A stretch of DNA of 64,000 nucleotides from Candidatus Limnocylindrales bacterium. GTDB taxonomy: Bacteria; Chloroflexota; Limnocylindria; Limnocylindrales; CSP1-4. A program made the position numbers and the translations under genes. The notes under the pieces were generated by a model that was not told where the DNA came from, did no database searches, and saw only the letters and a list, made by a program, of their open reading frames with translations. Shown here piece by piece: positions 1 through 64,000 of this stretch. How positions within the stretch are numbered: position 1 is the first letter of the stretch; each line of letters begins with the position of its first letter. The stretch covers positions 9,505 to 73,504 of the forward strand of contig JBEKCH010000004.1 of NCBI GenBank assembly GCA_050014975.1. The letters are read 5' to 3'.

Positions 1-1
1 A

Positions 2-1033
2 TTGGAGATTCCAATCTCGCCACGCTCCATGTTGAAGCGACAGGTCGAACGAACGGCGGCCATGGGTTACACCGTCAAGGCCGGCACGGAGTTCGAGTTC
101 TATGTCACTGCCGACACGTTCGAGGAGATGAGCCGCGAAGGCTACCACGAGGTCGAGCGCGTCGGCTATTACAACGAGGACTACCATCTGCTTCAGGCGA
201 CCAAGCTCGAGCCGCTTTATCGGCAGATTCGCAACCAGATGACCGTGGCCCGAATTCCCATCGAATTCAGCAAGGGCGAGGCGGCCCCATCGCAACATGA
301 AGTGAACATTCGATATGACGACGTGCTCGAGTCGGCGGATCGAAGCGTCCTGTTCAAACACGGTGCCAAGGAGATCGCCTGGCTCAACGGCTACGGCCTC
401 ACCTTCATGGCCAAGCCGTACGCGAACTGGACCGGCTCGAGCGGCCATCTCCATATCAGCTTGTGGGACGCGACCGGCCAGCAGCCTCTCTTCTGCGAGG
501 AAGGGGCGCGGCCATACGGCATGAGCCAGACGATGCGCTGGTTCATGGGTGGAATGATGGCCCTCCAGCGGGAGCTGTCTCTATTCATCGCTCCCAACGT
601 GAACTCGTACAAGCGCTACGCCGTGGCCAGCTGGGCCCCGGTCAACGTGGTCTGGGGCCGCGACAACCGCACCACGGGATTCCGAATCGTGGGCCGCGGG
701 TCGAGCCTGCATATCGAGAACCGATTTCCCGGCGGCGACATGAACGCCTACCTGGCCTACGCGGCCGAGGTCGGCGCGGGGCTCTACGGCATCGAGCACA
801 AGATCGAGCCGCCGGCCGAGTACAGGGGCAACGGCTACCTCGCCAAGGGCTGCGATCGGATGCCGCGCGCGCTTTACGAGGCGATCGACCTGTTGGAGAA
901 GAGCAAGGTCGCGGTCGAGATCTTTGGCCAGGACGTCGTGGATCACTACCTCAACGCCGCTCGCGTCGAGCGCGATGCATACGACGCGGCCGTCCACGAT
1001 TGGGACCGTCAGCGATACCTCGAACGCGGCTGA
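2..1033 (+). CDS. Glutamine synthetase-family protein (GlnA / gamma-glutamyl-polyamine synthetase-like), 5' end cut by window edge
   Basis: Catalytic-domain motifs in the translation: GTEFEFYV, KPYANWTGSSGHLHISLWD, NSYKRY, WGRDNRTTGFRIV. TGA stop at 1031-1033. The N-terminal beta-grasp part is missing because the window starts inside the gene. Confidence 0.8.
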   Translation: MEIPISPRSMLKRQVERTAAMGYTVKAGTEFEFYVTADTFEEMSREGYHEVERVGYYNEDYHLLQATKLEPLYRQIRNQMTVARIPIEFSKGEAAPSQHEVNIRYDDVLESADRSVLFKHGAKEIAWLNGYGLTFMAKPYANWTGSSGHLHISLWDATGQQPLFCEEGARPYGMSQTMRWFMGGMMALQRELSLFIAPNVNSYKRYAVASWAPVNVVWGRDNRTTGFRIVGRGSSLHIENRFPGGDMNAYLAYAAEVGAGLYGIEHKIEPPAEYRGNGYLAKGCDRMPRALYEAIDLLEKSKVAVEIFGQDVVDHYLNAARVERDAYDAAVHDWDRQRYLERG

Positions 1034-1073
1034 GAGAGTGGCGTGGGCGCCTGCCGCGACAACCCTGCCGGCA

Positions 1074-1994
1074 TCAGACGCGAGGCGCCAGATACGAGGC
1101 CAGTCCCTCGGCGAGCGGCGTGAGATGACGCGGCAGCGTCGCCAGCAACGGCCCCGAGTCGACCGGCGCGGATCCAACGATGAAGTCGATCGCGTCCGGT
1201 GTCATCGGCGGTGATGGAAGAAGGGTCAACGGCCGCGTCAAGATCTTCATCAGGACGGCCGGCGCGTGAATGATGGCCCGCCTCTTGCGCAGGACGTGCA
1301 GAGCCTCGCGGACGACGGCATCCATCGTCAAGGTCTCGGGCCCGCCCACCTCCAGTGTCACATTCGTCGCGGCCGGCGTGCCCAGCGCGTCGGCGACGAG
1401 CGCGCCGATGTCGTCCACGAAGACCGGGGCAACGAGCTGCCTGCCGTCGCCGATCTGGGGCACAAACGGCAGCCACCGGGCAAAGCCCAGGAATCTGTTG
1501 AGCGAGCGATCGCCCGGCCCATATATCCAGCTCGGACGGAAGATCGTGTAAGCGATGCCGCTGCCGCGGACGGCCTCCTCGGCGCGCCACTTGGCGCGGA
1601 ACCAGTGGCGAGGAGCGTCCGGCGCGGCGCCGGCGCCTGAGATGTAGACGAGGCGGCGGATGCGGGACGCCCGGGCGGCAGCTACCAGCGCTTCGGTCCC
1701 CGCGGCATCAACCCTCTCGAAGGTCTGGCCGCGGCGGGGCGCCTCGACCGGCGAGTTGCGGAAGGCCAGGCAGATGACCAGCGTCTCGACGCCTGCCAGC
1801 GCGTCGGGCAGGCCGTCGGGTCGGGTGACGTCGGCCCGGCGGAATTCGATCGACTGGCCGGTCGTCGCGACCGGAGGCCTGTGCGACAGCACGACCAGGC
1901 GATTGCCTCGGGCCGCGAGCTCGCGCGCGATCGCGCCCCCGACGAAGCCGGTGCCGCCGGCGACCGCAACGACCGACCTGTTCGATATCTCCAC
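1074..1994 (-). CDS. NAD(P)H-binding atypical SDR (NmrA / NDUFA9-like)
   Basis: Rossmann motif VAVAGGTGFVGGAIARELAARG close to the N-terminus. I place the start at GTG 1994, preceded by GGAGG (ggaggcgacGTG), rather than at the track start 2138. Confidence 0.7.
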   Translation of the reverse strand: MEISNRSVVAVAGGTGFVGGAIARELAARGNRLVVLSHRPPVATTGQSIEFRRADVTRPDGLPDALAGVETLVICLAFRNSPVEAPRRGQTFERVDAAGTEALVAAARASRIRRLVYISGAGAAPDAPRHWFRAKWRAEEAVRGSGIAYTIFRPSWIYGPGDRSLNRFLGFARWLPFVPQIGDGRQLVAPVFVDDIGALVADALGTPAATNVTLEVGGPETLTMDAVVREALHVLRKRRAIIHAPAVLMKILTRPLTLLPSPPMTPDAIDFIVGSAPVDSGPLLATLPRHLTPLAEGLASYLAPRV

Positions 1995-2167
1995 GTCGCC
2001 TCCGGGATGGCTTGCCTGCCGTGAGGATAGACCCGGCGAACCGGGGCGCGCCTGCGTCTCAATCCGCAGGTAAGCTTGCCTCAGCGGCGGTTCAGAACTC
2101 CGCCGCCAGATACGCTCGATGGCCAAAGGCCACACCACGGAGCCTCAGCGGGCCAGGAGACGAGGGC

Positions 2168-2935
2168 ATGCGACTCGAGGGCAAGGTTTCGATCATCACG
2201 GGCGCGGGCAGCGGCATGGGGCGCGTGGCCGCCCTCCGTTTCGCCGCCGAGGGTTCGCGCGTGATCGTCGCCGACAACCAAGGCGAGGCCGCCCAGGAGA
2301 CCGTCCGCCAGATTCGCGCGGGCGGCGGAGAGTCGTGCGCGGCCCGGGCCGATGTGTCGGTCGAGGCCGACGCGAAGGCGATAGTGGACCTGGCGATCGC
2401 CCGCTACGGTCAGATCGACGTCCTGTACAACAACGCCGGGATCATGCCCGAGGCGGACCATTCGGTCGTGGACACACCCGTCGAGGCCTGGGACCTGGTC
2501 ATGGCGGTCAACGTCCGGGGCGTCTACCTCGCCTGCAAGTACGCCATCCCCCACATGATCGAGCGTCAGCGTGGCTCGATCATCAACGTTTCGAGCTTCG
2601 TAGCCCTGCTGGGCTGCTCGGTACCGCAGGACGCTTACACTGCGTCTAAAGGAGCCGTCCTGGCGCTGACCCGCTCGCTGGCCGTCCAGTTCGCGCCCAA
2701 GGGAATCCGAACCAACGCCATCCTGCCGGGCCCGGTCGAGACGCCCCTGCTGATGGACTGGCTGCTCAAAGATGAAGCCGCCCGAAAGCTCCGACTTGCC
2801 CGCAACCCGACCGGACGCTTCGGCAAGGCGGACGAGATTGCGGCCTTGGCGGTCTATCTCGCGTCCGACGAATCGGCCTGGACCAACGGGGCCTCGATGG
2901 TCATCGACGGCGGCATCAGCGTCAACTACTTCTAG
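2168..2935 (+). CDS. Classical short-chain dehydrogenase/reductase (3-oxoacyl-ACP reductase-like)
   Basis: MRLEGKVSIITGAGSGMGR glycine motif, NNAG, YTASKGAV catalytic Y-x3-K, PGPVETP. ATG at 2168 lies inside the longer track ORF 2012-2935. Confidence 0.85.
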   Translation: MRLEGKVSIITGAGSGMGRVAALRFAAEGSRVIVADNQGEAAQETVRQIRAGGGESCAARADVSVEADAKAIVDLAIARYGQIDVLYNNAGIMPEADHSVVDTPVEAWDLVMAVNVRGVYLACKYAIPHMIERQRGSIINVSSFVALLGCSVPQDAYTASKGAVLALTRSLAVQFAPKGIRTNAILPGPVETPLLMDWLLKDEAARKLRLARNPTGRFGKADEIAALAVYLASDESAWTNGASMVIDGGISVNYF

Positions 2936-3008
2936 AACTGACCGAAGCCACACGATCTCGAAAACGACCGAACAAGTGAACAACAGGGGCCCGATTGAGG
3001 AACAGACC

Positions 3009-3920
3009 ATGACCGACCGTCCGGCGAGCAACCGCCCGGCGAACGAGACCCGAACCGGCGGACCCGCGACCGTCGGTACCAAGCCGGGTGACGTGCAGCC
3101 GGCCGACGTCCGGCCCGCCGACGCCGCCATAGGCATCGACTTCGGTGGCAGCGGCATAAAGGGCGCCGTGGTCGATGTCCGGACCGGCCAGCTGGTGGGC
3201 AATCGACTGCGCATACCGACGCCCCAGCCCTCGGTGCCGCGCGAGGTCGTCGCGGTCATGGATGAGCTGGTACAGCGGCTCGTCGCTCCCTGGGATCCGC
3301 GCCACGCGGACGCCTTCCCGGTGGGCGTGGGCCTGCCCTCGGCCATCCGTAACGGCGTGACGCTGACGGCCGCGAACATCGACCCGGCCTGGATCGGCTT
3401 TTCGGCCGAGCGGGAACTGGGGCTGGCAATGGGCCGGACCGTGGCCGCAGGCAACGACGCCGACGTGGCCGGGCTGGCCGAGATCCGTTTCGGCGCGGGG
3501 CGCCGCCAGCCGGGCCTGGTCTTCGTGCTGACCATCGGGACCGGCATCGGGTCGGCGTTGTTCATCGATGGCCGCCTGGTGCCAAACACGGAGCTCGGCC
3601 ATCTCCAGCTGAAGGGCCACGACGCGGAGGAGCAGGCGGCCGAATCGGCGCGCGAGCGGCTGGGGCTCGGCTGGGCGGCCTGGGCGGCCGGGCTCGACGA
3701 CTACCTCCACGAGCTGGAGCGGCTCTTCTGGCCCGACCTGTTCATCCTGGGCGGCGGCGCCTCCAAGCGCGCCGACAACTACCTGCCGTTCCTGACGGTC
3801 AAGACGCCGATCGCCCTGGCCACCTTCCGGAACAACGCCGGAATCGTCGGCGCGGCGCTGGTGGCCCATGAGCGGCGGTCCCGCGCCGCCGTCGCCGCGG
3901 CCGGCGAGCCGATCGTCTGA
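3009..3920 (+). CDS. ppgK: Polyphosphate glucokinase (ROK family)
   Basis: IGIDFGGSGIKGAVVD ATP/polyP-binding N-terminus, NDADVAG, TIGTGIGSALF, ELGHL. The overall pattern matches actinobacterial PpgK. ATG at 3009 (MTDRPASN). Confidence 0.8.
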   Translation: MTDRPASNRPANETRTGGPATVGTKPGDVQPADVRPADAAIGIDFGGSGIKGAVVDVRTGQLVGNRLRIPTPQPSVPREVVAVMDELVQRLVAPWDPRHADAFPVGVGLPSAIRNGVTLTAANIDPAWIGFSAERELGLAMGRTVAAGNDADVAGLAEIRFGAGRRQPGLVFVLTIGTGIGSALFIDGRLVPNTELGHLQLKGHDAEEQAAESARERLGLGWAAWAAGLDDYLHELERLFWPDLFILGGGASKRADNYLPFLTVKTPIALATFRNNAGIVGAALVAHERRSRAAVAAAGEPIV

Positions 3921-3999
3921 GGACGCGCGCGGCCCATTGAGCCGGGCAGCCCGCCGCCGGACAAGGTCTGCCTGGCGGCCGTCCGCCTGCGGACGTGTC

Positions 4000-4497
4000 C
4001 TAGGGCTTTCTCCTCAGGGCCTTGTTGATCTGCGTCCAGGCCCAGCGGTAGTGGTTCGGGCCGCACTCGTAGACGAAGTCGGCCAGCGTGCCCCGGCCGG
4101 TCCACGTGTAGCGGCCGGGGGTGAACAGGTCGGCCTCGGAGATCGAGTCGGTCATGGAGGTCAGCCGCCGTGACGTGTCCCGCCAGTCTGCGAAGACCTG
4201 CCCCCACGGTTCGTCTCGGCGCTGCTCGAAGATGCGGTCGTTGAGCTGGGCCATCGTCGCCCAGGTGTACCCCTCGGCGGGCACTGCCGGCTCTTCGCCG
4301 CGCCACCCGGCGTCGTGCCAGCCCAGGAACATCCGCTCCCACTCGGCCAGATGAGCCACGATGTCCTTCGCGGACCAGCCGTTCGGGCCCGGCCGCATCA
4401 GCTGGTCGGGAGTGAGAGTGCCCGGCATCGCCAGCAACATGTCCCGCTCGTTGCGGGCGTCGGCCAGCAGTCCCGCTTTGGTCCTCGGTCTGGCCAT
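4000..4497 (-). CDS. ClbS/DfsB (DUF1706)-like or DinB-like four-helix-bundle protein
   Basis: 165-aa product starting [53 protein letters not shown] and a C-terminal ...[15 protein letters not shown] resemble DUF1706. Family assignment is from memory only. Confidence 0.5.
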
Positions 4498-4603
4498 CGA
4501 TCCTCCGTCGTATCCGTCGCCTCGTGCGCCGGTCGTGCACGCCTGTGTGGGTCCAGGCCGCCCCCAGGCCCGGGCGCGCGCCTGACCGGGCCATACGCCC
4601 GGG

Positions 4604-5680
4604 CTACGCCCTGGCCGGCGCCTCGCGCAGCTCGCGCAGCCGGGCCACGCTTCCTGAAACCACGAGCGTCTCGCCGGCCTTGAGGGCGCGGCCGGCCGAT
4701 GGGTTAGCCTCGTAGCTGCGCTCGCCCTGGACGATCGCCAGCACGAAGACACCCGATTCGCGGAGCGCGCCCACGGTGAGCCCCTCTACGGAGCTGCCCG
4801 GACCGACCTCCACCTCCTCCATCGAGAAGGCGAGCTCGCCATGAGAAAGCGCCGCGTCGATGAAGTCGACTACGCGCGGCCGAACCGCCAGCTCGGCCAG
4901 CCGGTGGCCGGCCATGGTGTACGGCGAGACGACCCGGTCGGCGCCAGCCTGCATCAGTCGAGCCTCGGAGTCGGCCGCGTTGGCCCGAGCGACGACGAAG
5001 AGCTTGGGGTTGATGGCCCGGGCCGAGAGAATGACGTAGACGTTGTGGGCGTCCGAGTCGATCGTCGTGATCAGCCCGCGTGCCCGTTCGATCCCGGCCG
5101 CTCGCAGGGTCGCCTCCTCGGTTGCGTCGCCTTCGACCTCCAGGAAGCCTTCGCGGCGCGCTCGAGCGAGGGACTCGGGCAGGATGTCGACGACCACGAC
5201 CTTCAGGCCGGAATGAACCAGCTCCCGGGCGACGGTCAAGCCGACCCGGCCGTAGCCGCACAGGATGTAGTGGCCCGATAGCTTGCCGACAGCCTCGATC
5301 ATTCGCCTGGCCTCCCGCCGTCCGCTGGTCGCCTCCACCACAAGGTACTCGGCCACGATCCCGACCGTGCCGAAGATGAGCCCGACGCCCACGAGCGATA
5401 GGACCATCGTCCACACCCGCCCGGCGTCGGTGAGCGGCTGAACCTCCCGGAAGCCGACGGTGGTGAGGGTGATGACGGTCATGTAAAGAGCGTCGAGCGG
5501 TCGCCAGCCGGGCTCCAGGATGAGGTAGCCGGCGGTCCCGACGACGATGCAGCCCACGATCACGGCCAGCCAGATTCGGATGTGAGTACCGGTGATGACC
5601 GTCGGTTGCGCAGTCGGCCGCGACGCTCCGGAGAGGGCCGTCGCAGGCGGCGGGGGCGAAGGCTGCGGTTTGCCCGTCAT
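4604..5680 (-). CDS. Two-TM pore K+-channel-like protein fused to an RCK (TrkA-N/TrkA-C) domain
   Basis: Pore segment [16 protein letters not shown] between two hydrophobic helices, then [18 protein letters not shown] (Rossmann, TrkA-N) and a TrkA-C-like tail. ATG at 5680 (MTGKPQPS). The upstream part of track ORF 4604-6304 looks non-coding. Confidence 0.75.
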
Positions 5681-5978
5681 GGCTGCCGCAAGCTGCGGGT
5701 CATCGGTCGGGTCGCAATAGGGCCGCCATCGGTGCCTCCCGTCGGGCTCGGCATGTCGCGGCGATTCTAGCCGCGGGCAACATGGCCGAGGGCCCCCTTC
5801 GTGCGTCCTCCAGGCGGCGGGTGTCACCTCCGGGCGGCCGGCGTCATTCGCGCGGCTTTCGGAGGCGGCCGCGGGCCACGCCGCCGGCGCGCCGTATGAT
5901 CCGAGCCAGCAGCGGCCGCGGCGCGTCCGCCCGCCGACCGCCCACACCACAGCGAAACCGCTTGCCCGAGGTGCCGCG

Positions 5979-7460
5979 ATGACCGCCCAACCGCCCGCCA
6001 GCCCCGCCAGCTCAGCCGCCCCGGCGCTCAAGATGGTGATCGGTGGCGAGCACGTCGGGGCGGCGGACGGCCGAACCTTCGACGTCGTCAGCCCCGTGGA
6101 CGGCCAGGTGGTCGCCAGCGTTCCCAGGGGCGGCGCGGTGGACGTGGATCGGGCCGTGGCAGCGGCCCAGCGCGCCTTCGACGGCGAGTGGCGGACGTGG
6201 AGCCAGACCCGCCGCGGCCAGACTCTGGCCCGCTTCGCCGCCCTGATCCGCGACCACCTCGAGGAGCTGGCCCGGCTCGAGTCCCGCAACATGGGCAAGC
6301 CCATCTCCTCGGCTCGCTGGGAGGTAGGCGCCGTCGCGAACGTGATGGAGTACTACGGCGGCGCGGCGAACAAGCTCATGGGCGAGACGATCCCCGTCTC
6401 CAAGCCCGGTTTCGACTTTACCCTGCGCGAGCCTATCGGCGTCGTCGGCCTGATCGTGCCCTGGAACTTCCCGCTCATGCTGGCCAGCTGGAAGATCGGC
6501 CCGGCCCTGGCCGCGGGCAACACGGCCATCCTCAAGCCCGCCAGCTACACGCCTTTGACGGCGATTCGCGCCGCCGAGCTGGCCCTGGAGGCGGGCTTCC
6601 CGGCCGGCGTGCTCAACGTGGTCACCGGTCCGGGCGGCACGGCGGGCGCGGCCATCGCCGCCCACCCCGGCATCGGCAAGGTCGCCTTCACCGGCGAAAC
6701 CGCCACGGGGCAGGAGATCATGCGGGCAGCCGCGGGCAACATCAAGAAGGTCAGCCTGGAGCTGGGCGGCAAGAGCCCCAACGTCGTCTTCGCCGACGCG
6801 GACATCGAGCGCTTCGCCGCGGAGTCTCCTTACTCCGTCTTCGACAACTGCGGCCAGGACTGCTGCGCTCGCTCCCGCATCATCGTCGAGCGCTCCGTCC
6901 ACGACAGGGTGGTCGAACTGTTCGCCGCGGCCACTCTCAAGGTCAAGGTCGGCGACCCCGACGACCCGGCCACCGAGGTCGGCACGATGGTCAGCTTCCG
7001 CCAGCGGGAAACCGTCCTCGACTACGTTCGAATCGGCCGAGAGGAGGGCGCCAACCTCGTCGTCGGCGGCGGCATCCCGACCGAACCGGCGCTCGCCCGG
7101 GGCGCCTACGTCCAGCCGACCGTCCTCGATCGCGTGACCTCACGGATGCGCATCGCCCAGGAGGAGGTCTTCGGCCCCGTTGTCGTGGTCATACCTTTCG
7201 ACACCGAGGAGGAGGCGATCAGGCTGGCCAACGACACTCCCTACGGTCTCTCGGGCTCGATCTGGACGCGCGACATCGGCAAGGCCATTCGGACGGTAAA
7301 GGGCATCCGGTCGGGCGTGATCTCGGTAAACTGCAACTCGAGCGTCCACGCTGAGGCGCCGTTTGGCGGCTACAAGATGTCAGGCCTGGGCCGCGAGAAC
7401 GGGATGCACGCGTTCGACTCCTACACGCAGCTCAAGAACGTCTACGTGGACCTGACCTAG
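5979..7460 (+). CDS. NAD(P)+-dependent aldehyde dehydrogenase
   Basis: Full-length ALDH pattern: VPWNFPL, KPASYTPLT, FTGETATG, LELGGKSP, catalytic-Cys region NCGQDCCA, EEVFGPV, PFGGYKMSG. Confidence 0.9.
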   Translation: MTAQPPASPASSAAPALKMVIGGEHVGAADGRTFDVVSPVDGQVVASVPRGGAVDVDRAVAAAQRAFDGEWRTWSQTRRGQTLARFAALIRDHLEELARLESRNMGKPISSARWEVGAVANVMEYYGGAANKLMGETIPVSKPGFDFTLREPIGVVGLIVPWNFPLMLASWKIGPALAAGNTAILKPASYTPLTAIRAAELALEAGFPAGVLNVVTGPGGTAGAAIAAHPGIGKVAFTGETATGQEIMRAAAGNIKKVSLELGGKSPNVVFADADIERFAAESPYSVFDNCGQDCCARSRIIVERSVHDRVVELFAAATLKVKVGDPDDPATEVGTMVSFRQRETVLDYVRIGREEGANLVVGGGIPTEPALARGAYVQPTVLDRVTSRMRIAQEEVFGPVVVVIPFDTEEEAIRLANDTPYGLSGSIWTRDIGKAIRTVKGIRSGVISVNCNSSVHAEAPFGGYKMSGLGRENGMHAFDSYTQLKNVYVDLT

Positions 7461-7493
7461 ACCGGCATCGGGGGGTCGGAGGCAGTTCACGCC

Positions 7494-9143
7494 ATGACTG
7501 AAAGTCAGAATCCGGTGGCGGGGTTCTGCCCGTTCTGCGGAGCGCGGCTGCTCTCTGGCGGCCAGACCAGTTGCGGGTCGTGCGGGCACCAGCTCACGAA
7601 CGAACCGGCCCCTCAGGCATCCAGTCCGGCCCCAGAGGCCACCACACCGCCGGCCTGGGCGCCGCCCCCGCCGCCTCCTGAGGCCACCACACCGCCGGCC
7701 TGGGCGCCGCCCCCGCCGCCCGCGACACCAACCTCTGTCCAGCCCCCCGCCTGGGCGCCGCCCACATATCCACCGGCGTCGACGCCGCAGGCCACACCCC
7801 CAGGATGGCCTCCGAGCCAGCCGACGACGACCCCGGCCTGGGCCCAGTCCCAGCCTCCAGCGTCTCCGCCGGCCGTCCCCGCCGCCGGCAGCTCCACCCG
7901 GCGGCCGATCCTGGCGGGCCTGGCGGTCGTCGGCCTGGTGGTCGTCATCGGCGCGGGTCTCGTCGCCGCCGGCGTGCTGCCGCCATCGTCCGGGACCTCG
8001 TCGAAACCAAGCGCCGTGGCCGCCGCGAGCCAGACGCCGGTTCCGATCGCAACTCCCACGCCGATCCCGATCGCTACCCCTACTCCGACGCCGGCCCCGG
8101 TGTTCGCCTTGACAGGCGTGATGAGGCATGCCCGGTCGGCGGCAACCGCGACAGTGCTCCAGGACGGCCGCGTTCTCATCGCGGGAGGCTGGGTCAGCGA
8201 GGACAAGGCAACCAACACGGCCGAAATCTACGACCCGGTGACAGGCACCTTCAGCCCAACCGGCTCGATGCACTCCGCGCGGGCCTGGCAAGACGCGACG
8301 TTGCTGGCGGACGGCCGTGTCCTGATCACGGGCGGCTCCGATGGCCAGTATCGGGTCGCCTCGGCGGAACTGTACAGCCCCACCACCGGTCGCTTCACGG
8401 TGACCGGCTCGATGCTGGCCTCGCGGGTGGAACACACGTCGACTCTGCTCCCCGACGGCCGCGTCCTGATCACGGGCGGCTACAACAAGGGCGCACGCCT
8501 CGCCACGGCCGAGATCTACAGCCCGTCGACCGGCAAGTTCACCAAGACCGGCTCCATGTCGTCCGGACGAGGTGGCCACGTTGCGGTGCTGCTCTCGGAC
8601 GGCCAGGTCCTCGTCGCGGGCGGCGACAACAACGACAAGGCGCTCGCCGCGGCCGAGATCTACAACCCGTCGACCGGCAAGTTCACCAAGACCGGCTCCC
8701 TGTCCGACGCGCGCCAGTATGCCGCCGCCGTCCCTCTGTCCGACGGCCGCGTCCTGGTAGCCGGCGGCACCGACTCGAACTACGTGTCGTTGGACTCGGC
8801 CGAGATCTACGACCCCATGACCGGCACTTTCGCTGAAACCGGAGGAATGACCTCACCGCGCGCCGACTTCACGGCGTCAGTCCTCCCGGACGGCTCGGTC
8901 CTTGTCGCCGGGGGCAGCACGGGCGACACCGTCCTGGATTCGGCGGAAGCGTTCGATCCGGCCACCGGCACGTTCACTGCCATCGAGTCGTTGGTCCAGG
9001 CCCGAGAGGACGCCGCGGCGGTCGTGCTGCCGGACGGACGCGTTCTCGTGGTTGGGGGCGACGATGGCTCGGCCGCCCTCAATTCGGCGGAGATCTACGG
9101 CCCGGGCTCCGCCAACCCGGGTCAGACACCCGGCTCTCTCTAG
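7494..9143 (+). CDS. Membrane-anchored protein: N-terminal zinc ribbon, Pro-rich region, one TM helix, PT linker, seven Kelch-type repeats
   Basis: CPFCGARLL..CGSCGH zinc ribbon. TM helix ILAGLAVVGLVVVIGAGLVAAGVL. Seven repeats of about 48 aa, each with DG(R/S/Q)VL(I/V)xGG ... AE(I/L)Y(D/S/N)PxTGxF. SD ggagg upstream of ATG 7494. Confidence 0.75.
   Translation: MTESQNPVAGFCPFCGARLLSGGQTSCGSCGHQLTNEPAPQASSPAPEATTPPAWAPPPPPPEATTPPAWAPPPPPATPTSVQPPAWAPPTYPPASTPQATPPGWPPSQPTTTPAWAQSQPPASPPAVPAAGSSTRRPILAGLAVVGLVVVIGAGLVAAGVLPPSSGTSSKPSAVAAASQTPVPIATPTPIPIATPTPTPAPVFALTGVMRHARSAATATVLQDGRVLIAGGWVSEDKATNTAEIYDPVTGTFSPTGSMHSARAWQDATLLADGRVLITGGSDGQYRVASAELYSPTTGRFTVTGSMLASRVEHTSTLLPDGRVLITGGYNKGARLATAEIYSPSTGKFTKTGSMSSGRGGHVAVLLSDGQVLVAGGDNNDKALAAAEIYNPSTGKFTKTGSLSDARQYAAAVPLSDGRVLVAGGTDSNYVSLDSAEIYDPMTGTFAETGGMTSPRADFTASVLPDGSVLVAGGSTGDTVLDSAEAFDPATGTFTAIESLVQAREDAAAVVLPDGRVLVVGGDDGSAALNSAEIYGPGSANPGQTPGSL
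7635..7720 (+). repeat. Direct tandem repeat, identical 41-nt unit at 45-nt period (2 copies), inside the Kelch-protein gene
   Basis: gaggccaccacaccgccggcctgggcgccgcccccgccgcc occurs at 7635-7675 and 7680-7720. It encodes EATTPPAWAPPPPPP twice. Confidence 0.85.
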
Positions 9144-9346
9144 CCTGGCAGAGGAGCGAGCCTCGTACGACGGCGGAGTCGTCGCACGGATGCGCGGTAA
9201 GGCGGGGCCCGGTTCACAGCTGACCTCCCAAGACCGATCCAGACCGCCGCTTGTCCCGCCGGGCTTCATTACCATCGTCCCATTGCGACATGTCACCACT
9301 GGGGGAGACTTGTGGCCGCATCCCAGGAACGTAGAGGTGCGGCCAC

Positions 9347-11161
9347 ATGACGAGCGGGAAGACTCCCCGCGGGAAGCAGTCCGAGTCCGCAGGCGATCCC
9401 GATTCCGGCGCTCCGAATGACGGCGCGCCGATCGAAGCCCAGTCGGCGGGCGGCACCCCAGAAGGGCAACATGGAGGCCTGGGCGACGCCGCGTCTCGAC
9501 GCGTCGCCGCAGCCGCCGCCGCTGCCGGGGCCGAGGCCGTCTCCGGACCCAGCGCCGGGAATGCTTCTCGGCGCTCTTCTCGGGCGCGAACGGGCACCGA
9601 CACCGACGCCGCCGTCGCCGCCGCATCCGCCGCAGCTGCATCCGCCGTGGCAGCGGCCAGCGCCGCGATAGCCGCCACTGCCGCAGCTGAAGCCACGGAA
9701 GCAGCGGCCGGCAGCGGGCAGAATGGGAAGCCTGTACGCGAGGCGAAGCCGAAGCCCGCATCGAAGTCGAAGGGCGAGCCGGTCGAGACCCTGATGGCCG
9801 CCTCCGTCACAGCGGCGGCGACCGAACCCCTGACATTGGATGCGCTTCAGCCGAGCCGTGCAGGCATCATCCGTTTCAGTCGCGTCAGACTGCAACGCCA
9901 CCCCGGCATCATCCGCGCCGGCTCCTCGCCGGCCGTGCCCGAGTACCATCCGCCAGTCGAGCCCCTCTTCTCCAACGAGGGCATCGTCCGGCGCAGCCAG
10001 GAGAACCGCCGCGGCGCGGCCGAACGCATCGCGGGCGCGGTCGCGGGGGTCGCAGCCGCCCTCGCCGCAGCCGGCACGGCCCTGGGCCGCGCCCTCGGTC
10101 GCGGGCCCTCCGGCTCGATCGCCAGCCCGGAAGCGACCGCCCTGGATGGCGCCGCCATCGTGGCCGACTCAGAATCGATCCAAGCCCCGGTGTCCTCCGT
10201 CGGCGTCCTCGATCGAATCCGGAATTCGCGCGTCGTCCTTGCCCTGGCAGGGGCCGCGCCGGCCGTTCGCTCGGGCCTGGTTCGGGCTCGCGACACGGTC
10301 ATCGTTCCGGGCGCCGGGATCGTCGTCGGAGCCGTCCTGTGGCCGTATCACAAGCTCGCCGGCCGCGCGGAGCCGCAGCTCGCGACAGTCGAGGCGATTG
10401 ACTATCCCGCCGAGCGGAAGCGCCGCAGGCCCATATTCTGGTTCCTCTTCGGCGGGTTCTATGCCGTGCTCTTCGCCTACATCCTGATCGCCGGCCTGAT
10501 CCTGCCGGCTGTCGCCAACGAGCCGGCGACTGCTTCTCCAACCGCCCCCGTCGCCTACGTCAATCCGACTGCCACCGCGACCCCGATCGCGACCCCCATC
10601 GCGACTCCTACCCACAAGGCGACCGCAACGACCATCGTGATCACACCTTCGGCGGCCCCGATCGCGACTCCTACGCACAAGGCGACTGCCGCCCCGACCG
10701 CCAAGCCGACCGCCGCGCCGACCGCCAAGCCGACGGCGGTGCCGACCGCGCCGCCGACGGCGGTGCCGACCGCGCCGCCGACGGCAGTGCCGACCGCGCC
10801 GCCGACGGCAGTCCCGACCGCGCCGCCGACGCCGGTCATGTTCGCGACGATTACGTCGGCGACACCGCCCGCCACGGCACCGGGCAATGGGGAGTTCGTT
10901 GTCAGGTCACTCGCCGGCGCGAGCTGCTACCTGACCCGATCGGGCGGCGGTCACCGTACAGTCCAGTCGCCGGCCCTCACGGTTGGCACTAACGGGTATG
11001 CGCCGGGGTTCCTGTGGGGCGCGAGATGGACCAGTAGCGCGTGGGACAATCCCTCGACTCTGACCTTCACCGCGACATGCACCATGCCGGCTCCCGACAG
11101 CCGCACGGCGACCTCAGCGCCGGTCACTGTCCAATGGCCGGGGATACCGGCAGCCACCTAG
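9347..11161 (+). CDS. Hypothetical membrane protein: Ala-rich disordered N-terminus, TM helix, Pro/Thr/Ala linker, about 100-aa C-terminal domain
   Basis: Long ORF with TM segment IFWFLFGGFYAVLFAYILIAGLILPAV, a PTAVPTAPPTAV repeat linker and a non-repetitive Cys-containing C-terminal domain. No family recognised. The start codon is uncertain. Confidence 0.5.
   Translation: MTSGKTPRGKQSESAGDPDSGAPNDGAPIEAQSAGGTPEGQHGGLGDAASRRVAAAAAAAGAEAVSGPSAGNASRRSSRARTGTDTDAAVAAASAAAASAVAAASAAIAATAAAEATEAAAGSGQNGKPVREAKPKPASKSKGEPVETLMAASVTAAATEPLTLDALQPSRAGIIRFSRVRLQRHPGIIRAGSSPAVPEYHPPVEPLFSNEGIVRRSQENRRGAAERIAGAVAGVAAALAAAGTALGRALGRGPSGSIASPEATALDGAAIVADSESIQAPVSSVGVLDRIRNSRVVLALAGAAPAVRSGLVRARDTVIVPGAGIVVGAVLWPYHKLAGRAEPQLATVEAIDYPAERKRRRPIFWFLFGGFYAVLFAYILIAGLILPAVANEPATASPTAPVAYVNPTATATPIATPIATPTHKATATTIVITPSAAPIATPTHKATAAPTAKPTAAPTAKPTAVPTAPPTAVPTAPPTAVPTAPPTAVPTAPPTPVMFATITSATPPATAPGNGEFVVRSLAGASCYLTRSGGGHRTVQSPALTVGTNGYAPGFLWGARWTSSAWDNPSTLTFTATCTMPAPDSRTATSAPVTVQWPGIPAAT
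10741..10834 (+). repeat. 24-nt tandem repeat, about 3.9 copies (encodes PTAPPTAV units)
   Basis: gccgaccgcgccgccgacggc(g/a)gt at 10741, 10765 and 10789, with a partial copy at 10813. It is in frame within CDS 9347-11161. Confidence 0.85.
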
Positions 11162-11181
11162 GCCCACTCCGCGCCCAATGC

Positions 11182-11211
11182 CTGGAGGCCCCTCGACCGA
11201 GGGGCCTCCAG
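11182..11211 (+). terminator. Strong GC hairpin, likely intrinsic terminator downstream of CDS 9347-11161
   Basis: ctggaggcccctc-gacc-gaggggcctccag: 13-bp perfect stem, 4-nt loop, followed by aTTTa. It begins 21 nt after the stop codon. Confidence 0.6.
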
Positions 11212-11286
11212 ATTTAGGGACTTTGCAGGCCAGGCGGGCACGATCACTCCGGCCAGAGAGGCTCGGCTCCGATTGCGTTCGGATCG

Positions 11287-11964
11287 TTGCTCGGATCGAG
11301 CCGCCCGGACGCATACAGGGCATACGGCACAGCAGCACCCGGCGAGGCTCACCTGGCTGCGCAACGCAGGTCTGTGAGGGCCGTCGCGCTTCCCAACGAG
11401 GGCCCGCGCATAGCCCTCGTGGTAGATGACGAGCCGCTCGTTCGGACGCTCGTCTACACCGTGCTGAGTCGACGCGGCTGGTCGGTCGTCGAAGCCGCGG
11501 ACGTCACGAGCGCCCTGGCTCTCGCCGCCGAGGCCCTGGATCTGCTGGTGACCGACCACGAGATGCCATCGGCAACCGGCGTGACTCTGGCCGAGAAGCT
11601 GCGACTTCGCAACGGCATGCTGCCGGCGGTGATGGTTTCGGGCCATCCCGAGGTGGCCGACATTCCGGACACCCTCCACGGCCCGCGGACGGCCTTCGTC
11701 GGCAAGCCGTTCCCAGTTGAGGAGCTGATCTCGAGATCGGCTCGGTCACCGGCTGACGCGGCCGGGGGGGCGAGCCGCATCGGCGCCCGGCGCCACGGCG
11801 CGGATCGACCGCGTCGAACGGATAAGCTCGACCTCTCTCCCGCCCCGGCTGTGTTCTCCCCCGCGGCCGGGGCTTCTTCGTGTGCGGTGGCTCCTGCCGC
11901 AGTCGTTCGCGGCGCGCGACTCTCGGCCGCCACGACCCTGACCCGCTACACTGCCGGGCGATGA
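11287..11964 (+). CDS. Stand-alone response-regulator receiver domain protein with a low-complexity C-terminal tail
   Basis: IALVVDDEP (acidic pocket), LLVTDHEMP (phospho-acceptor Asp), VMVSG, VGKPF (Lys). No output domain. An alternative GTG start at 11374 is plausible. The TGA stop overlaps the murT ATG (gcgATGAgc at 11961-11964). Confidence 0.75.
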   Translation: MLGSSRPDAYRAYGTAAPGEAHLAAQRRSVRAVALPNEGPRIALVVDDEPLVRTLVYTVLSRRGWSVVEAADVTSALALAAEALDLLVTDHEMPSATGVTLAEKLRLRNGMLPAVMVSGHPEVADIPDTLHGPRTAFVGKPFPVEELISRSARSPADAAGGASRIGARRHGADRPRRTDKLDLSPAPAVFSPAAGASSCAVAPAAVVRGARLSAATTLTRYTAGR

Positions 11965-13391
11965 GCAGCCAGACGAGGCGGCGTCCCACTGGCGCCGACA
12001 CTTCACTCACGTTCCGCGCGTTCGTGGCCCTCGCGGCGGGGAAGGCCGCCGCCCGCGCCACTCGGCTGGCGGGGCGCGGGGGCGGGACCTCGATCACGGG
12101 CATGGTCGCCCGCCGCCTGGATCCGCACATCCTGCGCAAGATCGTCCTGAACCGCGGCGAGCCAGTGGTGGCGATCACCGGCAGCAACGGCAAGACGACC
12201 ACGGCCCGCTTTGCCGCCGCGCTGCTCCGCGGCGAGGGCGTCACCGTGAGCCACAACTCGGCGGGCGCGAATCTCGTGCAGGGCGTCACGAGCCTGGCCG
12301 TCAGCCGCGCCAGCCTGCGCGGCCGGCTGCCGGGGGGAGTGCTCGTGGTCGAGGTGGACGAGGGCGCGCTGCCGGGGGTCGCGCCGGAGCTGGCGCCGCG
12401 GGCGCTCCTGGTGACGAACCTGTTCCGCGATCAGCTGGACCGCTTCGGCGAGATCTACGCCGTGGCGGACGCGATCGCCTCGGTCGCGGCCGGGCTGCCC
12501 CCGGACGCCGCCCTGGTCGTCAACGCCGACGACCCGATGCTCGCCACCATGGCGACCGAGCGCGAGGGCACGCGCATAACCTTCGGGCTCGAGCTCGACC
12601 GCTCGACCGACCGGATCACCCGCGCGGCCGACACCATTCGCTGCCCGCGCTGCCGGGCGGACCTGGAGTACCGGCACGTCTACCTCTCGCACATGGGCGA
12701 CTACAGGTGCGGCGCCTGCGGCTTCGAGCGCCCGCCTCTGGACGTCGCCGTCACCTGTCTGGAAATCGCCGGCCTGGATCGAACGCGCTGCGAGATCCGG
12801 ACTCCCTCGGGCCGGCTGGTCGTCGACATCCCGCAGCCGGGCGTGCACATCGCCTACGACGCCGCCGGCGCGATCGCCATCCTCGTCGGCCTGGGCAGCC
12901 CGCTCGAGCATGCCGCCGAATCGCTGGCTTCGGTCGGTCCGGCCTTCGGCCGGCTCGAGAAGATCGAAGCCGACGGTCGATCGATCGTCCTGGCCTTCGC
13001 CAAGAATCCGACTTCCTACAACACGACCCTGCGCGCGCTGGCGGCCGAGAACGAGCCGCGTCAGCTGCTGATCGCCGCCTCCAACACGCTGGTGGATGGT
13101 GAAGACTTCGGCTGGCTGTGGGACGTCGACTTCGAGTCGATGGCGCCCCGGGTCGAACGGGCGGTCGTCTCCGGCACCCGGGCCGACGAGCTGGCGAACC
13201 GGCTGAAGTACGCCGGGCTTTCCACGCGCCAGATGATCGTCGTCGAGGATCGGTGCGACGCGCTGGACGCGGCGCTCCACGGGCTGCCGGCGGATCGGCG
13301 GCTGGTGGTCCTCTCCGGCTACACGCCGCTGATCGAGTTGCGCAACGAGATGCGGCACCGCGGCTGGACGGGGAGGTACTGGGACGTATGA
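11961..13391 (+). CDS. murT: Lipid II isoglutaminyl synthase, Mur-ligase-like subunit MurT
   Basis: GSNGKTTT P-loop. Cys4 ribbon CPRCRADLEYRHVYLSHMGDYRCGACGF characteristic of MurT. DUF1727-like C-terminus. Immediately followed by, and overlapping, gatD. Confidence 0.85.
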   Translation: MSSQTRRRPTGADTSLTFRAFVALAAGKAAARATRLAGRGGGTSITGMVARRLDPHILRKIVLNRGEPVVAITGSNGKTTTARFAAALLRGEGVTVSHNSAGANLVQGVTSLAVSRASLRGRLPGGVLVVEVDEGALPGVAPELAPRALLVTNLFRDQLDRFGEIYAVADAIASVAAGLPPDAALVVNADDPMLATMATEREGTRITFGLELDRSTDRITRAADTIRCPRCRADLEYRHVYLSHMGDYRCGACGFERPPLDVAVTCLEIAGLDRTRCEIRTPSGRLVVDIPQPGVHIAYDAAGAIAILVGLGSPLEHAAESLASVGPAFGRLEKIEADGRSIVLAFAKNPTSYNTTLRALAAENEPRQLLIAASNTLVDGEDFGWLWDVDFESMAPRVERAVVSGTRADELANRLKYAGLSTRQMIVVEDRCDALDAALHGLPADRRLVVLSGYTPLIELRNEMRHRGWTGRYWDV

Positions 13392-14218
13392 CCGAGCACA
13401 GGCGCTCCAGGGCACCGCGCCGCGACCATCGTCCGGTGCGGGTTGCGCATCTGTACCCGTCTCTCCTGAACGTGGCCGGGGACGGCGGCAATCTCATCGC
13501 CATCGCGCGGCGGGCCGAGTGGCGGGGCATCCCCGTCGAGGTCGCGGCGGTGGAGAAGGATGAGACGCCGGACTTCCGCAGGTTCGACGTGGTCCTCTTC
13601 CACGGCGGCCAGGACGTCGAGATGGCGGTCGCGGCCGAGGACTTCGCGAAGAAGGCGCCGTCGTTGCGCGAGGCCGTGGATGAGGGGGTCCTGGTCTTCG
13701 CGGTCTGCGCGGGGCTGCAGCTGCTGGGCCACCGCTACATATCGAACGCCGGCGAGGAGATGATCGGGGCCGGGATCCTGGACCTGGAAACGCGCGGCGG
13801 TCCGCAGCGCTTCATGCAGCACGCGGCCTGCAAGGTCACGATCGGCGGCGCCACGGACACGGTGGTGGGCTTCGAGAACCACTCCGGTCTGACGGAGCTG
13901 GGGCCCGGCTGCGAGCCCTTCGGGCGCGTTGTGGCCGGGGCCGGCAACAACGGCCGCGACGGCCTGGAAGGGGCGCGGTCCGGGAACGTCTTTGCCACGT
14001 ACCTGCACGGCCCGGTGCTGCCCAAGAACCCGTGGCTCACGGACCGGCTGATCGAGATCGCGGTCTCTCGGGCCGAGGGCGCGCCCTTCACGCTGGCGCC
14101 GCTCGACGACGAGCTGGAGCTTCGCGCCCACGAGGTGGCGCTGGCCAAGGCGATGGCCAACCGCGGTCGCCGCACCGCCCTGGAGCCGGCCAGGCTGGTT
14201 CGTGGCCGGAAGAGGTAG
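13388..14218 (+). CDS. gatD: Lipid II isoglutaminyl synthase, glutaminase subunit GatD (CobQ/CobB-type amidotransferase)
   Basis: VAHLYPSLLNVAGDGGN, nucleophile Cys in FAVCAGLQLLG, TYLHGPVLPKNPWL. ATG 13388 overlaps the murT TGA (ATGA). Confidence 0.85.
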   Translation: MTEHRRSRAPRRDHRPVRVAHLYPSLLNVAGDGGNLIAIARRAEWRGIPVEVAAVEKDETPDFRRFDVVLFHGGQDVEMAVAAEDFAKKAPSLREAVDEGVLVFAVCAGLQLLGHRYISNAGEEMIGAGILDLETRGGPQRFMQHAACKVTIGGATDTVVGFENHSGLTELGPGCEPFGRVVAGAGNNGRDGLEGARSGNVFATYLHGPVLPKNPWLTDRLIEIAVSRAEGAPFTLAPLDDELELRAHEVALAKAMANRGRRTALEPARLVRGRKR

Positions 14219-14264
14219 CGCCGGCGCGCCGCTACGGACGCGCGGCTGCCGGGGGAGAAGGCGA

Positions 14265-14341
14265 TGGCGGGCTCGACCGGATTCGAACCGGCGGTCTCCA
14301 GCGTGACAGGCTGGCATGTTAGGCCGCTACACCACGAGCCC
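14265..14341 (-). tRNA. tRNA-Asp (anticodon GUC)
   Basis: The reverse complement folds by hand into a cloverleaf: acceptor GGGCTCG/CGAGCCC, D stem GTGT/ACAT, anticodon stem CCAGC/GCTGG with loop CTGTCAC, T arm GCCGG-TTCGAAT-CCGGT, discriminator G, encoded CCA. Confidence 0.9.
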
Positions 14342-14467
14342 AGCGCCGACGGTGGAGAATAGCATGTGGCAGCCGACTCGGCGAGCGACCCGTACGCTCC
14401 GGCCCGCCTGCCCGGTCGCGGCCGCCGCGGAAGGGCCGGCGAAGCCGACCAACCTATACTTGCTGTC

Positions 14468-15079
14468 ATGGCGACGGTTCGGGCGTACATCGGGCTCGGG
14501 GCCAACGTGGGCGACGCGCGCAATACCCTGACGGCCGCCGTCCACGCCCTGGCGGCTCTGCCGGGCGCCCGCCTCGCCGGCGTCTCGAGCCTCTACGCCA
14601 CGACCCCCGTCGAGGTCGTCGACCAGCCCGACTTCCACAACGCGGTCGTGGCGCTGGACGCGCCGGCTGGCCCGGGCGACCCGGGCCACAGCGGCCCGAT
14701 CGCGCTACTGCTCGCCCTCAAGTCGATCGAGCGCGCATTCGGGCGCCAGGAGCGATTCCGATACGGCCCGCGGGAGCTGGACCTGGATCTGCTGCTCTTT
14801 GGCGAGGAGCGGGTGCTGGTGGAGCGACCGGAGGAGGGCCGCTCCCCCGATCCGGCCAAAGCCACTCGCCTGCTCGAGATCCCTCACCCGGAAGCCGGCC
14901 GCCGCCTCTTCGTGCTGGCGCCGCTGTCGGATCTGGCGCCGGACCTCGTCCCGCCCGGCTGGACCGAGTCGGTCGCCCAGGCCCGGGCGCGCCAGGAAGC
15001 GATCGAGGGCGCATCCGCCGTCCGCTGGATCGGGCGCTGGGATCCGGCATCGATGGCGTGGGTGGCGCCGGAGGCGTAG
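14468..15079 (+). CDS. folK: 2-amino-4-hydroxy-6-hydroxymethyldihydropteridine pyrophosphokinase (HPPK)
   Basis: YIGLGANVGD, SSLYATTPV, DQPDFHNAVVAL, GPRELDLDLLLFG, LEIPHPEAGRRLFVLAPL. ATG at 14468 (MATVRAY). Confidence 0.85.
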   Translation: MATVRAYIGLGANVGDARNTLTAAVHALAALPGARLAGVSSLYATTPVEVVDQPDFHNAVVALDAPAGPGDPGHSGPIALLLALKSIERAFGRQERFRYGPRELDLDLLLFGEERVLVERPEEGRSPDPAKATRLLEIPHPEAGRRLFVLAPLSDLAPDLVPPGWTESVAQARARQEAIEGASAVRWIGRWDPASMAWVAPEA

Positions 15080-15283
15080 CCACCCCGCGTCGCGTCGTGC
15101 CCCTCCGCCATTTCCTGATTCCCATCAGGACGCCATTGAGCAAGGACTGGGGGCCGGACGGAGCCGGAAGCCGGCGAGAGCGCGCCTGGAAGGGGCGGCC
15201 TGAGCGCGGCCAGCGCCGCTCGCGCCCCTCGCGCTCCGAACGACCGCCTGGCGGGGCGTTATGGCTTGCCCGATGTCCTCGGA

Positions 15284-15306
15284 GCGGGAAATCGGAAACT
15301 TCCCGC
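15284..15306. terminator. Hairpin between convergent folK and the lipoprotein gene, possible bidirectional terminator
   Basis: gcgggaa-atcggaaac-ttcccgc: 7-bp stem, 9-nt loop. It lies in the convergent intergenic region. No clear U-tract. Confidence 0.3.
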
Positions 15307-15338
15307 GCTTGCGCGCTTCGGAGCGGCGGGCAGCTCGC

Positions 15339-16142
15339 TCAGTAACTCTTGCCGACGCTCGCGGCGCCCGTTACTGCGTCGACCTGGACCGATGCCCCGT
15401 GGTCGGGGGCGGCGCTCGCGGAGGCGCTCGGCGACGCCAGGTTGACATCCCAGTACGGGTGTTCGAGGTCGAGACGGAAGTCGCTCGAGAGCACGACAAG
15501 GCCCGGCGTGGAAACCGCGGCGAGCGCCAGCCTCCCGGCCGCGGCGGCGCCGATCGACGGCGGAACGAGACTGACCCCGAAACGTTCGTCGGCGAAGGCA
15601 AACGGCGTCCCGCTCGACGGATCGATCGAGACCGAGATCTGGACCGCGCCGCCCGCTTGAGGAGCCCACGTCACAACGTAGACGGACGTGGCCCCGCCGG
15701 GCCGAAGGGCGGTCGTGGGGACGAGAATGCCCGCGTCTCGCCCGCGATCGCTTAGGAACGACGTCGCGCGAGCCGCGGCATCGGCGTCGGAAATCGCGAC
15801 CTGATCCGAATCCGGCAGCGCGTCGATCGCCACGAACTCGAGAACCAGACCTCCCCGGGCATCAACGACGGCGCCGACTGTCGGTCCGAGCACTACGTAC
15901 AGAGGATGGTCCTGACCCGAATACGTGAGCGAGGCCACCAGACCGCTCGGCTGCGTTCCGCTGCTACCGGCGGCGAACTTCGCCGCCGCCGCCGTAGCCT
16001 CCTGCGCCGAAACCGGGGCCGGCGTCCAGTTCGGGTCGGGCGTCGATGCGCAGGCGCAGGTTACGTTGCAGGCGCCGACGGTGAGCGGCAGCAGTCCCAG
16101 CAGCATTGCCACGGCGATGTACCCAGCGCCGAAACGTCTCAT
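15339..16142 (-). CDS. Putative lipoprotein with three PepSY-like modules
   Basis: MRRFGAGYIAVAMLLGLLPLTVGAC lipobox-type signal. Three repeated modules end in VDA..G-type strands (AVVDARGGLV, SIDPSSGTP, VDAVTGAAS). ATG at 16142. Confidence 0.5.
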   Translation of the reverse strand: MRRFGAGYIAVAMLLGLLPLTVGACNVTCACASTPDPNWTPAPVSAQEATAAAAKFAAGSSGTQPSGLVASLTYSGQDHPLYVVLGPTVGAVVDARGGLVLEFVAIDALPDSDQVAISDADAAARATSFLSDRGRDAGILVPTTALRPGGATSVYVVTWAPQAGGAVQISVSIDPSSGTPFAFADERFGVSLVPPSIGAAAAGRLALAAVSTPGLVVLSSDFRLDLEHPYWDVNLASPSASASAAPDHGASVQVDAVTGAASVGKSY

Positions 16143-16439
16143 GTCCCACCTCTGGCTGCGACGACCGCCCGCGGAAGTCGCCGGCCCAATCCAATGCGCG
16201 AAGAGTAGGCCATCGGCCGCCGTCCGGCTCCGGACAAGCGAAACGGGCGGCAGGCCCCTCGCGGCTGTCTGGGCACCGGCCTGTCGCCCGTTTCTTTGCT
16301 CGGGAATCCGAGCAACCCTTCCTCCGACCAACCGACCGGCCCGTCAGGCTCCGATCGGCTTGTCATCTATAGATACGAAAGAAGCGGCCGCGCGGATCAC
16401 CGCGCCAGGTTGCGATTGCGCCCTGGCCGCGCCGCGGCG

Positions 16440-18023
16440 CTAGTGGCGGAAGTGGCGCCGCCCCGTGAAGACCATTGCCATGTGGTGGCGGTCCGCGACC
16501 TCGATGGCCATGTCGTCGCGGATCGAGCCGCCCGGCTGGATGATCGCCGTGACCCCGGCCTGGGCCGCGACCTGGATCCCGTCGGGGAAGGGGAAGTAGG
16601 CGTCGCTGGCCATGACCGCCAGTCGGGCCCGGTCACCGGCTCGCCGCAGCGCGATCTCCACGGCTACTTGCCGGCTCGCCTGGGCCGCCCCTATGCCCAC
16701 CGTCGAGGCGTTGCGCGCCAGCACGATGGCGTTCGATCGGACGTGGCGGACCGCCCGCCAGGCGAACAGCAGGTCCGTCAGCTCCTCGAGCGTGGGCCGC
16801 CGTTTCGTCACCACGTGGAGCTGCGTCTTGTCGAGCCCCAGCTCGTCCTTCGCCTCGACCAGGAGCCCACCGGCGATGCGCTTGAAGTCCAGGTTGGCGA
16901 TGCCGTAGTCGCGCGGACCATCGCTGGGGCTCTCCGGCACGGCGAGCAATCGAAGCTGCGGCTTCTGGGCGAGTATCCCGATGGCGGCCTGGCTGAACGC
17001 CGGAGCCACCACGGCCTCGTACGAGTTGGCGGCGATCTCGCGCGCGGTGGCGCCGTCCAGCTCGCGGTTGACCCCGACGATCCCGCCGAAGCACGAAACG
17101 GAGTCCGTCTCCAGGGCCTTGCGGTACGCCTCCACCAGCTCGTCCGCGGAGGCCAGGCCCACCGGATCCGTGTGCTTGACGATCACCGCCGTGGGCGAGG
17201 TGAAGTCCATCGCGAAGGCATAGGCGGAATCCAGGTCCAGCAGATCGTTGAAGGATGGGCGCGAGCCCTGCAGCTGAGCGGCGTCGGCCAGGGTCCCGGA
17301 GCGGTGCGTCGTCTCGCGGTAGAAGGCGGCCGGCTGCGTGGGATTCTCGCCGTAACGCAGGTCGTCGACCTTCTCGAGGACCATGGCCAGGCGGCGCGGG
17401 AACATCTCGCCGCAGACGTTGGAAAGGTATGCCGCGACCTCGGCGTGATAGGCGGCGACGAGCCCATAGGCCTCCGCCGCGAGGGCCTGGCGCAGCTCGG
17501 CGGAGACGGAGCCACGCTCGCGCATCTCGCCGATCACGGCGCCGTATCGCGCCGGGTTGGCCACCGCTGCGACGCCCGCGTAGTTGCGAGCCGCCGCTGC
17601 CAGGAGAGCGGCGCCGCCGACATCGATCATCTCGATGGCCTCGTCGATCGGGACGAGTCGGGCGCCGACCTGGGGGGCGAAACGGCTGACGTTGACGGCC
17701 ACCAGGTCGATCAGGCCGATCCCCTGTGCTTTCAGCTCGGCCAGCTGCTCGGGCTGGTCGCGGCGGGCGAGGATGCCGGCATAGATCGCGGGATGGAGCG
17801 TCTTGACCTGGCCGCCGGCGATTGCCTCCGTGCCCGTCAGCTCGGAGACGGAGCGCACGGACAATCCATCACCGGCGAGGTGCTCGCGGGTGCCCTCCGT
17901 GGCGAATACCTCCACGCCCAGCGAGAGGAGATCGCGGGCGAAAGGGACGATGCCCTCGCGGTTGGCCACCGAGAGCAAGGCTCGCACCAGGTCTGTCTCC
18001 CAACTGCCGGCGAACTGGAGCAT
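16440..18023 (-). CDS. purH: Bifunctional AICAR transformylase / IMP cyclohydrolase
   Basis: N-terminal MGS-like domain (ALLSVANREGIVPFARDL, GGQVKTLHPAIYAGILARR) and the C-terminal AICARFT domain through ...RHFRH. ATG at 18023 (MLQFAG). The track ORF extends further upstream. Confidence 0.9.
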   Translation of the reverse strand: MLQFAGSWETDLVRALLSVANREGIVPFARDLLSLGVEVFATEGTREHLAGDGLSVRSVSELTGTEAIAGGQVKTLHPAIYAGILARRDQPEQLAELKAQGIGLIDLVAVNVSRFAPQVGARLVPIDEAIEMIDVGGAALLAAAARNYAGVAAVANPARYGAVIGEMRERGSVSAELRQALAAEAYGLVAAYHAEVAAYLSNVCGEMFPRRLAMVLEKVDDLRYGENPTQPAAFYRETTHRSGTLADAAQLQGSRPSFNDLLDLDSAYAFAMDFTSPTAVIVKHTDPVGLASADELVEAYRKALETDSVSCFGGIVGVNRELDGATAREIAANSYEAVVAPAFSQAAIGILAQKPQLRLLAVPESPSDGPRDYGIANLDFKRIAGGLLVEAKDELGLDKTQLHVVTKRRPTLEELTDLLFAWRAVRHVRSNAIVLARNASTVGIGAAQASRQVAVEIALRRAGDRARLAVMASDAYFPFPDGIQVAAQAGVTAIIQPGGSIRDDMAIEVADRHHMAMVFTGRRHFRH

Positions 18024-18396
18024 CCACGGCGATACGGGCCGCGCTTCCGGGGGCGCTCGAGCGGGCAGGTAACCGCGCGCCAGGCAGCGTGGTGGCCCGA
18101 GTTGCCAGCTTGGCCGAGTATAGCGCCAGCCTTGCGACCGCCCACCCGGCTTTCGGCTCTGTGCGCCGCGCGGCACCCGCGCGGCCTGGACCGCAGCCGG
18201 GGCCCGTGATGCGCCGCCCCGGCGCGCCGGCCGGCTGTCATGGCATACTCATCGGACGCAGAGATCGCAGGCGCCCGGTCGCCGGCGTCGGCACCGGGCC
18301 CCTCGATGCCGCCGTTCGATGCCGGGACCGGCCGATCGGTGCACATCCAGGTCACCCGACCACCTACCTGATCACACACGGAGGATCCGCGAGCAC

Positions 18397-18828
18397 ATGG
18401 CGCCGTGGGAATACCTCTTCATCGGCTTCGACCCTGACAACTTCGCGCCGATCTTCACGATGACGTGGATGTTCGCGCTGGCGATGCTGGTGTTGACGAT
18501 CTTCTACTACAACTTCCAGGGTCGGCGGCTGCGCAACTACGCCGTCTTCCTCGATATGAACGAATGGCTGCTGTGGACCGCGGTTGGAACCTTCAGCCTG
18601 CTGTTGATGTACTCGATCTTCGGTTTCGACTTCCTCTTCGTCCTGCCCACCATGGTCGGCGGCGCGATCCTCTTCGTCTGGATCCGCTTCATCCACTTCC
18701 CGCCGCTCATCCAGGCCTACGAGGAGCGACTGGCGCGGCAGCGCTACTTCCAGCGCTCCAAGACGGCGCACCCCGAAGCCACGATCCGCAGCCGCCCGGC
18801 CACCAAGACCAAGCGCCGCCGGCGGTAG
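18397..18828 (+). CDS. Small integral membrane protein (3-4 TM helices) with a basic tail
   Basis: Hydrophobic helices (FTMTWMFALAMLVLTIFYY, LLWTAVGTFSLLLMYSIF, FVLPTMVGGAILFVWIRF) and C-terminal KTKRRRR. No family recognised. Confidence 0.5.
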   Translation: MAPWEYLFIGFDPDNFAPIFTMTWMFALAMLVLTIFYYNFQGRRLRNYAVFLDMNEWLLWTAVGTFSLLLMYSIFGFDFLFVLPTMVGGAILFVWIRFIHFPPLIQAYEERLARQRYFQRSKTAHPEATIRSRPATKTKRRRR

Positions 18829-18886
18829 CCCCGGTCACGGCGCCATGCGTCCCCCGGCGGTTTACCTCGGGCGGTCCGAAGCGGCG

Positions 18887-19384
18887 ATGGAGATCCGCCG
18901 CTTCGGCATAGGTCACCGGCGCCAAGAAGGGCCGGAGGGCACGCACGGAGTCGACGGACAGTCGATCCACTCCGACGAGCGCGGCTCGATCGCTGAGCTG
19001 GCGTTTCGCCCCAACGCGGCCATGGCACCGCACTCGAACCCGAACCTGTCGTACTTCGTGGTCGTCGAAGGCGGCGGCATCGTCCAGGTGGGCGACGAGC
19101 GTGCTCGCGTCGCCGCCGGGGAGGCAATCGTCTGGCCGCCAGACGTCGTCCACGCCGCGTGGACGGAGCAGACACCGATGCGGGCGCTGGTCGTCGAGTT
19201 CGCGGCCGAGCCCTTCGGCCGGCCCAGGTTGGAGGGCCGACCCATCGAGCGGGCAGCCGAGGTCGAGCGGGCGGCCGAGCCGCCGGCTCATGTTGCCGGC
19301 GAGCCTCCTGTTGGTGGCGGTCCCGTCTCGAAGCAGGGCCGGCCACCCGAAGATCGGGAATCGCCCGAGCGCGAGCCCTGGTAG
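18887..19384 (+). CDS. Cupin-domain protein
   Basis: ELAFRPNAAMAPHSNPNLSYFVVVEGGGIVQVGDE...AAGEAIVWPPDVVHAA fits the two-motif cupin pattern G(x)5HxH...G(x)5PxG(x)2H. ATG at 18887. Confidence 0.6.
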   Translation: MEIRRFGIGHRRQEGPEGTHGVDGQSIHSDERGSIAELAFRPNAAMAPHSNPNLSYFVVVEGGGIVQVGDERARVAAGEAIVWPPDVVHAAWTEQTPMRALVVEFAAEPFGRPRLEGRPIERAAEVERAAEPPAHVAGEPPVGGGPVSKQGRPPEDRESPEREPW

Positions 19385-19577
19385 CGCTCGACGCAACAGC
19401 TTCGGGTCCCCGGCCTGACCGTTGCGGCCCGCGCGCGGTACAGATGGTCGGTCCGGCGGCAGACCGAACGCGATCGGCACCGCTCAGCAGCTCGACGCCG
19501 GATGCGCCGGCGGAGCGCTCGGCTGTAACCCCGTATACCAGCGCCACGATATCCGGCGCGGCGGTCCGGAAACAGCG

Positions 19578-20819
19578 TCAACTCAGCGGGCGCGACAGGA
19601 GCAGCCGGTCCTCGCCGAGGGCCAGGTGGTGGCGGTCCACGGCGACGTCCGTGAAAAGGCTCGAGCGGAAGAAGGCGCGCGCGGCCATGGACGAGGGCTG
19701 GATCGCCGTGTCGGCGAGGGTCCAGGCGAGGAGGCGCCGGCAGCCGGACGATCCGGCCGCGGCGGCGATGGCATCGGTCAGGCGGCGGCCGATGCCGCGG
19801 CCACGCAGTCGCGGAGCCACGGCAAGCAGCGTCAGCTCCGCCGGCGCACGGCCGACTTCGTCGAAGGCCAGGCCCTCGAAACCGCGCGGCTCGTCGATTG
19901 CGCGCGGCCGATCCCAGGGCGCCCAGCTGGCAAGACCAACCAGCTCACCCGAGATCTCGGCCAAGAGGAGCTCGGACGCGGGAGGCAGCGAGCGGGCGAG
20001 CTCGGGGGCCATCGCGACCAGGAACCTTTCGATCGCCGATCGGTCCGCGGCAGTCGCGCGGCGGACCCGCGGCTCATCGGTCGAGGTCGCCGGCTCGGCC
20101 GCCAGCGGCTCTACCACCGGCCCGGGCACGCTCGGCTGCCGCACGCTCGCCTCGACCGCCGGCTCGGTCGCCGGCTCGACCACCGTTTCGGCCGCCAGGA
20201 GCGCCCCCAGCTGACCGAGCATTCGGGCCGTGGCGCCCCAGACCCGCTCTCCCTCGACCGGGTAGACGCCGTAGCGGATTAACCGCTGGCGAATGATCCG
20301 CTCGTCGAGCTCGACGGGGGCATCGGGCAGAAAGGCCTCGACCGGCGGCTCGATGATGCGGGCCACCTCGTCAGGGGCCGGGTGGCAGTCCGGGCGCCGT
20401 TCGGCCAGGGCCACCACGGGCGTCACGCGGAATCCCGATACGGGGATGAGGAAGCGCTCGAGCGCTCCGGTCACCCGCAGCCCACAGGCTGCCGGATCCA
20501 GGCCGATCTCTTCGGCCGCCTCCCGCAGCGCGGTGGCCACCGGGTCGGCGTCAGCCGGCTCGGCCGAACCACCGGGGAAGCTGATCTCGCCAGCGTGCGC
20601 ACTCAGCTCCGGGACGCGGGCCGTCAACAGGACGCGCGCCTCGCCCTCGCCGTCGGGAAAGAGCAGCACCAGCACCGCCGCCTGCCTGATCGGCGCCAGC
20701 GGCCGGGGCGGGAACAGGCCTTCGGGCGAGTCGATGCGGATCGGCGTCAGGATCGCCGGCGCGGCGGGCAGCTCCCGCGGCAGCGCCCGGAGCCTCTCCC
20801 GAACCAGCTCGAATCTCAT
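19578..20819 (-). CDS. Fusion protein: N-terminal NUDIX CoA-pyrophosphatase-like domain plus C-terminal GNAT acetyltransferase
   Basis: VLLTARVPELSAHAGEISFPGG plus REAAEEIGL (CoAse-type NUDIX signature) at the N-terminus. LLAVAPRLRGRGIGRRL acetyl-CoA-binding motif at the C-terminus. ATG at 20819. Confidence 0.7.
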   Translation of the reverse strand: MRFELVRERLRALPRELPAAPAILTPIRIDSPEGLFPPRPLAPIRQAAVLVLLFPDGEGEARVLLTARVPELSAHAGEISFPGGSAEPADADPVATALREAAEEIGLDPAACGLRVTGALERFLIPVSGFRVTPVVALAERRPDCHPAPDEVARIIEPPVEAFLPDAPVELDERIIRQRLIRYGVYPVEGERVWGATARMLGQLGALLAAETVVEPATEPAVEASVRQPSVPGPVVEPLAAEPATSTDEPRVRRATAADRSAIERFLVAMAPELARSLPPASELLLAEISGELVGLASWAPWDRPRAIDEPRGFEGLAFDEVGRAPAELTLLAVAPRLRGRGIGRRLTDAIAAAAGSSGCRRLLAWTLADTAIQPSSMAARAFFRSSLFTDVAVDRHHLALGEDRLLLSRPLS

Positions 20820-21450
20820 GCCTGCCGCGTGTCCTGTCTCTTCATTGCCGGGTGGCGTGTCGCCACCAGAAGGGCTCGAGCCCCGCGGTGAGTTCCGCCA
20901 TGATCCGCGTCCACGCTGCCGTCGCGTCACGGCGGATCGCCCGGTCGACCAGCTCTACCAATGGCTGCTCTCGCATCGAGCCCCATCGTGGAGGCTATGG
21001 TGCTGATGCTAGCCGCGGGCCTTGCGGAGCGCGAGCGGCCCGGCCAGCGGGCCTCATATCCTGCGGGGTTGTTCTGTGCATTAGATGTACGGAACCTGTC
21101 AACGGAGCCTGATGGGCCCGCGGGTGTGCATCGGACGCGAATGCGCGACGGGCCGGACCTGAACGCGCAGGCCGACTGGTCCTCTTCGTGCACCCTGCGC
21201 AACGTTCCGACAGATGAGGCCGGCGCGAGGACGCCAGAGGTCCGCCACGAGTCGAAGCTGTGCGCCACAGGCACGGGATCGACGTCTCTCCCGGCCTCAG
21301 GAGCACCGGGTGGTCGGATACGTGCATCTGGTGCAAGTCCGGGCGCTGACGCCGCCGTAAGTGCGCGATCTGTGCGCTCGGCGCACGGGACCGCCGTCGG
21401 CGGGCTCTTGTCGGCGGGTTCTTGCCGGCCGGCTCGCCCTGGGCCGCCTC

Positions 21451-24195
21451 CTAGTTGACCCGCTGCGGGCCCTCGTCCTCGGAGCGGTTCGGCGTCCAGA
21501 GGCGGTCCGCCGCGGTTGCGGCCGTGGCAGGTTCGCGAGCCGCTCTCTTGCGGGCGTCACGGCGCTCCCCCGCGTCGGCCACGACCGTGGCCTCGCCCGA
21601 GCGGAAGACCAGCACCCCGCCGATGGCATCGGCGTCGGCCACCACCGTGGAGCCCGGCTTGAACTCGCCGCGTAGCAGGGCCCGCGCCAGCGGGTTCTCC
21701 ACGAGCCGCTGGATCGTCCGCTTGAGCGGCCGCGCCCCGTAGGCCGGGTCGGTCCCTTCCCGAACGATCAGCGAGCGCGCCGCCGGCGTCAGCTCCAGCA
21801 CGATCTCCTGGCCCGCCAGCCGCCGGTGCAGGTCGGCGACCAGCAGGTCAACGATCGCTGCCAGGTCGGCGTCGTTGAGGGTGTGGAAGACGATCACCTC
21901 GTCGATCCGGTTCAGGAACTCCGGCCGGAACTGGACCCGCAGCGCTTCGGTGATCTGATTCTTCATCTGGTCGTAGGCCGTCGCGTCGCCGGCGTCGCCG
22001 CGCTCCGCAAAGGCTGAGATGAACTGCGACCCCAGGTTGCTGGTCATGATCAGGACCGTGTTGCGGAAATCGACCGTCCGACCCTGGCCGTCCGTCAGCC
22101 GTCCGTCGTCCAGCACCGCCAGCAGGACGTTGAAGACGTCCGGGTGAGCCTTCTCGATCTCGTCCAGCAGGACCACCTGATACGGCCGGCGGCGAACCGC
22201 CTCGGTCAGCTGGCCGCCCTCGTCGTAGCCGACATAGCCGGGGGGAGCGCCCACCATCCGCGAGACGGAGAACTTCTCCATGTACTCGCTCATGTCGATG
22301 CGGACCATCGCCGCCTCGTCGTCGAAAAGGAACTCCGCAAGGGCGCGCGCCAGCTCGGTCTTGCCGACGCCCGTGGGTCCCAGGAACAGGAACGAGCCGA
22401 TCGGCCGCCGCGGATCCTTCAGCCCGGCGCGAGCGCGACGGACCGCGTCGGAGACGGCCTGGATGGCTTCGTTCTGGCCGACCACCCGCTCGTGCAGCCG
22501 CTCTTCCATGTGGACGAGCTTGGCCGTCTCGCCCTCCATCAGCCTGGTCACCGGCACGCCCGTCCAGGCGGCCACTATTTCGGCGATCTCATCCGCCGTG
22601 ACCTCCTCCTTGAGCAGCCGGTTGGGCCCCGACAGCGCGCCGATCGCCGCCTCCCGCTCCTTCATCTGCTTTTGGAGCTCGGGCAGCTTGCCGTACTTGA
22701 GCTGGGCGGCGGTGCCGAAGTCCGCCTCGCGCTCGGCCTGGTCGATGCGCACCTGCAGCGCTTCGATCTCCGACTTGGTCGTCCGGATGGCCGAGATGGC
22801 GTCCTTCTCGACCTGCCAGCGCTGCTTCATGGCCGCGGCTTCCTCACCGACCTCGGCCAGCTCGCGCTCAAGGGCCTCGAGGCGGGCTTTCGAAGCTTCG
22901 TCCTTCTCCTTGCGCAGGGCTTCCCGCTCGATCTCGAGCTGGATGCGCCGGCGTTCGAGCTCGTCGAGCTCGATCGGCATCGAATCGATCTCCATCCGCA
23001 TCCGGCTGGCCGCCTCGTCGACCAGGTCGATCGCCTTGTCGGGCAGGAAGCGCTCGGAGATGTAGCGGTTGGAGAGCGTGGCGGCGGCAACCAGGGCCGA
23101 ATCGGTGATGCGCACCCCGTGGTGGACTTCGTACTTCTCGCGCAGGCCCCGCAGGATGGAGATCGTCTCCTCGACGCTCGGCTGGTCCACGACGATCGGC
23201 TGGAAGCGCCGCTCCAGGGCCGCGTCCTTCTCGATGTGCTTGCGGTACTCGTCGAGAGTCGTGGCGCCGATGGTGTGCAGCTCGCCCCGGGAGAGCATCG
23301 GCTTGAGCAGGTTGGAGGCGTCCATCGCCCCTTCCGCGGCCCCGGCACCTACGACCGTGTGCAGCTCGTCGATGAACAGGATGATCTGGCCCTCGGAATC
23401 CTTGATCTCCTTGAGGACGGCCTTGAGGCGTTCCTCGAACTCGCCGCGGAACTTGGCCCCGGCCACGAGCGCGCCCAGGTCCAGAGAGATGACCTTCTTG
23501 TCCTTGAGCGTCTCCGGCACGTCGCCGCGGACGATGCGCTGAGCCAGCCCCTCGACGATGGCCGTCTTGCCGACCCCGGGCTCGCCGATGAGGACAGGGT
23601 TGTTCTTGGTTCGGCGGCTCAGGACCTGGATGACGCGGCGGATCTCGTCGTCGCGGCCGATGACGGGGTCCAGCTTGCCGGCCCGAGCCTCAGCCGTGAG
23701 GTCGCGACCGTACTTCTCCAGCGACTGATAAGTAGCCTCGGGATTCGGGCTGGTGACGCGCTGGCCGCCGCGGACGCCGGCCAGGGCCTGCAGGATCGTC
23801 TCCTTGTTGGCCCCGTGGCGTTCCAGCAGCGCCTGGGCGTCGCCCCCGCCTTCGGCGATGGCAAGGAGCAGGTGCTCCGTGGAGACGTACTCGTCCTTGA
23901 GCCGGCGGGCTTCGTCCGAGGCCCGCTCGATGGCGCGCCGCACCCGCGGGTCGGCGGACAGGGAGGCGCCCTGGATCTTCGCCCGCTTGTTGAGGGCGGC
24001 GGCCAGCTCCCCGCGGAAGGCGGGTACGTCCACGCCAATGCGGCGCAGGGTCTCGGCCGGGATGCCGTCGTCGGCCTCGACGAGCGCGGCCAGGAGATGC
24101 TCCGAATCGAGCACGGGGCTCTGGAGCTCCTCGGCAAGGCGCTGGGCCGAGACGATCGATTCCTGGGCTTTCTGGGTGAAGCGGTCGAGGTTCAT
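21451..24195 (-). CDS. clpB: ATP-dependent chaperone/disaggregase ClpB
   Basis: Full-length pattern: Clp-N repeats, two AAA+ modules ([18 protein letters not shown]), long middle coiled coil, about 50-aa C-terminal extension. Confidence 0.95.
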
Positions 24196-24244
24196 GGCGT
24201 CTTCTCTCAGTGGGCCCGACGGCGCTGGGCCTCTGGATTGGCGA

Positions 24245-25424
24245 TTAGAGCTTACGAGGGTTGGGTTGGACGATCTGACGGAGGAATTCCTCGGCTGACT
24301 GACGCTGCCGGCCCTCCAGCTTGCCGGGCAGCACGACCTTGACTCGCACGTACAGGTCGCCGCAACCGTCGCCCTTGAGGCGAGGCATCCCCTTGCCGGC
24401 CAGCCGGAAGGTCTGACCCTGCTGAGTGCCCGCCGGGATCGTCAGCACCACGCGGCCGCCCAGGGTCTCGACCTCCACCTCGCCGCCGAGCAGCGCCTCG
24501 CCGAGGGCGATCGGCAGCTCGCGCGTCAGATCGGCGCCGTTGCGCGTGAAGATCTGGTGGGGCCGGATCTTCGCAACCAGGTACAGGTCGCCGGCGTCAT
24601 CGCCCGACCCGGCCTTGCCGCGAAGACGGATCTTGCTGCCCGTTTCCACGCCACGCGGGACCTTGACCTCGAGCCGCCGATCGCCGACCTGTATCAGCCG
24701 CGTCGACCCGTTGAAGGCTTCCTCCAGGCCCAGCTCGATCTCGACCTCGACGTCGCCGTGGCGCGCGCCGCGGCCGGCCGCTCGACCGGCGCCGTTGCCG
24801 CCGCGACCCACAACCGACTCCGTGGCGGCTCCGGCGCCGTCGCCGTGGAGGCGCGAGAACAGATCCTCGAGCGGATTTCCCCCGGCGCGTCGCGCCGCCG
24901 GCCCGGCCGCGGACGGTCCGCCCAGCCGTGGAGTCGGCCCCCGCGGCCGTTCCCGCGGCCCCGCTGGCGGCACGCGCGCCACCAGTCGCCGACGCGGCCG
25001 CCGCATCCGCGCCGCCGAAGAACATCCGGAAGAAGTCGGAGAAGTCCTCCGAGCCCGTGGAGTGGAATTCGTAGCGGACGTTGCCGCCCTGTTGCCCGTA
25101 GCCGGCGAACGGGCCGCCCGGCCCGAAGGGATCCCCGCTCCCGAACGGGCTGCCGGCGCCGCCCGCCGACCCGGCGCCCGCGCCTCCGGCCCTGTTGAAC
25201 TGATCCCAGTTCGAGCCGAGCAGGTCGTACTGCTGGCGCTTCTTAGGGTCGGCCAGGACCTCGTGGGCCTCGTTCACGTCCTTGAACCGGCGCTCCGCGG
25301 TCTTGTCGCCGGGATTGCGGTCGGGATGAAGCTCGCGGGCCAGCCGCCGGTACGCCTTCTTGATCTCCGCGGGCGTGGCCGTCCTGGGCACTCCCAGGGT
25401 CTTGTAGTAGTCCTTGTATTCCAT
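24245..25424 (-). pseudogene. DnaJ/CbpA-type J-protein split over two reading frames (frameshift or indel error)
   Basis: The frame starting at 25424 encodes the J domain (DYYKTLGV...HPDRNPGD...) and a G/F region, then reads into an Arg-rich nonsense tail. A second frame (track ORF 24245-25006) encodes the CbpA/DnaJ C-terminal substrate-binding domains ([23 protein letters not shown] ... [10 protein letters not shown]). The frame switch must lie between about 24880 and 25020. Confidence 0.8.
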
Positions 25425-25527
25425 TGGTCACCGCCGTCATTGCCCACGGCCGGCCGAAATCGGGTGCCGGAGCGACCTGTCGCTATTGGATTGTCGGTCC
25501 GCAGGCCGGCGGTGTCTAAGCCGGCCG

Positions 25528-25659
25528 TCAGACCGCCCACTGCTCACTGTCGGCCGCCTGCTCGGTGGCGGCGTGCATCGGATCCGAGTTCAACCGTTCG
25601 GCGAACGCGAGCGGCTCCTTGGGATCGACCGACTTCAGATCGTCTCCGTTCTTGTCCAT
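25528..25659 (-). CDS. Small ORF (43 aa), paralog of the 80-aa ORF upstream, function unknown
   Basis: Found by hand because it is below the track cutoff: MDKNGDDLKSVDPKEPLAFAERLNSDPMHAATEQAADSEQWAV. ATG at 25659 preceded by ggggaggagag. TGA at 25528-25530. It shares a 31-nt identical core and both termini with ORF 25742-25984. Confidence 0.5.
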   Translation of the reverse strand: MDKNGDDLKSVDPKEPLAFAERLNSDPMHAATEQAADSEQWAV

Positions 25660-25741
25660 CTCTCCTCCCCTGCCGAATGCGTTGACCATCTACTGCGGGC
25701 CGCCGGGCCCCTTCGACTCGGAGGAGCGGTCTGGTCCGACC

Positions 25742-25984
25742 TCAGACGGGCCAGTTCTCCTCGTCCGAGGCTTCGTCACTCGCGACGTGGATCGGATCCA
25801 ATCGCCGCTTGCCGCAGAGTTCGCAATCGTCGGGGACGCCGGCTTTTGCGAACGGAATCTCCGGTCCGCCGCCCACGCCGGGTCCGAAGCTCTTGGGAAT
25901 GTTGTAGGGCAGGTTCATCCTCTCGACGAACCCATGCGGCTCCTTGGGATCGACCGACTTCAGATCGGCGCGGTCCTTGTCCAT
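25742..25984 (-). CDS. Small ORF (80 aa), paralog of the 43-aa ORF downstream, function unknown
   Basis: MDKDRADLKSVDPKEPHGFVERMN...CELCGKRRLDPIHVASDEASDEENWPV. ATG at 25984 preceded by gaaggggagatcag. It lies between lon and dnaJ on the same strand. Confidence 0.55.
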   Translation of the reverse strand: MDKDRADLKSVDPKEPHGFVERMNLPYNIPKSFGPGVGGGPEIPFAKAGVPDDCELCGKRRLDPIHVASDEASDEENWPV

Positions 25985-26095
25985 CTGATCTCCCCTTCCT
26001 CAGCGTTGATGAGCGGCGACCGACCTAGACCATAACCCCGCCAGCACGGTGGCCGGCGTCTCCGCCGGCCACCCGATGACTGTCTGTTCCGACTC

Positions 26096-28621
26096 CTATG
26101 CCAGGGCGGGCGGCTGATCTACCGGCGGCGGGAAGCCGGGCCGGACCCGGCCTTCGGTGCCGGTCTCCGCCTCGGGCTCCTTGCCGCCACCCGCGGGCTT
26201 GCCCGGTTCGGCGCTGAGTGGCATCGGCTTGCCCCGGAGGGCCGCCTCGAGCACCTGGTCCATGTTCTCGACCAGAACGAGCTTGATCTGCTTGCGGATC
26301 TCCTCGGGGATGTCCCGCAGGTCTTTCTCGTTCTTCTTGGGCAGGATGACCATCTTGGCGCCGGAAAGGTGGGCGGCCAGGATCTTGCTCTTCAGGCCGC
26401 CGATCGGCAGAACCCTGCCGCGCAGGGTGATCTCGCCGGTCATCGCGACGTCCTTGCGGACCGGGATGCCGGTGAAGGCGCTGATCATGGCCGTGGCCAT
26501 CGTGATCCCCGCCGACGGGCCGTCCTTGGGGATGCCGCCGGCCGGAACGTGGATGTGCAGCGTGTTCTTTTCGAAGACCTCGCGCTTGATGCCGAGCTGG
26601 GCGGCGTGGGCGCGGATCCACGACAGACCCGCCCGGGCCGACTCGCGCATGACCTCGCCGAGCTGGCCGGTGAGGATGAAATCCTCCTTGCCCTCCATGA
26701 GCGTGACCTCGATGGCGATCACGTCGCCGCCGACCTCGGTCACGACCAGGCCGGTCGCTGCGCCCGTCTGGTCCTCGGACTCGAGCTCGCCGTACTCGAA
26801 GCGCTGCGGCCCGAGGTACTCGACGAGCTTCTTGACGTCGACCACGGTCTTACGCTTGCGGCCCTCGGCCACTGCCCGGGCCACCTTGCGCATGACGTTG
26901 GCGATCTCGCGCTCCATGTTCCGGACGCCGGCCTCGTGCGTGTACGAGCGAACCAGCTCGACCATCGCCTCGTCCGTGATAGCGATCGTCTTCTCGCTGA
27001 GGCCGTGGTTCTTCATCTGCTTGGGGATGAGGAACCGCTTGCCGATCTCGATCTTCTCGGTCTCGGTGTAGCCCGGCAGCTGGATGACCTCCATGCGGTC
27101 GCGCAGCGGCGCGGGGATCGGGTCGAGCAGGTTGGCGGTCGTGATGAACAGCACCTTCGAGAGGTCGAAGGGCACCTCCAGGTAGTTGTCCTGGAAGGTG
27201 TTGTTCTGCTCCGGATCGAGAACTTCCAGCAGCGCCGAGCTCGGGTCGCCCCGGAAGTCCATACCGATCTTGTCGACCTCGTCGAGCATGAAGACCGGGT
27301 TGTTCGAGCCGCCCGTCTTGACGTTCTGGATGATCCGGCCGGGCAGCGCGCCGATGTAGGTGCGCCGATGGCCGCGGATCTCGGCCTCGTCGTGGATGCC
27401 GCCCAGGCTCATGCGCACGAACTTGCGGCCCATGGCCCGAGCGATACTCCTGCCGAGCGAGGTCTTGCCGACGCCGGGCGGTCCGACGAAGGCGAGGATC
27501 GGGCTGCGCAGCGTCTGGGCCAGGCTTCTCACGGCCAGGTACTCGAGGATGCGTTCCTTGATCTTCTCCAGGCCGTAGTGGTCCTCGTCGAGGATCTTGG
27601 CCGCCGCCTTAATGTCCAGGTTGTCCGTCGTGGAGACATCCCAGGGCAGGGCGACCAGCCAGTCCACATAGGTCCGGATGACGCCGACCTCGGGCGAGGC
27701 CGACGGGATCCGGCTCATGCGGTCGACCTCTTTGAGCGCCCGAGCCTTGACCTCCTCGGGCATGCCGGCCTGTTCGACCTTGTCGCGCAGCTCGTTGATC
27801 TCGGCCTGCTGCGGGTCGTCCTCGCCGAGCTCGCGCTGAATGGCTTTCAGCTGCTCGCGCAGGATGTACTCCCGCTGGGTCTTGTCCATCTCGGACTTGA
27901 CCTCGGACTGGATCTTGCCCTTCAGCTCCAGGATCTCGATCTGGCGGCCCAGGAAGGTGGAGACGATCTTGAGCCTCTCCAGCACGTCCGTCGTCTCGAG
28001 GAGCTGCATCCGCTGCTCCGTGGAAAGATCCGGGCTGTAGGCGACCATATCGGCCAGGAGGCCGGGCTCGCTGATGTTGCGGGCGGCCACGGCGGCCTCC
28101 GGCGGCACGGGCGCGCCGTTGGCGACGTACTGCTCGATCTGGGCCTGGACGGTGCGCATCAGGGCCTGGACTTCGATGCCCTCCGGCGTCACGTCCGGGA
28201 GATCTTCGACGCGCACGACGATGTAAGGACTGGTCTGCGCAAAACCCACGACCCGAAGCCGGCCCTGGCCCTGGACGATGGCCCGGACGGTGCCGTCCTG
28301 GAGCTGCACGACCTGGGCGATCTTGGCCAGAGTCCCGACCGTGAACAGCTCGGCCGGGTCTTCGATCTCCTCGCGTTCGGCCTCGCGCTGGGTCACCAGC
28401 GCGATCGGGCCGCTGGCGGCCACGGCCGCGTTGAGCGCGGCAACGCTCTTGTCCCGCCCCACCTGGAGCGGCACGATCATCTCGGGGAAGATGACCGTCT
28501 CGCGCAAGGCGACGAGGGGGAGTTCCCGGACACCCGGCGCGTGGACCTGCTGCTCGCCGCTCGGGACGTCATCGGCGTCCTGGACGCGCTCGTCGTCCTG
28601 TTCGGCCGGCCGGTCAGTCAT
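26096..28621 (-). CDS. lon: ATP-dependent Lon protease (LonA)
   Basis: LON N-domain, AAA+ (GPPGVGKTS), proteolytic domain with PKDGPSAG (catalytic Ser) and K in the GGLKSK region. Gly/Pro-rich C-terminal extension. Confidence 0.95.
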
Positions 28622-29144
28622 TGGATTCTCCTGATCGAGTGGTGGTCACGCGGGTGGCCACTATACGGGTGATGGGTCGGGCGGGCGGCTGAGCCGGCCA
28701 CTCGGTGTGGCCGGCGGCCCAGTTATTCTCCGTACCGTCGAATCCGTCTCCGTCGGGAGGGGTTTCGGCTGCGCGGCGGTTCGTTGTGTCGGTGGATTCA
28801 CCGGTTTCGGGCTGGCGCGCGGCAGCGACCGCGGCTTCTCGAGCCCGCGTGTCGTCGAACAGGGCCTCGAGAATGTGCGTCCCGAGTCTCTCTTCGAGCT
28901 CGAAGAGCAACTTCACCCCGGCGAGGTTGACGCCTCTCTCTTGAGTGAGGCGTCGGATCCACAGGATCCGACGGATGTCGTTCTCGGAGTAGAGGCGGAT
29001 GTTCGTCGGCGTCCGGGCAGGCGCCAGCAGGCCCTCGTCTTCGTAGATCCGCAGGGTGCGCGGGTGAACCTGGACCAGGCTGGCCGCGACGCTGATCACG
29101 AAGCAAGGGCGCCCCGGATCCCGCTGGAAATGCCGATCGGACAC
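28614..29144 (-). CDS. hspR: MerR-family heat-shock repressor HspR
   Basis: FVISVAASLVQVHPRTLRIYEDEGLLAPARTPTNIRLYSENDIRRILWIRRLTQERGVNLAGVKLLFELE is a typical HspR HTH plus dimerisation helix. I prefer GTG 29144, 7 nt after the hsp20 stop. ATG 29195 or 29192 are possible. The stop overlaps the lon start by 8 nt. Confidence 0.8.
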   Translation of the reverse strand: MSDRHFQRDPGRPCFVISVAASLVQVHPRTLRIYEDEGLLAPARTPTNIRLYSENDIRRILWIRRLTQERGVNLAGVKLLFELEERLGTHILEALFDDTRAREAAVAAARQPETGESTDTTNRRAAETPPDGDGFDGTENNWAAGHTEWPAQPPARPITRIVATRVTTTRSGESND

Positions 29145-29151
29145 CGTCTGC

Positions 29152-29637
29152 CTACTTCGTCGCGGCCTTGGCCGATTGCGTATGTGGGCCATCACCGGAT
29201 GTGATCTTGATCTGCCGCGGCTTGACCTGCTCGGCCTTCGGGATGCGAAGGGTGAGCACGCCGTCCTCGAACGTGGCCGTGGCCTTGTCCGGCTCCAGGC
29301 CGGCGGGCAGGGTCAGCGTCCTGCTGAACGCGCCACGCCGGATCTCCTGGATCAGCGTGGATCCCTCCTCATCCTTTCGGGAAGAGCGGGTCTCGCCGGC
29401 AATCGTCAGAGTGTTGTCCTCGACGGTGATCTCGACCTCCTCAGGCTTGACGCCGGGCAGGTTGGCCTCGAGGACGAGGTCCTCGTCCGTGGCGTAGACG
29501 TCCATGGCTACGGGCTGATGGTCGCCCCAGCTCCACGTCCGCGGGTTCACGAAGCTCTCCTCGAAAAGGCGATCCATCGCCTGTCGCAGCGAGAGCAGGT
29601 CGCCAAAGGGAGCCGAAGAGCGGCGAACTATCGTCAT
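29152..29637 (-). CDS. Small heat-shock protein (Hsp20 / alpha-crystallin family)
   Basis: Alpha-crystallin domain: VDVYATDEDLVLEANLPGVKPEEVEITVEDNTLTIAGE...FSRTLTLP...ATFEDGVLTLRIPK. SD ggaggtg upstream of ATG 29637. Confidence 0.9.
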   Translation of the reverse strand: MTIVRRSSAPFGDLLSLRQAMDRLFEESFVNPRTWSWGDHQPVAMDVYATDEDLVLEANLPGVKPEEVEITVEDNTLTIAGETRSSRKDEEGSTLIQEIRRGAFSRTLTLPAGLEPDKATATFEDGVLTLRIPKAEQVKPRQIKITSGDGPHTQSAKAATK

Positions 29638-29717
29638 CTTGCACCTCCAACCGGCCGGGTCTTGACTCTCTGGCGGCCCACCGTGGGCCTTTCCGACCGA
29701 CCGAATGACGCACCCAC

Positions 29718-29748
29718 AACATAGAACCTTGACAAGATCGTTGTCAAG
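29718..29748 (-). promoter_or_regulatory. Putative sigma-70-type promoter of the heat-shock block, overlapped by a HAIR-like HspR operator
   Basis: Minus strand reads TTGACA (29747-29742), an 18-nt spacer, then TATGTT (29723-29718). The perfect palindrome CTTGACA-N7-TGTCAAG (29728-29748) overlaps the -35. The canonical HAIR is CTTGAGT-N7-ACTCAAG. Confidence 0.5.
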
Positions 29749-29983
29749 TGTGTTGACTGAGTAGAAGCCTTATATCTGACGGCGGTTCCGTACGGTGGGC
29801 CGCCGCGGGATCGAGGCCACCGCGGGATCCGGCCGCGGCGCTACCCCACCGGGGCCAGCGGCAGCGGTCTCCGAGAGCCCGTGCGAACAGAGGCTCTTGC
29901 GCTGCCCCACCCGGAAATGCAGACTTCGCTAATGGTCGCTGGGGGCGCCCATCGGGGTGCGGCGACCGTCCCGGGGGAGTCGG

Positions 29984-30880
29984 ATGTCGAGCGCTACCGA
30001 CAAACCGAGCACAGCGTCCGCGCAGGCTGAGGAAACGGCCAGCTGGGTCGCGGCCGCCGAGGGCTTCGTCGCGTGGGCGACCCAGTCCAAGGCGGCCAAT
30101 CTCGACTACAGCTGGCGCAGCCTGGGCGAGGTCGACCGGCTGATGGAGGAGATCGCCGCCAAGAACCCCATCAGCCTCAAGACTCACCTGGGCCTGGCCG
30201 CCTACGTGGGCGAGGTCCTCGTCCGCCAGTTCGGCGGGCGCTGGGCCACCGGCGAGCACTACGGGGAGGTGATGCCGCCGGAGATCGCCCCCAAACGAGC
30301 CAAAGCCAGGTTCGAGCCGGCGCAACCGACACAGATGGTCGAGAAGCGCCTCACGCATGGCGACACCCTCCAGCACCAGGTTTTCGAGCAGAGCCGCGCC
30401 TGGGCGGTCCAACACGGACTCGTGGCCGGGACGACCGACCTCGACGGCCCGGCTTCGATGATGCGAATGGCTGCCGACAGTTTCGTGAAGCCGGCGATCG
30501 CGGGCGGAGCGGCGTGGCTCGACTACTCGCCCCAGAGCGTCGATCGCCTGGACGAGCTGATCGCGGAATCGTGGCCGGGCGTGCCCGAGAAGGGCACCTA
30601 CAGATCGATGGTGCCAGCCATCGGAGCCTACGTCGGCGAGGTCCTGGTGAAGCACACCGGCGCCCGCTGGATCCGCGACCCGAAGGAAGGCTACGGCGTG
30701 GAGCGCGACGGGCAGGTGGCGTTCCCGATGGCCGAAGTGGCCAAACGCTTCGAGCTCGGACCGGAGCACGCCATCGGCCGCTTCTACCGCGACGTCGCGA
30801 GCCGCTGGCGCACGAGCAAGACGCGCACGCGGCCGACCCAGAACGAGAAGCGTGGGCTCTTCGGCCGCGGCCGCGGATAG
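29984..30880 (+). CDS. Hypothetical protein made of two copies of an unrecognised domain
   Basis: Internal duplication: LDYSWRSLGEVDRLMEEI...LAAYVGEVLVRQFGGRW versus LDYSPQSVDRLDELIAES...IGAYVGEVLVKHTGARW. ATG at 29984. Confidence 0.5.
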   Translation: MSSATDKPSTASAQAEETASWVAAAEGFVAWATQSKAANLDYSWRSLGEVDRLMEEIAAKNPISLKTHLGLAAYVGEVLVRQFGGRWATGEHYGEVMPPEIAPKRAKARFEPAQPTQMVEKRLTHGDTLQHQVFEQSRAWAVQHGLVAGTTDLDGPASMMRMAADSFVKPAIAGGAAWLDYSPQSVDRLDELIAESWPGVPEKGTYRSMVPAIGAYVGEVLVKHTGARWIRDPKEGYGVERDGQVAFPMAEVAKRFELGPEHAIGRFYRDVASRWRTSKTRTRPTQNEKRGLFGRGRG

Positions 30881-30967
30881 CCCCGAATCGGCCGTGTGAC
30901 CGGAGCCCCGAAGCCCGGCGTCCGCCAGCCCCGGGCCCTGCCAGGCCACGCGGATCCGAACCCGGCG

Positions 30968-31648
30968 CTACTCCCCGGCTTCGGTCTCCTCGCCCAGGAG
31001 GAGCCGGTGCAGCTCGCTCTCGCACTCCGTCCGGCCGATGCCGATGAGCTTGTCGCCCGCGCGCAGCTCCGTGTCGGCGCGCACTGAAAGCGCCCGCTCG
31101 TCGCGAATCAAGGCGAAGATCGAGCAGCCCTCCGGCAGCGACAGGCTGCCCGCCGGGCGGCCCACGGCCGGCGAACCTTCACGCAGCTGAGCTTCGACCA
31201 GTTCCAGCTCGCCGGCGCCACCCAGGACGGCCAGATGGAGCAGCTCGTGGACGGGGATGTCGGCCTCGATCGAGCCCAGGATCATGCGGGTCGGCGAGAC
31301 GATCTCGTCCACGCCGAGGTGCTTGAAAAGGCTCTCGTTCTTGGGGTTGTTCACGCGGGCGATCGTGCGCGGCACGGCGAAGTGGTGCTTGGCCATCTGG
31401 CAGATGACGAGGTTGTCCTCGTCGTCGCCGGTTACCGCGGCCACGATGTCGGCGCGGTTGGCGCCGGCCTCGCCCAGGTACTTGCCCTCACAACCATCGT
31501 GCGGGATGACGATCGAGCCGATCTCCTCGGTTATCTGCGTGGCCCGCGCCCGGTCGCGCTCCATGAGCGCGACCTCGTGGCCCGACTGGATGAGCTCGCG
31601 GGCGAGGAAGTACCCGACCTTGCCGCCGCCTACGACGATGACGAACAC
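30968..31648 (-). CDS. trkA: TrkA-family K+ transport regulatory protein (TrkA-N plus TrkA-C)
   Basis: VFVIVVGGGKVGYFLARELIQSGHEVALME Rossmann motif and a C-terminal TrkA-C domain (PEGCSIFALIRDERALSVRADTELRAGDKLI). GTG start at 31648 with ggagg SD. Confidence 0.85.
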   Translation of the reverse strand: MFVIVVGGGKVGYFLARELIQSGHEVALMERDRARATQITEEIGSIVIPHDGCEGKYLGEAGANRADIVAAVTGDDEDNLVICQMAKHHFAVPRTIARVNNPKNESLFKHLGVDEIVSPTRMILGSIEADIPVHELLHLAVLGGAGELELVEAQLREGSPAVGRPAGSLSLPEGCSIFALIRDERALSVRADTELRAGDKLIGIGRTECESELHRLLLGEETEAGE

Positions 31649-31667
31649 GTCGACCTCCTACCCGCGA

Positions 31668-32309
31668 TCAGCCGCGCCGCCGGGGGAAGCCGAGGCGCGA
31701 CGTTCGTGCGGCATCGACCTCCTTGCCCGGGACGCTGCGGGGACTCGTGGAGCCAGGCTCGCCGGTACCGCCATGCGGCCCGGGGGCGCGACTCGAGCTG
31801 GAAGACTCTGCATCCTCGCCGATCGGGGCGACCGGCAGGCCACTCGCGGTGGGGTGTGGATGCCTGCGGCTTTCCACCTCCGGAGTGTCGATGCCCGGCC
31901 CGGTCGACATCGGCAGATTCAGGTACTGCGCGACCGTATCGACGATCAGGTTCGTCCGGCAGAGCGTTACCACTCCCAGCTCGGCGTAGGCTGCGGCGCG
32001 AACAGGGTCGTTGATCTTGGCGATCACCTGCGGGATGGCGAGCGACTCGGTCGCCACCTGGGCGGCCATCACGTTGCGGTTGTCGCCCTCGGTCAGCGAA
32101 AGGAAGATGTCGGCCCCGTCCGCACCGCCCGCGCGCAGGACTGCTTCGTCGGTGCCGTCGCCCCGGATCGCGGCGCCCTTGAACGTCGCCGGCAGCCGGT
32201 CGAAGGCCGCCGTTCGAATGTCGAAGATGATCACCTCGTGGCCATCCGCGTCGAGGTTCTCGGCCAGCGTCGAGCCGACGCGACCGCAGCCCACGATCAC
32301 GATCTTCAT
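31668..32309 (-). CDS. TrkA-N domain protein with a disordered tail and no recognisable TrkA-C
   Basis: MKIVIVGCGRVGSTLAENLDADGHEVIIFD. After about 130 aa the sequence becomes Pro/Ser/Gly-rich. ATG 32309 overlaps the usp TGA (ATGA). Confidence 0.75.
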   Translation of the reverse strand: MKIVIVGCGRVGSTLAENLDADGHEVIIFDIRTAAFDRLPATFKGAAIRGDGTDEAVLRAGGADGADIFLSLTEGDNRNVMAAQVATESLAIPQVIAKINDPVRAAAYAELGVVTLCRTNLIVDTVAQYLNLPMSTGPGIDTPEVESRRHPHPTASGLPVAPIGEDAESSSSSRAPGPHGGTGEPGSTSPRSVPGKEVDAARTSRLGFPRRRG

Positions 32310-32764
32310 CGAGACTCCTCGCCCATCGGCTCACGCACCACCCACACCGCGCAGGGGGCGCTCTTGAATGCGTAGGGGACTGCCCGTCCGATGGCGAAGT
32401 CGCCGCCGAATCGGGTTCGGTATGGAAGGCCCAGGATGAGCAGATCCGCGTTGCGCGCAGCCGCCTCGTCGACGATCGCCGCTCCGACGTCGCGCGCCTG
32501 GACGAGCACGCACTCGAGGTTGCCGTGCATGGATTCCGCGATTCCCTCGGCCGCGTCCAGGACACGCTGCGCTTCCTCCGACCGCTCGGCGACATCGGCG
32601 TCCAGCGGCACGGTCCAGTCCAGCTCGACCACGTGAACCGCGATCAGCTCCGCATGGCCGGCGCGGCCAAGCTCGCAGGCCAGGCGAACGATCGTCGCGT
32701 CGGCGGGTCCTCCGCTCAGCGCCACGACGGCGCGCCGGAAGACCGAGTGGCTGGCCTCGGGCAC
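32306..32764 (-). CDS. Universal stress protein (UspA family)
   Basis: AVVALSGGPADATIVRLA...LIAVHVVE...ADLLILGLPYRTRFGGDFAIGRAVPYAFKSAPCAVWVV. GTG at 32764 lies 5 nt after ggagg. Confidence 0.75.
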   Translation of the reverse strand: MPEASHSVFRRAVVALSGGPADATIVRLACELGRAGHAELIAVHVVELDWTVPLDADVAERSEEAQRVLDAAEGIAESMHGNLECVLVQARDVGAAIVDEAAARNADLLILGLPYRTRFGGDFAIGRAVPYAFKSAPCAVWVVREPMGEESR

Positions 32765-32947
32765 CTGACCTCCGTTCTCGGCCTCGCATGGTGGCGGGAT
32801 GAGACCGCGTTCGCCCCGGAACGATACCACCGCCCGCCCGGCACGTAGGGGCCAAAGCTAAGTAGGCGGATGGGTTTTCGCAGCTCGGCTCCTCGGCCGT
32901 TCGGCCCGACGCTCCGGCCCATCCGACCCGCCGGGCTCCCCCGCCGG

Positions 32948-35044
32948 TCAGCGCAGCCGGGCCGCCTCTCCTGGGTGGGTCTGGCCGCTGTCCGCCGCCA
33001 CCAGCGTGCCTGCCGGCTGCTCGGTCGCGGTGGCCGCGGGATGGGAGTCGTCGCGCCGGTAGGGCACGTTGATGACCACCGTGTGGGGCCGGCCCAGCAG
33101 CGCCGCCCGCAGCCGCTTGGCCGCCTGGTTGTAGAGCATCCGCTCCCACCAGCTGCGGGCCACGTACTCGGGGATGAGGACGAAGGTGATCGGCTTCTCT
33201 TGCTCGTTGGGCCAGGAGCGGTCCAGCACGTCGAGATAGGCCACCACGGGCCCGATCAGGGCCCGGTAGGGCGACTCCACGAGAACCAGGGGCACGTCCG
33301 GCACGGCCTGCGTCCACAGCTCGCGGATCTCGGCGCTCTTCTCGGGGTCGTCCGAGACGTGGACCGCCCGAATGTCCGTGGTTATCGAGCGGGCCACGTT
33401 GAGGGCCTGGACCAGCGCGCGATCGACACCCGAGATCGGGATCACGGCCCGGTTGTGGCGGTGGGGCTGTGGGATGGCCGTGCCGGGGCGCATCTGCAGC
33501 TGGCGGGCCGAGGACGCGTACTGGTGGCGAATGAACAGCATCATCGCTATCAAGGCCGGGATGAAGATGAGGACCATCCAAGCCCCGTTGATGAACTTCT
33601 CGGAGGCCACCACCAGGAAGACGACGGCGGTCAGGATCGCGCCGAAGCCGTTCACCACGCTTCGCCACGCCCATCCCGAGCTGCGCTCCTTGCGCCAGTG
33701 GACGACCATGCCGGCCTGCGACAGCGTGAAGCAGATGAAGACGCCGACCGAGTAGAGCGGAATGAGCGCGCCGACCGACGCGTCGAAAGCGTAGAGCATG
33801 CCGATGGCGACCGCGGCCAGGACAACGATGCCCCATGAGAAGGCCAGCCGGTCTCCGCGGAAGGCGAACTGGCGGGGCATGCAGTCGTCCTTGGCCAGGA
33901 TGGCCGCCAGGCGCGGGAAGGCATTGAAGCTGGTGTTGCAGGCCAGGAAGAGGATCAGTGCGGCGCTGACCTGCAGCAGGATGAACAGGAAGCCGCTGCC
34001 GAAGACGGCACTGCCCACCTGGCCGAGCACGGTCGGACCCTGAGAGGTGGTGGCCATCACGCCGTACTGCAAGCCCACGAAAGTCAGCCCGAGGAAGATC
34101 GTGCCCAGGAGCAAGGCCATGAGGATCAGCGTGTTCGCGGCGTTCTTCGCCTCGGGCGGCTTGAAGGCTGGGACGCCGTTGGCGATGGCTTCGACACCCG
34201 TCAGGGCGACCGACCCACCGGCGAAGGCCTTGAGCAGGAGGAGGAGGGTGAAGACCTGGGTTCCCGGCTGCTCCGCGAACGGAGGCGGGTTGAGGTGGTG
34301 CGCCGCGCCCGTGACGGTGTTCATCAGGCCGACGCCGATGGCGAGCAGGGCCATTGCGACGAAGAGGTACGTGGGAATCGCGAAGATGTTGCCCGACTCG
34401 CGGACGCCCCGGAGGTTGGCCGCCGTCACCAGGATGATGACGAGCGCGCCCAGCTCGACTTTGTATGGCTCGATGGCGGTGAAGGCCGTCGCCAGGTTGG
34501 CCAGGGCCGATGCACTCGAGACGGCGACCGTCATGACGTAGTCGACCATCAGCGCGGCGGCCGCGATGAGGCCGAAATTGGGGCCGAGGTTCTCGCGGGC
34601 GACCACGTAGGCGCCACCGCCCGACGGATATCCGCGGCAGACCTGGCGATAGCTGAAGGCCACGATCGTCAGCATCAGGGCGATGGCGCCGGCCACCCAG
34701 ATCGACCAGGTCATCCAGGCCAGCCCGGCCAGGATCAGGACTCGCAGGATCTCGTCGGTGGCGTATGCGGAGGACGAGATGGCGTCCGAGCTGAAGATCG
34801 GCAGGGCCAGCTTCTTGGACAGCCGCTCCTCGATCTCCTGGGCGCTCGAAAGCGGCTTGCCGAAGACGAGAGCGCGAACGCGAGCCAGGCGGCGACCGAA
34901 GGAGGTCGTGGGCGCGCTCGCGGCAGCCTTGGCGATCATCACGCCGGGGCCGGCGTAGCGGAAGTAGGCGGAATGCGGCCGATCGACCACCACGCGCCGG
35001 TCGCCGAGCTTGCGGCCCCGGAGCGGCGAGTTGGGAGCGGTCAT
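32948..35044 (-). CDS. APC-superfamily permease with a large C-terminal cytoplasmic domain
   Basis: About 12 TM helices starting LALPIFSSDAISSSAYATDEILRVL, followed by a soluble C-terminal domain of about 200 aa. It has the same architecture and neighbourhood as the mycobacterial permease next to ceoB/ceoC (recalled, not checked). ATG at 35044. Confidence 0.8.
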   Translation of the reverse strand: MTAPNSPLRGRKLGDRRVVVDRPHSAYFRYAGPGVMIAKAAASAPTTSFGRRLARVRALVFGKPLSSAQEIEERLSKKLALPIFSSDAISSSAYATDEILRVLILAGLAWMTWSIWVAGAIALMLTIVAFSYRQVCRGYPSGGGAYVVARENLGPNFGLIAAAALMVDYVMTVAVSSASALANLATAFTAIEPYKVELGALVIILVTAANLRGVRESGNIFAIPTYLFVAMALLAIGVGLMNTVTGAAHHLNPPPFAEQPGTQVFTLLLLLKAFAGGSVALTGVEAIANGVPAFKPPEAKNAANTLILMALLLGTIFLGLTFVGLQYGVMATTSQGPTVLGQVGSAVFGSGFLFILLQVSAALILFLACNTSFNAFPRLAAILAKDDCMPRQFAFRGDRLAFSWGIVVLAAVAIGMLYAFDASVGALIPLYSVGVFICFTLSQAGMVVHWRKERSSGWAWRSVVNGFGAILTAVVFLVVASEKFINGAWMVLIFIPALIAMMLFIRHQYASSARQLQMRPGTAIPQPHRHNRAVIPISGVDRALVQALNVARSITTDIRAVHVSDDPEKSAEIRELWTQAVPDVPLVLVESPYRALIGPVVAYLDVLDRSWPNEQEKPITFVLIPEYVARSWWERMLYNQAAKRLRAALLGRPHTVVINVPYRRDDSHPAATATEQPAGTLVAADSGQTHPGEAARLR

Positions 35045-35304
35045 CGACCGATTGATCCTCTCTGATGCGGGCTCTGACGCGTCAACGGCTCGCGGTCTTG
35101 GACCGGGCCGGCTGCGAACAACACTCGAGCTGGGCTGCGACCCGGCTGTCCGCGGGATCGTCCCCGCCACCCCGGGACGCGCCCGGCCCGGCGGGTGACG
35201 GATCCTCGTCGGACCGGCGCAAGGCTAGCACGACGCCCACCCTTGCGGTTCACGCAAGAGTCGAATCGGACGCGGTCAGGACGCGGTTTCCGCCGTCCCG
35301 GCCC

Positions 35305-36030
35305 CTACTGGCCGAAGCTGAGCCGGCGCGCCAGCCGGGGCGGCAAGCCGGCGTCCAGCATGGCCTTCTGCGTGCCGTCGATGTCGTAGCTCACGCGCTC
35401 CCAGCGGGCGTGGCCGGCCGCCGTGTCGAGGACCATGTAGCTCGCCGCGGGATCGCCGTCTCGGGGCTGGCCGACGCTGCCGGGGTTCAGGAAGGCGCGC
35501 CGCCCGTCGAGCTCGTGGCGGCTGCACGGCCCCTTCAGCAGCCGCTCCATGTGGCGGCCCTGGCACAGGACCATTGGGACGTGGCTGTGGCCGATGAGGC
35601 AATACGGCGTCTCGAAAGCGGCCAGGTTCTCAGCCGCCTCCTGGGTGTAGACCAGGTACTCCCAGATCGGATCACGCGGGCTCCCGTGCACCAGCGTGAA
35701 GTCAAGGCCGGCCGGCACGAGCACCTCGGGCAGGGCTGCGAGGTAACGGCGCGTCTCGTCGCTAATGCGAGCGCGGGTCCACTCCAGGGCGAGGCGGGCA
35801 TCGACGTTGAAGTCCTCGACGGCGAGGTCGCCGAGGGCGGCAGCGTCGTGGTTGCCCCTGACTCCAATGGCGCCGGCCTCACTCAGGCGCGCGACCACCG
35901 CGTCGGGATCCGGCCCGTAGCCGACCACGTCGCCGAGCTGCCAGATGGCGTCCACGGAGCCGATCGAGGCGAGAACGGCCTCCAGGGCCCGCAGGTTGGA
36001 GTGGACGTCGGAGATGACCGCGATGCGCAT
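35305..36030 (-). CDS. Metallophosphoesterase (YfcE/MJ0936-like phosphodiesterase)
   Basis: MRIAVISDVHSN, LGDVVGYGPDP, RGNHD, GHSH, NPGSVGQPRDGD motifs. Confidence 0.8.
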   Translation of the reverse strand: MRIAVISDVHSNLRALEAVLASIGSVDAIWQLGDVVGYGPDPDAVVARLSEAGAIGVRGNHDAAALGDLAVEDFNVDARLALEWTRARISDETRRYLAALPEVLVPAGLDFTLVHGSPRDPIWEYLVYTQEAAENLAAFETPYCLIGHSHVPMVLCQGRHMERLLKGPCSRHELDGRRAFLNPGSVGQPRDGDPAASYMVLDTAAGHARWERVSYDIDGTQKAMLDAGLPPRLARRLSFGQ

Positions 36031-36040
36031 CGTCGTTGCC

Positions 36041-36973
36041 TCAGAGGGGCCGGCGCCAGAGCGGCCGGCGCCGCCGGGCTGCCGCGCCGCGTGGAAACTC
36101 CGGCGGCGTAGGGGCCACCTTCTCGACGACCGCCAGAACGTGGTCCGCCAGCCCCGGCACGGTCACCGCCTCGCAGGCCACCACGCGGCCACCGAGCTGT
36201 CGTACCGCCCTCTCCGCTGCTCGCAGCTCCTCGTCCAGGGGCAGCCGCTTCCAGGCCACGAGCAGCCCGCCCCGCGCCAGGAGCGGCAGAGCAAGCTCCG
36301 AGAGCTCCGTCAGATCCGCCACGGCTCTCGAGACCGCCGCCGGCCAGCGCCCTCGGTGGCGCGGATCGGCCGCCAGATCCTCTGCCCGTGCCGCCGCCAC
36401 CACCACGCGATCTGACACCCCGAGGGCCACGGCCGCGACCTCTAGGAAGCGGGCCTTCTTGGCCGTCGACTCCACCAGCAGCGCCCGGCGGGCCGGCAGC
36501 GCCAGGGCGAGGGGCAGCCCAGGGTAGCCGCCACCGCTCCCCAGGTCCACCAACTCGGTGATCCCCGCTCGCCTGAGCAACGGCATGGCGGCCAGGCTGT
36601 CCAGGACGTGCTCGCGGGCGATCCGGGCCGCCTCGCGGATGCCGCTCAGGTTGATCGCCTCGTTCCAGGCCAGGAGCAGGCGAACATGGTCGTCGATCGC
36701 GGCCCGAACCTCCGCCGGAAGACCTCCACCTTCGATCGAGCGCAAGCCCTCATCCAGCACCTGGCCGTATTCGCGCGGGAGCGGCGCAAGGCCCCAGACG
36801 CGCGTCGGGAGCGGTTCGCGGCCGGGAGTCGGAGCCGTTTCCGGATCACCGTCTCCCTGGACCGCGCCGCTCCCGGCGTCAACTCGTATCGCACCCGGCA
36901 GCCCCAGGTCTTCCCGCGCCTGTCCGGTCCTCGGTCGGGTTTCCCCAGACCCCTCGCGAACGCGGTTACCCAT
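36041..36973 (-). CDS. rsmG: 16S rRNA (guanine527-N7)-methyltransferase RsmG (GidB) with an N-terminal extension
   Basis: LLLAWNEAINLSGIR, HVLDSL, VDLGSGGGYPGLPLAL SAM motif, LVESTAKKARFL. The start is uncertain: ATG 36973 was chosen, and a later start is possible. Confidence 0.75.
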   Translation of the reverse strand: MGNRVREGSGETRPRTGQAREDLGLPGAIRVDAGSGAVQGDGDPETAPTPGREPLPTRVWGLAPLPREYGQVLDEGLRSIEGGGLPAEVRAAIDDHVRLLLAWNEAINLSGIREAARIAREHVLDSLAAMPLLRRAGITELVDLGSGGGYPGLPLALALPARRALLVESTAKKARFLEVAAVALGVSDRVVVAAARAEDLAADPRHRGRWPAAVSRAVADLTELSELALPLLARGGLLVAWKRLPLDEELRAAERAVRQLGGRVVACEAVTVPGLADHVLAVVEKVAPTPPEFPRGAAARRRRPLWRRPL

Positions 36974-37200
36974 TGGCGGGCCGCAGCAGCGGTGCGGAGG
37001 TCGGACGGTAGGCGAGGAGTGGCGCGGCGTCAACGCGCTTTTCCACCAAACCGAGCCAGTCATCCACTTTCGTGGATAAGTGGCCGGCCGGACCGGGCGC
37101 CGTGGACGAAATGCCTCGGCCGGCGAGCGGTCCCTTCGGCCGGCTTCGAGACCCGCCTACAAGCCCGTCGCGAGGCGCCTCAGCGGCACCCCGAGCCCCC

Positions 37201-37668
37201 TCAGACGCGCGGTCGAACGGGCTTGCCGAGCGTCCGGCGGACGACATCGAGCACCTCCTCGATGTATCGATCGGCGTCCCCCTGTTCGGCGGCGGTCTTG
37301 ACGCAGCCCTGGACGTGGTCCTCCAGAATCAGCAGCGCAACGGAGTCGACGGCCGCGCGCAGGGCCGCCGTCTGCTGCAGGATGTCGACGCAGTACTCGC
37401 GGCGCTCGATCATCCGCTCGATGCCCCGAACCTGACCTTCGATGCGGCGCAGGCGCCGGATCAACGTCGCCTGGTCGCGCGTGTACGCATGTCGAAAGGT
37501 GCTCTCCAGTTCGCCGGCGTCCGCCGTCCCAAGCGAGATCTCGGCGATGCCAGGGGTGCCCGGCCCCACGCCGATCGACCCTGCCGCGGGCGCTTCGGGC
37601 GCGCCTCCCAGATCGCTCCGCTGGACCGGTCGGGAACCGCCCAACTTCTCGATTTCGTCTGTCGCCAT
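37201..37668 (-). CDS. csoR: CsoR/RcnR-family metal-sensing repressor (C-H-C ligand pattern, copper type) with an N-terminal extension of about 60 aa
   Basis: LIRRLRRIEGQVRGIERMIERREYCVDILQQTAALRAAVDSVALLILEDHVQGC contains the Cys...His-x3-Cys ligand set. SD gggagga upstream of ATG 37668. Confidence 0.8.
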   Translation of the reverse strand: MATDEIEKLGGSRPVQRSDLGGAPEAPAAGSIGVGPGTPGIAEISLGTADAGELESTFRHAYTRDQATLIRRLRRIEGQVRGIERMIERREYCVDILQQTAALRAAVDSVALLILEDHVQGCVKTAAEQGDADRYIEEVLDVVRRTLGKPVRPRV

Positions 37669-37688
37669 CGGTCCTCCCGGGCTAGATC

Positions 37689-37705
37689 ATACCCCCGGGG
37701 AGTAT
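37689..37705. promoter_or_regulatory. CsoR/RcnR-type operator candidate (G/C tract flanked by an AT-rich inverted repeat)
   Basis: ATAC-CCCCGGGG-AGTAT lies 21 nt upstream of the csoR start, in the divergent intergenic region. It resembles the TACT-G6-N-AGTA / TACCC-N-GGGTA class of operators. Confidence 0.4.
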
Positions 37706-37767
37706 CTGCGACAAAACGGTCGCCTCTCGACGCGGCCGACGAACCGCCGCTCGGATAGACTTGTGAG

Positions 37768-38187
37768 GTGGATCCGCGAGAGCGATTGCGCATGGCTCTG
37801 CTCGGCGCCGGTTGTACGAAATGCGGCCAACCGTATGGCCCAAGCGGCATCAGGGTGCTCGCGCAACGCGAGGATGTGGCTTTCGTCCAGCTCGTCTGCT
37901 TCACCTGCCAGACGCAGACGCTGGCCCTGGTGACGGGTGGACTCGCCGCAGCCGGCAGTTCGCCCGAGCAAAGCGAGAGTGTGGCGGGCAGTTCGCCGGC
38001 GCGCCGCCGCAAGGGTAAGATCGAGGTCTCACGCGGCGCCGCCACCCCCATCAGCGAGGCGGACGTCGTTGCGATGCGATTCTTCCTGGACGGGTACCAG
38101 GGCGACCTCCGAGGCCTGCTCGGCACCGAGCGGGACATGGAAGGGTCCGGTGGCGACGCCGACAGCGAGACGGGCCGGCCCGGATGA
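37768..38187 (+). CDS. Hypothetical zinc-ribbon protein
   Basis: CTKCGQPY...CFTCQTQT four-Cys pattern, then a low-complexity linker and a short conserved-looking segment PISEADVVAMRFFLDGYQGDLRGLL. GTG at 37768 (an ATG at 37792 is also possible). The stop overlaps the next ATG (ATGA). Confidence 0.45.
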   Translation: MDPRERLRMALLGAGCTKCGQPYGPSGIRVLAQREDVAFVQLVCFTCQTQTLALVTGGLAAAGSSPEQSESVAGSSPARRRKGKIEVSRGAATPISEADVVAMRFFLDGYQGDLRGLLGTERDMEGSGGDADSETGRPG

Positions 38188-38777
38188 GCGGAACCGATCT
38201 GCCCCGCGACGCCCGCGCCGCATACTCGTTCGCCCACGCCAGCGAGGCCGAATTCGCCCGCATCCTCGACTTCTACCAGGTCGCCTGGGAGTACGAGCCG
38301 CAGGTCTTCCCGATTCTGTGGGATCTCGACGGCAACGTCCTGGAGAGCTTCGCCCCGGACTTCTACCTGCCCGATCTGGAGCTCTTCATCGAGCTCACCA
38401 CTCTGCAGCAGCGGTTGGTCCGCAAGAAGAACCGCAAGGTCCGGCGCCTGCGCGAGCTCTATCCGAACCTGCGGATCAAGCTCTTCTACGCTCGCGACTT
38501 CCGTGCGCTCATGCTCAAGTACGGACGCTCGGCGCTGGTCTCCGAGCTGAGCGGAACGCTCGGTCAGGTCGGCCCGCGGCCCGCAGCGGAGTCCGACGCC
38601 CAGGCCGGGGGGACTGCCGGGCACGACACACTTCGCCTCGAGCCGCTCGAGCTGTCGTCGTCGACGGCCGCCGGAGACCCTGTCATGCGGACCTCACGCG
38701 CTCGCCGCGCCCGCGACGCACGCCGTCGCGCCGTGCGTCGGGCCGCCGCGTCGGCTCCCAGCTCGCCTATCACGTGA
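38184..38777 (+). CDS. Hypothetical protein, possible PD-(D/E)xK-fold core, Arg-rich tail
   Basis: FAPDFYLPDLELFIELTTLQQRLVRKKNRK has D...E-x-(T/K)-like spacing reminiscent of restriction-endonuclease-fold proteins. This is a weak, motif-only inference. Confidence 0.45.
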   Translation: MSGTDLPRDARAAYSFAHASEAEFARILDFYQVAWEYEPQVFPILWDLDGNVLESFAPDFYLPDLELFIELTTLQQRLVRKKNRKVRRLRELYPNLRIKLFYARDFRALMLKYGRSALVSELSGTLGQVGPRPAAESDAQAGGTAGHDTLRLEPLELSSSTAAGDPVMRTSRARRARDARRRAVRRAAASAPSSPIT

Positions 38778-38791
38778 AGTAAGGGGCAGCC

Positions 38792-39352
38792 ATGAAGCAC
38801 TCCCAGGATCTGAAAGCTGATGTCGCCGAGATCCTGCTTTCGGAAGAGCAGATTCGGGCCAAGGTGGCCGAGCTGGGCAGGCGCATCAGTGCCGACTACG
38901 CCGGCCGCGAACTGACGCTGGTCAGCGTCCTGAAGGGTTCGCTTCCGTTCATGGCCGACCTGATGCGCCAGATCGATCTCCCGCTGCGCATCGACCTGAT
39001 GGAGGTTTCGAGCTATGGCGGGACCTCGACCGAATCGTCGGGCCTGGTGCGTATCCTCAAGGACTTGAGCTCACCGATCGATGGTCGTGATGTGCTCCTC
39101 GTCGAAGACATCATCGACACCGGCCTGACGCTCAACTACTTGCTTCGGTATCTCCGGGGCAAGAACCCGCAGTCGATCAAGGTGTGCGCGCTTCTCGACA
39201 AACCGGCCCGGCGCCTGGTGGACATCCCGATAGACTACGCGGGATTCCAGATCCCGGATGCCTTCGTCATCGGTTACGGTCTCGACTTCGGCGAGGTATA
39301 CCGGAATTTGCGCTTCGTGGGCGTGCTGCGCCCCGAGGCCTACGAGTCCTAG
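38792..39352 (+). CDS. hpt: Hypoxanthine phosphoribosyltransferase
   Basis: VSVLKGSLPFMADL, PRPP-binding loop VLLVEDIIDTGLTL, KVCALLDKP, GFQIPDAFVIGYGLDF. Confidence 0.9.
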   Translation: MKHSQDLKADVAEILLSEEQIRAKVAELGRRISADYAGRELTLVSVLKGSLPFMADLMRQIDLPLRIDLMEVSSYGGTSTESSGLVRILKDLSSPIDGRDVLLVEDIIDTGLTLNYLLRYLRGKNPQSIKVCALLDKPARRLVDIPIDYAGFQIPDAFVIGYGLDFGEVYRNLRFVGVLRPEAYES

Positions 39353-39361
39353 GGGGCCGCA

Positions 39362-39808
39362 ATGCATCACAGTCCCATCCAGCGAGGTCGCTGGATCGTC
39401 ACCGTCGGCGCCATGATCCTCGTCGTGGCCTGCATGCTGCAGTGGTGGCAGCTGGGCGGCGGGCCCGGGGAGCTTGCCGCCCGGAGCGACATCGGCGTCA
39501 CTGACGGATGGGGGTTTCTGTTGTTCCTGGCCGCCGTCGCGACGCTGTTGCTGATCACGCTGCCATATGCGGCGGAATCGCCAATCGCGATCGACAAGCC
39601 CATCTCGTATCTGGTGCTGCTCTGCGTCGCGCTCGCGGCCTACGTCCTGCGCATTGTCGCGATGCTTCAGGCAGGGCTGCTGCTCTACACCGGCCAGACG
39701 CCGCCGATTCAGCCGCTGCGCGGTCCGGGCTTCTGGCTGGCCGCCCTGGGCCTGATCGTCTTCGCCCGCGGCGTCTTCGAGCTGTGGGAGGCCCGCCGCC
39801 GCTTCTAG
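39362..39808 (+). CDS. Hypothetical membrane protein (4 predicted TM helices)
   Basis: Hydrophobic segments VTVGAMILVVACML, FLLFLAAVATLLLITL, YLVLLCVALAAYVLRIVAML, FWLAALGLIVFARGVF. It starts 9 nt after the hpt stop. Confidence 0.5.
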   Translation: MHHSPIQRGRWIVTVGAMILVVACMLQWWQLGGGPGELAARSDIGVTDGWGFLLFLAAVATLLLITLPYAAESPIAIDKPISYLVLLCVALAAYVLRIVAMLQAGLLLYTGQTPPIQPLRGPGFWLAALGLIVFARGVFELWEARRRF

Positions 39809-39967
39809 GCCCGGGCTCGGATCGCAACCCGCACAGACTCGAGGGCGCGTTCGGCCGATAGGCGTATAGTAGGGAACGGCGAGCCGGACGCATGAGCGCG
39901 GCCGCCGACCCACCTGGCGTGGCTGTCGAGCCCGAAAGACGCTCGCCACCCGAGGGTTTCGCACGAA

Positions 39968-40513
39968 ATGCGCGCGGACGCCGGCCGGCGAGGCCCAAGC
40001 GGCCGCTTCGTCAGTGCGATCGCCCATCTCGACGCGAGGTTCGGCATTCGAGTGGATTACCTGGTCAGGCAGGCCCGCATCACCGATGTCGATCGGTTGT
40101 ATGCGCTATGCGTAGAGATGGGATCGGCGCCCGGCGCCGGCACTCCGTTGGACGCGATAGGCCTGCTGCGCCAGCTCGTCTACATGCCGAATGCGAGCGT
40201 CGTGGTAGCCGAGGCGGGTCGTCAGATAGCCGGCGGTGCAGTGCTCGGCCTGAGGCCATCGGTCCGGGCCGGTGGGTTCGTCGGCACGGTTGACGTGCTG
40301 GTCGTGGCCCCGGGGCACAGCGCCGAAAAAGTCACCGATGGGCTGATCGAGGAGATCATGACCTCGGCGCGAAGAAAGGGCTGCACCACAGTCGAAATCG
40401 CCGTGTCAGATGACGCCACGCTGCGAGCGTGCTTGATCCGGCATGGCTTCGCTCCGGACGCGGCCAACATCTATCGAGCGGAAGTTCCGGTCAGGGCGCC
40501 GGTAACCCGCTAG
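39968..40513 (+). CDS. GNAT-like acetyltransferase with a degenerate CoA motif
   Basis: The beta-strand/helix pattern ASVVVAEAGRQIAGGAVLGL...GTVDVLVVAPGHSAEKVTDGLIEEIMTSARRKGCTTVEIAV...GF fits the GNAT core, but the R/Q-x-x-G-x-G/A motif is not canonical. The start is uncertain. Confidence 0.5.
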   Translation: MRADAGRRGPSGRFVSAIAHLDARFGIRVDYLVRQARITDVDRLYALCVEMGSAPGAGTPLDAIGLLRQLVYMPNASVVVAEAGRQIAGGAVLGLRPSVRAGGFVGTVDVLVVAPGHSAEKVTDGLIEEIMTSARRKGCTTVEIAVSDDATLRACLIRHGFAPDAANIYRAEVPVRAPVTR

Positions 40514-40608
40514 CAATACCGTCGCGGCCGAGCTGCCAGGGAGCGCCGGCGCCACGGGTCCAGGGCCACGGCGAGGGCCGTCGAGCCCGTCATATCAAGG
40601 AGTCTCTA

Positions 40609-42384
40609 GTGAGTAAGAACGTCGCCGTCTTCGTTGACGTGGCGAACATCTTCTATGCCGCGAAAGCGGCGGGCGCGGACATCGATTACGTCACGCTGCT
40701 CAAAGCCGCGGTCGCCGGACGCGATTTCGTCCGTGCGTACGCCTATACGGGTCTCGATCCCGAAAACGAGAACCAGCGCAACTTCCACAGCTTCCTTGGC
40801 CGACACGGCTACAAGGTCGTGAGCAAGGACATCCGCAAGTACGGCGACGGGAAGGTCAAGGCGAATCTCGACATCGAGCTCGTCGTCGACATGATGAAGA
40901 CGGCCCGTAACCTCGACGTCGCTATCGTGGTCAGCGGCGACGGCGACTTCGCCCCGGCGATTCGGGCGGTCCAGGAGATGGGAGTTCGCGTCGAGGTCAT
41001 CAGCTTCCGCGGCAACACCAGTTCCGACCTGATCGACGTCGCCGACGCCTTCTTCGACATCACGCAGCTCGCCCGGGTAGATCGCGACTCGTCGCGCTCC
41101 GGCCGGCGGGTGCCGGGTGACGAAGAAGACCTCTCCATGACGGAGGTTCCCGACAAGCAGACCGAGGGTCGCGGTGGCCGGCGCGGACGCGGCGGCAGGC
41201 GGATCGGATCGCGCGACGCTGAGGCAGCCCCGGCTGCCGGTGGCGAGCGCGGCGGTCGCGGCCGCGGCGCTGGCGGTGGCCCCGCCCGGATCGTGGCACT
41301 GCCCGGCGAGAAGCTCTCGCGGGCGCAGGCCGCCGACGGCGGCTCCCCGGCCGGCGAGGAGCCTGGCGAGGAGCCTCGCGAGGATGTGGGCGAGGAGCGC
41401 GAAGAGGCGCGCGAAGTCGAGACCGTCGAGGGTCAAGCGACGGAGGGCGGCAGGCGCCGCCGGCGCCGCGGCGGCAGAGGTCGCGGTCACGGCGGTCGAG
41501 GCCACGAAGACATGATCCCGAAGGGCGAGGAAGGCCCAGGAGAAGCCGAGGAGGGCGAGGCCGGCCCGGCCACGCCCGCGAACCACCCCAACCAGTTCGG
41601 GTCCATCTGGGACTCCCAGATCGGGATGGCCGGCCGGCCCGAACGCCTGGCGCCGATCTCATCCTCGGACGAAGAGGACTACGCCGAGCCGGAGATCCCC
41701 GAGTACCTGCTGGCCGAGCGCCGGCGAGGCGGTCGGGGCCAGGGCCGGGGTGGACAGGGCGGCGGCCGGGGCGTTCGGAGCGCCTACGCCTCCGCCGTGG
41801 AGCGCGAGCGGTTCGGTCGGTCTTCGTTGCGTTATCCGGAGCCGGCTCGCCAGCCGCAGCCCCAGCGCCGCCGCGACGAGCGCCCGCAGCGGCAGCCGCA
41901 GCCCCAAGTGCACCGCGGAGGTGCAGCGCCACGCGGTGGAGGTCGCGATTCGGCCGAGCCGTGGAGCGAAGTTCCTCCGGAACTCGAGGAGCTGTTGCGA
42001 GCCCAGCTTTCGACGAAGCTGAGCCGCCAGGCCGAGGGCCCAGCCGAGGCTTCGTCCCAGCCCGCCGGCCCCGCCGGCGAGGAGGCCGCGCCCAGGGAAC
42101 CCGCCCGACGGGGCGCGCGCCGCAAGGCTGAGGCCACTCCGGTCGAAGGCCCCAGCGTCGGCGCCGAAGCCGGCGCGAGCGCCGAGGCCCCAGCCCCCGC
42201 TCAGCCGGCCAGCCGCGGCCGGCGCAAGCCCGCTGCCAAGGAGGCCGCCGGAGAGGCCCCAGCTGCCGCCCCGGCCGCCGGCGACGCTGAAGCCGCGCCC
42301 AAGCGACGCGCTCCGGCCCGCCGAAAGGCGTCCGCAGCCGAAGGCGAGCCGGCCGCGAGCACCGGCGAGCCGGCCGGCGAATAG
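40609..42384 (+). CDS. NYN / LabA-like (DUF88) nuclease-domain protein with an RGG/acidic disordered tail of about 430 aa
   Basis: VAVFVDVANIFYAAK, NLDIELVVDMM, AIVVSGDGDFAPAIRAVQEMGVRVEVISF are NYN/LabA acidic-residue motifs. GTG 40609 lies 9 nt after aaggag. The rest is RGG, RRRR and E/P/A-rich low complexity. Confidence 0.75.
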   Translation: MSKNVAVFVDVANIFYAAKAAGADIDYVTLLKAAVAGRDFVRAYAYTGLDPENENQRNFHSFLGRHGYKVVSKDIRKYGDGKVKANLDIELVVDMMKTARNLDVAIVVSGDGDFAPAIRAVQEMGVRVEVISFRGNTSSDLIDVADAFFDITQLARVDRDSSRSGRRVPGDEEDLSMTEVPDKQTEGRGGRRGRGGRRIGSRDAEAAPAAGGERGGRGRGAGGGPARIVALPGEKLSRAQAADGGSPAGEEPGEEPREDVGEEREEAREVETVEGQATEGGRRRRRRGGRGRGHGGRGHEDMIPKGEEGPGEAEEGEAGPATPANHPNQFGSIWDSQIGMAGRPERLAPISSSDEEDYAEPEIPEYLLAERRRGGRGQGRGGQGGGRGVRSAYASAVERERFGRSSLRYPEPARQPQPQRRRDERPQRQPQPQVHRGGAAPRGGGRDSAEPWSEVPPELEELLRAQLSTKLSRQAEGPAEASSQPAGPAGEEAAPREPARRGARRKAEATPVEGPSVGAEAGASAEAPAPAQPASRGRRKPAAKEAAGEAPAAAPAAGDAEAAPKRRAPARRKASAAEGEPAASTGEPAGE

Positions 42385-42422
42385 CCGCTCCGACGCCCCG
42401 GGCTCGCTCAGGCCCGCCGCCC

Positions 42423-43646
42423 ATGGAAAACGCCGCGACGCGCGGCCAGCGAGGCGCCCTGGCCGCGATCGCCGCCATGGTGAGTGGCTCCGTGCCGCAC
42501 GCCGTCCTGCTCGTCGGGCCGGCCTCAAGCGGCAAGACCACCCTCGCCCTGGACCTCGCGGCCGGGCTCCTGTGCTCGCACCCGGATCGTGGCGCGCGGC
42601 CGTGCCGTCAGTGCCGGGGTTGCAGGCTCGTGGCCTCGGGCAATCACCCGGACCTGCACCGACTGGCGCCTGCAGGCCCGGGCCTGCAGGTCCGCATCGG
42701 CGGGGCCACGGATCCGGAGCCGGGCACGGTCCGCCACCTGATCGGCGAACTGGCGCTCCTTCCGCTCGAGGGCGGCGCACGGATCGCCATCGTTGAAGCG
42801 GCCCATCGCATGAACGAGGACTCGCAGAACGCGCTCCTCAAGATGCTCGAGGAGCCGCCGCCTGGAGTGACGATCGTTCTCTGCGCCGACGATGAGGAAT
42901 GCCTGTTGCCGACGGTCCGATCGCGCTGCGTCCGCGTGCGCCTTGGTCCGGTCGCGGGACGTGATATCGAACGCTGGCTGGGCGAGCTCGGCGCCGCCGA
43001 CGCGCACTCGGCAGCCCGGTTCGCTCGACTGGCCGCGGGCTGTCCGGGCCTGGCCCTTGCCTACGCCCGCGCCCCGGACGCGGCCCGGCTGCGCGGCGAG
43101 ATATCGCGGGGCCTGCTGGACATGCTGCTGGCGGGTCGGCACGAGCGACTCACCTCGGTGCGCGCCCTCACGGCGTCGGCGGCGGCGCTCGAGGCGGCCC
43201 TGAACGAAGGGCGGGACAGGGCCAGCGCCACAGGCGAGGCAGTGGGTGGGGCGAACGCTCGCGCTCGAACGCCGCGGCGCAAGGCCGCGGCCGCGACCGG
43301 GCCGAAGGACGAAGGGGCCGAAGGCGAGCCTGACGAGGGCGCCGAATCGGTCGCGCCGAAGGTCTCCGCCACCGACCGCCGGGCGGCCGCCTCGGCGCTG
43401 ATCGGCATCTGGGCCTCCGTCGCCCGCGACCTCGCGGTCGCGGGCCTGGGCGGCCGTCGCGCGCTCCACGACCCCGAACTGCTGGACGAGCTCGCCGCCG
43501 TCGCCCCCACCCTCCCTGCAGGCTCTTTGCCCGCCTTCCTGACCCGCCTCGCCGAGATCGAGTCCGCGGTGGACCAGAACGTCAATCCGGAGCTCGCCCT
43601 CGACGTGCTGGCCGTGGCCTGGCCTCGATCGGGCCGCGCCGCATGA
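42423..43646 (+). CDS. holB: DNA polymerase III delta' subunit
   Basis: HAVLLVGPASSGKTTLA, zinc module CSHPDRGARPCRQCRGCRLVASGNHPDL, NALLKMLEEPP, SRC sensor motif (TVRSRCVRV). Confidence 0.8.
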   Translation: MENAATRGQRGALAAIAAMVSGSVPHAVLLVGPASSGKTTLALDLAAGLLCSHPDRGARPCRQCRGCRLVASGNHPDLHRLAPAGPGLQVRIGGATDPEPGTVRHLIGELALLPLEGGARIAIVEAAHRMNEDSQNALLKMLEEPPPGVTIVLCADDEECLLPTVRSRCVRVRLGPVAGRDIERWLGELGAADAHSAARFARLAAGCPGLALAYARAPDAARLRGEISRGLLDMLLAGRHERLTSVRALTASAAALEAALNEGRDRASATGEAVGGANARARTPRRKAAAATGPKDEGAEGEPDEGAESVAPKVSATDRRAAASALIGIWASVARDLAVAGLGGRRALHDPELLDELAAVAPTLPAGSLPAFLTRLAEIESAVDQNVNPELALDVLAVAWPRSGRAA

Positions 43647-43653
43647 CGCTCCG

Positions 43654-43962
43654 ATGAGCAAGCCGGGCGACCTGGCGCGCCTGGAGGCGGTCGTTCGAGG
43701 CCGAGTCCAGGGTGTGGGCTTTCGCTATTTCGTCACCGTGCGGGCGATGCGGATGGGACTGACCGGCTTCGTCGCCAACGACCAGGACGGCAGCGTCCGC
43801 GTCGTGGTCGAGGGTCCGCGCGTGGACCTCGAGGATCTGCTCGACGCCCTCCAGGAAGGTCCCGCCTCAGCGATCGTCGAGCGCGTCGACGAGGACTGGC
43901 TGCCGTATACCGGCCGCTGGGCCGCCTTCGGCATCGAATCCCGCGGACATCGCGGCGACTGA
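43654..43962 (+). CDS. acyP: Acylphosphatase
   Basis: VRGRVQGVGFRYF signature and GFVANDQDGSVRVVVEG. Confidence 0.85.
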   Translation: MSKPGDLARLEAVVRGRVQGVGFRYFVTVRAMRMGLTGFVANDQDGSVRVVVEGPRVDLEDLLDALQEGPASAIVERVDEDWLPYTGRWAAFGIESRGHRGD

Positions 43963-43980
43963 CGCGACGGACCTCGCCGG

Positions 43981-44772
43981 CTACGGCAGAGCGCGCAGAG
44001 ACCCGCCGTCGATCGGGACGAACGTGCCCGTCTGGTAGCGGGCCAGGTCCGAGCAGAGCCAGGCGACGTAGGCGCCGAGCTCGTCCGGGTCGCCGTATCG
44101 GCCGGCCGGGATGGCCCGCTCGAACTGCGCCCGAACATCTTCGGGCGACGATCCCGATCGTTCGGCCCGCGTCCTGTCGAGCGAGGCGACCCGGGCAGTG
44201 TCGAGCCGGCCGGGCAGGACGCCGTTGACCGTCACGGCGTCGGCCATCACTTCCGGCGAGATCGTCTTTAGCCAGGCCGCGAGCGCGCTCCGGCACGCGT
44301 TCGAGTACGAAAGCTCCGGAATTGGCTGGCGGATCCCCGAAGACATGATCGAAACCACTCGGCCCCACTTGCGAGCCCGCATCCCCGGCAAGAGGAGCGT
44401 CGTGAGCTCGATCGGGGTGATCGCCAGGAGCTGGAAGGAGCGCCGCCATTCCTCCGGGTCCGTCTTCGTCGCCTCGGAGGTAGGCGGCCCACCCGCGTTC
44501 AGGACCACGATGTCGACCCGGCCGAGCGCCTTCTCGGCGGCGGCTGCGACCAGCGCGGCAGTCGACGCGTCTGCGGCATCGCCGCCAATCGTGGCGACTT
44601 CGGCGGAGTGAGCCCGCCGGATCTCGCCGGCCGCACGCTCCAGGGCTTCGCCGCCGCGCGACCACAGCGCCAGCCGGCAGCCCTCCGCCGCGAGCCGCTC
44701 CGCGCTGGCCCGCCCGAGCCCGGCCGATGCGCCGCCGACCAGGGCCGTCCGCCCTGCCAGACCTAGATCCAT
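43981..44772 (-). CDS. Short-chain dehydrogenase/reductase
   Basis: ALVGGASAGLGRASA, LNAGGP, YSNACRSALAAW (Y-x3-R/K variant), PGRLDT. Confidence 0.8.
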   Translation of the reverse strand: MDLGLAGRTALVGGASAGLGRASAERLAAEGCRLALWSRGGEALERAAGEIRRAHSAEVATIGGDAADASTAALVAAAAEKALGRVDIVVLNAGGPPTSEATKTDPEEWRRSFQLLAITPIELTTLLLPGMRARKWGRVVSIMSSGIRQPIPELSYSNACRSALAAWLKTISPEVMADAVTVNGVLPGRLDTARVASLDRTRAERSGSSPEDVRAQFERAIPAGRYGDPDELGAYVAWLCSDLARYQTGTFVPIDGGSLRALP

Positions 44773-45035
44773 CGCTTGCTCCTCCGTTGTGTCGCTCGAT
44801 TCGATCGCCGTCCGCCGCTACCGTAGAACGAAACGGCCACCCGCGGCGTGTACGAGGTGATGATGCCGATCGTCGTTCCGGTCGTTGCTGCGCCGGCCGC
44901 CTCCACGGAAACGCACCTGCCCCGCTCCCCGTGGGCCAGCACGCCGAAACCCACGACGGGGGCCTGACCTGGCAGGTTGCCCAGTAAGCCGCTGCTGGTC
45001 GCCCCCGGCCGCGGCGCATCCGGTACGCTTGGCGC

Positions 45036-45488
45036 GTGAACGAGAGAGCCGAAATCGCCGAGAGAGCCGCGACTGCCTACCGGGCGCTGGCCGACCTGGC
45101 GGAGACGGTCGAGGATGAGTGGCAGTACGTCACGGACCTCACCGACGCGTATCTGCCGAGCATCGAGGCGCTCGCCGGCGGAAAGGCGCCACTCGACGCC
45201 CAAGCCGTCGCAGCCGTGGACGAGGCCATCGCAGAGATCGCGCTGATCAGCGATCCGCATCGGGCGATCGACTGGCTCTCGACCTTCCCGCACGTGGTCG
45301 CCCTGGCGCTGGGCGGAGACGTGGACGAGGAGACCGGGCCGGCCGAAGGCGCAGGCGCAACCGAACCCGAGCCACCGGAGCCCGACCAGGACTCGCCCTT
45401 CCGGGCGCTGCGCCGGCCCGAGCCGCCCCGGCCCGAGCCACCCCGGCCCGAGCCACCCCGGCCCGAGCCGCGCCGGTCCGAACGATGA
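45036..45488 (+). CDS. Hypothetical protein: helical N-domain plus a PEPPR tandem-repeat tail
   Basis: GTG start at 45036. About 100 aa of acidic helical sequence, then (R)PEPP x4. The stop overlaps the next ATG (ATGA at 45485-45488). Confidence 0.45.
   Translation: MNERAEIAERAATAYRALADLAETVEDEWQYVTDLTDAYLPSIEALAGGKAPLDAQAVAAVDEAIAEIALISDPHRAIDWLSTFPHVVALALGGDVDEETGPAEGAGATEPEPPEPDQDSPFRALRRPEPPRPEPPRPEPPRPEPRRSER
45413..45472 (+). repeat. 15-nt tandem repeat x4 (ccggcccgagccRcc) encoding PEPPR units
   Basis: Copies at 45413, 45428, 45443 and 45458, followed by a degenerate fifth copy. Confidence 0.85.
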
Positions 45489-46153
45489 GATTCCAGGACG
45501 CCGCCCGCGATGCCCGGGCCGTGGTCTACGCCGGGATCCAGGCCGACCCGCTGGTTGCCCGCGTCGCGACGCTGCTGGCCGAGGCCACCAGGGCGGAGCG
45601 CTGGATGGCCCGCGCGGTGATGAACGGGGAGAGAACGGACCCCGGCACGTGGCGGCGCATCTTCCCGTCGCTCTTTGGCAAGGGGTCCGCGGGGGCCCTC
45701 CGCGAACGCGCCGAGCGCCTGCTGGCCGCGGCTCTCGAGGTCGCCAATCGCGGTGAGCAGGCCCGCAGCCAGTATCGCGGCGCCGTCGTGGAGGAGCTGA
45801 CCGCGCAGCTTCTCGCCCGCCGCGGCGGACCCGTGAGGCGGGAGCGGCGTGTCCTCTTCGACGGCGTCACGGCCGAGATCCACCCCTACGACGTCACGGT
45901 CGAAGCCCAGGCGCGGCCGGGAGTGTACGACTGCAAGTGGGGCGCGCGCGGCATCAATGCCGACGTCCTGAACCAGCTCGACGACGCGCGGGCACACGCG
46001 GCAGACGAGGAGATCGATCTCGCCGTCGCCATCGTCGTCTTCGACGCGCGCCGATCCGCGAAGATCCGGCTCGAACGATCGACGGCCCGGCACGACAACA
46101 CGCGGCTGGTCGGCCTCGAGGACATCGACGCGCTTGGAGAGGCGCACCCGTGA
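45485..46153 (+). CDS. Hypothetical protein with a candidate PD-(D/E)xK nuclease-fold motif set
   Basis: VVEELTAQLL ... HPYDVTVE ... GVYDCKWG gives E / D / D-x-K spacing. No family recognised. It is translationally coupled on both sides (ATGA at 45485, GTGA at 46150). Confidence 0.45.
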   Translation: MRFQDAARDARAVVYAGIQADPLVARVATLLAEATRAERWMARAVMNGERTDPGTWRRIFPSLFGKGSAGALRERAERLLAAALEVANRGEQARSQYRGAVVEELTAQLLARRGGPVRRERRVLFDGVTAEIHPYDVTVEAQARPGVYDCKWGARGINADVLNQLDDARAHAADEEIDLAVAIVVFDARRSAKIRLERSTARHDNTRLVGLEDIDALGEAHP

Positions 46154-46956
46154 GCGAACACGCAGCCGACGAGGCTCGAACGCCGGACATGGCGCCACAA
46201 GGGCGGGACCTCTTGCGCGACCAACTGCCCTACCGGATCGTCCGGCCGTATCGCGTCCGCTTCGAAGAGTCGACCGCCGGCGAGACGATCCGGGCGGCGA
46301 TCTACCTGGCCTGGGCGGCCGACGTCGCCTGGCAGCACTCCACGCTGCTCGGCTTCGGGCGCGACTGGTACGGCGAGCGAGGCCTCTTCTGGCTGGTTCG
46401 GGCGGTCGAGCTGGACGTCTTCGCGCCGGTCCAAACCTACGCCGAGGTGCTCGTCAGCACGCGCGTAACCGGCTACCGGCGCATCAGCGCCAGGCGCGAG
46501 AGCGATGTTCGCGATCCGACCGGCAGGCTGCTGGCCCGCCTGGAGATCGACTGGGTCATGACCAACGAGCGCGGCGTGCCGACGCGGGTTCCGGTCGACT
46601 TCCACAGGTTCGTCGTCGACGGCGGGACCACATTCGAGATGCACAAGGTGGCGCTGCCGGTGGCGCCGCAGGACGCCGTCGAGCGGCGCTTCCACGTTCA
46701 CCGGCGCGACCTGGATCCGCTGGACCACGTCAACAACAGCGTGTATCTCGACTACTTCGAGGAGGCGCTCGAGGCCGCCGGCCAGGGGCAGCTGCTCGCC
46801 GCCACACCGAGGCGCTACGTGCTGGACTTCGCCAGCTCTGCCGAGCGCGACGAGCCCCTGTTCGGCAGGGCGTGGCCACTCGCCGGCGGCTGGGCCTATC
46901 GCCTGACCCGAACCGACGGCGTCGAGATCTTCAGGGCGCGACTCGACCGGCTCTAG
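46150..46956 (+). CDS. Acyl-ACP thioesterase-like double hot-dog protein
   Basis: Two hot-dog halves: YRVRFEESTAGETIRAAIYLAWAADVAWQHS and FHVHRRDLDPLDHVNNSVYLDYFEEA. GTG 46150 overlaps the previous stop. Confidence 0.65.
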   Translation: MSEHAADEARTPDMAPQGRDLLRDQLPYRIVRPYRVRFEESTAGETIRAAIYLAWAADVAWQHSTLLGFGRDWYGERGLFWLVRAVELDVFAPVQTYAEVLVSTRVTGYRRISARRESDVRDPTGRLLARLEIDWVMTNERGVPTRVPVDFHRFVVDGGTTFEMHKVALPVAPQDAVERRFHVHRRDLDPLDHVNNSVYLDYFEEALEAAGQGQLLAATPRRYVLDFASSAERDEPLFGRAWPLAGGWAYRLTRTDGVEIFRARLDRL

Positions 46957-47354
46957 TCTTCCGGACCGTCGTCCTTTTTGGTCCCGGCGTCCGGCCCGGC
47001 GCCTTCGTCGGAGGCCTCGGCGTTGTGGGCGCGCGCCGCTTCGGCGGCCTTGCGCAGATCCGCGGCCAGGTCCTTGCTCCGGGCGGCCAGGCGATCGCCC
47101 ACGTGCTCTGTGACGTCGGCCGCCTTGTGGGCGACGGGGCCGGCATTCTCGGCCGCCACTGCCGCCAGCTCGGCGGCCTTCGCCGCCACGTCGCGCAGGA
47201 CCGGCCCGGCCGTCTTGCCGGCCTGGTCGATCATGACCTGGAGCTGGGAGATCATCTTTTCGGCGACTGCGCGGGCCTGCTCGCGGCGAGGACCGCCGCC
47301 CTGCTCGCTACCGCCCGTTTCGCCACCCGGCTCGTTCGGTTCCATAGTCGTCAC
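46953..47354 (-). CDS. Hypothetical Ala-rich helical protein (phasin / apolipoprotein-like composition)
   Basis: 133-aa ORF with repeated AxxAAE-type amphipathic segments and acidic termini. Start at GTG 47354 or ATG 47345. No family recognised. Confidence 0.4.
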   Translation of the reverse strand: MTTMEPNEPGGETGGSEQGGGPRREQARAVAEKMISQLQVMIDQAGKTAGPVLRDVAAKAAELAAVAAENAGPVAHKAADVTEHVGDRLAARSKDLAADLRKAAEAARAHNAEASDEGAGPDAGTKKDDGPED

Positions 47355-47475
47355 CCCGATTCCGGTGAGGGTTCACTTGCCCCTCGACAACTGGCAGAGC
47401 CAATCGTACGCCCGAAAGGACGCAGAGGCTAATGCGGGGCCGATCGGGATGGCAGCCGAGACCTGGCCGAAGGCG

Positions 47476-48759
47476 TCAGGCGGCCGGGGTCTTGAGGTCG
47501 CCTGAGACCGTCGTGCTCTTGTGGCCGGCGCTATCCGTCAGAACGAGCCGGTAGCGGTAGCAGTAGAGCTTCAGCAGGCCGGTTGAGGAAACCGGCGAGG
47601 CGCTCGTCGTGGTTCGCAGCGTGCTCCACTGAGCCCCCGCGCAGGTCCCGGCCGCCGGCTGCGCCGCCCGCTCCGTGACCAGGCGGCGGCTGACGATGTG
47701 CGTTCCGGGGGTGGGCGTCTCCGTCCACCGGACGGTTGCGCTCAGGCCGCCGATGGCCGTCACGACGTTGGGCGCCGGGCTCGTGAAAGTGGCGCTCGGC
47801 GCCGCGGGATCGACCAGCATCGGCCCCGAGAGCGTCCGCGTCGTGACGTTCGTCGAGTCGGTCAGCGCCACGACGAAGCGATAGCAGTAGCCGGTCTTGA
47901 GGCCTGTGACTGTTTGGGGCGACGCGCCGGTCGATTGCCAGGCCGGCGAGCCGGGGAGCCAGCGGTCCACCGCGCAGCTGCCGTTCTGGGGCAGGGCCAT
48001 CATCAGCGTGACGTTGCGGGCGGTGATCGTCGTCCCGGCGGTAAGCTCCTCGGTCCAGGCCACGGTCGCCGAGCTACCGACCGTCACCTGGCTCTGAACG
48101 GCGGGCGAGAAGAAGATGGCCGCCGGATCGGTCGCCGGGCGCCATGTCGCCAGGCCGGGGTCGAGGTAGACGTGGAGTATCTCGTCGGCCGTCATCCCCT
48201 GGTTGGCGCAATCGACCGAGCTGTGTTGGAACAGGTGCGACCCATCGGCGTCCGCCCCGCAGGGCAAGCCGTTCGCGCCGGAGCGGTAGCCCGTCATCAG
48301 GAACGAGCCGTTCTTCGTGAGGCTTTCGTTCCAGGTGGCGTTGATCGCGGCGAGCTGTCCGGCCGAGGGAGTGCGGGACTCCGGCTGATAGATCTGGTCG
48401 TTGGTGTTGTCGGCCACGTCGTAGCAGGCGCCGTGGGCGGTCCCGCCCCGATAGTGCATCGTGAAGTACCAGCCGTACTGCTTGGTGGCGATGGCCCCCG
48501 TCTGGAGCGTCGATGCCGGCCAGCTCGACGGCCATTCGGCCGCCAGCACGATCTGGACGTAGCTCTTGAAGTTGACGGTCTGAACGTGGCCGCTCGACGG
48601 GCCACTGGTTCGAAGCACGCGAATCGTGGGTGGCGGCACACGCGTGCTGGTCCAGCCCGTACAGGTGCTGGCGGCATGGACCGCGGCTGGGCCCGTAACG
48701 GTGGTTGGCAGCCACATCAAAGCGGTGAGCGCCAGGACTGCCGCCAGACGGCGTCGCAT
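47476..48759 (-). CDS. Secreted protein: SpoIID/LytB-like N-domain plus two Ig/FN3-like repeat modules
   Basis: Signal peptide MRRRLAAVLALTALMWLPTTVTGPAAVHA. YVQIVLAAEWPSSWPASTLQTGAIATKQYGWYF resembles the SpoIID motif. Two C-terminal modules of about 95 aa share TV.WTE...G...CYR(F/Y).(V/L).LTDS. Confidence 0.5.
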   Translation of the reverse strand: MRRRLAAVLALTALMWLPTTVTGPAAVHAASTCTGWTSTRVPPPTIRVLRTSGPSSGHVQTVNFKSYVQIVLAAEWPSSWPASTLQTGAIATKQYGWYFTMHYRGGTAHGACYDVADNTNDQIYQPESRTPSAGQLAAINATWNESLTKNGSFLMTGYRSGANGLPCGADADGSHLFQHSSVDCANQGMTADEILHVYLDPGLATWRPATDPAAIFFSPAVQSQVTVGSSATVAWTEELTAGTTITARNVTLMMALPQNGSCAVDRWLPGSPAWQSTGASPQTVTGLKTGYCYRFVVALTDSTNVTTRTLSGPMLVDPAAPSATFTSPAPNVVTAIGGLSATVRWTETPTPGTHIVSRRLVTERAAQPAAGTCAGAQWSTLRTTTSASPVSSTGLLKLYCYRYRLVLTDSAGHKSTTVSGDLKTPAA

Positions 48760-48848
48760 TGCCGGCAGGCTACGCTTCTGGGTGGCGGACCGTCAAGCTC
48801 GGCGGCTCCGTCCGGCAGCCCGGCGGCGAGCGGTGCAGTCGGGCCGGG

Positions 48849-49325
48849 TCAGCGCTTCTCTTCGTCTTCCCAGGTCTTCGCTCGCTCGGCAAGGTCGGTC
48901 TCTCCCGCGGGCCCGGTCGTGTCCAGCTGGCCCGCCTCAAACGCCTCGAGCGCCTCGCGGGAGGGTTTCCCGACGTTGCGGGCTTCGTCGCGGGTTGGGC
49001 TCATCACCGACCGGCCGGCGTTCTCGATCTCGGCCTCGAGCTCCATCTTGCGCATCTCGAGGCGCACGGCCTCGCTGGGCGGGAGGACCGCGTCGGGGCT
49101 GGCCATCTGGTCGTCGCGGCCAGCCTGGAGCCAGGACTTGGGATCGAAGGCGTCGGGAACCCGGCCCTCGCCATGGCCCGGCGCGGCCTTGCTATCCACG
49201 ACCGTCACGCCGGGAATGTCGGGAGCGACGGCGCCCTCGACGACGGCGCCGCACCTGGGGCAGGCAGCTGCTCCGGCCGGGATCGAAGTGGAACACCAGG
49301 GGCAGATGTGACCGGTCTCGTCCAT
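48849..49325 (-). CDS. Hypothetical zinc-ribbon protein with an acidic coiled-coil tail
   Basis: MDETGHICPWCSTSIPAGAAACPRCGA at the N-terminus. ATG at 49325. The upstream part of track ORF 48849-49601 is probably non-coding. Confidence 0.45.
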   Translation of the reverse strand: MDETGHICPWCSTSIPAGAAACPRCGAVVEGAVAPDIPGVTVVDSKAAPGHGEGRVPDAFDPKSWLQAGRDDQMASPDAVLPPSEAVRLEMRKMELEAEIENAGRSVMSPTRDEARNVGKPSREALEAFEAGQLDTTGPAGETDLAERAKTWEDEEKR

Positions 49326-49581
49326 GGCGCGCACCCTAGTCCACCGCGAACCCGGTCGGCTATCCATCCTTTTGGCCATTCGGCAGCCATGACCCCACGA
49401 CGGCGGGTCGGGGCCGTCGGCGAACGATAGAGGAGCCGCGCCGGTCGGGCAGGTCGTCCCGGCACGCTCGGGGACGCGACCGCCCCGCCGCACGTAGCGG
49501 CCCGGCCCGGCCGCCCAGGGTCGGCCGGGGGCCGAAGGCCTACACTGGCCGCAGCCCAAGACCCCCATCGGAGACTCGACG

Positions 49582-50085
49582 ATGTCGTTCGCCGCGCACA
49601 CGTACGTGTTGAATCAGCAGCTCTTCTCGCTCGGGGGCGACCTCTGGATCGAGGATGAGGCGGGCAACCACGTATTCGCGGTCGACGGCAAGGCACTGAG
49701 CCTGCGTCGCACTCTCCTGCTCCTCGATCCGACCGACAACACGCTGTACGAGATCGGCCAGTCGCTGGCGCACGTGCACCGGACCTTCGAGATCAAACGA
49801 GCCGACGCTGTGGTCGCCACCATTCAGGAGGCCCTGTTCAATCTCCTGGGCGACCACTTCACGATCACGCTCGCCGACGGCACCGTGCTGACGGTGACCG
49901 GCGACTTCATCAACCGCGAGTTCCATGTGATGCGAAATGGAAGCCAGCTGATCTTCGCCTCGCGCAAGTTCCTCAGCATTCGTGACAGCTACGGCGTGCA
50001 GGTCGTGGCGAACTTCGAGGTGCCCCTCGCGCTGGCCATCGTCGTGGCCCTCGAGCAGATGGAGCTCGAGGAGCGCCGGCGCTGA
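49582..50085 (+). CDS. LURP-one-related / tubby C-terminal-like (DUF567, YxjI-like) protein
   Basis: YVLNQQLFSLGGDLWIEDEAGNHVFAVDGKALSLRRTLLLLD...TFEIKR...GDFINREFHV fits the repeated beta-hairpin pattern of DUF567. SD ggag upstream. Confidence 0.6.
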   Translation: MSFAAHTYVLNQQLFSLGGDLWIEDEAGNHVFAVDGKALSLRRTLLLLDPTDNTLYEIGQSLAHVHRTFEIKRADAVVATIQEALFNLLGDHFTITLADGTVLTVTGDFINREFHVMRNGSQLIFASRKFLSIRDSYGVQVVANFEVPLALAIVVALEQMELEERRR

Positions 50086-50215
50086 GCCTGGATCCCGACC
50101 AAGGGGCCGGCAAGCGCATGACCGCGCTGCTCGGCCGCCGCTGAATCGGCCCGGTCAGGTGAGGCGCTGGTCTGGATAGCGCACAGAGGGGCGCAGGGCG
50201 CGGTCGGTCGTCGGA

Positions 50216-51262
50216 TCAGGAGCCAGGGGCTGTCGGTTCGCCAGGCTCGCCCCCGGCCAGGCAGCGGTCGATCTCCGCCAGCTCGTCCGGCTGGAAATCC
50301 AGCCGCCCGAGTGCCCGGACGTCATCCTCGAGCTGCTCGACCGAGCTGGCGCCGACGATCGCGGAGGTCACCCGCGGATCGCGCAGCACCCAGGCGAGTG
50401 CCAGCTGGGCCAGCGTCTGGCCGCGACGGGCGGCGATTGCGTCGAGGGCGCGAACGCGCGGCAGGTTCTCCTCGATCTCAGCGACGGTCAGGAACCGGGA
50501 GTGCGTCGCCCGCGATCCGGCCGGCACGCCGTTGAGGTAGCGGTTCGTGAGCTGGCCCTGCGCCAGGGGCGAGAACACGATGCAGCCGATCTGCTCCTCG
50601 CCGAGCGCGTCGAGGAGGCCGTCCTCGATCCAACGGTTCAGGAGCGAGTAGGACGGCTGGTGGATGAGCAGAGGCGTGCCCAGGCTGCGCATGATCGCCG
50701 CGGCCCGGCGCGTCTCCGCGGGCGGGTACGACGATATGCCGGCGTACAGCGCCTTGCCCTGACGCACGGCCGTGTCCAGCGCGCCGAGCGTCTCCTCGAG
50801 CGGGGTGTCGGGGTCGAGGCGGTGTGAGTAGAAGATGTCGACGTAGTCGAGCCCGAGCCGCTTCAGGCTCTGGTCCAGGCTGGCCAGCAGGTACTTGCGC
50901 GAGCCCCGGTCTCCGTACGGCCCCGGCCACATGTCCCAGCCTGCCTTGGTCGAAATCACGAGCTCGTCCCGGTATGGCCCGAAATCGGAGCGCAGGATGC
51001 GGCCGGCGTTTGTCTCGGCCGCGCCGTAGGGCGGGCCGTAGTTGTTGGCCAGGTCGAAATGGGTGATGCCGAGATCGAACGCCCGACGGACGATCGCCCG
51101 CCGCGTGGTGCCTGACGAGGCGTCGCCGAAGTTGTGCCAGAAGCCGAGCGAGAGGAGCGGCAGCTCCAGCCCGCTACGGCCGGACCGGCGATAGGACATG
51201 ACCTGATATCGATCCGGCGAGGCCACGAAGGGCGCGCCGTCCAGGCCTGGCATCTGCGTCAT
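50216..51262 (-). CDS. Aldo/keto reductase (YghZ / Kv-beta-like)
   Basis: LGFWHNFG, ITHFDLANNYGPPYG, VISTKAG, DIFYSHR, GISSY, FSPLAQG, GASSVEQL. Confidence 0.9.
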   Translation of the reverse strand: MTQMPGLDGAPFVASPDRYQVMSYRRSGRSGLELPLLSLGFWHNFGDASSGTTRRAIVRRAFDLGITHFDLANNYGPPYGAAETNAGRILRSDFGPYRDELVISTKAGWDMWPGPYGDRGSRKYLLASLDQSLKRLGLDYVDIFYSHRLDPDTPLEETLGALDTAVRQGKALYAGISSYPPAETRRAAAIMRSLGTPLLIHQPSYSLLNRWIEDGLLDALGEEQIGCIVFSPLAQGQLTNRYLNGVPAGSRATHSRFLTVAEIEENLPRVRALDAIAARRGQTLAQLALAWVLRDPRVTSAIVGASSVEQLEDDVRALGRLDFQPDELAEIDRCLAGGEPGEPTAPGS

Positions 51263-51494
51263 CTACCGGGACCTCATGCGGTTGCGCCGATAGCGTACGA
51301 CGGGTCGGACAGTGCGTATCAGAACTCCGTGCGCCTCCGGCGGTCAGGATCGCGACACTGACGGCGCAACCCGGGGATGGGAACGCAGCCGAGAAGCAAG
51401 GGCCTGACATTCAGAGGAGATCATCCAGAGGTCGCCCCCGGTCGTTCTCGGAGCCTGACCGTCCACCGGCCAAGTCAAGGAGCTCGAGCAGGAG

Positions 51495-53462
51495 CTAGCA
51501 GGCAGCCGGGCCCAGGAGCTTGCCCGTGGCGTCAAGGCCGTAGCCGACCGGGTAGACCGCCCCATCGCAAGCGGACTTGCCGACTCTGGGCGCATCCGCT
51601 GCCGTCTTCGGCCAGGTGTACGGCGTGGTCCCAACGAATGGCTTGGCGCCGAGCAGGACGTCGGCCAGGCCTTCGCCCTGCGTTCCGGGGAGCCAGGCCG
51701 CGACGACCGCGTCAGTCGACGAGAAGTCGTCGAGCAGCATCGGCCGGCCCGACATGACCACGACGATCAGCTTGTTCACCTCCGGCCGCATCTTCGCGAC
51801 GAGAGCGACGTCCTGAGGCGGCAGCGTGAGCGTCGAGGAATCACCCACGCCTTCGGCGTAGGGCCGCTCGGCCACAACGACGATGCCAACGTCGGCCTTC
51901 GTACCGGCCGGGAAGGCGGCGTTCTGGTCGTAGGTGAGGTTGTCACCCAGCTTGGCTGCGAGAGCGTCCTTGAGGGTCGTGCCGGTGGTGGTATCCCCCG
52001 TTGAGCCCTGCCAGGTGATCGTCCAACCGCCGCACTGGATGCCGATGTCGTCGGCGCCCTCACCGGCGAGGAGGACTTTGGTCCCGGCAGTCGCGATCGG
52101 CAGAGTGCCCGAGCTCGTCTTGAGCAGCGTGGCCGACTCGGAGACTGCCTGGCTGGCGATCGCGCGATCGGCAGCCGACCCTTCTTCGGAAACCTTACCC
52201 GCGGCCGGCATCGGGTTCTCGAACAGTCCCATCTCAAACTTGACGCGGAGGATCCGGGTGACCGCATCGTCGATCCGGGCCTGCGAGATCGTCCCGGCTT
52301 GCACCAGCGACGTCATGGTTGTGATGAATCGAATGTAGTCAGTCGGGACCATGACCATGTCGATGCCGGCGTTGATCGACTGGGCGACGGAGGCCGAGTA
52401 GTCACCGGGTACCACCTGGTCGACGGCGCCCCAGTCGGAGACGACAAAACCGGTGAAACCTAGCTGGGTCTTGAGGATGTCGGTGATCAGATGCTTGTCG
52501 CCGTGGACCTTACCGGCGGTTGTGCTCGAGTAAGAGGCCATGACGATTCTGGCGCCGGCCTTGATCGCTGCCTGGTACGGCGGGAGGAAAAGCTTGAGCA
52601 GCGTGGCCTCATCCATCTGGTCGACGCCCTGGTCGAGCAGGTAGGGCCCGGTCGGGCCGATCGCCGTGGAGCTGCCGAAGGCCGTTCCGCCATCGCCGAT
52701 GAAGTGCTTCAGCGTCGCCGCCGCGGTGTCAGGTGCGGACAGGCTGGAACCTTGAAAGCCCTGGACGCAGGCCGTGCCGAGCTTGGAGACGAGGTCGGTG
52801 TTCTCGCTGTAGCCCTCGAACGTGCGGCCCCAGCGAATGTCCTGCGGAACCGCGATGACCGGACCGAAGCTCCACCGGATCCCGACGGCGTTCATCTCGA
52901 GGGCCGTCGCGGCGCACTCCTTCGTTACGAGGGCGGGGTCCTTCGTGGCCCCCATGCCGACGTTCTGGGGGAAGATCGTCGCGCCGACAATGTCGTTGTT
53001 CCCATGTACGGCGTCGAGGCCATAGATGATCGGGATGCCCAGGCGTGTCCCGAGGGCCGCTTGCTGATACCCGTTGACCATGTCATACCAGGCCTGCGGG
53101 GTGTTCCCGGCCTTGGGCGCTCCGCCTCAGCCGTTGAGGATCGAGCCAAGATCGAACTGTGCCGAGGTCGGAGCATCGATTGAGCCGATCTCGATCTGAG
53201 TCATCTGGCCGATCTTATCGGCCAGGGTCATCTGACTTAGCAGCGCCGCCACTCGATCATCCACGGACTTGGTGGCGTCCATCCAGGGACGGGCGGAGGA
53301 CGGCGACCCGGACGCCGCCGGGCTAGAGGCACCCGAGGCACCTGGTGTACCCGTGGCGGCGGAGCTGCCGCAGGCCGCCACGAAGAGTACGACTGCGACT
53401 GAACCGAGGCGACTGAGCCATCGGCGAGGCCGCCTGGGGCGACCCGAATACGACACTGGCAT
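51495..53462 (-). pseudogene. GH3 beta-glucosidase / exo-glucanase interrupted by one in-frame TGA (53127-53129)
   Basis: Track ORFs 53127-53999 (lipoprotein signal ...VLFVAACGSS, LADKIGQMTQ) and 51495-3081 are in the same frame. Across the stop the translation reads GSILNG*GGAPKAGNTPQAWYDMVNGYQ, then GIPIIYGLDAVHGNN and the SDWG nucleophile region. ATG at 53462 with aaggag SD. Confidence 0.85.
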
Positions 53463-53464
53463 TC

Positions 53465-56400
53465 CTACTCCTTGGACCTTGTGGCGCTCGATGCTAAGCC
53501 CTGGAAAAAGACCCGGTCTACGTTGCGGCCACTCTGCGCCGTTGGGAGCGCTTCGGTGGCCAGGAGGCGGAGCGCCTCCCGCGGCACGCGGACGATTAGC
53601 CGCACGATCGAGCCATCCCGGGCAAAGACAGACTCGCTCGCGGCACGGGGCAGCTCGTCGCCGGCGATCAGTTCGCTCGGGCCGGCTACACGATCCACGA
53701 GGACGGAGGCCCGGTCGGCCAGCTCGTAGCAGACCGGAGTACCGCAATACGTGAAGGCCAGGCTGCCCGCGGACAGCTCCCACGACCGATCCTGGCCGGC
53801 GATGTCGACGTAGTCGAACCGGTGTGGCACTGCCTCGAACTCGGCCCGGTGCAGGAGCCTCGGCGCAAACCGCAGCCTGCCTCCCCGAACCTGCACGCCA
53901 AGCTCGCCCCAGCGGGCCAGGACCTCCTCTTTGACGAGGCCGGTCATTCCCGGTTGCTGCGCGCCGCGATCTCGGGGCGTGTGCGAGTAGGGATCGCACG
54001 GGAAGGCCCCCTGGACGGCAGCCGACTTGCGGAAGCCGAGGCCGTCGCGCACGTGGTCGTAGGCGTCAGCCAGCGCCGCTGCGGCATCGACGTCGACCTC
54101 GCCGATCTCCGGCTCGATGGCCGCCTGGTAGCACTCCAGAACCGACACCAGCAGCTTGGCGACCATGTGCCAGTAGATGCTGCCGAGGCCCTCAAACATG
54201 AAGAAGGTGCGGCTTCGACCGGTGAACTCGCGGTGTCGGAAGACAGTCTCCCAGAGGTCCAGAGTGGCCTCGCGGACCTGCTCGTCCACTTTCATGGCGT
54301 CAAGGCGGCCGGCCAGGTCATTGGCGTTTCGCAGGTCGGCCTGGAAGTGCCACTGGCCGTGGCTGTCGCGGACGAAGACCCGCGGGTCGTCCAGCGGCGG
54401 CACAGAGGCGATCGTGTTGCGGTGCAGGAAGGGAGTGAGGGCCAAGTCCGGGTAGAGAAGGTAGCTGTTCTGGTCGGCCCGGTATAGATCGCTGGAGCGA
54501 AGCGCGCGCAGGACGGCAAGCGCCTCGGCCGGGGCCAGCAGCCCGGAGCCGAGCACGGCGGCCTGACCCTCCAGCATCGGGAACAGATGCGTGACATGAG
54601 CCTGCCCGGCCTCGACATGGAGGAGGTTGTAGCCGTGGTACAGGCCGTCGTCCCGACGGTTGACCAGGATTGCCCGCTCGAGGACGGGCAGGGCGCGGCC
54701 GACGAGCTCACGCAGGGCGGCCATGGGCACGGATCGCCGGGTCCCCAGCCCGCCGGCATAGACCGCGCGACGGTGCTCCTCGCCGGCCCGTCCGGCCGCT
54801 ACGAGGAACTCGTATCGCGAGGTGTCGTCGAACGTCACGGGAGCGGCGCCGTAGATCGCCGTCAGGCGCTCCACCAGGACGGCGAGCGGCTCGGAGAGCT
54901 CGACCGGCTCGGACCCGGTAAAGACCCGTTCGCAGAAGCGCAGGTAACGCCGCGCGTGGGCCACCGTCACCATCGACAGACCCCAACCAGCCAGCGCGTT
55001 ATTGGCGTCGTTCCATTCGGGGCGCTGCGCGTTCAGCCATGTCCCGCCGTCGGGGATGAAGTTGGTGAGCTTGACCAGCAGCGGCACCAGCAACTTCTCA
55101 GCCAGGGAGACGAGCAGGACGTCGCCGTTCGAGTCCGCGACCAGCTTGGCATCCGCCCCGACCTCGGCGGCCGCGGCCAGGAGTCGGCGATGCAACGCCA
55201 CGTCGAAAGTGATCGTGGTGCGCGGATCGGCCAGAGTGGCGTCCAGCCCGGCGATCCGATACGGCACGTTGGCGTAGGAGTACTCGCGTCTATTGAGCCA
55301 TGAAGCCAGCGCTCCGGGCCGGAACCGCTCCTCGCTTTCGAGCAGCCGGAGCAGATACACGATCTGGTGGTCGCCCCAGTAGCCGAAGTGGCCCCACGGA
55401 TCGTCGGGATCGGCCACCTCCCAGTCGATGCCGCCGTCGCGGCCGATCCGGTACGGGTTGTAGCCGTCCGCCGTCGACGCGTTCAGGAAGACCGCCAGCA
55501 TCTGCTCGAGGAAGCCGGGGAAGCTCTGGGCCAGCGTCTCCCAGTTCTGGAAGATGTCGCGCCAGTTGCCCTGGTACCCGTAGACCGGCTCCCCATTCTC
55601 GCCCCTGACGTGAATCGAGAAGCGGTTCCAGGGTCGGCTCGGGTCGCCGTGGCGTCGGCTGTACATCAGCGGCAGATACGACCCGCATAGCCGGATGAGC
55701 TGGGCATCGCCCGTGGCCTCCACAGCGCTGCGGAGCGAGGCGAGCGAGATCGTCTCCGGCAGACTGGCCAGCCAGCCCTCCATTCGGGCATGCAACGGAG
55801 CGTTCTGGGCCCGCAGGAAGGTGTCGAGATCGCGCCGCGGGAATCGGTACGAGTCCAGGAAGGTCCCACCACGCATGCAGTTGAAGAGAACGCTGCCGAA
55901 GTGGTGGACGGTGGCCGCCTCGTCGGCCGTCTCCTGCAGCCCATCGGCCGCCGCGACCAGCCGGCGCAGGCTCTGCCGATCGGCAGAGACAGCCGTGTGA
56001 AGCTCGGCCTCGAGAAGGTTGGGCTTCGCGAGCCGGTCTCGCAGCAAAACGAGCCGAGCGTGGTCGAGGGCCGTGTCGGCGACAGTGAACCAGCAGTGTC
56101 GCTCCCCAGGCTCGAGATCAACACCATCAGCCACCAGGTATGACCCGAAGTCGCCCCTCAGCTCTCGCTCGACGGCGACCTTCTCGCCCGCCCGAAATGC
56201 TCGGAGGCTCCGGTCCGACAGGTTGACCTCCGGGTGGAGATGGCCAACCGACCAAGCGCCCGTCGCGCGCAGGGACTCGTACGGCAGAGGCTTATCCTCC
56301 ATCGCCGAGTTCAGAGTGTAGATCGCAAGCGGAACGTCGGGCAGGACCTCGTGGCGCATATAGGCACCTGCCAGGTAGCTCAGGCGAGCGTACGACTCCT

Positions 56401-56971
56401 CGCCCACGCCTGGTGGCAGCAGCATCTGGAACCCGTCGAGATAGTCGACGCGAACCGGCCCGGAGCCTATGTTCTCCAGGACCGCATGCCGGACGAGGCC
56501 GAACTGCGCGCACGTGCTGAGGCTCCAGGTGAAGCGAAGCCCCAACTCATGGTTGATCTCCTCGAAGAGCACGTTCGTACCCAGGACGTGCTTGTAAAGG
56601 TTGCGGGTGACCGGGAGCGCATGGGAATCGGAACGCCACGGCTCCCAGACCCAGGGGCCCGAACCGCCGCCGCGAACGCGGAAGGCGCTCAGAGACCCGC
56701 CTCCGTCGGCATGGCGCAGCAGTTTGTCGACGGTCTGGTACGGGAACATCGCGCCATCGGGGTCTACGCGCCCGGCCGTGAAGGGCGAGTTGCTGCCGAC
56801 GAAGAGCCAGGCATCGCTGTCGCTCACGATGCTCATCAGAAATGGCGCCAGGTGGTCGACGTTACGTATACACGCATACCGCTGCCCCGCCAGAGTCACG
56901 AACTCGTGTCGGGCGGGTGCTTCCGCGGGGTTCTGGACCAAATCGCCCACCGGGCCCTTCTCAGTTGTCAT
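53465..56971 (-). CDS. Large (1168 aa) uncharacterised protein, possibly a GH94/GH149/GH161-like glycoside phosphorylase
   Basis: One uninterrupted ORF with ATG at 56971. Motifs NWRDIFQNWE and RPEWNDANNAL resemble, from memory, the RD..Q and (D/E)WND catalytic-region motifs of GH94-clan phosphorylases. It is flanked by GH116 and GH3 genes. The CDS call is solid; the function is inference. Confidence 0.6.
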   Translation of the reverse strand: MTTEKGPVGDLVQNPAEAPARHEFVTLAGQRYACIRNVDHLAPFLMSIVSDSDAWLFVGSNSPFTAGRVDPDGAMFPYQTVDKLLRHADGGGSLSAFRVRGGGSGPWVWEPWRSDSHALPVTRNLYKHVLGTNVLFEEINHELGLRFTWSLSTCAQFGLVRHAVLENIGSGPVRVDYLDGFQMLLPPGVGEESYARLSYLAGAYMRHEVLPDVPLAIYTLNSAMEDKPLPYESLRATGAWSVGHLHPEVNLSDRSLRAFRAGEKVAVERELRGDFGSYLVADGVDLEPGERHCWFTVADTALDHARLVLLRDRLAKPNLLEAELHTAVSADRQSLRRLVAAADGLQETADEAATVHHFGSVLFNCMRGGTFLDSYRFPRRDLDTFLRAQNAPLHARMEGWLASLPETISLASLRSAVEATGDAQLIRLCGSYLPLMYSRRHGDPSRPWNRFSIHVRGENGEPVYGYQGNWRDIFQNWETLAQSFPGFLEQMLAVFLNASTADGYNPYRIGRDGGIDWEVADPDDPWGHFGYWGDHQIVYLLRLLESEERFRPGALASWLNRREYSYANVPYRIAGLDATLADPRTTITFDVALHRRLLAAAAEVGADAKLVADSNGDVLLVSLAEKLLVPLLVKLTNFIPDGGTWLNAQRPEWNDANNALAGWGLSMVTVAHARRYLRFCERVFTGSEPVELSEPLAVLVERLTAIYGAAPVTFDDTSRYEFLVAAGRAGEEHRRAVYAGGLGTRRSVPMAALRELVGRALPVLERAILVNRRDDGLYHGYNLLHVEAGQAHVTHLFPMLEGQAAVLGSGLLAPAEALAVLRALRSSDLYRADQNSYLLYPDLALTPFLHRNTIASVPPLDDPRVFVRDSHGQWHFQADLRNANDLAGRLDAMKVDEQVREATLDLWETVFRHREFTGRSRTFFMFEGLGSIYWHMVAKLLVSVLECYQAAIEPEIGEVDVDAAAALADAYDHVRDGLGFRKSAAVQGAFPCDPYSHTPRDRGAQQPGMTGLVKEEVLARWGELGVQVRGGRLRFAPRLLHRAEFEAVPHRFDYVDIAGQDRSWELSAGSLAFTYCGTPVCYELADRASVLVDRVAGPSELIAGDELPRAASESVFARDGSIVRLIVRVPREALRLLATEALPTAQSGRNVDRVFFQGLASSATRSKE

Positions 56972-57000
56972 GATGCGTTAGCAGCCGCTCGAGGCAGCCC

Positions 57001-59442
57001 TCAGTCGTCAACGCCCGCTCCTACGGCTCGGCCGACGGAGTCGCTCGCCGCGGGCCCTTTCGCTCCGCTCTGACGAAGGGCGTGCTCGATCGCCCAGATC
57101 GCCAGCGGCCGCAGGTACATGGCGGCCCGATACCGACCGTCCTGCAGGTACGCCTCCGGCGTCCGGAACCACAACCCTCGGCCGTAGGTGACGGCGAACG
57201 TCCCGTGGGCCGTGCGCCAGCCCTCTTGGACGAGGCCTCGGCCAATCATGAAGGCCGCCAGGGCATAAGTGGTGCCGGTCCAGCTCTCGGCCGACTGCTC
57301 GGTCGACTCGTCGATCGAACCGTCGGGTCGGATCCCGTTGACCGCACCCATGTCGCCGCCGCCGAACCCAAGGACGTTCGACTCGTAAACCGTGCGCAAC
57401 GCCGTCATGATGCGCTCCGGCGAAACCAGGTCGCCAAGTCCGGTCGCATCCGCGTACCACTGACCGGCCAGCTGGTCAGCCATGATCGAAGCCGAGGAAT
57501 CTTCGCCGCTCGTGTCGAAGCGATAGCAGCGGCCGTTCCAGAGCTTGGCTTCGAAGGCGGCGCTGCCGCGATCGTGCAATTGCCGGAACCGGGCGACGCT
57601 CGCTGAGTCACCGACCATCGTGCCCAACCGGATGGCCGCGCGAAGGGCGGCCAGCCAGAGCGCCCCGCTGTAGGCGCTCGGCCCGAGCATCGACCAGCTA
57701 TCGTAAGTCTGGTCCGGCAGCCCATCGTGCTCGGGCAGCCCGTCGTCGTCTCGGTCGAATCGACCGAGGTAATCCATGGCTTGCACGACGGCCGGCCACG
57801 TCTCGCGAGCGAGGTCGGGAGCCGGCACAAGCAGGACGTCGCGCCAGACCTGGAGGACGAACTTGCTGTTCAAGTCCTTCCAGATGTTGATGTCGCGCCA
57901 GTTGTAGACGTTCGGTCGCAGGAAGGGGTCCTCTTGGGGTCCGCCGAGGTCGTGCGGCATCGCGCCGCGCCGTTTCCTCTGAGCGCGAGTGCCCTTCCAG
58001 CCCACGACGACGATCTCCGGGTCGTCGAGATCCACGGTCGCCGCGAAATCCCTGACGACGCCGACATCCAGGTCGGGCCATAGCAGAAGCAGCGCCCACG
58101 ACGCGTAGAAGTTGACGTCGAGGGTGTTGTAACAGGCGTAGTCGTAGCACTCCAGGACGGCGAAATGACCGAGCGACTCAGTCGCCCCGCCATCTACCGA
58201 CTGGTTTGCAGCCGGGGGGACTGCGGTCCCACCGGCCGGCTCGGGCCTGTGGAACGGCTCACCATCGGTCCAGACCGTGCCGCCGTCAACGAGGTAGTAC
58301 AGCTCGTTGAAGAGCGCGCATTTGTACCAGTCGGGGCGCGTGGAATCGGCCAGGATCGGCGCCTGCCAGGCGTCTATGGCGGAGGACCACTCAGAGCGCC
58401 TCGCGAGAGCCTCGGCCCCGATGGCCCAGGCGTTGGCGCCGCTGCGGCCGAAGAACCGCGTGTAGCGCTTGTACCAGCACGTGCCGGACCCGAACTCGAC
58501 GATCGGCAGATCCCAGACGAGGACGAACGACACGCGCTTCGTCTCGCCTGGAGCGAGCTCGACCGTGGCAGCAAGGGCTGCTCCGATAGCCTCGCCCGGC
58601 CGGCTGGGCCGGCTGTCGGCGACGTCGCGCAGCCGGCCGTCGGCCGCAAAGTCCGCCCACACGTCCGACCCGTCGTCGGCCAGGAACCGATCGCAGGTCG
58701 TCAGTTGTACGCCGGGTTCTACGCCGGCCATGATCGCGAAGCTACCGTTCCAGGGCGCGCCGGCAACATCCGGAGGCCCTTGAAGCAGCACCCCAACCAT
58801 GCCGTCTTTGCGGAGCGAGACGTTTCGATGGCCGCCCCCGCGGTCCTGGCCGCGGTCGCGGCCGATGTCGTTGAGCCAGCTGAACATGAGCCCGACGGTC
58901 AACGGATCCGGGCTCGGATTCTCGATCTGCCACTCGAAGACGCCGACCGGGTAGCTGCTATCGCGGTAGTTGCCCGCTATGACCGGACTGAATTGCCGTT
59001 GCAGCAGCCGCACGGGGAGCTCAGCCCAGTCGTATTCGAACCAGGCATAGGGGAACAGGCCGTGGTAGATGCCCGCTCCCTCCGGCAGGTCCCAGTTCCA
59101 GCTCCGAAGCGTCTCGGGACGTACCGTCGAGAGCACGTGGGCCGAATGGGCCTCGCCCCGGGCCACGTACACGGAGAACTGGTCTGCCGGGACCGTCTCG
59201 AAGCGGTGCCGGCCCACGTCCAGGTGCCAGCGGGCGAAGTCCCCGCGTTGGGTTCGTCCGATGCTACCGGCACCCAGTCCGCCGAGTGGCACGCCACCCC
59301 ACGGACCATCGTCGATGAGCGGTGGATCCACGTCCTGCCTGGCCCTTTCGGGGCCGTCGTAGGGAAGCCCGATCGGCCGCCGCCAGGCAAAGGGAACCGC
59401 ACCCGAGACGACCTCGGGTCGCTGTCTCGTGTTCATGGGCAC
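57001..59442 (-). CDS. GH116-family beta-glucosidase (GBA2-type, non-lysosomal glucosylceramidase-like)
   Basis: N-terminal GGLGAGSIGRTQRGDFARWHL and the pattern of the C-terminal (alpha/alpha)6 domain (DQTYDSW, GTTYALAA). Start at GTG 59442, abutting the permease stop, or at ATG 59436. Confidence 0.75.
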   Translation of the reverse strand: MPMNTRQRPEVVSGAVPFAWRRPIGLPYDGPERARQDVDPPLIDDGPWGGVPLGGLGAGSIGRTQRGDFARWHLDVGRHRFETVPADQFSVYVARGEAHSAHVLSTVRPETLRSWNWDLPEGAGIYHGLFPYAWFEYDWAELPVRLLQRQFSPVIAGNYRDSSYPVGVFEWQIENPSPDPLTVGLMFSWLNDIGRDRGQDRGGGHRNVSLRKDGMVGVLLQGPPDVAGAPWNGSFAIMAGVEPGVQLTTCDRFLADDGSDVWADFAADGRLRDVADSRPSRPGEAIGAALAATVELAPGETKRVSFVLVWDLPIVEFGSGTCWYKRYTRFFGRSGANAWAIGAEALARRSEWSSAIDAWQAPILADSTRPDWYKCALFNELYYLVDGGTVWTDGEPFHRPEPAGGTAVPPAANQSVDGGATESLGHFAVLECYDYACYNTLDVNFYASWALLLLWPDLDVGVVRDFAATVDLDDPEIVVVGWKGTRAQRKRRGAMPHDLGGPQEDPFLRPNVYNWRDINIWKDLNSKFVLQVWRDVLLVPAPDLARETWPAVVQAMDYLGRFDRDDDGLPEHDGLPDQTYDSWSMLGPSAYSGALWLAALRAAIRLGTMVGDSASVARFRQLHDRGSAAFEAKLWNGRCYRFDTSGEDSSASIMADQLAGQWYADATGLGDLVSPERIMTALRTVYESNVLGFGGGDMGAVNGIRPDGSIDESTEQSAESWTGTTYALAAFMIGRGLVQEGWRTAHGTFAVTYGRGLWFRTPEAYLQDGRYRAAMYLRPLAIWAIEHALRQSGAKGPAASDSVGRAVGAGVDD

Positions 59443-60534
59443 CTACTTCTCGACGCCAGAGATGACCACACCCCGCATGAACGACCGCTGGGCGACGAAG
59501 AAGACCGCTACGGGCAGGATCATCGCCAGGAGAGCCGCGGTCTGGGTCAGGGTGCCACTGCCCGCACGAGAGTAAGTGGCGCTGAAGGCCTGCAGGCCCA
59601 CGGTCATCGTGAAAAGGTCGGCATGTCCCGACAGATACACAAGAGGGACGAAGAAGTCGTTCCACCCGAAGAAGAAATGGAACAAAGACACGGCAATGAT
59701 CGCCGGCCACGCCTGAGGAATGACCACCGACCACAGGATCCGAAGCGGGCTGGCGCCATCAATCTGAGCAGCCTCGTCCAACTCCCGCGGCAGAGTCAAG
59801 AAGTACTGCCTCAACAGGAAGACGTTGTACGCATTCGCGAAGAAGTTCGGCACTATCAGCGGTAACAATGTGCCGGTCCAGCCAATCGCCAGGAAGCCCA
59901 TGTACTGCGGGATCAGAGTGACCTGGAATGGCAGCATGATCGTCATGATCAAGACAAGGAAGAGGCCGTTCTTGCCCGGGATTCTGAACCGGGCGAAGCC
60001 GAAAGCGACAAGGACGGCCGAACTGACCGCACCGATCGTTCCGAAAACGGCAACTACCAGGGTGTTCCTCAACAGCAATGGGAAGTTGAGCACGTTCAAC
60101 ACACTGGCGAAGTTAGCGAAACTGATGGTGAGCAACCACACTGGGGTCAGGCCGCGCCAGTTACCCTGCCACTCGATCTCTTGCCCCGTCTTGGGGTCGA
60201 TGAAGGTGCTCGTGATTCGCCCGGGCTTCTCCAGCGCGAGATCCTGGACGCCACTGGCCGTCGGAACTTCATAGACCGTGTACACCTGGCCGTTGGCGGC
60301 CGTGTACATCTCCTGCGTAGCGGGCCACAACGGCGCGTTCAACGCGGTCATCTGGCTGCTGTCTTTGAACGAAGTCAGCAGCATGTAGGCGAGGGGCAGC
60401 AAGAAGATCATCGCCATCGAGGCGGTGAACAACGTCACGCCGAGCTTGGAGATCCCGAACCTGATCGCATGCGCTCGGGGCGACCATGTGCGCCCGCTTC
60501 TCGCCAGCGGAAGCGGCAATGCCTTTCCGGTCAT
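59443..60534 (-). CDS. ABC sugar transporter permease (MalG/CUT1-type) with an enlarged periplasmic loop
   Basis: C-terminal EAA motif region LDEAAQIDGASPLRILWSVVIP. Six TM helices. ATG 60534 overlaps the upstream stop (ATGA). Confidence 0.85.
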   Translation of the reverse strand: MTGKALPLPLARSGRTWSPRAHAIRFGISKLGVTLFTASMAMIFLLPLAYMLLTSFKDSSQMTALNAPLWPATQEMYTAANGQVYTVYEVPTASGVQDLALEKPGRITSTFIDPKTGQEIEWQGNWRGLTPVWLLTISFANFASVLNVLNFPLLLRNTLVVAVFGTIGAVSSAVLVAFGFARFRIPGKNGLFLVLIMTIMLPFQVTLIPQYMGFLAIGWTGTLLPLIVPNFFANAYNVFLLRQYFLTLPRELDEAAQIDGASPLRILWSVVIPQAWPAIIAVSLFHFFFGWNDFFVPLVYLSGHADLFTMTVGLQAFSATYSRAGSGTLTQTAALLAMILPVAVFFVAQRSFMRGVVISGVEK

Positions 60535-61445
60535 CGGTCACCTCCGGCGTAGAACACCCAGCGTGCCGACGTACGGAACAACACGAGCGCCGCGACCAGG
60601 ACGATGAGCAGCATGAGCCAGGCGAGCGCCGAGGCAAAGCCCATCTCGTTGTAGGACCAGCCTTCCTTGTACAGGTTCAGGTTGTAGAAGTACGTCGAGC
60701 CGCCAGGGTTCCCAGTCCCTCCCGGGTCGAGGACATAAGCCTGGGTGAAGTACTGCGACACTCCGATGATGCTGATCAGGATGTTGTAGAAGAGGACCGG
60801 CGAGATCATCGGCAGCGTCACATGGCGGAATCGAGCCCAGGCCCCGCCGCCGTCGATCTTGACGGCCTCGTACAGCTCGGTCGGCACTCCCTGCAGGCCG
60901 GCCAGGAAGATCAGCATCATGTTCCCGACGCCCCAGGTGCCAAGAAGAACGAGCCCCGGGAGCGCCCAGGCCGGATCGGAGAACCAGTCCGGCGAAGGAA
61001 GTCCCAAGGCGTGCAGGATCTGCGCCAGCCAGCCGGTGCTGCCGTTCAGGAATCCTTGCCACACGATGGTGCTCGCCACGAGCGGGATCAGAATCGGCAT
61101 GAAGAACAGCGTCCTGAAGACGGGCTTGCCGGCGAGAAGCTTCTGGTTGAGCAGGAGCGCCAGACCGAGCGCCAGGCAGATCGTCACCGGGACCGACATC
61201 AGCGCAAATCTGGCCGTGACACCGAGCGATATGCCGGCGTCCCCGTTGTTCAGCAATTCGTTCCACATCCGGCTGTAGTTGTCCAGCCCGATGAACCGGA
61301 AATCTGCCGGATGGAGGAGGTTGAAGTTCGTGAAGGAAAGCACCAGCGACGCGATCATCGGCAGCGCGGTAAACACGACCAGGCCGATGAGCCACGGCGA
61401 GAGGAACGCGAGGCCCATCAGCGTCTCGCGACGGGCGATGCTCAT
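60531..61445 (-). CDS. ABC sugar transporter permease (MalF/CUT1-type)
   Basis: EAA motif LYEAVKIDGGGAWARFRHVTLP. Six TM helices. Confidence 0.85.
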   Translation of the reverse strand: MSIARRETLMGLAFLSPWLIGLVVFTALPMIASLVLSFTNFNLLHPADFRFIGLDNYSRMWNELLNNGDAGISLGVTARFALMSVPVTICLALGLALLLNQKLLAGKPVFRTLFFMPILIPLVASTIVWQGFLNGSTGWLAQILHALGLPSPDWFSDPAWALPGLVLLGTWGVGNMMLIFLAGLQGVPTELYEAVKIDGGGAWARFRHVTLPMISPVLFYNILISIIGVSQYFTQAYVLDPGGTGNPGGSTYFYNLNLYKEGWSYNEMGFASALAWLMLLIVLVAALVLFRTSARWVFYAGGDR

Positions 61446-61591
61446 CCTTCTGGGGGGGAGGCGCGTGAACCGATTCCTTGTCTTCGACGATCGTCATCGA
61501 TCCGCTCCTAAATCGCCTTGAATGGCTCGGGCGGCCGCCCGTTGTCGGCCGCCCGAGGTTTACCTGCCCACGACTTAGGTTGCGAACTCCG

Positions 61592-63106
61592 CTACGTTCC
61601 GGCGTTGAAGTCTGCCTGCAGCGCCGTGACCACTTGCGTGAAGACGGTGTTCATATTAAGGCCTGGGGTCGTCCCCAGAGTCGTCCAGATCTTGCTGTAG
61701 TCGTCCATTGACTTGACGTAGTTGGGCATCGCCGCTTCGTGGTGAATCGCCGGAGCGTACTTCTCCATGTCGATGGCGACTTGCCAGTCGACGACGTTGC
61801 CGGGGAACTGCGGGGCGAGCATCGCGTCAATGTACTTATGGTAGAACGTCAGCTGATCGCCGACGAGCGGGATGCCACCGTACGTCGCCGAGAGATCGCC
61901 GCGGCTGGCGATGTAGGTCAAAGCCGTGAACGAATCCTGCGGATCACGCGAGGCCTTGGTGATGCTGAAGACGTCCATGTCCATCGGAGCCCTGATCGTG
62001 CCGTTGTAGCTCGGCTGGATGGCGACGTCCCACTTCTTGATGGTCTTGCTGGGGCTGGACGCCGACATGCAGCAGTCGTACCACTGGAACATTTCGGCCA
62101 TAGCAACATGGCCAGAGGACGGCGGGTTGCTTTGGGCTAGGAGGGCGGAGTTCTCCTCCGTGGTATTGGCGATGAAATGGTCAGTCCAGATGCCGTTGTA
62201 ATACCAGGTCCACGCGGCCTTCCAGGCATCCGGGAACTGAGCCGTTTTGCCGTCCGCAGCAACGAAACTGCCGCTGCCGAAGTCGGAGCCCATTCGGCGG
62301 CCTTCGCTCCACATGAAGTCGAAGCCGAACTGCACCTGATTGGTCGGATCGAAGCCGGGCTGGGCCGCGTCCTTGCCCTTATTATCAACGGACAGGAGCA
62401 TGGCGAGCTTACGGACGGTGTCCCAGGTCCAGTCGGACTTCGTGCCGTCAGGCCAGGTGTACTGCTCGCCCACCTTCTGCGGCGGGTAGTTCAGGCTGGC
62501 CTCGTCGAAGAGGTCCTTGTTGAAGAAGATCATCGACGGGTAGACGGCGTACGGGAAGCCATCCAGGACGCCGTTGGTGCTCAACTGCTTGAGGATGTTC
62601 TGGTCATATGTGCTGAAGTCGTAGCCGCCGGCCTTGGCCAGCGGGGTGATGTCAGCCCAATCGCCCGCGAAAGCGGCGCGACCCTTGACGCCAACCGGGC
62701 CAACGATGTCCGGCGCATTGTTGGCGGCCAGCTCGGTCTTGAGGATGTCGGTCGCGGTGCTGTTCTGGACGATTTCCAGCGAGAGCAAGATCGGCATGCC
62801 GTTCGCACCGGTAGGCTTCTTGTCCTGCGCCGCGTTGAAGTCCTTGACCACCTGCTGCTCCATGGTGATCTGCGACGGGTTGGTGCCAGAGCCGAGGCCG
62901 ACGTACCAGCGAACGACGACGTGGTTCACGCCGTTAACGCTGACGATGGTGCCGCCCCCAGCGGTTGACGCGGGTGTCACTAACGCCCCCGACGGCATTA
63001 CTGACGTCGACGGCGCGGGCGTCGAGCCCGCACTCGAGCATGCGCTGGCCGCGAGCGCGACCACCGAAGCTACGGCTGCAAACCGGGTGAAACCTCTCCT
63101 GACCAT
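61592..63106 (-). CDS. ABC transporter extracellular solute-binding lipoprotein (family 1, sugar)
   Basis: Lipobox signal VVALAASAC. 504-aa SBP-like sequence immediately upstream of two CUT1 permeases. SD ggagggag upstream of ATG 63106. Confidence 0.8.
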   Translation of the reverse strand: MVRRGFTRFAAVASVVALAASACSSAGSTPAPSTSVMPSGALVTPASTAGGGTIVSVNGVNHVVVRWYVGLGSGTNPSQITMEQQVVKDFNAAQDKKPTGANGMPILLSLEIVQNSTATDILKTELAANNAPDIVGPVGVKGRAAFAGDWADITPLAKAGGYDFSTYDQNILKQLSTNGVLDGFPYAVYPSMIFFNKDLFDEASLNYPPQKVGEQYTWPDGTKSDWTWDTVRKLAMLLSVDNKGKDAAQPGFDPTNQVQFGFDFMWSEGRRMGSDFGSGSFVAADGKTAQFPDAWKAAWTWYYNGIWTDHFIANTTEENSALLAQSNPPSSGHVAMAEMFQWYDCCMSASSPSKTIKKWDVAIQPSYNGTIRAPMDMDVFSITKASRDPQDSFTALTYIASRGDLSATYGGIPLVGDQLTFYHKYIDAMLAPQFPGNVVDWQVAIDMEKYAPAIHHEAAMPNYVKSMDDYSKIWTTLGTTPGLNMNTVFTQVVTALQADFNAGT

Positions 63107-63148
63107 TAGGCTCCCTCCTATTCCCTTGGTAACGCAATGCGTGGCTCC

Positions 63149-63160
63149 TGAAACGTTCCA
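63149..63160. promoter_or_regulatory. LacI-family operator candidate
   Basis: TGAAAC|GTTCCA, an imperfect (5 of 6) CG-centred palindrome, lies 43 nt upstream of the SBP start codon and downstream of the lacI-type gene. Confidence 0.35.
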
Positions 63161-63193
63161 GCGCGTGCCACACGATTGGCCGCGCTCAGTCGC

Positions 63194-64000
63194 TCAGCTC
63201 TTCCCTGTCGGCGGCCCTCCACTCGATTGCCTGACGATGAGCTCGGTTTCCAGGACGACATGGCGGACTACCTGGTCCCGCGCGTCGATCGTCTGAAGCA
63301 GGACGTTGGCGAGTTCGCGACCCGTCACCTCCATTGACTGATGCACGCTCGAAAGGGCAGGCTGGGTCGAGAGGGCAATGATCGAGTCGTCGAAGCCGAC
63401 GACCGCGACGTCCTCGGGCACTCTCCTGCCGGCCGCGTGCAGCGCCGATAGCGCTCCTGCAGCCATCAGGTCCGACGCGGCGAATACCGCATCGATATCC
63501 GGGCACCGCTGGAGCAGGACCTCCATGGCGCGCTGACCACCCTCGCGGGTGAATCCGCCACTTTCTTCGAGATTCGGATCCGGCGTCCGCCCGGCGGCCC
63601 GAATTGCTTCGAGGAAACTCAGCCGGCGCGTGACTGCCGCCGGCATGTCTAGCGGACCGGTGATCGTGGCGATCCTGGTCCGCCCCTGCTCAATAAGATG
63701 GTTCACGGCCGCGATAGTGCCGCCGTGGTTGTCGGCGTCGACATTACTGACCCGTGCCCCGTGGGGCGGCTCACCGCCCACGACCACCGGGATGCCACGC
63801 GACTGGAGGTGCTCCGGCAGCGGGTCATCACCGTGCAGCGAAAACAGGATCACGCCATCGACGTGGCCACCGGTGAGGTAGCGCTCCGCCTGGCGTTCCT
63901 CCTCTGGAGACTGCGACATGACCAGGACTAGCGCTACTTCGCGCGCGGCCAGCCCCGCGCTGATGCCCCGCAAAACCTCCGCAAAGTACGGGTCGCCGAA
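63194..64000 (-). CDS. LacI-family transcriptional regulator; the N-terminal HTH lies beyond the window edge
   Basis: Periplasmic-binding-protein-like effector domain: VDGVILFS, GIPVVVGG, VDADNHGG, RIATITGP, DAVFAASDLMAAGAL, PEDVAVVGFDD. The ORF is open to position 64000. Confidence 0.8.
   Translation of the reverse strand, partial: FGDPYFAEVLRGISAGLAAREVALVLVMSQSPEEERQAERYLTGGHVDGVILFSLHGDDPLPEHLQSRGIPVVVGGEPPHGARVSNVDADNHGGTIAAVNHLIEQGRTRIATITGPLDMPAAVTRRLSFLEAIRAAGRTPDPNLEESGGFTREGGQRAMEVLLQRCPDIDAVFAASDLMAAGALSALHAAGRRVPEDVAVVGFDDSIIALSTQPALSSVHQSMEVTGRELANVLLQTIDARDQVVRHVVLETELIVRQSSGGPPTGKS

Follow-up and report, generated by a model that had tools for sequence, protein, structure and literature searches.

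The locus analysed here raises the question of what is encoded by two small open reading frames, sORF-A and sORF-B, inscribed between lon and dnaJ in what appears to be a stress operon, and on which neighbouring machine their products might act. Annotation of the window (the whole 64,000-nt stretch analysed) with Pfam and NCBIfam gave the gene order hsp20-hspR-lon-sORFs-dnaJ-clpB, all on the minus strand, which is also the strand of every gene, motif and signal located below. The first gene of the operon is hsp20 (29152..29637; Pfam HSP20), followed by the gene of an HspR-like regulator of the MerR family (28614..29195; Pfam MerR_1), for which a start downstream of 29195 is probable and whose top NCBIfam matches, two HspR models at 88-93 bits, fall short of the curated 105 and 300 bits. 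Directly upstream of the sORF array lies lon (26096..28621; 841 aa; Pfam LON_substr_bdg, AAA, Lon_lid and Lon_C). On the other side are a class-B, zinc-finger-less dnaJ (24245..25424; Pfam DnaJ and DnaJ_C, no zinc-finger domain) and clpB (21451..24195; 914 aa; Pfam Clp_N, AAA, AAA_2 and ClpB_D2-small), the last gene of the block, so that the Pfam domains verify the neighbours lon, J-protein and clpB named in the initial annotation of this DNA. In the window, dnaJ carries near 24878 an insertion of 1 nt that splits it and leaves Pfam DnaJ and DnaJ_C in two frames; the break corresponds to one extra A relative to four other assemblies. No further copies of the sORF family were found in the 64 kb beyond sORF-A and sORF-B.

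The translations of both ORFs, of 80 and 43 aa, agreed with those first reported. They are indeed paralogues (BLASTP E = 9e-12, one 37-residue gap being the sole large difference), and the identical 31-nt core ascribed to them was located at 25936-25966 and 25611-25641. The purine-rich Shine-Dalgarno sequences read before each are also present: GGAAGGGGAG at 25990..25999 for sORF-A and GGGGAGGAG at 25662..25670 for sORF-B. The longer frame, sORF-A (25742..25984), is a full-length family member whose predicted product is acidic (8.7 kDa, pI 4.7). Its leader, Shine-Dalgarno included, is unchanged in L011, L012 and L014, and 22 homologues at 60-83% identity were recovered, nearly all of about 80 aa. 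Its GC1/2/3 values (0.65/0.42/0.81) are genic while those of the opposite-strand ORFs are non-genic, and a gene on the opposite strand was rejected. A secreted peptide was discarded as well; the protein has neither a signal peptide nor a hydrophobic stretch, hydrophobic residues running to 2-4 at most. Judged by composition and conservation, sORF-A is a genuine protein-coding gene.

In total, about 30 homologues of sORF-A, of 75-90 aa, were collected, and searching 1.84 billion representatives with a profile gave about 20 proteins or clusters, most of them plainly family-like; a metagenome scan yielded 8 loci. All members come from metagenome contigs of Chloroflexota or from fen MAGs of Chloroflexi, and MAGs named Ca. 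Limnocylindrales have the same operon; the hosts are uncultured Chloroflexota of peat and soil. A degenerate DNA pattern designed for distant members retrieved, among named genomes, only contigs of unrelated Bacteroidia MAGs. The genes form recombining tandem arrays of 1-4 copies at about 20 loci, and every copy with an assignable ATG start has a Shine-Dalgarno sequence. At loci with lon, the distance from its stop codon to the start of the array is invariably 14-111 nt, both being on one strand; distant members adjoin folE or a his gene, on short contigs without lon. The initial annotation had proposed asking whether the lon-sORF-dnaJ synteny and the open frames are kept in relatives and whether dN/dS is below 1: both synteny, clpB included, and frames are conserved, and the family median of dN/dS is 0.37, with an excess of substitutions at third codon positions and with indels in multiples of three. 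Between close orthologues dN/dS is high, 0.5-0.9. Close relatives with the same operon have no sORFs, among them genomes whose Lon (~94% identical), DnaJ and ClpB are nearly the same and relatives with 70-76% identity in DnaJ, and the lon-dnaJ spacers of sORF-less relatives contained no sORF remnant in any frame; the array is therefore accessory.

The statement that no family could be recognised holds, since searches of Pfam, NCBIfam and PADLOC gave no match for sORF-A, sORF-B or divergent members, and no PDB sequence match was accepted. The Pfam thresholds were E <= 0.01 for sORF-A and sORF-B, and E <= 10 for DUF1150 with 13 diverse members. The sub-threshold Pfam matches were zinc fingers, none of them significant, all isolated (E >= 0.012) and each in one member. 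A profile search of all PDB chains (E <= 10) gave two matches, treated as spurious: a designed Kelch protein, without any stretch passing the E-value alone, and another at E = 1. Foldseek matches of the low-confidence AF2 model to C2H2/RING structures were non-significant (E >= 4.6) and were not used as evidence. By all these searches, the sORF family is previously undescribed.

The protein is conserved at both termini, with a variable middle. The conserved linear motifs are VDPKxPHxFxERMNxPYNxP near the N-terminus and, at the other end, an acidic stretch that closes with W-P-V/L, which in sORF-A is W78-P79-V80 (25745..25753). Across the family the tail reads [HNQR]-W-P-[VL], P79 being conserved in at least 90% and nearly every member having V or L as its final residue. 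Only six residues, H17, P26, C54, C57, H66 and W78, are invariant in full-length members down to ~25-40% identity, with the exception of P0024, which has F at the C54 position. The presence of H17, C54, C57 and H66 among these six suggests a Cys2His2 metal site, the C54-x2-C57-x8-H66 codons being at 25787..25825 and that of H17, the putative fourth residue, at 25934-25936. The AF2 model of sORF-A is of low confidence (pLDDT 60.7) and mostly coil, a knuckle and one helix being its sole structured parts; confidence is best in the CxxC region, and the helix that follows it bears H66. The protein is thus predicted to be largely disordered, and it probably holds a Cys2His2-type metal knuckle formed by H17, C54, C57 and H66, with zinc as the likely metal.

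The shorter frame, sORF-B (25528..25659), encodes 43 aa and misses codons 25-61, the junction being at 25587..25588, where codon 24 (AAC) meets the codon homologous to family position 62 (TCG). Starting instead at the upstream ATG at 25689 would yield 53 aa; the 43-aa start is favoured by the family N-termini and by the position of the Shine-Dalgarno sequence. The 37 codons were initially described as an insertion in the long copy; they are actually a deletion in the short one, the long form being ancestral. In fact, all other members except P0035 are of 66-90 aa (longer if mis-called or fused) and have the middle segment. The peptide SVDPKEPLAFAER is unique to sORF-B, a search for the short form elsewhere matched only the window's own protein, and sORF-B is known only in assemblies of one population. 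Along with P26, C54 and C57 it has lost H17 (H17L), four of the six family-invariant residues, and it additionally carries P79A. The two ORFs therefore do not make up an equivalent pair; both do end in W-x-V as was noted (NWPV and QWAV), but the family motif is W-P-[VL], from which sORF-B departs. Measured against the type-1 copies of L005, L011, L012 and L014, its first 24 codons show 6 amino-acid replacements where sORF-A has 1, and its dN/dS is ~1.0 with L011, L012 and L014 and 0.59 with L005.

It is possible, if rather doubtful, that sORF-B is a selected functional mini-protein, a natural competitor that retains only the terminal docking motifs. Its start, Shine-Dalgarno sequence, frame and stop are intact and its GC3 is genic, and a second, independent short form exists: P0035, of 41 aa, in L027, where, as judged against the full-length copy in L002, a near-identical segment was removed in frame. 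However, two in-frame events are expected by chance about 1 time in 9, a 3-nt microhomology of the kind that slippage typically leaves lies at the L027 junction, and each short form comes from a single population. The near-invariant H17 and P79 are moreover substituted in sORF-B, with dN/dS at about 1. Because of the four lost invariant residues, P79A and the restriction to one population, we consider sORF-B most likely a degenerating remnant. The loss of CxxC together with the substitution of H17 is consistent with these residues acting jointly; a metal site would be impossible in sORF-B, which could at best be a competitor with two terminal motifs.

We then examined the signals that could govern expression of the array. 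Upstream of hsp20, at 29718..29748, a promoter-like TTGACA-18-TATGTT overlaps a HAIR-like CTTGACA-N7-TGTCAAG. This perfect inverted repeat, covering the -35 element, is the single match in the window, where 0.02 would be expected by chance, and a repeat of the same type precedes the operon in L001, L003, L004, L014, L029 and L050. For the HAIR-type promoter invoked in the initial annotation, what was seen is a HAIR-like repeat overlapping the hsp20 promoter; the canonical consensus CTTGAGT-N7-ACTCAAG had no match in the window at <=3 mismatches. The HspR-like regulator and the unique HAIR-like repeat over the promoter suggest stress control of the operon. Within it, a stable hairpin (26048..26073), with a stem of 11 perfectly paired bp closed by a GAGA loop, lies in the gap between the lon stop codon and sORF-A; it is also found after lon in sORF-less relatives, in which it may be a terminator. 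The spacer between sORF-B and dnaJ contains a conserved promoter-like (T/G)AGACA-17-GACAAT (25490..25518), and the distance from array to dnaJ is near-constant across loci, 102-106 nt. In L002 the hexamers are kept while the sequence between them differs. An RNA-structure reading of this spacer was set aside, as the long-range helix breaks in L002 and compensatory changes occur in only 2 of 31 pairs, and we prefer the promoter-like reading. Rfam gave no match in 24000-30500. Owing to the lon/sORF-A hairpin and the promoter-like element before dnaJ, a single unbroken transcript is not assured.

The best joint explanation, which we advance tentatively at somewhat below an even chance, is that the family comprises a stress-made metal-knuckle protein that docks on Lon, with sORF-B as its remnant. 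The sORF-A protein would be made under heat or proteotoxic stress, and its N-terminal and W-P-V/L motifs would dock on a flanking proteostasis machine. Lon would be the favoured partner, with the protein serving as a stress-timed modulator of its activity or as a decoy substrate, and a heat- or oxidation-labile metal site could be the switch. A Trp-containing C-terminal extension of Lon, with a tail of the form EPxLAxWSxE, occurs in 5 of 7 sORF-less in-group genomes and in none of the 14 sORF-bearing ones. Alignments of Lon, DnaJ, ClpB, HspR and Hsp20 had no perfectly discriminating column that tracks the presence of the array. The C-terminal Lon degron x-[LI]-[LIV]-H (PMC11986505) is not matched by the family tail, be it NWPV in sORF-A or QWAV in sORF-B. 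For a link with Lon we counted the array start adjacent to lon, the promoter-like element and constant spacer that separate the array from dnaJ, the Trp-containing extension of Lon in sORF-less genomes, and the precedents of LarA and HspQ; against the explanation were counted the hairpin between lon and sORF-A, the poor fit of the tail to His-terminal degrons, the distant members on short contigs without lon, the ~94% identical Lon of genomes without the array, the lack of a residue co-varying with it, the high dN/dS between close orthologues, the low confidence of the AF2 model, and the F of P0024 at the C54 position.

Small Lon-binding proteins of heat shock are known in other bacteria. LarA (DUF1150), a small alpha-proteobacterial heat-shock protein, binds Lon and activates it allosterically (PMC10665427, PMC11882793), and the resemblance lies in its size (~89 aa), its heat-shock induction and its accessory, lineage-restricted nature. 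LarA is itself a Lon substrate, and docking on Lon has been proposed for the very end of its C-terminus, which is conserved. Its degron consists of the C-terminal five residues, which include bulky valines and close with histidine (PMC10665427), whereas the sORF tail is W-P-V/L after an acidic stretch, with no terminal His. There is furthermore no sequence similarity to LarA and no DUF1150 match, and LarA has neither a Cys2His2 site nor a described tandem array; for the sORF family, the tie to Lon is one of gene adjacency. The second case, HspQ (YccV-like), is an enterobacterial small heat-shock protein that acts as a specificity-enhancing factor and substrate of Lon (PMC6719616, PMC10665427). 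Unlike the sORF products it has a folded domain, belongs to an unrelated family and is encoded away from lon; membership of the sORFs in HspQ/YccV found no Pfam match, and the PDB profile search gave only the two unrelated matches.

A DnaJ modulator of the CbpM/DafA kind or a Ruc-like holdase would fit the data nearly as well as the Lon reading. As to the first, the family would modulate the adjacent class-B DnaJ by holding DnaJ, or DnaK-DnaJ, inactive until heat or substrate appears, which we regard as unlikely. The array is always directly upstream of a protein with a J-domain and DnaJ_C and without zinc finger, at the strikingly constant spacing given above, and there are precedents. E. coli CbpM, of 11 kDa and MerR-related, is encoded with cbpA and binds the J-domain of its product (PMC4063869); Thermus thermophilus DafA assembles the DnaK3-DnaJ3-DafA3 complex with a zinc-finger-less type II DnaJ (PMC3727329) and has been described as a CbpM analogue and thermosensor (PMC3125180). 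In each case, as in the sORF family, the gene of a protein of ~8-11 kDa adjoins that of a zinc-finger-less DnaJ within a chaperone operon. The sORFs differ, however, in lying after lon and upstream of dnaJ, in occurring in several copies, and in their predicted disorder and metal knuckle. A MerR-related fold found no support from Pfam or PDB matches, the AF2 model being mostly coil, nor was there similarity to CbpM/MerR-type families or to any PDB chain. The 1.84 billion representatives yielded only those ~20 proteins, a promoter-like element parts the sORFs from dnaJ while cbpM is co-transcribed with cbpA, and the array is absent from relatives with 70-76% identical DnaJ.

The other possibility, to which we also give a low probability, is an autonomous stress protein, either a holdase with a zinc/thiol switch or a protective disordered protein, that would act on unfolded clients in the manner of Ruc or Hsp33. 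Ruc (M. tuberculosis Rv0991c) is a small, redox-regulated, zinc-binding and largely disordered heat-shock chaperone, and across many phyla, Chloroflexi included, ruc lies in clusters of genes for chaperones and proteases (PMC7448276). sORF-A shares with it a predicted disordered remainder and the linkage to chaperone genes, and a small acidic protein with predicted disorder and a conserved, Cys-containing putative metal site would suit such a role. The copy number of 1 to 4 is compatible with it, as tandem copies would raise the dosage, and so are the distant members away from lon and dnaJ. On the other hand, the sORFs have two cysteines where Ruc has a four-Cys zinc ribbon, with no zinc-ribbon family matched in NCBIfam and none significantly in Pfam; Ruc combines that N-terminal ribbon with a variable tail, in contrast to the H...CxxC...H arrangement with both termini conserved, and is widespread while the sORF family is confined to one clade. 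The strict W-P-V/L and PHxFxER termini also look more like specific docking motifs than like a means of binding clients generically.

A broader proposal, distinctly less probable in our estimation, is that these are disordered metal-switch regulators set between degradation by Lon and refolding/disaggregation by DnaJ-ClpB, tuning the choice of pathway under stress. Array copy number would then set the dose, variants reduced to the termini, such as sORF-B, would compete, and the Trp-containing extension that Lon has in sORF-less relatives would stand in, in cis, for the sORF tail. Finally, that the ORFs are chance GC-rich frames, a conserved RNA element or precursors of RiPPs or bacteriocins is very improbable: GC-rich DNA does give many spurious ORFs, long opposite-strand ones included, and RiPP precursor arrays are typically tandem small paralogues, but conservation at the protein level, three-multiple indels, the third-position excess and genic GC on the minus strand only argue for genes, Rfam has no matching RNA element in 24000-30500, and against precursors stand the proteostasis neighbours, the lack of a modification enzyme, transporter or immunity gene at any locus, and conserved termini in place of a leader with a hypervariable core.

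The docking of a stress-made protein on Lon thus remains our preferred, tentative reading, and the family lends itself to study in an unusual manner. Its hosts are uncultured and it is tiny, and sORF-A is small enough for chemical synthesis; in addition, nature provides an allelic series of sister genomes with and without the array, with 1-4 copies, and with deletion variants that keep only the termini. To our knowledge, CbpM and DafA are the small proteins known to modulate class-B J-proteins. Few dedicated Lon regulators are known, LarA and HspQ among them (PMC10665427). The protein described here is unrelated to these and strongly conserved in its motifs, its gene occupies precisely the interval from lon to dnaJ of a stress operon, and it would therefore represent a new, independently evolved way of tuning the proteostasis machines.

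Two small ORFs lie on the minus strand between lon and dnaJ, sORF-A at 25984->25742 (80 aa) and sORF-B at 25659->25528 (43 aa), and both translate to the peptides quoted in the initial annotation. Its observation of a tandem pair is confirmed, and its interpretation is partly supported. The two products are paralogous (BLASTP E = 9e-12), a single 37-residue gap separates them, and the identical 31-nt core reported for their genes is present. Some gene callers start sORF-B at an ATG at 25689, giving 53 aa; we favour the 43-aa start, as judged from the family N-termini and a Shine-Dalgarno sequence, GGGGAGGAG, at 25662-25670. A profile scan found no extra copies of the family in the 64-kb window. 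The flanking genes are those named before, all on the minus strand according to Pfam: lon (26096-28621), dnaJ (24245-25424, with DnaJ and DnaJ_C but no zinc-finger domain) and clpB (21451-24195). On the same strand are a MerR-family regulator (28614-29195), whose top NCBIfam matches are HspR models below their cut-offs, and hsp20 (29152-29637), both assigned by Pfam. In the window, one additional A at 24878, in the run GGGGGAAAT, breaks dnaJ into two reading frames. Four further assemblies of the same population do not have this A, and their dnaJ gives an unbroken class-B DnaJ of 392 aa, so the frameshift is specific to the window sequence and reflects either strain variation or a mistake in sequencing or assembly. 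The predicted ORFs bordering the heat-shock block (29744-30949, minus, 401 aa; 20293-21006, plus, 237 aa) had no match in Pfam or NCBIfam.

sORF-A is a genuine and conserved gene. Among 5.8 billion protein clusters searched there were 22 homologues with 60-83% identity, nearly all of 76-85 aa and none annotated, which align end to end with indels confined to a Gly/Pro-rich middle. The GC contents at the three codon positions (0.65/0.42/0.81 in sORF-A, 0.66/0.40/0.86 in sORF-B) resemble those of lon and clpB, and the plus-strand ORFs overlapping the sORFs have a non-genic profile. Differences between copies are concentrated at codon position 3 (10062, versus 6520 and 6035 at the other positions). 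The codon-aware dN/dS comparison proposed earlier gave a pairwise median of 0.37 across the family, below 1, with higher values (0.5-0.9) for the closest orthologues. Every copy with an assignable ATG start has its own Shine-Dalgarno sequence.

In an alignment reaching down to ~25-40% identity, six positions (numbered after sORF-A) are invariant, H17, P26, C54, C57, H66 and W78, and five more are at least 90% conserved, F19, E21, R60 (position 62 in the first row of the alignment), D63 and P79. The family pattern is PHxFxER...NxP...C-x2-C-x8-H...acidic tail...W-P-[VL]-COOH. As two Cys and two His are among the six invariant residues, the family probably has a metal site, with zinc the probable metal. 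AlphaFold2 with the family alignment predicted nearly all coil (mean pLDDT 60.7), apart from residues 53-60, which form a small knuckle and are the top-scored block (79), and one helix, 64-72, bearing H66. With a pI of 4.7 and a GRAVY of -0.74, the protein is acidic and hydrophilic, and its hydrophobic runs are at most 2 residues long; it is therefore expected to be cytoplasmic, and a membrane or secreted peptide is ruled out. The initial annotation recognised no family, and our searches of Pfam, NCBIfam, PADLOC and PDB sequences likewise gave no match; sub-threshold hits were assorted zinc fingers, none significant.

The size difference had been described as a 37-codon insertion in the longer copy. 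The middle segment is, however, present in all other family members except one, so the indel is a 37-codon deletion in sORF-B, with its junction at 25588/25587, and sORF-B is excluded as the ancestral form. Besides P26, C54 and C57, sORF-B has lost H17, replaced by L, and the near-invariant P79, replaced by A; both copies do share a W-x-V end, but the family motif is W-P-[VL] and sORF-B carries W-A-V. Its first 24 codons are nearest to the type-1 copies, the orthologues of sORF-A (~89% nucleotide identity), and in this stretch sORF-B has accumulated six amino-acid changes versus one in sORF-A. Its dN/dS is ~1.0 against L011, L012 and L014, and 0.59 against L005. An identical 43-aa ORF, with zero variation, occurs in several independent assemblies of the window's population, which rules out an assembly artefact; we found no 43-aa form in other populations. 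A second short form, the 41-aa protein P0035 of locus L027 (L027:1117-1242 versus L002:3279-3524), arose when copy 3 of the L002/L016 array lost 120 nt in frame. These are near-identical strains, the flanks being otherwise 99-100% identical; the junction shows a 3-nt microhomology, and the segment lost is about the same as in sORF-B. On balance, we read sORF-B as a degenerating remnant, the most likely explanation though held with some reserve. Ranked below it, and rather unlikely, is a role as a competitor made of the termini only.

The family is narrowly distributed. When all 1.84 billion cluster representatives were read in a profile search, only 20 proteins scored at E <= 1e-3, among them P0036, P0040 and P0041, which we rejected as unrelated repeat proteins. 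P0036 is a 748-aa kinase-TPR protein whose TPR repeat RLDPKDAHAYMNRGNAYYNLG, present eight times, resembles the sORF N-terminal motif SVDPKAPHAYVERMNLPYNIP, probably a short-motif resemblance only. In the GTDB species set, the only carriers were four "Chloroflexi bacterium" fen MAGs, and MAGs labelled Candidatus Limnocylindrales also have the operon, as a scan with the intact DnaJ showed. The lon-sORF-dnaJ synteny, whose conservation in relatives had been put forward as a check, is kept in every sORF-bearing locus with sufficient flank, in the order hsp20 - MerR/HspR - lon - [sORFs] - dnaJ - clpB. The array holds one copy in L005 and L009, two in L003, L011, L012, L014, L018 and L029, three in L004 and L010 (at least three in L013) and four in L001, L002, L016 and L027. 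It starts 14-111 nt past the lon stop codon, and in nearly all loci its end is a constant 102-106 nt short of the dnaJ start. Divergent members on short contigs lie elsewhere, one (L028:876-1121) after folE (GTP cyclohydrolase I) and beside an IS110-family transposase, and a tandem pair (L030:890-1472) after a histidine-biosynthesis gene.

The array is an accessory element: lon-dnaJ-clpB occurs without it in twelve MAG loci of relatives, nine of which also have hsp20 and hspR, and neither an sORF nor a recognisable remnant was found in the twelve; two, L043 and L037, encode a Lon ~94% identical to that of the window. Array presence is patchy on a rough NJ tree of Lon, DnaJ and ClpB. The array is also recombinogenic, judging from P0008, a 123-aa fusion of ~1.5 array units, from the mosaic copy 1 of L012 (L012:629-871; type-1 N-terminus, type-3 middle) and from the 120-nt deletion in L027.

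A HAIR-type promoter had been proposed for the block. The canonical HAIR consensus has no match at <= 3 mismatches. Upstream of hsp20, at 29718-29748, there is a TTGACA-18-TATGTT promoter whose -35 is overlapped by a perfect inverted repeat of HAIR architecture, CTTGACA-N7-TGTCAAG. Since this is the window's only CTTGA-N11-TCAAG, against a chance expectation of 0.02, and the repeat is also found 5' of the operon in L001, L003, L004, L014, L029 and L050, heat-shock control of the block is plausible. The sORFs lie ~3.7 kb downstream of this promoter. Between lon and sORF-A there is a perfect 11-bp hairpin, GGCCGGCG-GNRA-CGCCGGCC (26048-26073), which is found directly 3' of lon in the sORF-less L037, L039, L040, L041 and L043 too. 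The other sORF-bearing loci have no such hairpin in the stretch from lon to the array. Its possible roles are termination of lon transcripts, attenuation or mRNA stabilisation. The spacer from the last sORF to dnaJ (25425-25527) is strongly conserved as DNA, with equivalents in L001-L016, and contains a promoter-like element, (T/G)AGACA-17-GACAAT (25490-25518), whose hexamers are conserved and whose inner spacer varies. A small hairpin in the putative 5' UTR is also conserved; covariation for long-range RNA structure in the spacer is weak.

Strict conservation of the terminal motifs, in a protein that is predicted to be disordered elsewhere, suggests that it docks on a partner; the context points to the proteostasis machines. 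The initial annotation had proposed a Lon or ClpB adaptor, regulator or sentinel substrate. We tentatively favour Lon as the partner, at somewhat under even confidence for the layered explanation as a whole, in which the anatomy is near certain and the partner is not. Four reasons speak for Lon: the array comes immediately after lon, it is set apart from dnaJ by a promoter-like element, precedents exist in LarA and HspQ (PMC10665427, PMC6719616), and, unexpectedly, its presence is anticorrelated with a feature of the Lon tail. Lon in this clade ends in a disordered Pro/Glu-rich tail (26096-26140 in the window), to which a further ...EPxLAxWSxE, having a Trp close to its end, is added in five of seven sORF-less in-group genomes (L037, L038, L040, L041 and L050, compared with L001-L029) and in none of 14 sORF-bearing loci; outgroup tails differ. 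The pattern may connect Lon with the W-P-V tail of the sORFs or may be a coincidence, and it is only suggestive, since perhaps two or three independent events underlie it. Against Lon, the sORF tail is unlike the known His-terminal degrons (PMC11986505), a hairpin separates lon from sORF-A in the window, distant family members lie away from lon, and no residues tracking array presence were found in Lon, DnaJ, ClpB, HspR or Hsp20. A CbpM/DafA-like modulator of the adjoining class-B DnaJ (PMC4063869, PMC3727329, PMC3125180) seems unlikely; sequence membership in the MerR-related CbpM family was negative. We give the same low standing to a Ruc/Hsp33-like zinc-switch holdase (PMC7448276), and membership in the Ruc zinc-ribbon family was negative too, as it was in DUF1150 (LarA) and YccV (HspQ).

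The sORF family is akin in kind to LarA, HspQ, CbpM and Ruc, being a small accessory protein within a stress proteostasis locus. The family is clean, was unannotated before and is restricted to uncultured Chloroflexota, where it offers a natural allelic series usable for testing.
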